Shown: positions 1-9,424 of the stretch, piece by piece | Position numbering within the stretch: the stretch's first letter is position 1 | Layout of the letters: the number at the start of each line of letters is the position of its first letter | IMG/VR virus record: IMGVR_UViG_2563366805_000008 | From: a virus | Taxonomy: Duplodnaviria; Heunggongvirae; Uroviricota; Caudoviricetes | Length of the DNA stretch: 9,424 nucleotides | Reading direction: 5' to 3' (one strand) | Translations under genes and position numbers: made by a program | Notes under the pieces: model-generated | Told to the model about the DNA's origin: nothing | What the model saw: the letters and a program-made list of their open reading frames with translations, nothing else | The model's database searches: none

Positions 1-111
1 GTAATAATCACTTTTTCAACCGTGCTATAGTAAGAAAGTTAGGTAAGTACAATAAAAGTATCTATCCTGAACGAAGCGTCCTGAGCTATGGTTTTACTAT
101 AGGGACTGCCA

Positions 112-435
112 ATGGATGCTGGCGTTCTCGTTCTAGCAGTTCAACAATTCCCAATCACAAAACAATTCACTGATAACGAACTTTGCACACTCGCCTGGTT
201 ATGGCGAGCAGGGAATGTGATGTTAATTGCCTACCAGAACGTTACTCATCTTCTTCAGGATGCGGAGCATGGTGAGGCTGGTCACTTCACTTCCATCGAG
301 CAAGAATATCCCCAGATACTCAACAGAGCGCGAGCAATCCTCGCCCGAGAAACGGCACATGTAAAACTTCAGCCGTGGCAGGATGATAAGTGGAGTCGAG
401 TATTGCCGCATTTACCTCAGAATCTGTTTCAATAA
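112..435 (+). CDS. hypothetical protein (107 aa), no family recognised
   Basis: Open frame from ATG 112 to TAA 433-435; in-frame stop TAG at 100-102 just upstream, so it is not the tail of a longer gene in this frame. G+C looks near the local average. No motif I can assign. No obvious Shine-Dalgarno checked. Confidence 0.35.
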   Translation: MDAGVLVLAVQQFPITKQFTDNELCTLAWLWRAGNVMLIAYQNVTHLLQDAEHGEAGHFTSIEQEYPQILNRARAILARETAHVKLQPWQDDKWSRVLPHLPQNLFQ

Positions 436-453
436 AGGCGCTAGTTAGTAAGG

Positions 454-479
454 CTTCCGTCATTCTGCGATGACGGAAG
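454..479. other. perfect 10-bp inverted repeat / stem-loop (CTTCCGTCAT-tctgcg-ATGACGGAAG)
   Basis: Read directly: 454-463 is the reverse complement of 470-479, 6-nt loop. No U-tract on either strand, so more likely an operator-type palindrome or RNA structure than an intrinsic terminator. Confidence 0.4.
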
Positions 480-548
480 TGCGGGCTGCGTACGGGAGAG
501 CAATTGTATGAATAATATAAATATTCCGCTCACTCCATATAGCGATTT

Positions 549-595
549 CTGATACAAACTTATCTATTGTGGTAAAATTATAGAAACAAACTTAT
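549..595 (+). promoter_or_regulatory. candidate sigma70 promoter for the HNH gene: -35 CTGATA (549-554), 18-bp spacer, extended -10 TGgTAAAAT (570-578), flanked by direct repeats ACAAACTTAT (554-563 and 586-595)
   Basis: Pattern match by eye only. The TG lies at the -15/-14 positions relative to the TAAAAT hexamer. The two 10-bp direct repeats are 32 bp apart and bracket the -10 element. Confidence 0.3.
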
Positions 596-609
596 AGCGT
601 ACTAACCAT

Positions 610-1392
610 ATGGACAATATTAATAAACACGGGCTCTCAAGAAGAATACCTGAGACAATAAAACGTCAGATAAGGCAAAGGTGCGGCTTTGGCTGTGTAA
701 TTTGTGGATTTGGATTTTATGATTATGAGCATTTTAAACCTGACTTCGTTGATGCCAAAATACATGATCCGAATGGAATGACACTTCTTTGCTCCCAATG
801 CAATCAAAAAAGAGCTCGTGGTAGACTTTCAGCACAGACAGTGGAAATAGCTGACAGAAATCCCAAGTGCTTACAGGCTGGTTTTGCAAATGAAATGTTT
901 GATTTTCATAATGAGCCTATAACAGTAAAATTTGCAGGAGTGACGTTTCATAACTGTCAAAATTTGATTGTAGTCAACGAACAACCCATTCTTTCTGTGA
1001 AACCTTCACCCATACCACATGGACCGATGCTTTTATCAGGAATTTTCTGTAATTCTATTGGTAAGGAGACTTTACTGATAGATGAAAATGAATGGAAAGC
1101 TAAATCAGACAATTGGGATGTGGAGTGTACCGGCCCGCGTATAACAATACGACGTGGGCCAGGAGAGTTTGCCCTCGTTCTAAAAATGGAACCTCCAACA
1201 GGATTGATTGTTGAGCGTCTTGATATGTTGTATGAAGGGGTCAGGATGAAAGGAGATAAAGATCTGCTGGAAGTTTCGATTAATGGAGGTCCCTTGCACA
1301 GATGGCAATCATGCTCAATGTCAAATTGCCATACAGGGCTTGCGATTCAGGGCGGTATTAGAGCTGCTAATGATCCTTTGTATTGCGCCTAA
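610..1392 (+). CDS. HNH (His-Me finger) nuclease domain protein with uncharacterised ~190-aa C-terminal domain (260 aa)
   Basis: ORF 610-1392. N-terminal ~70 aa carry an HNH zinc-finger layout: C25-x3-C29-x2-C32, Y-E-H41, D-P-N55-G, L-L-C61-x2-C64-N65. Residues ~75-260 match nothing I recognise. Visibly AT-rich with rare codons (AGA, AGG, ATA); my hand count of the first 60 nt gives about 37% G+C versus about 48% for the start of rusA. Weak Shine-Dalgarno. Confidence 0.75.
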   Translation: MDNINKHGLSRRIPETIKRQIRQRCGFGCVICGFGFYDYEHFKPDFVDAKIHDPNGMTLLCSQCNQKRARGRLSAQTVEIADRNPKCLQAGFANEMFDFHNEPITVKFAGVTFHNCQNLIVVNEQPILSVKPSPIPHGPMLLSGIFCNSIGKETLLIDENEWKAKSDNWDVECTGPRITIRRGPGEFALVLKMEPPTGLIVERLDMLYEGVRMKGDKDLLEVSINGGPLHRWQSCSMSNCHTGLAIQGGIRAANDPLYCA

Positions 1393-1434
1393 ATCCACTA
1401 AATTGATTTTCAACAATCAACTTGCCATAATTAA

Positions 1435-1471
1435 GTCACCGGAGTTTGAACTCCTCCGGTGACTTCTGCGC
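1435..1471 (+). terminator. putative intrinsic terminator after the HNH gene (GTCACCGGAG-tttgaactc-CTCCGGTGAC then TTCTG)
   Basis: 10-bp perfect stem read directly at 1435-1463. The downstream T-tract is short (TTCTGCG); the reverse strand has TTAATTATGG after the stem, so it may act in either direction. Confidence 0.45.
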
Positions 1472-1584
1472 TAAACGGGGACGTTTATGCGCACATACAA
1501 TCCAACCTCTCTTCTCCATTCACAGATGCAGAAATGCACCTGCGATATTTTGCATCCAGCGTTTGATCTCTGCGGAGATGAAGC

Positions 1585-2040
1585 GTGAACCTCCCACAAG
1601 ATGGTATCAAATTGCATCGCGGTAACTTCACCGCTATCGGTCGGCAGATCCAGCCTTATCTGGAGGACGGCAAATGCTTTCGCATGGTGCTTAAACCGTG
1701 GCGCGAGAGACGCAGTCTTTCCCAGAATGCACTCAGCCACATGTGGTACAGCGAAATCAGTGAATACCTCATCAGCAAGGGTAAAACGTTCGCTACTCCA
1801 GCTTGGGTAAAAGATGCTCTCAAACACACATATCTCGGTTATGAAACCAAAGACCTGGTTGATGTCGTAACCGGTGATATCACCACTATCCAGTCGTTAC
1901 GCCATACCTCCGATCTTGATACCGGAGAGATGTATGTCTTCCTGTGTAAGGTTGAAGCCTGGGCGATGAATATTGGTTGCCACCTGACTATTCCACAGAG
2001 CTGCGAGTTTCAGCTGCTGCGCGACAAGCAGGAGGCGTAA
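1585..2040 (+). CDS. ybcN: NinB-family protein, YbcN-like (151 aa), GTG start
   Basis: Translation matches my recollection of DLP12 YbcN and shares the RSLSQN motif with lambda NinB. In-frame TGA at 1579-1581 forces the GTG 1585 start; GGAG at 1574-1577 as RBS. Stop TAA 2038-2040 overlaps the ninE ATG. Confidence 0.85.
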
Positions 2041-2210
2041 TGGCTACACCGCTTATTCGTGTCATGAACGGACACATCTACAGAGTACCAAATCGTCGTA
2101 AGCGTAAACCTGAGCTGAAGCCATCCGAAATACCAACACTGCTCGGATATACCGCCAGCTTGGTTGATAAAAAATGGTTGCGACTGGCAGCAAGGAGGAG
2201 TCATGGCTGA
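2040..2210 (+). CDS. ninE: NinE protein (56 aa)
   Basis: ATG 2040 overlaps the preceding TAA (TAATG). AGGAGG at 2027-2032. C-terminus YTASLVDKKWLRLAARR resembles lambda NinE. Below the ORF-track size cut-off as an independent ORF but present inside the 1977-2210 frame. Confidence 0.8.
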   Translation: MATPLIRVMNGHIYRVPNRRKRKPELKPSEIPTLLGYTASLVDKKWLRLAARRSHG

Positions 2211-2493
2211 TTTGAGAAAAGCAGCGCGTGGTCGGGAATGCCAGGTAAGAATCCCTGGCGTATGTAATGGCAACCCTGAAACGTCTGTACTGGCACATAT
2301 CCGGCTGGCTGGATTGTGCGGTACCGGTATCAAACCGCCAGACCTGATTGCCACCATTGCATGTTCTGCCTGCCACGACGAAATCGACCGCCGCACACAT
2401 TTTGTCGATGCTGCATATGCAAAAGAATGCGCGCTGGAAGGTATGGCGAGAACACAGGTTATCTGGCTGAAAGAGGGGGTTATTAAGGCGTGA
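2203..2493 (+). CDS. ybcO: YbcO-like protein (DUF1364, putative zinc-binding nuclease; 96 aa)
   Basis: Start ATG 2203 ([14 protein letters not shown]...) preceded by AAGGAGGA at 2193-2200; overlaps the ninE stop by 8 nt. Cys/His-rich. Matches remembered DLP12 YbcO. Confidence 0.85.
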
Positions 2494-2852
2494 ATACCTA
2501 CAGCATCACATTACCCTGGCCTCCGAGCAATAATCGCTATTACCGCCATAATCGCGGGCGCACGCACATCAGCGCAGAGGGGCAGGCATACCGCGATAAC
2601 GTCGCCCGAATCATTAAAAACGCAATGCTGGATATCGGCCTGGCTATGCCTGTGAAAATCCGCATTGAGTGCCACATGCCGGATCGCCGTCGCCGTGACC
2701 TGGATAATCTGCAAAAAGCCGCTTTTGACGCACTCACTAAAGCAGGTTTCTGGCTGGATGATGCTCAGGTCGTTGATTACCGCGTTGTGAAGATGCCTGT
2801 TACCAAAGGTGGGAGGCTGGAACTGACCATCACCGAAATGGGGAATGAATGA
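2490..2852 (+). CDS. rusA: RusA Holliday-junction resolvase (120 aa), GTG start
   Basis: [24 protein letters not shown]... matches remembered E. coli RusA. GTG 2490 overlaps the ybcO TGA (GTGA); GAGGGGG RBS at 2473-2479. Confidence 0.9.
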
Positions 2853-2989
2853 TGTTTGAGTTTTATATGGCAGAACTTCTTCGCCACCGCTGGGGGCATC
2901 TGCGCTTATATCGTTTCCCCGGTTCTGTTTTGACCGATTACCGAATACTGAAGAATTACGCCAAAACCCTGACAGGAGCAGGAGTATGA
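2849..2989 (+). CDS. ylcG: YlcG-like small protein (46 aa)
   Basis: Hand translation: [46 protein letters not shown], stop TGA 2987-2989. ATG 2849 overlaps the rusA stop (ATGA). Not in the ORF track because it is under 60 aa. Confidence 0.6.
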
Positions 2990-3074
2990 AGTCAGAGATA
3001 ACAATCAACTAATACTGTTTTGTTGATTTTTGCTTGTGATTGGCGTTCTGGTCTGATTTTTGTGGAGTAAGTTG

Positions 3075-3458
3075 ATGCGTGATATTCAGATGGTTCTTGA
3101 GCGTTGGGGAGCGTGGGCGGCTAATAATCATGAAGATGTGACCTGGTCGTCCATTGCCGCCGGTTTTAAGGGATTAATTCCTTCAAAAGTAAAATCTCGC
3201 CCGCAATGTTGTGACGATGACGCGATGATCATTTGCGGGTGCATGGCCCGTCTGAAAAAGAACAACAGCGATTTGCACGATTTATTAGTAGATTATTATG
3301 TAGTCGGTATGACATTCATGTCACTGGCAGGTAAGCATTGCTGCTCTGATGGTTATATCGGGAAAAGGTTACAGAAGGCTGAGGGCATAATTGAAGGGAT
3401 GTTAATGGCATTAGATATCCGGTTAGAGATGGATATCGTTGTTAATAACTCTAATTAA
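3075..3458 (+). CDS. quuD: late-gene antiterminator Q (QuuD-like, 127 aa)
   Basis: [24 protein letters not shown]... with Cys-rich zinc-finger region. ATG 3075 preceded by GGAG at 3064-3067. The ORF track's upstream start at 3060 is a TTG with no RBS. Confidence 0.85.
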
Positions 3459-3597
3459 TATGCCAATTGTTTACTAAAAATTATTAAAAATGGGGCGTTG
3501 AGACGCCCCCAAAAATAAAGGGTAATATATAACAGAAGGTTTATATAGTTAGAAGCAAGGTTGTGCTTCTAAAGGAAGTGGCTTGAGGGAGCCACTT
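3459..3597 (+). promoter_or_regulatory. putative late promoter PR'/qut interval downstream of Q
   Basis: By lambdoid architecture PR' lies just 3' of Q and upstream of tR'. Candidate -35 TTGAGA (3498-3503) and -10 TAATAT (3523-3528) with a non-optimal 19-bp spacer. Two further hairpins at 3549-3572 and 3576-3597 resemble the structured 6S-like leader. Exact promoter position not resolved. Confidence 0.35.
3485..3509 (-). terminator. putative intrinsic terminator for the minus-strand porin transcript (GGGGCGT-ctca-ACGCCCC followed by ATTTTT on the minus strand)
   Basis: 7-bp GC-rich stem at 3492-3509 read directly; on the minus strand it is followed by a T5 run. Lies about 140 nt downstream of the porin stop. 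Confidence 0.4.
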
Positions 3598-3638
3598 ATA
3601 TGTTGGGGAGGCAACGCCTCCCGCAACATATCTTTTTC
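3598..3638 (+). terminator. tR'-like intrinsic terminator of the short late leader transcript
   Basis: ATATGTTG-GGGAGGC-aac-GCCTCCC-g-CAACATAT (3598-3631) followed by CTTTTTC (3632-3638). Strong GC-rich stem plus T-run on the + strand, about 140 nt after the Q stop. Confidence 0.6.
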
Positions 3639-3647
3639 GTAATCAGA

Positions 3648-4745
3648 TTAGAACTGGTAAACCAGACCTACAGCAACGATGTCATCAGTGCTTACACCGA
3701 GTGCTTTAGTGAAGTCATTTTTGTCAAGCAGGTTGATTTTGTAATCAACGAAAGTAGACATATTTTTGTTGAAGTAATAGGTTGCACCTACATCAACATA
3801 TTTGACTAAGTCCTGATCGCCCCATACTCCAAGATCTTTACCTTTAGATTGCAGGTAAGCAACGGACGGACGCAGACCGAAATCGAACTGATATTGTGCA
3901 ACAGCTTCGAAGTTTTGGGCTTTATTAGCAACGAAGTGATCAGCAAATACAGTCATATTCTGGGTTTCAGAATAGGTAGTGGCCAGGTAAATGTTGTTAG
4001 CGTCATATTTCAGACCTGCGGCCCAAACTTCTGCATTTTTACCGGAAGCAAATACTTCAGGAAGAACTTTCCCTGCATTAACTTGAGTGTCGGTACGATC
4101 AGATTTCGCATAAGTTGCACCGATACCGAATCCTTCGTATTCATAGGTAGCAGAGAAACCGAAGCCATCACCGTTACCTTCAGTGTAGTTATCGAAATCG
4201 CTACGATCGTTTTTGCCTTGGTACTGAGCAGCAAAGTTCAGACCATCAACCAGACCAAAGAAGTCGTTGTTACGATAGGTTGCAACACCAGTGGTGCGAC
4301 CAGTCATGAACACATCTGTTTGGGTCCAGGTATCGCCACCGAATTCTGGCAGAACGTCAGTCCACGCACCGATGTCGTATGCTACACCGTAGTTACGGCC
4401 GTAATCGATTGAGCCGTAGTCACCGAATTTCAGGCCTGCAAATGCAAGACGGGTTTTGTCTTTGGAGGAACCTTGAGATTCAGCGCGGTTGCCTTTGAAT
4501 TCATATTCCCACTGACCGAAACCAGTCAGTTGATCGTTGATTTGGGTTTCACCTTTGAAGCCAAGACGGGCATAAGTAGTATCACCATCATCTGCATCAT
4601 TAGAGGAGAAGTAGTGCTTGGCATTAACTTTCCCGTACAGATCCAGCTTGTTACTGTCTTTATTATAAATTTCAGCTGCCTGAGCAGACATCGCCATCAG
4701 TACTGATGCAGCTACAGCAGAAATTGCCACTGTTAATTTTTTCAT
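3648..4745 (-). CDS. nmpC: outer-membrane porin, NmpC/OmpD/Lc family (365 aa), apparently intact
   Basis: Signal peptide [23 protein letters not shown] then AEIYNKD; general-porin motifs; C-terminal VAVGLVYQF beta-barrel signature. Uninterrupted 1098-nt ORF. RBS AAGGG upstream of ATG (plus strand 4743-4745 = CAT). Confidence 0.9.
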
Positions 4746-5334
4746 CGTGAGCCCTTTTTTTTGAACTATTATTAAAAAATGATGTCACTGCGCGATAAAT
4801 ATTCATCTAATCAATGTGATTATTTCAAGATGTAAGTTTTGGTTTCTCGTTTGATTTGTGAAGTAGATCTCTATTTTTATCTGAACTTTTTTCTATCGAA
4901 TCCTATTCATAGCTCTTGGCTGAATAAAAATAAATCTATTAGCCAATTTATATTAACAGCTGTTATTTATAAGTGCTCTATAATTTGAAGGTTCAATTTA
5001 AATCGGCTAAAAATAACACTGGAAATTATTTGTTGGTTATTTGTTGAGGTTTTCTTATGTATTTGTGGTGGTGTTTTGAACACTCGGTAGCATTCTCATA
5101 AATATCATTCAGTGGTTTACGTACGTAAAAAATTGGTTATGCTGTTAAGAGTGGTTACTTCGTCACACAGCTTAAACCCGCCGTCGAGCTGGTTTTTCCA
5201 TTTTTTGAGTCTCGATATTAGCTGATAACTCAATACCTGAGTTATTCACTGACTCCGAGTCTGTTACGTTTCTGCTTTTTTGCGATACGTTGTATTCCCT
5301 CAATTTACACCCGCTTTGTCTGCGAGGTGGGGTT
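4746..5334. promoter_or_regulatory. long AT-rich intergenic region upstream of the porin gene and upstream of the lysis cassette
   Basis: About 590 bp with no convincing ORF, many A/T tracts and a short inverted repeat ATAACTCA-atacc-TGAGTTAT around 5225-5245. Presumed porin promoter/regulatory region; no specific binding site could be assigned by eye. Confidence 0.3.
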
Positions 5335-5550
5335 ATGAAATCCATGGATAAGTTAACAACGGGTGTCGCCTATGGCACCTCAGCAGGTAGTGCCGGTTAC
5401 TGGTTTTTACAGCTGCTCGATAAAGTCACGCCCTCACAGTGGGCAGCAATAGGTGTGCTGGGTAGCCTGGTATTTGGCCTGCTGACGTACCTGACAAACC
5501 TTTATTTCAAGATTAAAGAAGATAAGCGCAAGGCTGCGAGAGGTGAATAA
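5335..5550 (+). CDS. essD: S21-type pinholin (71 aa) with dual-start motif MKSM
   Basis: [26 protein letters not shown]... matches the phage-21 S / EssD class. Two in-frame Met codons (M1, M4) typical of holin/antiholin pairs. RBS GAGGTGGGG at 5324-5332. Stop TAA 5548-5550 overlaps the endolysin ATG. Confidence 0.85.
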
Positions 5551-6047
5551 TGCCTCCATCATTACGAAAAGCCGTTGCTGCTGCTATTGGTGGCGGAGCA
5601 ATTGCTATAGCATCAGTGTTAATTACTGGCCCAAGTGGTAACGATGGTCTGGAAGGTGTCAGCTACATACCATACAAAGATATTGTTGGTGTATGGACTG
5701 TATGTCACGGGCATACAGGAAAAGACATCATGCTCGGTAAAACGTATACCAAAGCAGAATGCAAAGCCCTCCTGAATAAAGACCTTGCCACGGTCGCCAG
5801 ACAAATTAACCCGTACATCAAAGTCGATATACCGGAAACAATGCGCGGCGCTCTTTACTCATTCGTTTACAACGTGGGTGCTGGCAATTTCAGAACATCG
5901 ACGCTTCTTCGCAAAATAAACCAGGGCGATATCAAAGGCGCATGTGATCAGCTACGTCGCTGGACATATGCTGGCGGTAAGCAATGGAAAGGTCTCATGA
6001 CTCGTCGTGAGATTGAGCGTGAAATCTGTTTGTGGGGTCAGCAATGA
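5550..6047 (+). CDS. rrrD: SAR endolysin (R21-type lysozyme, 165 aa)
   Basis: N-terminal signal-anchor-release segment [20 protein letters not shown]; catalytic triad at E35, D44, T50 as in phage-21 R. Stop TGA 6045-6047 overlaps the Rz ATG at 6044. Confidence 0.9.
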
Positions 6048-6505
6048 ACAGAGTAACCGCGATTATCTCCGCTCTGGTTATCTGCATCATCGTCGGCCTG
6101 TCATGGGCTGTTAATCATTACCGTGATAACGCCATTACCTACAAAGCCCAGCGCGACAAAAATGCCAGAGAACTGAAGCTGGCGAACGCGGCAATTACTG
6201 ACATGCAGATGCGTCAGCGTGATGTTGCTGCGCTCGATGCAAAATACACGAAGGAGTTAGCTGATGCGAAAGCTGAAAATGATGCTCTGCGTGATGATGT
6301 TGCCGCTGGTCGTCGTCGGTTGCACATCAAAGCAGTCTGTCAGTCAGTGCGTGAAGCCACCACCGCCTCCGGCGTGGATAATGCAGCCTCCCCCCGACTG
6401 GCAGACACCGCTGAACGGGATTATTTCACCCTCAGAGAGAGGCTGATCACTATGCAAAAACAACTGGAAGGAACCCAGAAGTATATTAATGAGCAGTGCA
6501 GATAG
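6044..6505 (+). CDS. rzpD: Rz i-spanin (153 aa)
   Basis: N-terminal transmembrane segment [18 protein letters not shown] followed by a charged coiled-coil-like region. ATG 6044 overlaps the endolysin stop (ATGA). Confidence 0.85.
6264..6446 (+). CDS. rzoD: Rz1 o-spanin lipoprotein (60 aa), embedded in the +1 frame of Rz
   Basis: Lipobox LVVVGC, proline-rich mature part ([15 protein letters not shown]). Strong SD AAGGAG at 6251-6256, 7 nt before ATG 6264. Lies entirely inside Rz. Confidence 0.8.
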
Positions 6506-6536
6506 AGCTGCCCATATCGATGGGCAACTCATGCAA

Positions 6537-6830
6537 TTATTGTGAGCAATACACACGCGCTTCCAGCGGAGTATAAATGCCTAAAGTAATAAAACCGAGC
6601 AATCCATTTACGAATGTTTGCTGGGTTTCTGTTTTAACAACATTTTCTGCGCCGCCACAAATTTTGGCTGCATCAACAGTTTTCTCCTGTCCAATTCCCG
6701 AAACGAAGAAGTGATGGGTGATGGTTTCCTTTGGTGTTACTGCTGTCGGTTTGTTTCCAACAGTAAACGTCTGTTGAGCACATCCTGTAATAAGCATTGC
6801 CAGAGCGGCAGAAAACAACATTTTTTTCAT
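6537..6830 (-). CDS. borD: Bor lipoprotein (97 aa; Iss-like serum-resistance family)
   Basis: MKKMLFSAALAMLITGCAQQ... with lipobox ITGC; matches remembered lambda Bor / DLP12 BorD. The ORF track's longer N-terminus (from 6878) is not supported by the homologue start. Confidence 0.85.
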   Translation of the reverse strand: MKKMLFSAALAMLITGCAQQTFTVGNKPTAVTPKETITHHFFVSGIGQEKTVDAAKICGGAENVVKTETQQTFVNGLLGFITLGIYTPLEARVYCSQ

Positions 6831-7264
6831 CTTATTATCCTGCATTGTTAAAAATGGCAGAATCCTATGTGACAACAATTAAACGATAGTTAAATGGATT
6901 GATGAAAATTAAAACTATATAGGTGTACGCTCAGACTATTGGAGGAAGTTGGGGACACTCAGAATCCTGTGGAATGAAATAAACCGGTCTATCCGTCTAT
7001 TACCCTTTTAGCTGCGCTGTATCGTCGCCGTATTCCCGCATTAACCATGACCGTAGCCCGACGGGGAATTCCTTCTGCGTGAGTGTGCGGGAATAATCAA
7101 AAACGATGCACACCGGGTTTTACTGTGCTGACAGACGCAGGGTTACCCTCATAGTCGCTTTTCCGGTGCGATGGTGGAAGAAACCGGGATGTTCATCCAT
7201 CATCACTTTGGATTGATGTATATGCTCTCTTTTCTGACGTTAGTCTCCGACGGCAGGCTTCAAT

Positions 7265-8839
7265 GAGGGGAATACCAACATCTCCGGCGTCACGGTGGTG
7301 TTCCGGGCCGGTGAGCAGGAGCAGACACCGCCGGAGGGATTTGAATCCTCCGGCTCCGAGACGGTGCTGGGTACGGAAGTGAAATACGACACGCCGATCA
7401 CCCGGACCATCACGTCGGCAAACATTGACCGACTGCGTTTTACCTTCGGCGTGCAGGCACTGGTGGAAACCACCTCAAAGGGGGACAGGAATCCGTCGGA
7501 AGTCCGCCTGCTGGTTCAGATACAGCGTAATGGTGGCTGGGTGACGGAAAAAGACATCACCATTAAGGGCAAAACCACCTCGCAGTATCTGGCCTCGGTG
7601 GTGGTGGGTAACCTGCCGCCGCGCCCGTTCAGTATACGGATGCGCAGGATGACGCCGGACAGCACCACAGACCAGCTGCAGAACAAAACGCTCTGGTCGT
7701 CATACACCGAAATCATCGATGTGAAACAGTGCTACCCGAACCAGAGCGGCACGGTGAATGGTGTCACGCCGCCAGCGGTGCAGCATCTGACCGCCGAAGT
7801 CACCGCAGACAGCGGGGAATACCAGGTGCTGGCCCGCTGGGACACGCCGAAGGTGGTGAAGGGCGTGAGCTTCCTGCTTCGCCTGACCGTGGCAGCGGAT
7901 GACGGCAGTGAGCGGCTGGTCAGCACGGCCCGGACGACGGAAACCACTTACCGCTTCACACAACTGGCTCTGGGGAACTACAGGCTGACAGTCCGGGCAG
8001 TAAATGCGTGGGGGCAGCAGGGCGATCCGGCGTCGGTATCGTTCCGGATTGCCGCACCGGCAGCGCCGTCGCGGATTGAGCTGACGCCGGGCTATTTTCA
8101 GATAACCGCCACGCCGCATCTTGCGGTTTATGATCCGACGGTACAGTTTGAGTTCTGGTTCTCGGAAAAGCGGATTGCGGATATCAGGCAGGTTGAAACC
8201 ACAGCACGCTATCTTGGCACGGCGCTGTACTGGATAGCCGCCAGTATCAATATCAGGCCGGGCCATAATTATTATTTTTACGTTCGCAGTGTGAACACCG
8301 TTGGCAAATCGGCATTCGTGGAGGCTGTTGGTCAGCCGAGTGATGACGCATCCGGCTATCTGGATTTTTTCAAAGGCGAGATAGGGAAAACCCATCTGGC
8401 TCAGGAGCTGTGGACGCAGATTGATAACGGTCAGCTTGCGCCTGACCTGGCTGAAATCAGGACATCCATTACGGATGTCAGCAATGAAATCACACAGACC
8501 GTCAATAAGAAACTGGAAGACCAGAGTGCGGCAATTCAGCAGATACAGAAGGTTCAGGTTGATACAAATAATAACCTGAACAGCATGTGGGCTGTGAAGC
8601 TGCAGCAGATGCAGGACGGACGCCTTTATATCGCGGGTATTGGTGCCGGTATTGAGAACACCCCTGACGGCATGCAGAGTCAGGTGCTGCTGGCGGCAGA
8701 CAGGATTGCGATGATTAATCCTGCGAATGGCAACATAAAGCCGATGTTTGTTGGGCAGGGCGATCAGATATTCATGAACGAAGTGTTCCTGAAACGCCTG
8801 ACGGCTCCCACCATTACCAGCGGCGGTAATCCTCCGGTA
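7265..8839 (+). pseudogene. J: remnant of host-specificity / tail-tip protein J: 5'-truncated, apparent internal in-frame deletion near 7741, 3' end replaced by fusion to tfa
   Basis: Frame opens at 7244 after TAG 7241-7243; first possible start is GTG 7295. Homology to my recollection of lambda J begins near codon 56 ([20 protein letters not shown]...), runs to ...[10 protein letters not shown], then jumps to [20 protein letters not shown] (FN3-like region) and ends at ...[16 protein letters not shown]. No J N-terminus and no receptor-binding C-terminus. Confidence 0.65.
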
Positions 8840-9424
8840 ATGGCATTCAGAATGAGTGAACAACCACGGACCATAAAAATTTATAATCTGCTGGCCGGAA
8901 CTAATGAATTTATTGGTGAAGGTGACGCATATATTCCGCCTCATACAGGTCTGCCAGCAAACAGTACCGATATTGCACCGCCAGATATTCCGGCTGGCTT
9001 TGTGGCTGTTTTCAACAGTGATGAGGCATCGTGGCATCTCGTTGAAGATCATCGGGGAAAAACCGTCTATGACGTGGCTTCCGGCGACGCGTTATTTATT
9101 TCTGAACTTGGCTCGTTACCGGAAAATGTCACCTGGTTATCGCCGGAAGGGGAATATCAGAAGTGGAACGGCACAGCCTGGGTGAAGGATACGGAAGCAG
9201 AAAAACTGTTCCGGATCCGGGAGGCGGAAGAAACAAAAAACAGCCTGATGCAGGTAGCCAGTGAGCATATAGCGCCACTTCAGGATGCTGTAGATCTGGA
9301 GATCGCAACGGAGGAAGAAACCTCATTGCTGGAAGCCTGGAAAAAATATCGGGTGTTGCTGAACCGTGTTAATACAACAACTGCACCGGATATTGAATGG
9401 CCAACAGTACCCATTATCGAATAG
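8840..9424 (+). CDS. tfa: tail fiber assembly protein Tfa (194 aa), in frame with the upstream J remnant
   Basis: [49 protein letters not shown]... through ...[11 protein letters not shown] matches remembered lambda/e14 Tfa over its full length. ATG 8840; stop TAG 9422-9424 at the window end. No good SD upstream, and a TAA at 8838-8840 in another frame suggests a relic of the former stf stop. Confidence 0.75.

Follow-up and report, generated by a model that had tools for sequence, protein, structure and literature searches.

A probable terminator relic joined to a putative extended -10 promoter in front of a cargo gene in the nin region of a lambdoid Escherichia coli prophage

The systems closest to the locus described here are phage morons, a concept that goes back to Juhala and Hendrix; the extended -10 (TGn) sigma-70 promoters of E. 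coli, of the galP1 type, which work with a poor -35 element; and binding sites that overlap a promoter. The last are exemplified by the TTGC-N6-TTGC direct repeats at the -35 region that are recognized by lambda CII, and by the homing endonuclease I-TevI, which autorepresses its own promoter. A moron possesses its own promoter and terminator, deviates in GC content from its surroundings, and is present in some relatives and absent from others ('The moron comes of age', PMC3594210).

We analyzed a stretch of 9,424 nucleotides (the window), with emphasis on the interval 436-609, for which a sequence-only reading had proposed a structured control region upstream of an HNH gene. All coordinates below refer to the + strand of the window. 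A chromosomal prophage of E. coli 210205630 contains the window with 100% identity, and the interval resides in the nin region of this DLP12/phage-82-like lambdoid prophage. The gene order starts with the replication genes, emrE, ybcK, an ORF with the P22AR C-terminal domain and the gene of a 260-aa 'hypothetical protein', and continues with ybcN, ninE, ybcO, rusA, ylcG, quuD, a porin gene, the lysis genes and the terminase. Each feature pointed out in that reading, that is, the inverted repeat, the direct repeats, the TGgTAAAAT element and the two TATAGCG copies, was found where it had been placed. The main value of the present analysis lies in a correction of what they amount to: not one regulatory unit, but a mosaic joint in the nin region. 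With a confidence somewhat better than even, we read the interval as a composite, in which a relic of the terminator of the upstream module is joined to the promoter of a cargo cassette; this reading rests on the homology of the trailer, the structures, the shift in GC content and the positional conservation of the -10 element.

The ORF upstream of the interval (112-435; 107 aa; TAA at 433-435) is the C-terminal remnant of a P22AR/Rha-type antirepressor gene, as it is matched by Pfam P22_AR_C (E=5.8e-14), phrog_7640 and Ant PHROGs, in agreement with the RefSeq annotation at the identical locus. Similarity between the window and phage Turner stops at around 416-436, near the stop codon of this ORF, and is back at 1403. 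The GC content is 57% in 436-486, 32.5% in 487-609 and 41% in the cargo ORF, with flanks of 43-48%. With 430-612 as the query, blastn was run on 5,426 E. coli genomes and on 50,697 phage records; it detected the whole interval in 81 of the E. coli genomes, and the segment with the putative promoter (487-609) was matched, in both databases, solely together with the same cassette. The right flank (1403-1465), where similarity to other prophages resumes, lies ahead of a ylcH/orf33-like ORF. The sequence TTGATT-17-CATAAT at 1403-1431 is promoter-like and precedes a hairpin of 12 bp (1433-1465; fold of -20 kcal/mol, z=-5.68), which belongs to the flank and has no T-run; the phage 82 record X92588 annotates these right-flank elements as putative -35/-10 sequences and a 'possible regulator-binding site'.

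The cassette thus delimited spans about 0.9 kb (about 487-1402); phage Turner and the sibling prophages described below carry other genes in its slot. Like phage morons, it consists of a single cargo gene that is present or absent at the same slot in collinear, related lambdoid prophages; its GC content is lower than that of the flanks; a promoter-like element of its own precedes the gene; and a hairpin lies between the upstream gene and the cargo. Unlike them, it has no downstream terminator of its own, as the stop codon ends at 1392 and only 10 nt lie between it and the conserved flank that begins at 1403; its upstream hairpin lacks a U-tract, and its promoter is a predicted one. The cassette is therefore not a textbook moron in that a downstream terminator is missing. 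This particular cassette has not been described before, although its architecture is of a known kind, that of an ordinary moron.

The G+C-rich segment at 436-486 is the trailer of the P22AR/Rha-type gene. It contains a perfect inverted repeat of 10 bp with the arms CTTCCGTCAT (454-463) and ATGACGGAAG (470-479), which are complementary at 10 of 10 positions and separated by a spacer of 6 nt. In the RNA fold, the hairpin (453-480) comprises 12 pairs (453-464/469-480) with a free energy of -20.7 kcal/mol (z=-2.56), and it starts 18 nt past the TAA codon. A stable, G+C-rich stem-loop soon after a stop codon is one hallmark of an intrinsic terminator; the other, a T-run next to the stem, is found neither on the + strand, where TGCGGGCTGCGTACGGG comes after the stem, nor on the - strand. 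That the palindrome is no canonical terminator, as had been noted from the missing U-tract, holds. In dinucleotide shuffles, perfect inverted repeats with arms of 10 bp or more and a loop of 3-10 nt arose with P=0.001 in the 174-nt interval and with P=0.07 anywhere in the 9.4-kb window. Given the low shuffle probability and the homology described next, the inverted repeat is probably real rather than a product of chance.

The same reading had considered the palindrome an operator or another part of the control region of the HNH gene, and here we depart from it. The palindrome lies within the 51-bp trailer, and in the blastn comparison window positions 430-486 were 84% identical to DNA that flanks P22AR/Rha genes in phage PhiR26_1 and in another 177 E. 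coli genomes, so that by homology it would go with the 3′ flank of the upstream gene. We also do not place it as an operator of the HNH-like gene because about 118 bp lie between its center and the predicted transcription start downstream, which puts it beyond the normal positions of operators and activator sites. In 38 kb of prophage DNA and chromosomal flank, the half-site ATGACGGAAG has no further copies beyond the chance level.

We refer to the haplotype of the window as type A and to that of the sibling prophages, which have a different cassette, as type B. In type B, the slot is occupied by another gene, encoding 169 aa, and alignable similarity with type A ends at around 487. The homologous stretch of type B, CTGCCAGCATTCTGCGATGACGGAAGTGCTGGCA, is followed by T6-8 and folds into a bulged stem of 13 bp and a subsequent U-run (U8), with a free energy of -20.8 kcal/mol (z=-4.37). 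Judged from these features, the type B trailer is a canonical intrinsic terminator; a simple terminator scan did not flag it because the stem is bulged. The type B terminator (for example in PhiR26_1 and E. coli O104:H4 2011C-3493) and the hairpin of the window have in common their homologous position, 18 nt past the stop codon, the core ATTCTGCGATGACGGAAGTGC, and an equal stability. The window hairpin differs in its pairing register, its left arm being paired with sequence that forms the loop in type B, and in lacking the T-run, a defining feature of a terminator.

The difference in register can be traced to single nucleotides. The left arms of the window and type B differ at exactly three positions, which are those where the type B arm is mismatched against ATGACGGAAG, the loop sequence of type B. 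Each of the three substitutions yields a new Watson-Crick pair with ATGACGGAAG, and the outcome in the window is a new, perfect stem of 10 bp, with the old 3′ arm and the T-run missing. By a back-of-envelope estimate, made post hoc, three of three substitutions would perfect the stem by chance in about 1 in 3,240 cases. Such coordinated substitutions fit either selection for a hairpin or a single template switch at a quasi-palindrome, whereas independent mutation is unlikely; the mechanism of quasi-palindrome template switching has been reviewed (PMC7202029). An IMG/VR scan with the shared core gave 55 stretches, which fell into the two haplotypes with zero intermediates. In a tally of 58 loci, made up of those from IMG/VR and four type B loci from other collections, 18 were type A and 40 were type B, and each haplotype was always accompanied by its own cassette.

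From the position and homology that it shares with the type B terminator, the palindrome would represent a remodeled terminator hairpin of the upstream module. It sits at the place of the intrinsic terminator of the siblings, the three substitutions in its left arm would have re-paired it with the sibling loop sequence, and the old 3′ arm and the T-run would have been lost at the junction with the cassette, leaving a terminator relic. Such a relic may serve at most as an RNA hairpin that stabilizes the 3′ end of upstream transcripts or causes pausing, and would be no operator. It would also provide a small natural example of a terminator hairpin in which three coordinated substitutions brought about another pairing register, which would be compatible with quasi-palindrome template switching.

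The three coordinated, stem-perfecting substitutions could also mean that the hairpin is under selection. It might then be functional in itself and have been kept when termination was lost, as a U-tract-independent terminator or pause site, as a processing or stabilizing site, or as a palindrome bound by a protein such as the neighboring YbcK-type recombinase or a Rha/Ant-related protein. We consider this unlikely. That all three substitutions create Watson-Crick pairs, that stability is maintained (-20.7 versus -20.8 kcal/mol), and that the local chance probability of the repeat is low (P=0.001) would agree with it, as would the invariance of the stem in 18 of 18 type A loci, but these loci are nearly clonal and their invariance carries no weight. 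A single template switch at a quasi-palindrome would perfect the stem without any selection (PMC7202029), the occurrence of ATGACGGAAG elsewhere in the 38 kb is at chance level, and there is no Rfam match. Rfam searches gave nothing in the interval, either by E-value in 1-1700 or at the gathering threshold in the whole window.

Downstream of the relic, the AT-rich segment 487-609 (32.5% GC), delimited by its composition and by the end of the alignment, would form the 5′ non-coding part of the cargo cassette. A simple promoter scan identified CTGATA-18-TAAAAT with an upstream TG at 549-578, which matches the consensus hexamers at 9 of 12 positions. The -35-like hexamer CTGATA (549-554) matches at 4 of 6 positions and is separated by an 18-bp spacer from the -10 hexamer (573-578); the extended -10 element TGgTAAAAT (570-578) ends 31 nt before the ATG. 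As in the extended -10 promoters of E. coli, the TG is one base upstream of the hexamer, which has A at its second and T at its sixth position, and the -35 is weak. Transcription would be predicted to start near 585.

We then compared the upstream regions of orthologs. A TGnTAnnnT element (TGRTARAnT) ends 30-31 nt before the ATG not only in the window but also in the ortholog lineages L003/L008, L005 and L006, whose proteins are 75-79% identical to that of the window and whose upstream DNA is not alignable with 487-609. Shuffles gave a chance of 0.002-0.005 per lineage for this position of the motif, and the joint chance is about 1.3e-5 if two further lineages are counted as independent. The simple scan found no two-hexamer promoter in the ortholog upstream regions, where the putative promoters are predicted from the TGn-10 element. 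In more distant homologs, the order is upstream gene, hairpin (followed by a T-run in L072), TATAAT-like element and gene. The conclusion that the HNH-like gene has a promoter of its own, with an extended -10 element, is thus supported by a -10 position that is kept in three other upstream regions where the DNA is unalignable. Compared with the described extended -10 promoters, the one proposed here is predicted from its sequence, with the same design at the same distance from the ATG in the orthologs. It would be a clean example of how a lambdoid nin-region cargo gene keeps a minimal promoter of the extended -10 type at a constant distance from its start codon when all the surrounding sequence has been replaced.

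The leader predicted from this start would be about 25 nt long (about 585-609) and unstructured, since 585-660 folds to only -4.2 kcal/mol (z=+0.59). No Shine-Dalgarno sequence precedes the ATG in the window, and none does in the three other close lineages. The short leader without a Shine-Dalgarno sequence suggests that the cargo gene is translated at a low level. We rejected a riboswitch or attenuator in this region, as the fold of 480-625 (z=+1.09), like that of the predicted leader, was no better than those of shuffled sequences. An ORF of 14 codons (MNNINIPLTPYSDF*) is found at 508-552, with GGGAGAG (494-500) in front of it; it was read from the sequence, is not annotated in RefSeq, and is probably fortuitous.

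The cargo gene is oriented like the entire early-right operon, and it could be a nin gene without a functional promoter, read from the early-right promoter in lytic growth, with the motifs being neutral sequence at a mosaic joint. Promoter-like matches number 6 in 1-1700, which exceeds the shuffle expectation of 3.4 no more than about twofold; the ATG has no Shine-Dalgarno sequence; and the gene appears dispensable, given that IS elements disrupt it in 2 of 18 IMG/VR copies. The conserved position of the -10 element in three further, unalignable upstream regions, with a joint chance of the order of 1e-5, argues against this possibility. So does the gap in front of the gene: in every case in which homologs of the 260-aa protein were traced to contigs, a non-coding gap preceded them and their place was the nin region of a lambdoid prophage, whereas the neighboring nin genes are mostly tightly packed or overlapping. 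In addition, a terminator-like hairpin precedes the gene in several lineages and would block its expression in the absence of antitermination. On balance, a gene without a promoter of its own seems quite unlikely.

We next address the direct repeats that had been interpreted as repressor sites. The decamer ACAAACTTAT occurs at 554-563 and 586-595, with a start-to-start spacing of 32. Allowing one mismatch, the repeat extends to 13 nt (GAtACAAACTTAT at 551-563 and GAaACAAACTTAT at 583-595). Both copies overlap core promoter elements and together they flank the -10 hexamer: copy 1 (GATACAAACTTAT) covers the -35 region, from about -34 to -22, and copy 2 (GAAACAAACTTAT) covers the predicted start, from about -2 to +11, and makes up the first half of the short leader. 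In dinucleotide shuffles, direct repeats that are exact over 10 nt or more and lie within 60 nt had a probability of 0.009 in the interval and of 0.335 anywhere in the window; the observed repeat is marginal once the scan of the whole window is allowed for. TATAGCG, which occurs at 538-544 and 593-599, is at chance level, as shuffles of 436-609 contained about 1.07 repeated 7-mers on average. An origin of the repeats from a 32-bp tandem duplication was rejected, as outside the 13 nt no more than about 6 of 19 positions are identical between the two 32-nt units.

The arrangement invites a model in which a dedicated repressor binds both ACAAACTTAT copies, at the -35 region and at the start site, three helical turns apart, with the palindrome as a further operator or RNA element. 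The repeats match exactly over 10 nt and at 12 of 13 positions overall, their 32-bp spacing puts both copies on one face of the helix, with the extended -10 element between them, and the repeat content of 530-615 exceeds that of shuffles, in addition to the local P=0.009; tight control would also make sense for what is probably a nuclease gene. As a pair of motif copies on one helix face, covering the -35 region and the start, they resemble the sites of lambda CII and I-TevI, but the resemblance is positional, as no cognate protein, conservation or additional sites accompany them. No counterpart of the repeat was found in the ortholog upstream regions (L003-L008 and L072-L079), including those of the closest orthologs. 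The proposed search for the repeat elsewhere in the prophage turned up no further copy: the window has none, and the 38 kb that cover the same prophage together with its chromosomal flank consist of two stretches of 19 kb, one (L002) without a third copy and the other (L081) with a single one-mismatch match, under the chance expectation of 1.6. The cI/cro-like intergenic region of this prophage has AACC-N2-GGTT-type palindromes, putative operators read by eye, which are unlike the direct repeat. There is no regulator gene within or adjoining the cassette, the window-wide chance of 0.335 weighs against the model, and the palindrome would belong to the trailer of the upstream gene, far from the predicted start. 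These findings make a dedicated repressor improbable, and the suggestion that the repeats regulate expression of the gene is supported by nothing beyond their placement.

Pairs of ACAAACTTAT at a distance of 10-40 nt were present at no fewer than 80 loci in an IMG/VR scan; a regulon was rejected, as those among the matches listed outside the cassette were unrelated repeats, coding or in tandem, whose spacings were scattered. A comparison by eye with the consensus sites of host factors showed nothing convincing for DnaA, IHF, CRP, CpxR or OmpR.

The case against the repeats as operators is one of absence of evidence, and nothing refutes them, in a cassette that is nearly clonal. The 18 IMG/VR copies of type A vary at only two sites in 436-609 (440 in one copy, and 507 T>C in 14), and relatives of the protein are lacking between 99% and 79% identity. 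The next relative, at 79%, has unalignable upstream DNA, which leaves nothing for phylogenetic footprinting. We regard the 13-nt repeats as probably fortuitous, and they may equally be a lineage-specific promoter-proximal sequence. If the promoter is regulated, silencing by H-NS of AT-rich foreign DNA would be as plausible as a dedicated repressor. A combined scenario, in which the repeats are a genuine operator pair, for example with the HNH-like protein as an autorepressor in the manner reported for I-TevI, and the hairpin was rebuilt as a needed, non-terminating 3′ hairpin, is conceivable but very improbable; if true, expression of the nuclease cargo gene would be kept very low in the lysogen.

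The explanation that we favor, and consider moderately probable as a whole, is a terminator relic followed by the private promoter of a moron. Segment 487-609 would be the 5′ end of an AT-rich moron cassette with its own sigma-70 extended -10 promoter and the weak -35 element CTGATA, from which the HNH-like gene may be expressed at a low level in the repressed prophage, independently of the early-right transcript. What is said here on promoter activity and the start site, on the lost termination and on the repeats being without function is inferred from sequence.

The cargo protein itself (gene at 610-1392) belongs to phrog_6544, a widespread and uncharacterized family of unknown function. The designation 'HNH gene' is only weakly supported. 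The N-terminal region of about 80 residues is HNH-like, with a candidate zinc-finger nuclease domain: HNH PHROGs match the protein with E=6e-4, and in Foldseek searches with an AlphaFold model (pLDDT 91.4) this region resembled McrA (probability 0.93) and Cap5 (0.8), with non-significant E>0.05. The Pfam HNH score, 14.4 bits, is under the cut-off of 21.4. The beta-rich, C-terminal remainder of the model had no Foldseek match and appears to be a novel domain. A PDB sequence search and NCBIfam gave nothing for the protein, libraries of defense systems gave a weak match to PtuB alone (E=0.04), and no paper was found on WP_001301145. Its homologs comprised 307 matches in Enterobacteriaceae, Burkholderiaceae and others, and a scan of genome contigs added one relative. 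The protein, with an HNH-like and a novel beta-rich domain, may well be of greater interest than its promoter. In related prophages, the neighboring or alternative cargo of the slot includes a gene annotated as PD-lambda-1 and a RES-domain gene.

The core of the trailer (436–486) of the P22AR/Rha-type gene upstream of the 260-amino-acid cargo gene exists in the form of two mutually exclusive hairpins, one in the window (454–486) and the other in sibling prophages with a different cassette at this site (type B; L012, 2516–2570, and likewise L013–L015). In the window, CTTCCGTCAT pairs with ATGACGGAAG. In type B, TGCCAGCA(TTCTG) pairs with (CGGAA)gTGCTGGCA, and a T-run is present. Exactly three coordinated substitutions, all of them in the left arm, are required to change the type B hairpin into the window hairpin, and a tally of 58 loci, made up of IMG/VR hits and four loci fetched earlier, contained no intermediate between the two forms. 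The switch from one hairpin to the other may represent a natural quasi-palindrome template-switch event.

As a regulatory palindrome, the inverted repeat at 454–479 is outranked by a stronger candidate in the conserved right flank (1403–1465). There, a promoter-like element, TTGATT-17-CATAAT with an upstream TG, is followed on its 3′ side by a 12-bp perfect hairpin, AAGTCACCGGAG/CTCCGGTGACTT (−20 kcal/mol, z = −5.7), which lacks a T-run and lies upstream of a ylcH/orf33-like ORF. The phage 82 record X92588 labels this right-flank stretch a “possible regulator-binding site”. Two further perfect hairpins, TTAGAAGCA/TGCTTCTAA and AAGTGGCT/AGCCACTT, adjoin each other at 3549–3597, in the stretch separating the Q (quuD-like) gene from the 3′ end of the porin gene, which is on the minus strand. 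These hairpins are probably part of the late-promoter/terminator region or the porin terminator.

Ahead of the cargo gene, a 14-codon ORF (MNNINIPLTPYSDF and a stop codon; 508–552) is preceded by GGGAGAG at 494–500. Its start resembles the first codons of the main gene (MNNINI vs MDNINK) and its end falls within the −35-like hexamer (549–554). The ORF is probably a chance product of AT-rich DNA. No Shine-Dalgarno sequence was recognisable before the ATG in the four closest lineages (window 579–609 and the leaders of L003/L008, L005 and L006), whereas the more distant homologs L004 and L075 have a strong one (GAGGTG, AGGAGGGG).

The 260-amino-acid protein (610–1392) belongs to phrog_6544, a family widespread among the prophages of Enterobacteriaceae, Burkholderia, Comamonas and Vibrio. 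The structure model is confident (pLDDT 91). Its first ~80 residues appear HNH-like, with weak resemblance to McrA and Cap5, and residues ~92–250 are predicted to form an all-beta domain, for which no PDB match was found. Type B prophages carry a different, itself unclassified, 169-amino-acid cassette in this slot. Separately, PhiR26_1 has a PD-lambda-1 gene ~1.7 kb upstream, and in Enterobacter the homolog has a RES-domain gene on its downstream side. A defence role for the 260-amino-acid protein is possible.

Two of the 18 IMG/VR copies diverge abruptly from the window within the HNH-like gene (L027 at window ~1371, L034 at ~1243), and by eye the new sequences are putative insertion-sequence (IS) elements. 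If they are truly IS elements, the gene would be dispensable, or counter-selected, in some strains.

Behind the cargo gene, more distant homolog loci have about 650–1,050 nt without a called gene. Such tails span L072 2036–3075, L073 2783–3444, L075 2786–3510 (short ORFs only), L077 2792–3477 and L005 3783–4628; the window cassette has no comparable tail. The tail could be a small gene or RNA partner missing from the annotation. Elsewhere in the window, Rfam IS009 matches 9183–9381 (+) inside the terminase large-subunit ORF (225 bits, E = 5.6e-56).

Follow-up and report, generated by a model that had tools for sequence, protein, structure and literature searches.

An intact lc/nmpC porin gene between the Q gene and a homolog of the late promoter PR' in a DLP12-type prophage remnant of Escherichia coli

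Described lc/nmpC loci and the identity of this porin

Phage PA-2 adsorbs to OmpC, and the Lc porin, together with the small RNA IpeX, is a textbook example of lysogenic conversion, by which the lysogen is guarded against superinfection. The lc locus of PA-2 was sequenced in 1986 (GenBank J02580, 'outer membrane porin protein'), and reviews describe IpeX as a 167-nt RNA that arises by processing of the phage porin transcript and acts as a repressor of ompC and ompF. The corresponding gene of the DLP12 (qsr') prophage of E. coli K-12 is nmpC, which in MG1655 is a pseudogene, split by IS5B. Papers regard nmpC as what corresponds to ompD in E. coli and count it among the targets of the sRNA RybB, which acts on its mRNA, and pore activity of NmpC is cited in the literature. 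Other lambdoid morons, bor/iss and lom of lambda, are likewise outer-membrane genes expressed in lysogens and located in late regions, but their proteins are unrelated and their insertion sites differ. In the Stx phages (933W, Sakai Sp5, Stx2 II), too, cargo lies between Q and S, in the order Q, PR', tR', tRNAs, stx, S: this cargo follows PR'/tR' on the same strand, and Q antitermination brings about its expression. In lambda, as in the Stx phages, PR' abuts Q.

The DNA analyzed here (the window, a stretch of 9,424 nucleotides) differs from the chromosome of E. coli AW1.7 by 4 mismatches in 9424 bases, and its segment 3440-5360 (1921 bp), which contains the porin, is 100% identical to that chromosome. 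The gene order annotated by PGAP in AW1.7 is emrE, ybcK, ..., ybcN, ninE, ybcO, rusA, ylcG, quuD, porin, essD, rrrD, rzpD, iss, which identifies the locus as a DLP12-type remnant; to its left, the AW1.7 annotation shows a ren pseudogene, emrE and ybcK, and no immunity/N/PR region. The window carries bor/iss on the minus strand, directly after Rz. The porin and the genes beside it are:

3075-3458, plus strand: quuD, late antiterminator Q of the 82/933W type (Pfam Phage_antitermQ, E 1e-53; PGAP quuD in AW1.7)
3648-4745, minus strand: intact lc/nmpC porin gene (PGAP WP_000737266.1, 'porin'; Porin_1; structure matches)
4677-4745, minus strand: porin signal peptide of the Sec type, read from the translation, with cleavage between ...SAQA and AEIYNK
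3651-4676, minus strand: mature porin, residue 24 to the C-terminal Phe
5335-5550, plus strand: essD, class II (phage 21-type) holin, the first late gene (Pfam Phage_holin_2_1; PGAP essD, ATG at 5335)

The open reading frame list and its translation give a 365-aa reading frame at 3648-4745 that encodes a complete general porin. Pfam Porin_1 (PF00267) covers the protein over its full length (profile 1-337 of 337, E 1e-156, 522 bits against a curated cut-off of 23.7 bits), and the stretch from residue 24 to the C-terminal Phe aligns with the solved chains of OmpC, OmpK36, PhoE and OmpF (E ~1e-135), with residue 24 paired with residue 1 of those chains, the mature start. The translation contains the loop-3 (L3) constriction motif PEFGG (in LPEFGGD) and ends in ...VGLVYQF, with the aromatic Phe last. 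By domain and sequence motifs, the protein is a member of the general bacterial porin family, and the end-to-end matches to the OmpC and OmpK36 structures point to a trimeric 16-strand β-barrel diffusion pore. The Porin_1 domain, the signal peptide, PEFGG and the C-terminal Phe are common to OmpC, OmpF, PhoE and Salmonella OmpD; in contrast to the general porins of the host, lc/nmpC is phage-borne, has its own control region, and carries a 3' UTR whose sRNA represses host porins.

Comparison with the two closest loci establishes both the identity and the intactness of the gene. The locus has the same orientation, 3' spacer and upstream region as PA-2 lc, with 99.3% DNA identity to J02580 over the Q end, the porin, the spacer and the start of S (segment 3440-5360), and the porin protein is 99.5% identical to PA-2 Lc (2 of 365 residues differ: R119H and V174F). 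PA-2 is a viable phage, whereas the window belongs to a deleted, non-inducible DLP12-type remnant. The neighbors shared with K-12 DLP12 are rusA, ylcG, quuD, nmpC, essD, rrrD and rzpD, and the DNA is 97-99% identical. In K-12, however, IS5B breaks nmpC after codon 346 (the position follows from a phage record carrying the K-12 qsr' region), while the gene is intact here; when IS5 and its 4-bp target duplication are removed from the K-12-type sequence, a 365-aa reading frame is restored, and the NmpC so obtained is again 99.5% identical to the porin of the window (2 residues differ). K-12 further differs in a G at position 5190 and a 17-bp deletion at 5271-5287, and in its flanks: the window has a 260-aa reading frame at 610-1392 and a J'-tfa fusion that replaces ybcV through nohD.

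A reading made from the sequence alone had described the porin frame as complete, with a signal peptide and a C-terminal barrel motif, had stated that the K-12 DLP12 copy is disrupted by an IS element, and had placed the porin in the interval from Q to the holin, on the strand opposite to both. All of this holds: Porin_1 is matched from end to end and the protein closes on VYQF, nmpC of MG1655 is split by IS5B, and the reading frames together with the PGAP annotation confirm the position, with the Q gene on one plus-strand flank and the phage 21-type holin, lysozyme and Rz genes on the other. The gene is an intact lc/nmpC phage-borne porin in a DLP12-type defective E. coli prophage, and as such it is already known, as is its IpeX 3' UTR, and its expression in the AW1.7 background has been reported. 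Of 5426 complete E. coli genomes, 2465 contain at least 80% of the segment, as do 36 phage records. The number of E. coli genomes that match the segment is 3958, a figure that pools intact and IS-disrupted copies, since matches on the two sides of a gap the size of IS5 are merged by the search.

The spacer beside Q and the position of the late promoter

The sequence between the Q gene and the porin contains the following elements:

3480-3647, minus strand: porin 3' UTR and IpeX sRNA region, with four to five hairpins followed by a terminator
3492-3509, minus strand: porin terminator hairpin called by the terminator scan, with its U-tract at 3480-3491
3598-3637, plus strand: inferred terminator-like hairpin for rightward transcripts leaving Q, ATATGTTGGGGAGGC-AAC-GCCTCCCgCAACATAT, then a T-run (CTTTTT)

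Read on the minus strand, the 3' UTR (3650 down to 3470) folds at -64 kcal/mol, compared with -33 for shuffled sequences (z -7.4), and it ends in GGGGCGTCTCAACGCCCC and then a U-tract, where the scan calls the minus-strand terminator. Rfam has no family for IpeX, and scanning the entire window with it gave no hit in the porin 3' UTR; RNAalifold of five 3' UTR variants yielded no compensatory pairs because the variants are too similar, and the structure is therefore carried by its folding energy. The spacer is 100% identical in PA-2 and in K-12-type copies, and among phage records it is confined to the 36 that bear the porin, as compared with the 416 records that contain the Q family. Because it is restricted to porin carriers, the spacer is part of the porin cassette and not of Q. 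The porin lies between Q and the holin gene, on the opposite strand, together with its IpeX-bearing 3' spacer. On the plus strand, the hairpin at 3598-3637 (stem-loop 3598-3631, then CTTTTT), which the terminator scan missed because of a bulge, may stop rightward transcripts from Q. This reading is consistent with published work on K-12, where a strong terminator introduced between nmpC and quuD had no effect and effective read-through coming from quuD was not detected.

The late promoter was located by homology with the Stx phages, whose Q is of the same type: the Q protein of the window is 79-82% identical to that of many Stx phages. A blastn comparison of the window with the Q region of Stx2 phage II gave two matches only, the first two entries below.

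3073-3407: Q match to Stx2 phage II 1499-1833, 75% identity
5115-5197: PR' region match to Stx2 phage II 1922-2003, 76% over 83 nt, E 2e-10
5116-5143, plus strand: PR' homolog, with -35 TTTACG (5116-5121) and -10 TATGCT (5138-5143)
5116-5129, plus strand: 14-bp perfect palindrome over the -35, TTTACGTACGTAAA (Stx-phage counterpart TTTACGATCGTAAA)
5148-5206, plus strand: start of the late leader and tR'-like hairpin with U-tract (5177-5206), within an invariant leader block

The PR' block begins 89 bp after the end of the Q alignment in Stx2 phage II, but 1708 bp after it in the window. The same displacement is seen across phage records: the PR' homolog is present in 362 of them, and in about 300 records of Stx phages its place is the 3' end of Q. 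Q and PR' adjoin in these and in PhiR5_1, whereas 1.66 kb separates them in the 36 records with the porin. The 28-bp homolog is annotated as 'pR' putative late promoter' in phage 06-3462 and in Shigella phage Ss-VASD (OP797663, NC_028685). Its hexamers are weak (8 of 12) and fall below the threshold of our promoter scan, and a full-text literature search for the PR' sequence string returned nothing relevant. Homology between the window and the Stx phages extends over PR', the palindrome, the initial leader and also the first hairpin; the difference lies in the cargo, which in the window precedes PR', is encoded on the other strand and is independently expressed.

When six phages are aligned, the promoter part is seen to vary with the type of Q, while the leader is invariant across Q types (TAAGAGTGGTTAC...AACCCGCCG..GCGGGTTTTT). 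All members of the 82/933W type have the 14-bp palindrome over the -35; its center differs in the Stx phages, with the symmetry kept, and PhiR5_1 and SfII have different inverted repeats at this position. Within the window, the palindrome occurs once. Because the Q protein of phage 82 is believed to bind DNA at its site in dimeric form (PMC4914094, a paper that gives no promoter sequence), we infer that the palindrome is the Q-binding element.

The start of the Stx-phage PR' transcript has been mapped 258 nt upstream of the 3' end of tR', 'closely associated with Q' (Sy et al., PMC7547250). On the Sakai and Stx2 II sequences this distance lands just past the -10 TATCAT, which would put +1 of the late leader in the window at about 5148-5150. 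We used the stated distance to tR' for this placement rather than the printed Sakai coordinate, which is 142 nt away from the 258-nt position in NC_002695.2, a mismatch that we assume to stem from differing record versions. In 06-3462 (OP797663), the counterpart of the hairpin at 5177-5197 bears the annotation 'possible rho-independent terminator'. Position 5190 is T in the window and in PA-2 but G in K-12; the T breaks the CCCGC/GCGGG stem and so weakens it, and an alternative 6-bp stem is predicted for the T5190 leader. Among the porin-bearing phages, 5131-5230 is nearly 100% conserved, as against 68-82% for 4950-5110.

The porin control region

The spacer between the porin ATG and the essD ATG (5335) spans 4746-5334 and measures 589 bp, in agreement with the ~590 bp of the sequence-only reading, which had taken all of it for an AT-rich regulatory region of the porin. 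That description fits only the part next to the porin: 4746-5115 has a GC content of 29.5% (46.9% for the whole window) and is the porin control region, whereas 5116-5334 has 42%, and these ~220 bp are late promoter, leader and terminator. A reporter construct made from 4746-5334 would therefore include the porin control region as well as the late promoter and leader. The features assigned to the AT-rich part are:

4746-5115, minus strand: AT-rich porin control region holding PnmpC (composition; K-12 promoter literature)
4854-4874, minus strand: CRP-site candidate, a J02580 misc_binding feature mapped to the window, with core TGTGAAGTAGATCTCT at 4857-4872
4762-4789, plus strand: putative σE-like motif tGAACTa-N16-TCACT, directed toward essD

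The promoter and its regulators are known from published work on K-12. PnmpC is a σ70 promoter within 199 bp of the start codon, with a mapped start at a 'G', and deletion of -199 to -1 abolishes its activity. CRP serves as its activator, through two sites, and OmpR, IHF and MprA, for which sites are also described, are its repressors. In both K-12 and CFT073, expression of nmpC homologs is much higher at 37 °C than at 23 °C. The suggestion of host-style control made from the sequence alone is thus matched by published regulation through CRP, OmpR, IHF, MprA, RybB and temperature. As a guess, the corresponding start in the window would be the G near 4793. A consensus promoter scan of 3300-5600 found no site reaching threshold, and a relaxed scan gave only ambiguous hits in the AT-rich DNA, by which PnmpC was not placed. 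A CRP motif search was likewise not above chance (4 sites found, 5.4 expected), so that the candidate at 4854-4874 is plausible yet not statistically distinguishable by motif. J02580 also annotates a second 'CRP site', which in the window falls at 5150-5170 and thereby coincides with the first 20 nt of the late leader.

A probable cassette between Q and PR', and alternative readings

Taken together, we consider it highly probable that the window carries a self-contained lc/nmpC porin cassette in reverse orientation between Q and PR', with late transcription running away from the porin. Two properties expected of a moron bear on this. The cassette shows presence/absence polymorphism at a fixed Q/PR' junction, and its own terminator is found in the window, while its promoter is known for the K-12 copy and was not placed by our scans. 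In the proposed mechanism, a moron of lambdoid phages consisting of its own σ70 promoter, an OmpC-like porin gene, a structured 3' UTR yielding IpeX and its own terminator would occupy ~3459-5115 (1.66 kb), inserted between the Q gene and the cognate PR'. Host RNA polymerase would transcribe the prophage porin under the control of CRP, OmpR, IHF, MprA, RybB and temperature. The product would add a general diffusion pore to the outer membrane, and IpeX would lower OmpC and OmpF, amounting to lysogenic conversion. Q would act ~1.66 kb downstream of its own gene, where PR', the pause/leader and the first terminator would occupy 5116-5206, and Q-modified late transcription would start on the holin side of the porin, ~400 bp past its start codon. 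With the PR' homolog on that side, late transcription should not cross the porin, which should sit just outside the late operon and not antisense within it.

The sequence-only reading had proposed the opposite: PR' and tR' directly after Q, and the porin inside the late unit, antisense to Q-modified RNA polymerase. Such an order would follow the lambda and Stx-phage pattern, and there are indeed GC-rich hairpins just past Q, of which the one at 3598-3637 could end rightward transcripts. However, the spacer from 3459 to 3647 contains nothing PR'-like: it has no homology to any PR', no promoter-like site at the scan threshold, and a canonical terminator that reads on the minus strand; it is confined to porin carriers, and its hairpins are those of the porin 3' UTR and terminator. 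The only PR' homolog of the window, in the match at 5115-5197, lies with its unique palindrome past the porin start codon. We therefore regard a PR' beside Q as extremely unlikely, and since the cassette separates Q from PR', models of antisense interference by late transcription would not apply. Antisense transcription of the porin might still arise from the early side, if N-antiterminated transcripts from PR continued beyond Q when an intact phage such as PA-2 grows lytically. In lambda, N-modified complexes ignore terminators and continue past Q, and the porin is convergent with Q; against this stand the remnant itself, which is without the immunity/N/PR region on its left, and the K-12 result, in which effective read-through from quuD was not detected. 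Early read-through is rather unlikely in our judgment.

Another promoter may serve the lysis genes. DLP12-type lysis genes could be driven mainly by a σE promoter near the porin start codon, with +1 at ~4794 and a 540-nt leader that spans the whole porin control region, leaving 5116-5143 secondary or vestigial. The σE-like motif at 4762-4789 is conserved in other porin-bearing phages, a reporter fragment described as '-121 to +650' (PMC7918800) has its forward primer at 4673-4692 and so implies the +1 at ~4794, and that paper cites control of the lysis cassette by RpoE and Q. But this +1 nearly coincides with the guessed start of the divergent PnmpC, so that the numbering may have another origin; conservation peaks at 5116-5230 and not at 4762-4789, and Stx-phage homology indicates 5116-5143. 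We hold main control by σE, which would coexist with the cassette model, to be a minority possibility; PR' may not be the sole or main lysis promoter in DLP12. Whether from PR' or from a σE start, lysis transcription begins on the holin side of the porin gene.

A different objection is that the porin, though intact, is silent in this host. Silenced foreign DNA is typically AT-rich, and so is the DNA upstream of the gene; nmpC is also cited as quiescent in E. coli B. In contrast, K-12 PnmpC is strong enough to drive the IS5 transposase, nmpC homologs respond strongly to 37 °C, and Ruan et al. 2011 is cited for high expression of NmpC in AW1.7, whose chromosome is nearly identical to the window. 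This makes silence very unlikely. It is also conceivable, though we think it quite doubtful, that the opposed promoters sharing the 370-bp AT-rich block are coupled, such that bound host factors or supercoiling from PR' would tie porin and IpeX output to the leakiness of the DLP12 lysis genes. The promoters concerned are PnmpC (leftward), PR' (rightward) and perhaps the σE promoter (rightward), and the factors are CRP, OmpR, IHF and perhaps H-NS. If coupling is true, constitutive PR' transcription would be the source of supercoiling and the T5190 terminator allele could tune the leak, and envelope-stress signaling, porin choice and the reported lysis and vesicle phenotypes of DLP12 would be linked.

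The known significance of the porin lies in outer-membrane permeability, in sensitivity to phages and colicins and, reportedly, in the heat resistance of the food isolate AW1.7, where Ruan et al. 2011 is cited for the finding that overexpression of NmpC raises heat survival. What the present comparison adds is a correction of the map for lc/nmpC-bearing lambdoid phages and DLP12-type remnants, in which the porin cassette very probably lies between Q and PR'.

Porin ends and the sigmaE-like motif

Two forward-strand features overlap or adjoin the reverse-strand porin gene, one at each end.

3600-3809, + strand: 'ORF1' of the 1986 PA-2 record, 69 aa, antisense to the porin 3' end and 3' UTR
4762-4789, + strand: sigmaE-like promoter motif directed toward the holin gene essD, at a distance of 17 bp from the porin ATG

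The sigmaE-like motif agrees with the '+1' implied by the published reporter fragment of the DLP12 lysis promoter (PMC7918800), and it is kept in the other porin phages that we examined. In the records of phages ev017, ev207 and PhiR68_2, the annotated porin is either 15 codons longer, starting MNIYRAV..., or split in two. The 15-codon extension spans the 5' UTR and the region of the motif, and a start-codon miscall in the phage records is its likely source. At the opposite end of the porin, 'ORF1' is probably not a gene.

Sequence variants in the late leader

Comparison of late leaders revealed a single-base difference at window position 5190, where the window, PA-2 and ev207 carry T, while the K-12-type copy, ev017 and R68 carry G; the T weakens the stem of the first terminator. 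Relative to the window, the K-12-type copy also has a deletion of 17 bp, at 5271-5287.

Features in the flanks of the window

Toward the outer parts of the window, we identified the following features:

610-1392, + strand: 260-aa ORF with a Cys-rich N-terminus, hypothetical according to PGAP
7295-9424, + strand: single 709-aa ORF, a fragment of J fused in frame to Tfa
9183-9381, + strand: full-length match to IS009, an Rfam family and candidate sRNA (225 bits, E 6e-56)

The 260-aa ORF stands where the K-12 DLP12 prophage has ybcL/ybcM; a domain search of this ORF gave only an HNH match below threshold (E 0.04). In the 709-aa ORF, the J part is an internal piece of the tail-tip protein, with FNIII-A, two Ig_J domains and Phage_Tail_Tip, and is classed as a pseudogene by PGAP, while the remaining part is the tail-fibre assembly protein Tfa. 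The whole stretch from Rz/bor to mid-J is missing from the prophage. The IS009 match falls within the tail-fibre-assembly gene (8840-9424).

Reverse-strand cargo near the lysis genes

Reverse-strand genes adjoin the lysis region in the window and, upstream of the late leader, in Shigella phage SfII (L008):

6537-6830, - strand: bor/iss, serum-resistance lipoprotein gene, just after Rz and on the opposite strand
SfII 1-943, - strand: gene of about 340 aa, directly upstream of the late-leader/S homolog
SfII 1001-1214: region homologous to the late leader and S

Besides the porin, bor/iss is a second outer-membrane cargo gene of the window's lysis region. The SfII gene gave no Pfam match. With the porin in the window and this gene in SfII, the slot just upstream of the late promoter PR' appears to have served repeatedly as a site for cargo in reverse orientation.

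Follow-up and report, generated by a model that had tools for sequence, protein, structure and literature searches.

Among described systems, the closest counterpart of the locus considered here is the lambda protein gpJ (TipJ; PDB 8IYK, 8XCG and others), together with the J protein of phage Ayreon (ATE85479.1). The window (by which we mean the whole stretch of 9,424 nucleotides that was analysed) encodes residues 55-214 and 609-974 of such a protein, which are 98% identical to Ayreon J and contain the FNIII-A, FNIII-1 and FNIII-2 domains whole, but it lacks residues 1-54, the hub (residues 215-608), the final third of the central fibre and the PF12421 domain. In the lambda tail-tip structures, the parts missing here build the closed tail-tip cone and bind LamB (PMC11101478), and the names FNIII-A, FNIII-1, FNIII-2, shaft and central fibre are used as in that work (PMC11101478). 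The remainder of the coding sequence corresponds to lambda Tfa (orf-194) and to the cryptic-prophage genes tfaD, tfaQ, tfaR and tfaE. Like these, it specifies 194 amino acids with a full Caudo_TAP domain, and is 94.5% identical to lambda tfa at the nucleotide level; it differs from them in having no upstream stf, no native Shine-Dalgarno (SD) sequence and no stop-start coupling, and in being fused in frame to J.

The surrounding prophage most closely resembles DLP12 of E. coli K-12 and B, as the gene order from ybcK to bor is the same and the sequence is 93-97% identical to that of BL21 DLP12. In contrast to BL21 DLP12, which lies beside cusS, this element is located at att-lambda (ybhC/ybhB-bioA), and it further differs from DLP12 in that its porin gene is intact and nohD is absent. 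Damaged J genes have precedents in other E. coli remnants (BL21 DLP12, PSJ-23, 1916D18 and TB06051), which share with the window J-hub deletions (approximately 0.8-0.9 kb in these remnants) and annotation by PGAP as pseudogenes; PSJ-23 also retains an intact tfa downstream of a ruined J and stf. Their deletions have other end-points, however, and are out of frame or frameshifted, whereas two of the window's junctions are in frame and the second of these falls at the start of tfa.

Prophage setting and reading frame

The element occupies the lambda attachment site, in the order ybhC, prophage, ybhB-bioA. One flank contains ybhC, an integrase remnant disrupted by IS3, and emrE; on the other flank, tfa is followed by a GGDEF gene on the opposite strand and then by ybhB and bioA. 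The neighbours of the fused frame (ybcK, ybcN, ninE, ybcO, rusA, ylcG, quuD, the porin gene, essD, rrrD, rzpD and bor/iss) are DLP12-like, and there are no head or tail (morphogenesis) genes in the prophage. Collinearity with BL21 DLP12 stops at position 7266 of the window, inside BL21 ylcI.

Positions 7244-9424 constitute a single open frame of 726 codons, which is closed by a stop at 9422-9424 and bounded on its 5' side by an in-frame TAG (7241-7243); we looked for an upstream ORF that feeds into it in frame, and found none. The earliest start-type codon of the chimeric frame is a GTG at 7295, which gives a product of 709 amino acids. Segments were placed by BLAST and by base-by-base alignment against phage Ayreon J, lambda J and tfa, and BL21 DLP12 (Table 1). 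By this alignment, the make-up of the 709-codon ORF is six junk codons, J(55-214), J(609-974) and Tfa(1-194). Two antisense ORFs (7700-9052 and 7240-7473) were also considered as genes and rejected; neither has a Pfam match at the curated cut-off, and both simply shadow the J frame.

Table 1. Features of the window, and J-internal deletions in other E. coli remnants (positions of the latter in J nucleotides)
Feature	Position	Strand	Remarks
ylcI 3' remnant (YlcI/YnfO family)	7193..7266	-	PGAP pseudogene 'missing N-terminus' in AW1.7; cut by deletion a
J fragment 1	7261..7741	+	J nt 162-642, residues 55-214; 98% amino acid identity to Ayreon J (157/160)
Junction a	7264..7266	+	ylcI remnant to J codon 55; microhomology 'TGA'; from three-way alignment
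709-codon ORF	7295..9424	+	Mechanical call; GenBank EOW09286.1 (709 aa, KTE100), EFI5350798.1 (686 aa)
Junction b	7740..7741	+	J nt 642 to nt 1825; microhomology 'AC'
J fragment 2	7740/7742..8839	+	J nt 1823-2922; 98% identity to Ayreon J (363/370)
Junction c	8838..8839	+	J nt 2922 to 2 nt preceding the tfa ATG; microhomology 'TA'
tfa, tail fibre assembly protein, 194 aa	8840..9424	+	WP_000885606.1, intact per PGAP; Pfam PF02413
BL21 DLP12 J deletion	J nt 803/1675		871 nt lost, out of frame
PSJ-23 J deletion (Rac-like remnant)	J nt 840/1719		878 nt lost, out of frame
1916D18 J deletion	J nt ~635-647/1464		~829 nt lost
TB06051 J deletion			Annotated as frameshifted

A preliminary description of this DNA, made by reading the sequence, had reported a continuous 2.1-kb frame of 709 codons that joins pieces of J to a full tfa, and both the ORF reading and the alignment confirm it. 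The junction positions given there (7741/7742 and 8831-8839) agree with the alignment, as does the placement of the start of the J piece at about codon 56 (residue 55 here). It had also listed the receptor-binding C-terminus of J, lom and stf as missing, which is borne out, and the J hub is absent too. Its estimate of roughly 500 codons for the missing central segment of J is replaced by the aligned value of 1182 nt (394 codons). The absence of the J N-terminus was correctly recognized, although the third junction (ylcI remnant to J, at 7264-7266) that lies behind this loss was overlooked. Lastly, it had allowed that its segment order might be mistaken; the pieces are collinear with real J, and the gaps between them are therefore true deletions.

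Junctions and domain content

Each of the three junctions is associated with a different loss. Junction a eliminated the terminase, head and tail genes, together with the start codon and the ribosome-binding site of J. Junction b corresponds to the in-frame loss of residues 215-608, which comprise the hub domains including PF13550. Relative to lambda, 3630 nt are gone at junction c; this cost J the end of its fibre and its receptor-binding domain, took out lom and stf, and deprived tfa of its native SD sequence. Junctions b and c are both frame-preserving. The former lies near domain edges (7 residues past FNIII-A and 1 residue ahead of FNIII-1), and the latter joins J exactly to the first Tfa codon; as read from the sequence, the fusion product would be a tidy chain of whole domains.

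The partners at the three junctions share only 2-3 nt, which indicates illegitimate (microhomology) recombination. The preliminary description had proposed recombination between short repeats as one possible origin of the frame, and we reject repeat-mediated deletion, since just these 2-3 nt (TGA, AC and TA) are common to the junction partners, i.e., the joining is by microhomology. Taken together, the locus displays the collinear homology blocks, abrupt junctions and microhomology of a few nucleotides that characterize a pseudogene formed by illegitimate deletion. A hairpin hotspot was considered for the J break of junction c and discarded, as native J folds no better there than shuffled sequences (z = 0.28).

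The J fragments are 97-99% identical at the nucleotide level to J of living phage. Fragment 1 holds the complete FNIII-A_GpJ insertion domain (PF24801, positions 3-125 of a 126-position profile). Fragment 2 corresponds to Ayreon residues 609-974 (lambda residues 609-945), and comprises FNIII-1 (Ig_J), FNIII-2 (Ig_J_second), the alpha-helical shaft and approximately two thirds of the central straight fibre. For the three FNIII/Ig families (PF24801, PF24421 and PF24489), the match extends along the whole profile (E-values 1e-39 to 1e-42), and PF09327 (Phage_Tail_Tip) is matched only over positions 1-100 of 139. The hub domain PF13550 (Phage-tail_3) and the receptor-binding domain PF12421 were not detected by Pfam in the window protein, and are present in both lambda and Ayreon J, the former at residues 330-498. 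Thus, of the parts that make up a functional gpJ (TipJ), the FNIII/Ig domains are found here, and the native N-terminus, the hub (HDII-HDIV), and the full fibre with its receptor-binding domain are not. Judged by this predicted domain content, the window protein cannot serve as a working J, as it would be unable to close the tail tip or to bind LamB.

The Tfa portion is complete. Positions 8838-9424 are equivalent to lambda tfa plus the 2 preceding nt, with 194 codons and a stop, and the product matches positions 1-130 of the 131-position PF02413 profile (Caudo_TAP). The 194 codons from the ATG at 8840 specify a protein identical to WP_000885606.1, which occurs on at least 1000 contigs elsewhere. 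Of the other attributes of a working tfa, its own translation signals and an adjacent stf client are both lacking; no stf homology was found in the window or downstream of it.

Translation signals and distribution

No credible SD sequence was found for in-frame starts near the 5' end of the ORF. The GTG codons at 7295, 7298 and 7364 have SD pairing energies of -1.7 to -1.8 kcal/mol, versus -9.8 kcal/mol at the native J start. At the other end, the region of the lambda tfa SD (GAGG) is deleted in the window, and a weak GGCGG stretch lies approximately 14 nt upstream of the tfa ATG (duplex energy -6.4 kcal/mol). The TAATG motif, in which the stf stop overlaps the tfa start, is retained, with its TAA out of the J frame. 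Because junction c both deleted the native tfa SD sequence and put the stf stop out of frame, the stop-start coupling is lost; the same junction created a 7-bp stem (CATTACC/GGTAATG) across the tfa ATG. A consensus scan for promoter-like and terminator-like sites gave no excess over shuffled sequence. Transcription could plausibly occur by read-through of the Q-dependent late transcript, which starts upstream of essD. With the J start and ribosome-binding site lost at junction a, and the tfa SD sequence and stf coupling lost at junction c, the ORF is probably not translated efficiently.

Over its entire length the window matches scaffold KE137155.1 of E. coli KTE100 base for base (100% identity), and it differs from the corresponding region of strain AW1.7 by four SNPs. 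Two Logan contigs are identical to the window across the ~3.3 kb that they cover. The KTE100, AW1.7 and Logan copies are therefore 0-4 SNPs apart over up to 9.4 kb, which indicates that the remnant is young. When 5,426 complete E. coli genomes were surveyed with short queries spanning each junction, AW1.7 was the only strain (represented by two assemblies) to give a match, and it did so for junctions a, b and c alike. No phage record contains the junctions, and none of 50,697 phage records covers 80% or more of the query; plasmid records and the GTDB species-representative genomes also gave no match to the junctions. In IMG/VR, junction c is absent, and the sole match to junction b is a contig (L007) from the same locus as the window. 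The preliminary description had suggested a search for the identical chimera in other genomes, and the search does find it, confined to a few near-identical strains, including KTE100 and AW1.7. This narrow and recent distribution, and the absence of the arrangement from viable phages, are as expected for a pseudogene.

At the protein level, the chimera forms a 17-member cluster, from approximately 30 contigs, in a collection of 15 billion proteins. The 709-residue member from KTE100 (EOW09286.1) is labelled "tail fiber assembly protein", and the 686-residue member (EFI5350798.1) is labelled "DUF1983 domain-containing protein". The cluster also includes several pieces cut by contig ends, a 641-residue form with an altered C-terminus and a 570-residue form; the latter two are consistent with continuing decay, and suggest further truncation. 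All of the isolate-genome copies whose 5' end is recorded lack the J N-terminus, and none keeps the native start; the copies that were read at the DNA level carry junction a. In the RefSeq (PGAP) annotation of both AW1.7 assemblies, a J-related pseudogene spans 7262-8845, and tfa is a gene of its own at 8840-9424. This type of feature is well known, and the databases already treat the locus as a pseudogene plus tfa.

P0132 and P0134, two proteins derived from metagenomes, combine junctions b and c with a complete J N-terminus. P0134 is known here as a protein. The contig of P0132 (ENA OWRJ01007271, from a human-gut assembly and referred to as L008) was located by a junction-pattern scan, and in it the gene lies downstream of L, K and I, all intact, and has the native J SD sequence. 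The coverage of L008 is 1.8x, and the contig is itself chimeric at position 4003, where the middle of tfa meets the middle of a domain in an ABC-transporter gene (42-45% GC). L008 and the window have 40 differences, which are clustered, with none over 565 nt that include junction b, and then nine in 66 nt. At many of the differing sites (e.g., 8795-8797), both alleles match the ordinary J of Ayreon, BL21 or lambda. Such a pattern would result from gene conversion, or from an assembly that switched back and forth between the remnant and a normal J. The differences amount to approximately 27 synonymous sites versus 8 changed codons, and we do not read this as a sign of purifying selection; with differences that lie in clusters, and that in many cases equal ordinary J alleles, the comparison is uninformative. 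A full-length progenitor with an intact J start is thus unproven, and, if it were real, it would show merely that deletion a was the last of the three.

Interpretation of the fused frame

We consider the locus to be a non-functional tail-tip/tail-fibre remnant of a lambdoid prophage that arose by three microhomology deletions, and assign this reading a probability of roughly 85%. In this scheme, deletion a would have spanned the DNA between a point within ylcI and J codon 55, with loss of the J start and ribosome-binding site. Deletion b would have taken the J hub (residues 215-608), and deletion c, ending 2 nt short of the tfa ATG, would have cost J its fibre end and receptor-binding domain and the prophage its lom and stf. 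By chance, on this reading, neither deletion b nor deletion c disturbed the frame, and the pieces form a single ORF of 709 codons. The deletion order, as well as the non-expression and non-function of the remnant, are what we infer from these sequence features.

The question of chance was raised by the preliminary description, which put the probability that both junctions preserve the frame at about 1 in 9. That arithmetic is right (the chance prior is 1/9), but the argument drawn from it is weak; the prior is insignificant taken alone, and each of the four other J-internal deletions is either out of frame or carries a frameshift annotation (Table 1). One in five independent J-internal deletions being in frame fits chance. 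The absence of stop codons is uninformative, given that the fragments are still 97-99% identical to living-phage genes, that the Tfa is a common allele, and that the copies are only 0-4 SNPs apart. The lack of stops reflects youth, not selection, and the in-frame state is most likely due to chance. As a separate observation, J-hub deletions, and breaks at the same few J bases, recur across independent E. coli prophages.

Among other explanations, an unlikely one is that tfa alone is live, in line with the PGAP annotation. The J pieces would then be untranslated, or an incidentally translated leader, and Tfa made from the ATG at 8840 could act as a chaperone for side tail fibres of other phages, either resident in the same cell or infecting it. 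The full-length Tfa, identical to a protein found on so many contigs, suits such a role, but a young pseudogene would be just as likely to match a common allele in this way. The PSJ-23 remnant likewise keeps an intact tfa by its ruined J and stf, whereas here the prophage has no stf partner for the protein. As for initiation, the weak GGCGG stretch could serve as a signal, but it is SD-like at a distance of some 14 nt from the ATG, the native SD sequence and the coupling of stf stop to tfa start are gone, and the new stem lies over the start codon.

The preliminary description had also entertained the retention of an expressed chimeric protein, and this does not stand up well: the J start and its SD sequence are lost, PGAP calls a pseudogene, the frame is confined to a few near-identical strains, and the shorter cluster members fit truncation. 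In its fullest form, the idea is that of a selected, expressed J-Tfa fusion, in which the N-terminal part of J, three FN3/Ig domains and the trimeric shaft would precede Tfa. It might be, for instance, a dominant-negative tail-tip subunit that poisons tail assembly in competing lambdoid phages, and the window copy would be a descendant that lost its N-terminus later on. In favour of such a fusion are the two in-frame junctions, located at or close to the edges of domains, the full N-termini of P0132 and P0134, the native SD sequence in L008, and the mostly synonymous changes between L008 and the window. However, L008 has low coverage and is provably chimeric, its clustered differences that match ordinary J alleles fit an assembly mosaic or gene conversion, the isolate-genome copies all lack the J N-terminus, no phage record has the arrangement, and we found no report of a J-Tfa fusion in the literature; overall, we regard selection for the fusion as very improbable. 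It is just as hard to credit a version in which the fusion arose while the tail genes were still present and was kept as a poison subunit that would enter the J/I/L/K initiator complex and block the tail-tip assembly of competitors, the window copy being a start-less relic. Finally, the frame could in principle belong to a viable phage that has a naturally short member of the J family, in which homology runs on without interruption and nothing has been deleted. Its open frame is all that recommends this proposal, which has next to no probability and which we take as refuted; the homology is not contiguous, since there are two J blocks with 394 residues absent between them that all of the full-length phage J proteins compared possess, the hub and receptor-binding domains are missing, and the arrangement occurs in no phage or plasmid record (0 of 50,697 phage records at the coverage given above).

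On the reading of the locus as a deletion remnant, EOW09286.1 and EFI5350798.1 are gene-caller readings of a decaying prophage rather than a new protein architecture. The locus illustrates cleanly how a series of microhomology deletions can, by chance, yield a long and domain-tidy ORF. It also shows that, when phage genes present in multiple copies are assembled from metagenomes, "ancestral" versions can seem to emerge, which are possibly mosaics. Outside of annotation its significance is slight, and what the locus represents is ordinary prophage decay.

Prophage site and neighbouring genes

The prophage seen in the window and in the E. coli AW1.7 loci L001 and L005 is DLP12-like in gene content, yet it is found at the lambda attachment site (ybhC/ybhB-bioA). 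The DLP12 prophage of BL21, in contrast, adjoins cusS. The window/AW1.7 prophage at ybhC/ybhB-bioA has an IS3-disrupted integrase, with emrE and ybcK carried along. The MASE4-GGDEF diguanylate cyclase gene, whose position is that of the lambda b region, may be prophage cargo. The nmpC-like porin gene is intact in the window, whereas the copy in BL21 DLP12 is split by IS1. The product of the 260-aa ORF has several Cys pairs close to its N-terminus, and a comparison with Pfam gave no match.

Coordinates of neighbouring features
Feature	Length	Coordinates	Strand	Location
MASE4-GGDEF diguanylate cyclase gene	443 aa	L001 10999-12330 (just past window right end)	opposite	between tfa and ybhB
nmpC-like porin gene	365 aa	window 3648-4745	-	between quuD and essD
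ORF, hypothetical protein WP_072188611.1	260 aa	window 610-1392	+	between P22AR-C-domain gene and ybcN

KTE100 and AW1.7 differ by four SNPs over 9.4 kb. Three of them (window 7075, 7169 and 7406) lie in a 332-nt stretch surrounding junction a, the boundary between the ylcI remnant and J, which is a local excess. Only one of these three falls within the J-tfa ORF, and this T-to-A change is non-synonymous.

The J/tfa junction

Two unrelated deletions have their break in J within one short stretch, nt 2921-2924 (CCGGTA|TTTT). In the window (8838-8839; junction c) the deletion joins J to the start of tfa, and in the Rac-like remnant of E. coli PSJ-23 (L012 5458-5461) J is joined, out of frame and via ‘TATT’, to the interior of stf. 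The coinciding breaks could reflect either a hotspot or coincidence; a hairpin was looked for in native J, and none of significance was found. Junction c itself produced a new 7-bp inverted repeat (CATTACC ... GGTAATG, window 8811-8843), the 3′ arm of which contains the tfa ATG. This segment folds with an energy of -8 kcal/mol (z = -2.0), as compared with -3.9 kcal/mol in the native J sequence.

Contig L008 (ENA OWRJ01007271), from a human gut metagenome, is a chimeric assembly; at position 4003, mid-tfa is fused to a truncated ABC-transporter gene (42-45% GC). Its predicted proteins, such as P0132, which combines a full J N-terminus with the J hub deletion and junction c, are therefore unreliable as natural architectures.

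Recurrent deletions in the J hub

Internal deletions of the J hub are seen repeatedly in independent prophages, namely those of the window (7741), E. coli 1916D18 (L014 4049-4061) and BL21 (L002 7945-7949). The left end of the 1916D18 deletion lies at about J nt 635-647, beside J nt 642, where the deletion in the window has its left end, and the upstream tail genes of this prophage (tape measure, M-like gene, L, K and I) still have annotations as intact genes. The J hub may often be lost early in prophage decay, although the search was biased toward deletions nested around junction b, the hub deletion of the window.

Follow-up and report, generated by a model that had tools for sequence, protein, structure and literature searches.

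A microhomology junction between ylcI and J in a defective lambdoid prophage resembling DLP12

Results

The 9,424-bp stretch of DNA analysed here (hereafter the window) covers the right half of a lambdoid prophage that is DLP12-like, defective and located at the lambda attachment site; in it, a lysis and bor module is followed directly by a fragment of the tail gene J. The junction between the two (junction 1, 7264-7266) is lineage-specific and is real, because it is seen in two independent assemblies as well as in the window; very probably it is the product of one illegitimate recombination event in an integrated prophage, by which about 16 kb were removed.

Homology on the left side is unbroken from 2404 to 7266, with 99.4% identity to the prophage of E. 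coli CUPS03 and 95.0% to phage 2G7b, and then ends, while homology to J is unambiguous from 7267 and extends back to 7264, which corresponds to J codon 56. Three-way alignments with CUPS03 and 2G7b therefore place the deletion junction at 7264..7266, where a 3-bp microhomology (TGA) is common to the ylcI and J sides. The parental sequences read CAATGA/CCC on the ylcI side and CAGTGA/GGG on the J side (the slash marking the breakpoint), no DNA is inserted between the ylcI and J sequences, and both genes are cut, ylcI at codon 41 and J at codon 56. An earlier note on this DNA had claimed that the lysis/bor module abuts a J fragment beginning near codon 56, had supposed that the roughly 430-bp interval between them may hold a deletion scar and had proposed an alignment against lambdoid phages as a check; this alignment locates the junction and confirms the first claim, and the scar does exist, although at the very right edge of the interval. 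A microhomology of 3 bp discriminates only weakly between mechanisms of joining, and chance yields it at a few percent of random junctions. A deletion mediated by an insertion sequence was considered and rejected, as no IS end, inverted repeat or target-site duplication is present at junction 1; the closest copy of IS3 is some 11 kb to the left of it, outside the window.

The interval 6831-7266 itself is, as its alignments show, the native bor-ylcI spacer followed by the 3' end of ylcI and not foreign DNA. Position 6831 is the first base upstream of the bor ATG, and 436 bp separate the start of bor from J, so that the size given for a non-coding-looking gap of about 430 bp was correct, but the interval also carries the end of a gene. 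The intergenic spacer proper (6831..7192, no strand assigned) is contiguous with bor in lambdoid phages and in the CUPS03 prophage, with identities of 97.5-98.3% in phages 2G7b, ev207, Turner and 434 and of 100% in the CUPS03 prophage. Many "Lambda_ev" isolates likewise carry the interval at about 98% identity up to 7266, and homology is also unbroken to 7266 in the best-matching E. coli prophages (the bor/J query has matches in thousands of E. coli records). Within 6831-7192 all ORFs are 37 aa or shorter, an Rfam scan found no family at gathering score, and promoter-like and terminator-like sites were not above shuffled controls; the curated record of phage 434 has nothing annotated between bor and the DUF3950 gene. 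A CRISPR-repeat Rfam match at the junction, obtained in E-value mode, was read as chance (20 bits against a gathering score of 35 bits, E=0.91).

The remnant of ylcI (YlcI/YnfO, DUF3950; 7193..7266, minus strand) consists of the last 24 codons and the stop codon, the N-terminal 40 codons having been deleted, and its translation agrees without a difference with the C-terminal end of YlcI from CUPS03 (64 aa); translated from the minus strand, 7193-7267 gives the exact YlcI C-terminus except for the first codon, which spans the junction. The remnant has no Pfam match, a complete 64-aa frame with a start codon is absent, and RefSeq calls it in strain AW1.7 a pseudogene with its N-terminus missing. 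In other phages and prophages the sequence runs on into the 64-codon minus-strand ylcI, then into cos and then into the small terminase gene. The ORF at 7189-7266 on the plus strand, previously offered as an example of short ORFs of unknown origin, was rejected as a gene: it is antisense to the ylcI remnant, its stop is the junction TGA, and the sequence in which it lies is known phage sequence.

The extent of the loss can be read from phage 2G7b (NC_049954; 47,142 bp), in which the rusA-ylcG-Q-porin-lysis-bor-ylcI block is found at 41977-46822. The missing stretch corresponds, in prophage order, to 46823-47142 plus 1-15667 of this genome, i.e., to 15,987 bp, which makes the first figure of about 20 kb an overestimate. 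Lost with it were 40 codons of ylcI, the cos region, gp01-gp19 and 55 codons of J. In 2G7b, gp01-gp19 comprise both terminase subunits, the portal, the protease/scaffold, the decoration and major capsid proteins and FI, followed by the head-tail joining proteins, the tail tube, chaperones, the tape measure and M, L, K and I, and this gene content bears out the proposed deletion of cos, terminase, head and tail genes. In phage 434 (OL657226) cosQ is annotated about 290 bp past the left breakpoint, and in intact phages the interval lies about 320 bp from the right cohesive end.

Beyond junction 1, J has decayed further. Its first fragment (7264..7741, plus strand) covers codons 56-214, includes the Pfam domain FNIII-A_GpJ (E=8e-41) and is 99.6% identical to the J of 2G7b (positions 15662-16142) and 96.3% identical to that of CUPS03. 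The second fragment (7740..8837, plus strand) starts from codon 609, is without about the last 192 codons, contains the Pfam domains Ig_J, Ig_J_second and Phage_Tail_Tip and matches the J gene of UTME-7 at 3001-4098 of locus L005, where the J CDS ends at 4676. The two fragments meet within J at junction 2 (7740-7741), which has a 2-bp microhomology (AC) and at which 1182 bp (394 codons, 215-608 of the 2G7b J) are gone in frame. Junction 3, between 8837 and 8838, is a blunt join of J' to tfa, 2 nt before the tfa ATG, with the frame kept; it removes about the last 192 codons of J together with whatever separated J from tfa, and the UTME-7 counterpart of the missing stretch, 1,414 bp long, contains remnants of lom and stf. 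Junctions 2 and 3 were not found outside AW1.7 among 5,426 complete E. coli genomes.

The tail-fibre assembly gene tfa (8840..9424, plus strand; 194 aa; Caudo_TAP in Pfam, E=2.4e-42) is intact and 100% identical to the tfa of UTME-7, the protein having the accession WP_000885606.1 in both AW1.7 and UTME-7. A full-length Rfam match to IS009 (RF02111) was seen inside the tfa CDS at 9183-9381 on the plus strand (225 bits against a gathering score of 117). As a consequence of the retained frame, an open J'-Tfa frame of 709 aa extends from a GTG at 7295 to 9424, immediately following the Q-dependent late operon, and contains the Pfam domains FNIII-A_GpJ, Ig_J, Ig_J_second, Phage_Tail_Tip and Caudo_TAP. 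Functional lambda gpJ is a protein of about 1130 aa with an N-terminus, central domains and a C-terminal receptor-binding domain; the J described here lacks codons 1-55, 215-608 and about the last 192, and is called a pseudogene by RefSeq in AW1.7.

The genes to the left of the interval present a different picture, as Q, porin, holin, lysozyme, Rz/Rz1 and bor are intact. The Q-type late antiterminator (3075..3458, plus strand; named quuD in the AW1.7 annotation) is a full-length protein of 127 aa, with a Pfam match to Phage_antitermQ over the whole profile (E=8.5e-54, 1-118/118). The NmpC-like porin gene (3648..4745, minus strand; 365 aa) matches the full profile of Porin_1 (E=1e-156), and its protein accession, WP_000737266.1, is common to AW1.7 and CUPS03. 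The lysis cassette (5335..6505, plus strand), with genes named as in the AW1.7 annotation, is made up of the holin gene essD (5335-5550, Phage_holin_2_1), the lysozyme gene rrrD (5550-6047, Phage_lysozyme), rzpD (6044-6505, Phage_lysis) and, nested in rzpD, rzoD (6264-6446, Rz1), all four on the plus strand and all with full-length Pfam matches. The outer-membrane lipoprotein gene bor/iss (6537..6830, minus strand; 97 aa; iss in AW1.7) matches Lambda_Bor (E=6.4e-31). Q, holin, endolysin, Rz/Rz1 and bor follow one another in lambda order, and the full-length Pfam matches of all six proteins and of the porin substantiate what the earlier note had described as apparently intact Q, lysis, porin and bor genes.

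The only full-length matches to 6500-7600 in a megablast search of the 5,426 complete E. coli genomes were the two deposited assemblies of AW1.7. A base-by-base comparison shows that the AW1.7 locus (L001) at 7502-16925 is the window apart from 4 SNPs, at positions 1120, 7075, 7169 and 7406, which traces the window to AW1.7 or to a strain very close to it. Three of these four differences (7075, 7169 and 7406) fall inside 332 bp around junction 1, and at 7075 and 7169 the window has the base of the CUPS03 prophage and not that of AW1.7; the cluster could be due to a sister strain, to assembly errors or to a small conversion patch.

In AW1.7, a strain of serotype O128ac:H12, the whole element is 17.2 kb in size and is located between ybhC and ybhB-bioA. 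The 15-bp lambda att core GCTTTTTTATACTAA is present at either end without a mismatch, at L001 1764 and at 18971, so that it spans L001 1764-18985 with the att cores included; int and J have the orientation that they have in a lambda prophage. Its annotation begins with an integrase fragment beside IS3 (the integrase being truncated at IS3), an outer-membrane protein gene, a ren fragment, emrE and ybcK, continues with ybcN, ninE, ybcO, rusA, ylcG, quuD, the porin gene, essD, rrrD and rzpD, and ends with iss/bor, partial ylcI, partial J, tfa and a diguanylate cyclase gene. Between the att cores no terminase, portal, capsid, tail tube or tape-measure genes are annotated, which agrees with the view that the prophage is defective for particle formation, and no cI, cro, N, O or P is annotated in the element. 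The diguanylate cyclase gene, which encodes a sensor domain, lies at L001 16999-18330, to the right of tfa, before attR and outside the window, is also present in UTME-7 and is apparently prophage cargo at the lambda att site. In the window an ORF at 610-1392 (plus strand, 260 aa) has a Cys-rich N-terminus, looks HNH-like by eye and is annotated as hypothetical in AW1.7; K-12 DLP12 has ybcL/ybcM at this place.

Junction 1, searched for with a 200-bp query centred on it, is spanned only by AW1.7 among the 5,426 complete E. coli genomes, where it is carried by both separately deposited complete assemblies. In 50,697 phage records, the interval was joined to J in 0 of 323 matching records by megablast and in 0 of 466 by blastn; the earlier note had named an intact phage with the interval immediately upstream of J as the finding that would speak against a deletion, and none appeared. 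Likewise, no plasmid among 72,556 joins the bor interval to J, and an exact 31-mer spanning the junction is absent from metagenome contigs and from the GTDB representative genomes. Sequences of bor and J occur at a median of 2-4 places per E. coli genome, and in AW1.7 itself, beyond the locus of the window, one further place matches the junction-spanning queries and two match the J-tfa query, the sole hint that the lost genes might be present elsewhere in this genome. A literature search on prophages of AW1.7 returned nothing specific, the results concerning the locus of heat resistance.

Discussion

The arrangement would be accounted for by one illegitimate recombination between ylcI, behind which only cos follows, and J, with the breakpoints inside the former and at codon 56 of the latter. 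Such a joining would have taken place without long homology, only 3 bp being common to both sides, and would have removed about 16 kb with cosQ/N/B, the genes of the two terminase subunits, the complete set of head genes and all the tail genes that precede J, probably as an intramolecular deletion in the integrated prophage by recombination at the level of microhomology or by end-joining. The deletion is internal to an element that keeps both att cores in lambda orientation. As J carries two further deletions, the loss of the morphogenesis genes took at least three events.

A single ancestral prophage with both halves is something that we infer and have not found, because the closest relatives of the two sides differ, the left side being closest to CUPS03 and the J fragment to 2G7b. 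The same difference would be expected if junction 1 were an illegitimate joining of two different lambdoid prophages or phage genomes and not an internal deletion, for example of a DLP12-like late region with the tail end of a separate lambda-att prophage. Also in keeping with such a join, the left part is DLP12-like and DLP12 normally lies at argU, yet the element is found at attB-lambda; an IS3 boundary marks the precise start of the homology to K-12 DLP12, a hint of an earlier IS-mediated rearrangement; and the right-hand end seen here is attached, in UTME-7, to genes of the Rac region, indicating that the locus undergoes rearrangement between prophages. Lambdoid genomes are, however, mosaic, so that nearest relatives differing from module to module are the norm, and the intact phage 2G7b already combines this late module with this type of J, while both att cores and the lambda-type order int, Q, lysis, J fit one integrated prophage. 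A join of two genomes is therefore considered unlikely as well as unnecessary, and the outcome would be unchanged in any case.

That bor just upstream of J simply represents the alternative gene order of a functional phage is scarcely credible, given that none of the matching phage records holds both halves in one place and that ylcI and J are both truncated at the junction. An assembly artefact, in which two repeated prophage regions were chimerically joined, might be suspected since repeats of lambdoid prophages commonly cause misassembly and bor and J are typically present in several copies per genome, but the same join in two separately deposited AW1.7 assemblies, and in a window that differs from both by 4 SNPs, leaves this explanation with a negligible probability.

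The deletion within one integrated prophage, which is the reading preferred here, would leave an element able neither to be packaged, because it is without cos and terminase, nor to build particles. Judging from gene content, lysis after mitomycin C treatment is not expected from the element alone, and induction via the repressor circuit would be impossible because cI, N, O and P are absent. The late genes would probably be read only at a low level or when Q protein is supplied, and a Q-dependent late transcript would now cross the lysis genes, bor in antisense and then J'-tfa. The retention of the lysis genes, bor and porin may reflect a benefit to the host, as has been reported for K-12 DLP12, or too little time for decay.

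It is very unlikely, though conceivable, that the J'-Tfa chimera and the retained Q-lysis-bor-porin genes form a domesticated module which is expressed and which selection maintains. In that event J'-Tfa might serve as an envelope or receptor-blocking protein, or the Q protein of a lambdoid phage, whether infecting the cell or already resident in it, might set off the lysis cassette in trans; otherwise all of this would simply be young debris.

The junction is a strain-specific instance of the well-known decay of prophages, and both the ylcI and the J fragment are already labelled as pseudogenes in RefSeq. What it provides is a base-exact example of how a lambdoid prophage may be grounded, here apparently by an end-joining-type deletion that took cos and 19 morphogenesis genes. 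For annotation, this means that ylcI and J are to be treated as pseudogene fragments and the 436-bp interval as native phage sequence. In AW1.7-type strains the element is predicted to yield no phage, although incoming lambdoid phages could still switch on its intact Q-lysis cassette or recombine with it.

Comparison with known phages and prophages

Phages 2G7b and 434 resemble the window in having the same right end, Q-porin-lysis-bor-spacer-ylcI, at 95-98% identity, and 2G7b also has the same type of J (99.6% over codons 56-214). Unlike in the window, ylcI and J are complete in both, and cos and the 19 genes for packaging, head and tail are retained.

E. coli UTME-7, in which the same attB-lambda prophage is seen in another state of decay, shares with the window and AW1.7 an identical Tfa protein, the diguanylate-cyclase gene beside ybhB and a truncated J. 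It differs in keeping the C-terminus of J and the lom/stf remnants (J'-lom'-stf'-tfa), and junctions 1-3 are absent from it. In the UTME-7 locus (L005 1-9099) trkG/ynaK, which belong to the Rac region, are joined to the left of the attR-side module, and a large inter-prophage rearrangement in UTME-7 can be deduced from this.

The closest parallel in overall organisation is offered by K-12 DLP12, which has the same series of genes, ren'-emrE-ybcK ... ybcN-ninE-ybcO-rusA-ylcG-quuD-porin-essD-rrrD-rzpD/rzoD-bor ... tfa, with DNA identities of 95.7-98% over the ren'-ybcK and ybcN-bor blocks and of 93% in tfa, and in which the head and tail genes have likewise been deleted and the lysis cassette left intact. 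The homology between the two has its exact starting point at the right-hand edge of the IS3C copy in renD (L004 4035), a coincidence suggesting either a rearrangement linked to IS3 or common descent with an element that was defective already. In K-12 the essD-ybcS-rzpD/rzoD operon of DLP12 is reported to be transcribed and to affect cell-wall maintenance, biofilm and vesicle production (PMC7918800), and a contribution to stress tolerance has been reported for cryptic prophages in general (PMC3105296).

The differences are nevertheless clear. The spacer of K-12 DLP12 has ybcV and ybcW inserted, both of which are absent from the window element, its ybcL/ybcM are replaced by other ORFs in the latter, and its porin homologue is interrupted by IS5, whereas the NmpC-type porin of the window is unbroken. 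DLP12 lies at argU and the window element at attB-lambda, between ybhC and ybhB, and because it is not found at argU, the element is DLP12-like and not DLP12 itself. The breakpoints also differ, since in K-12 DLP12 aaaD' (a terminase fragment) is joined to tfaD, and ylcI, cos and nohD are kept; the same outcome has thus been reached independently in the two prophages.
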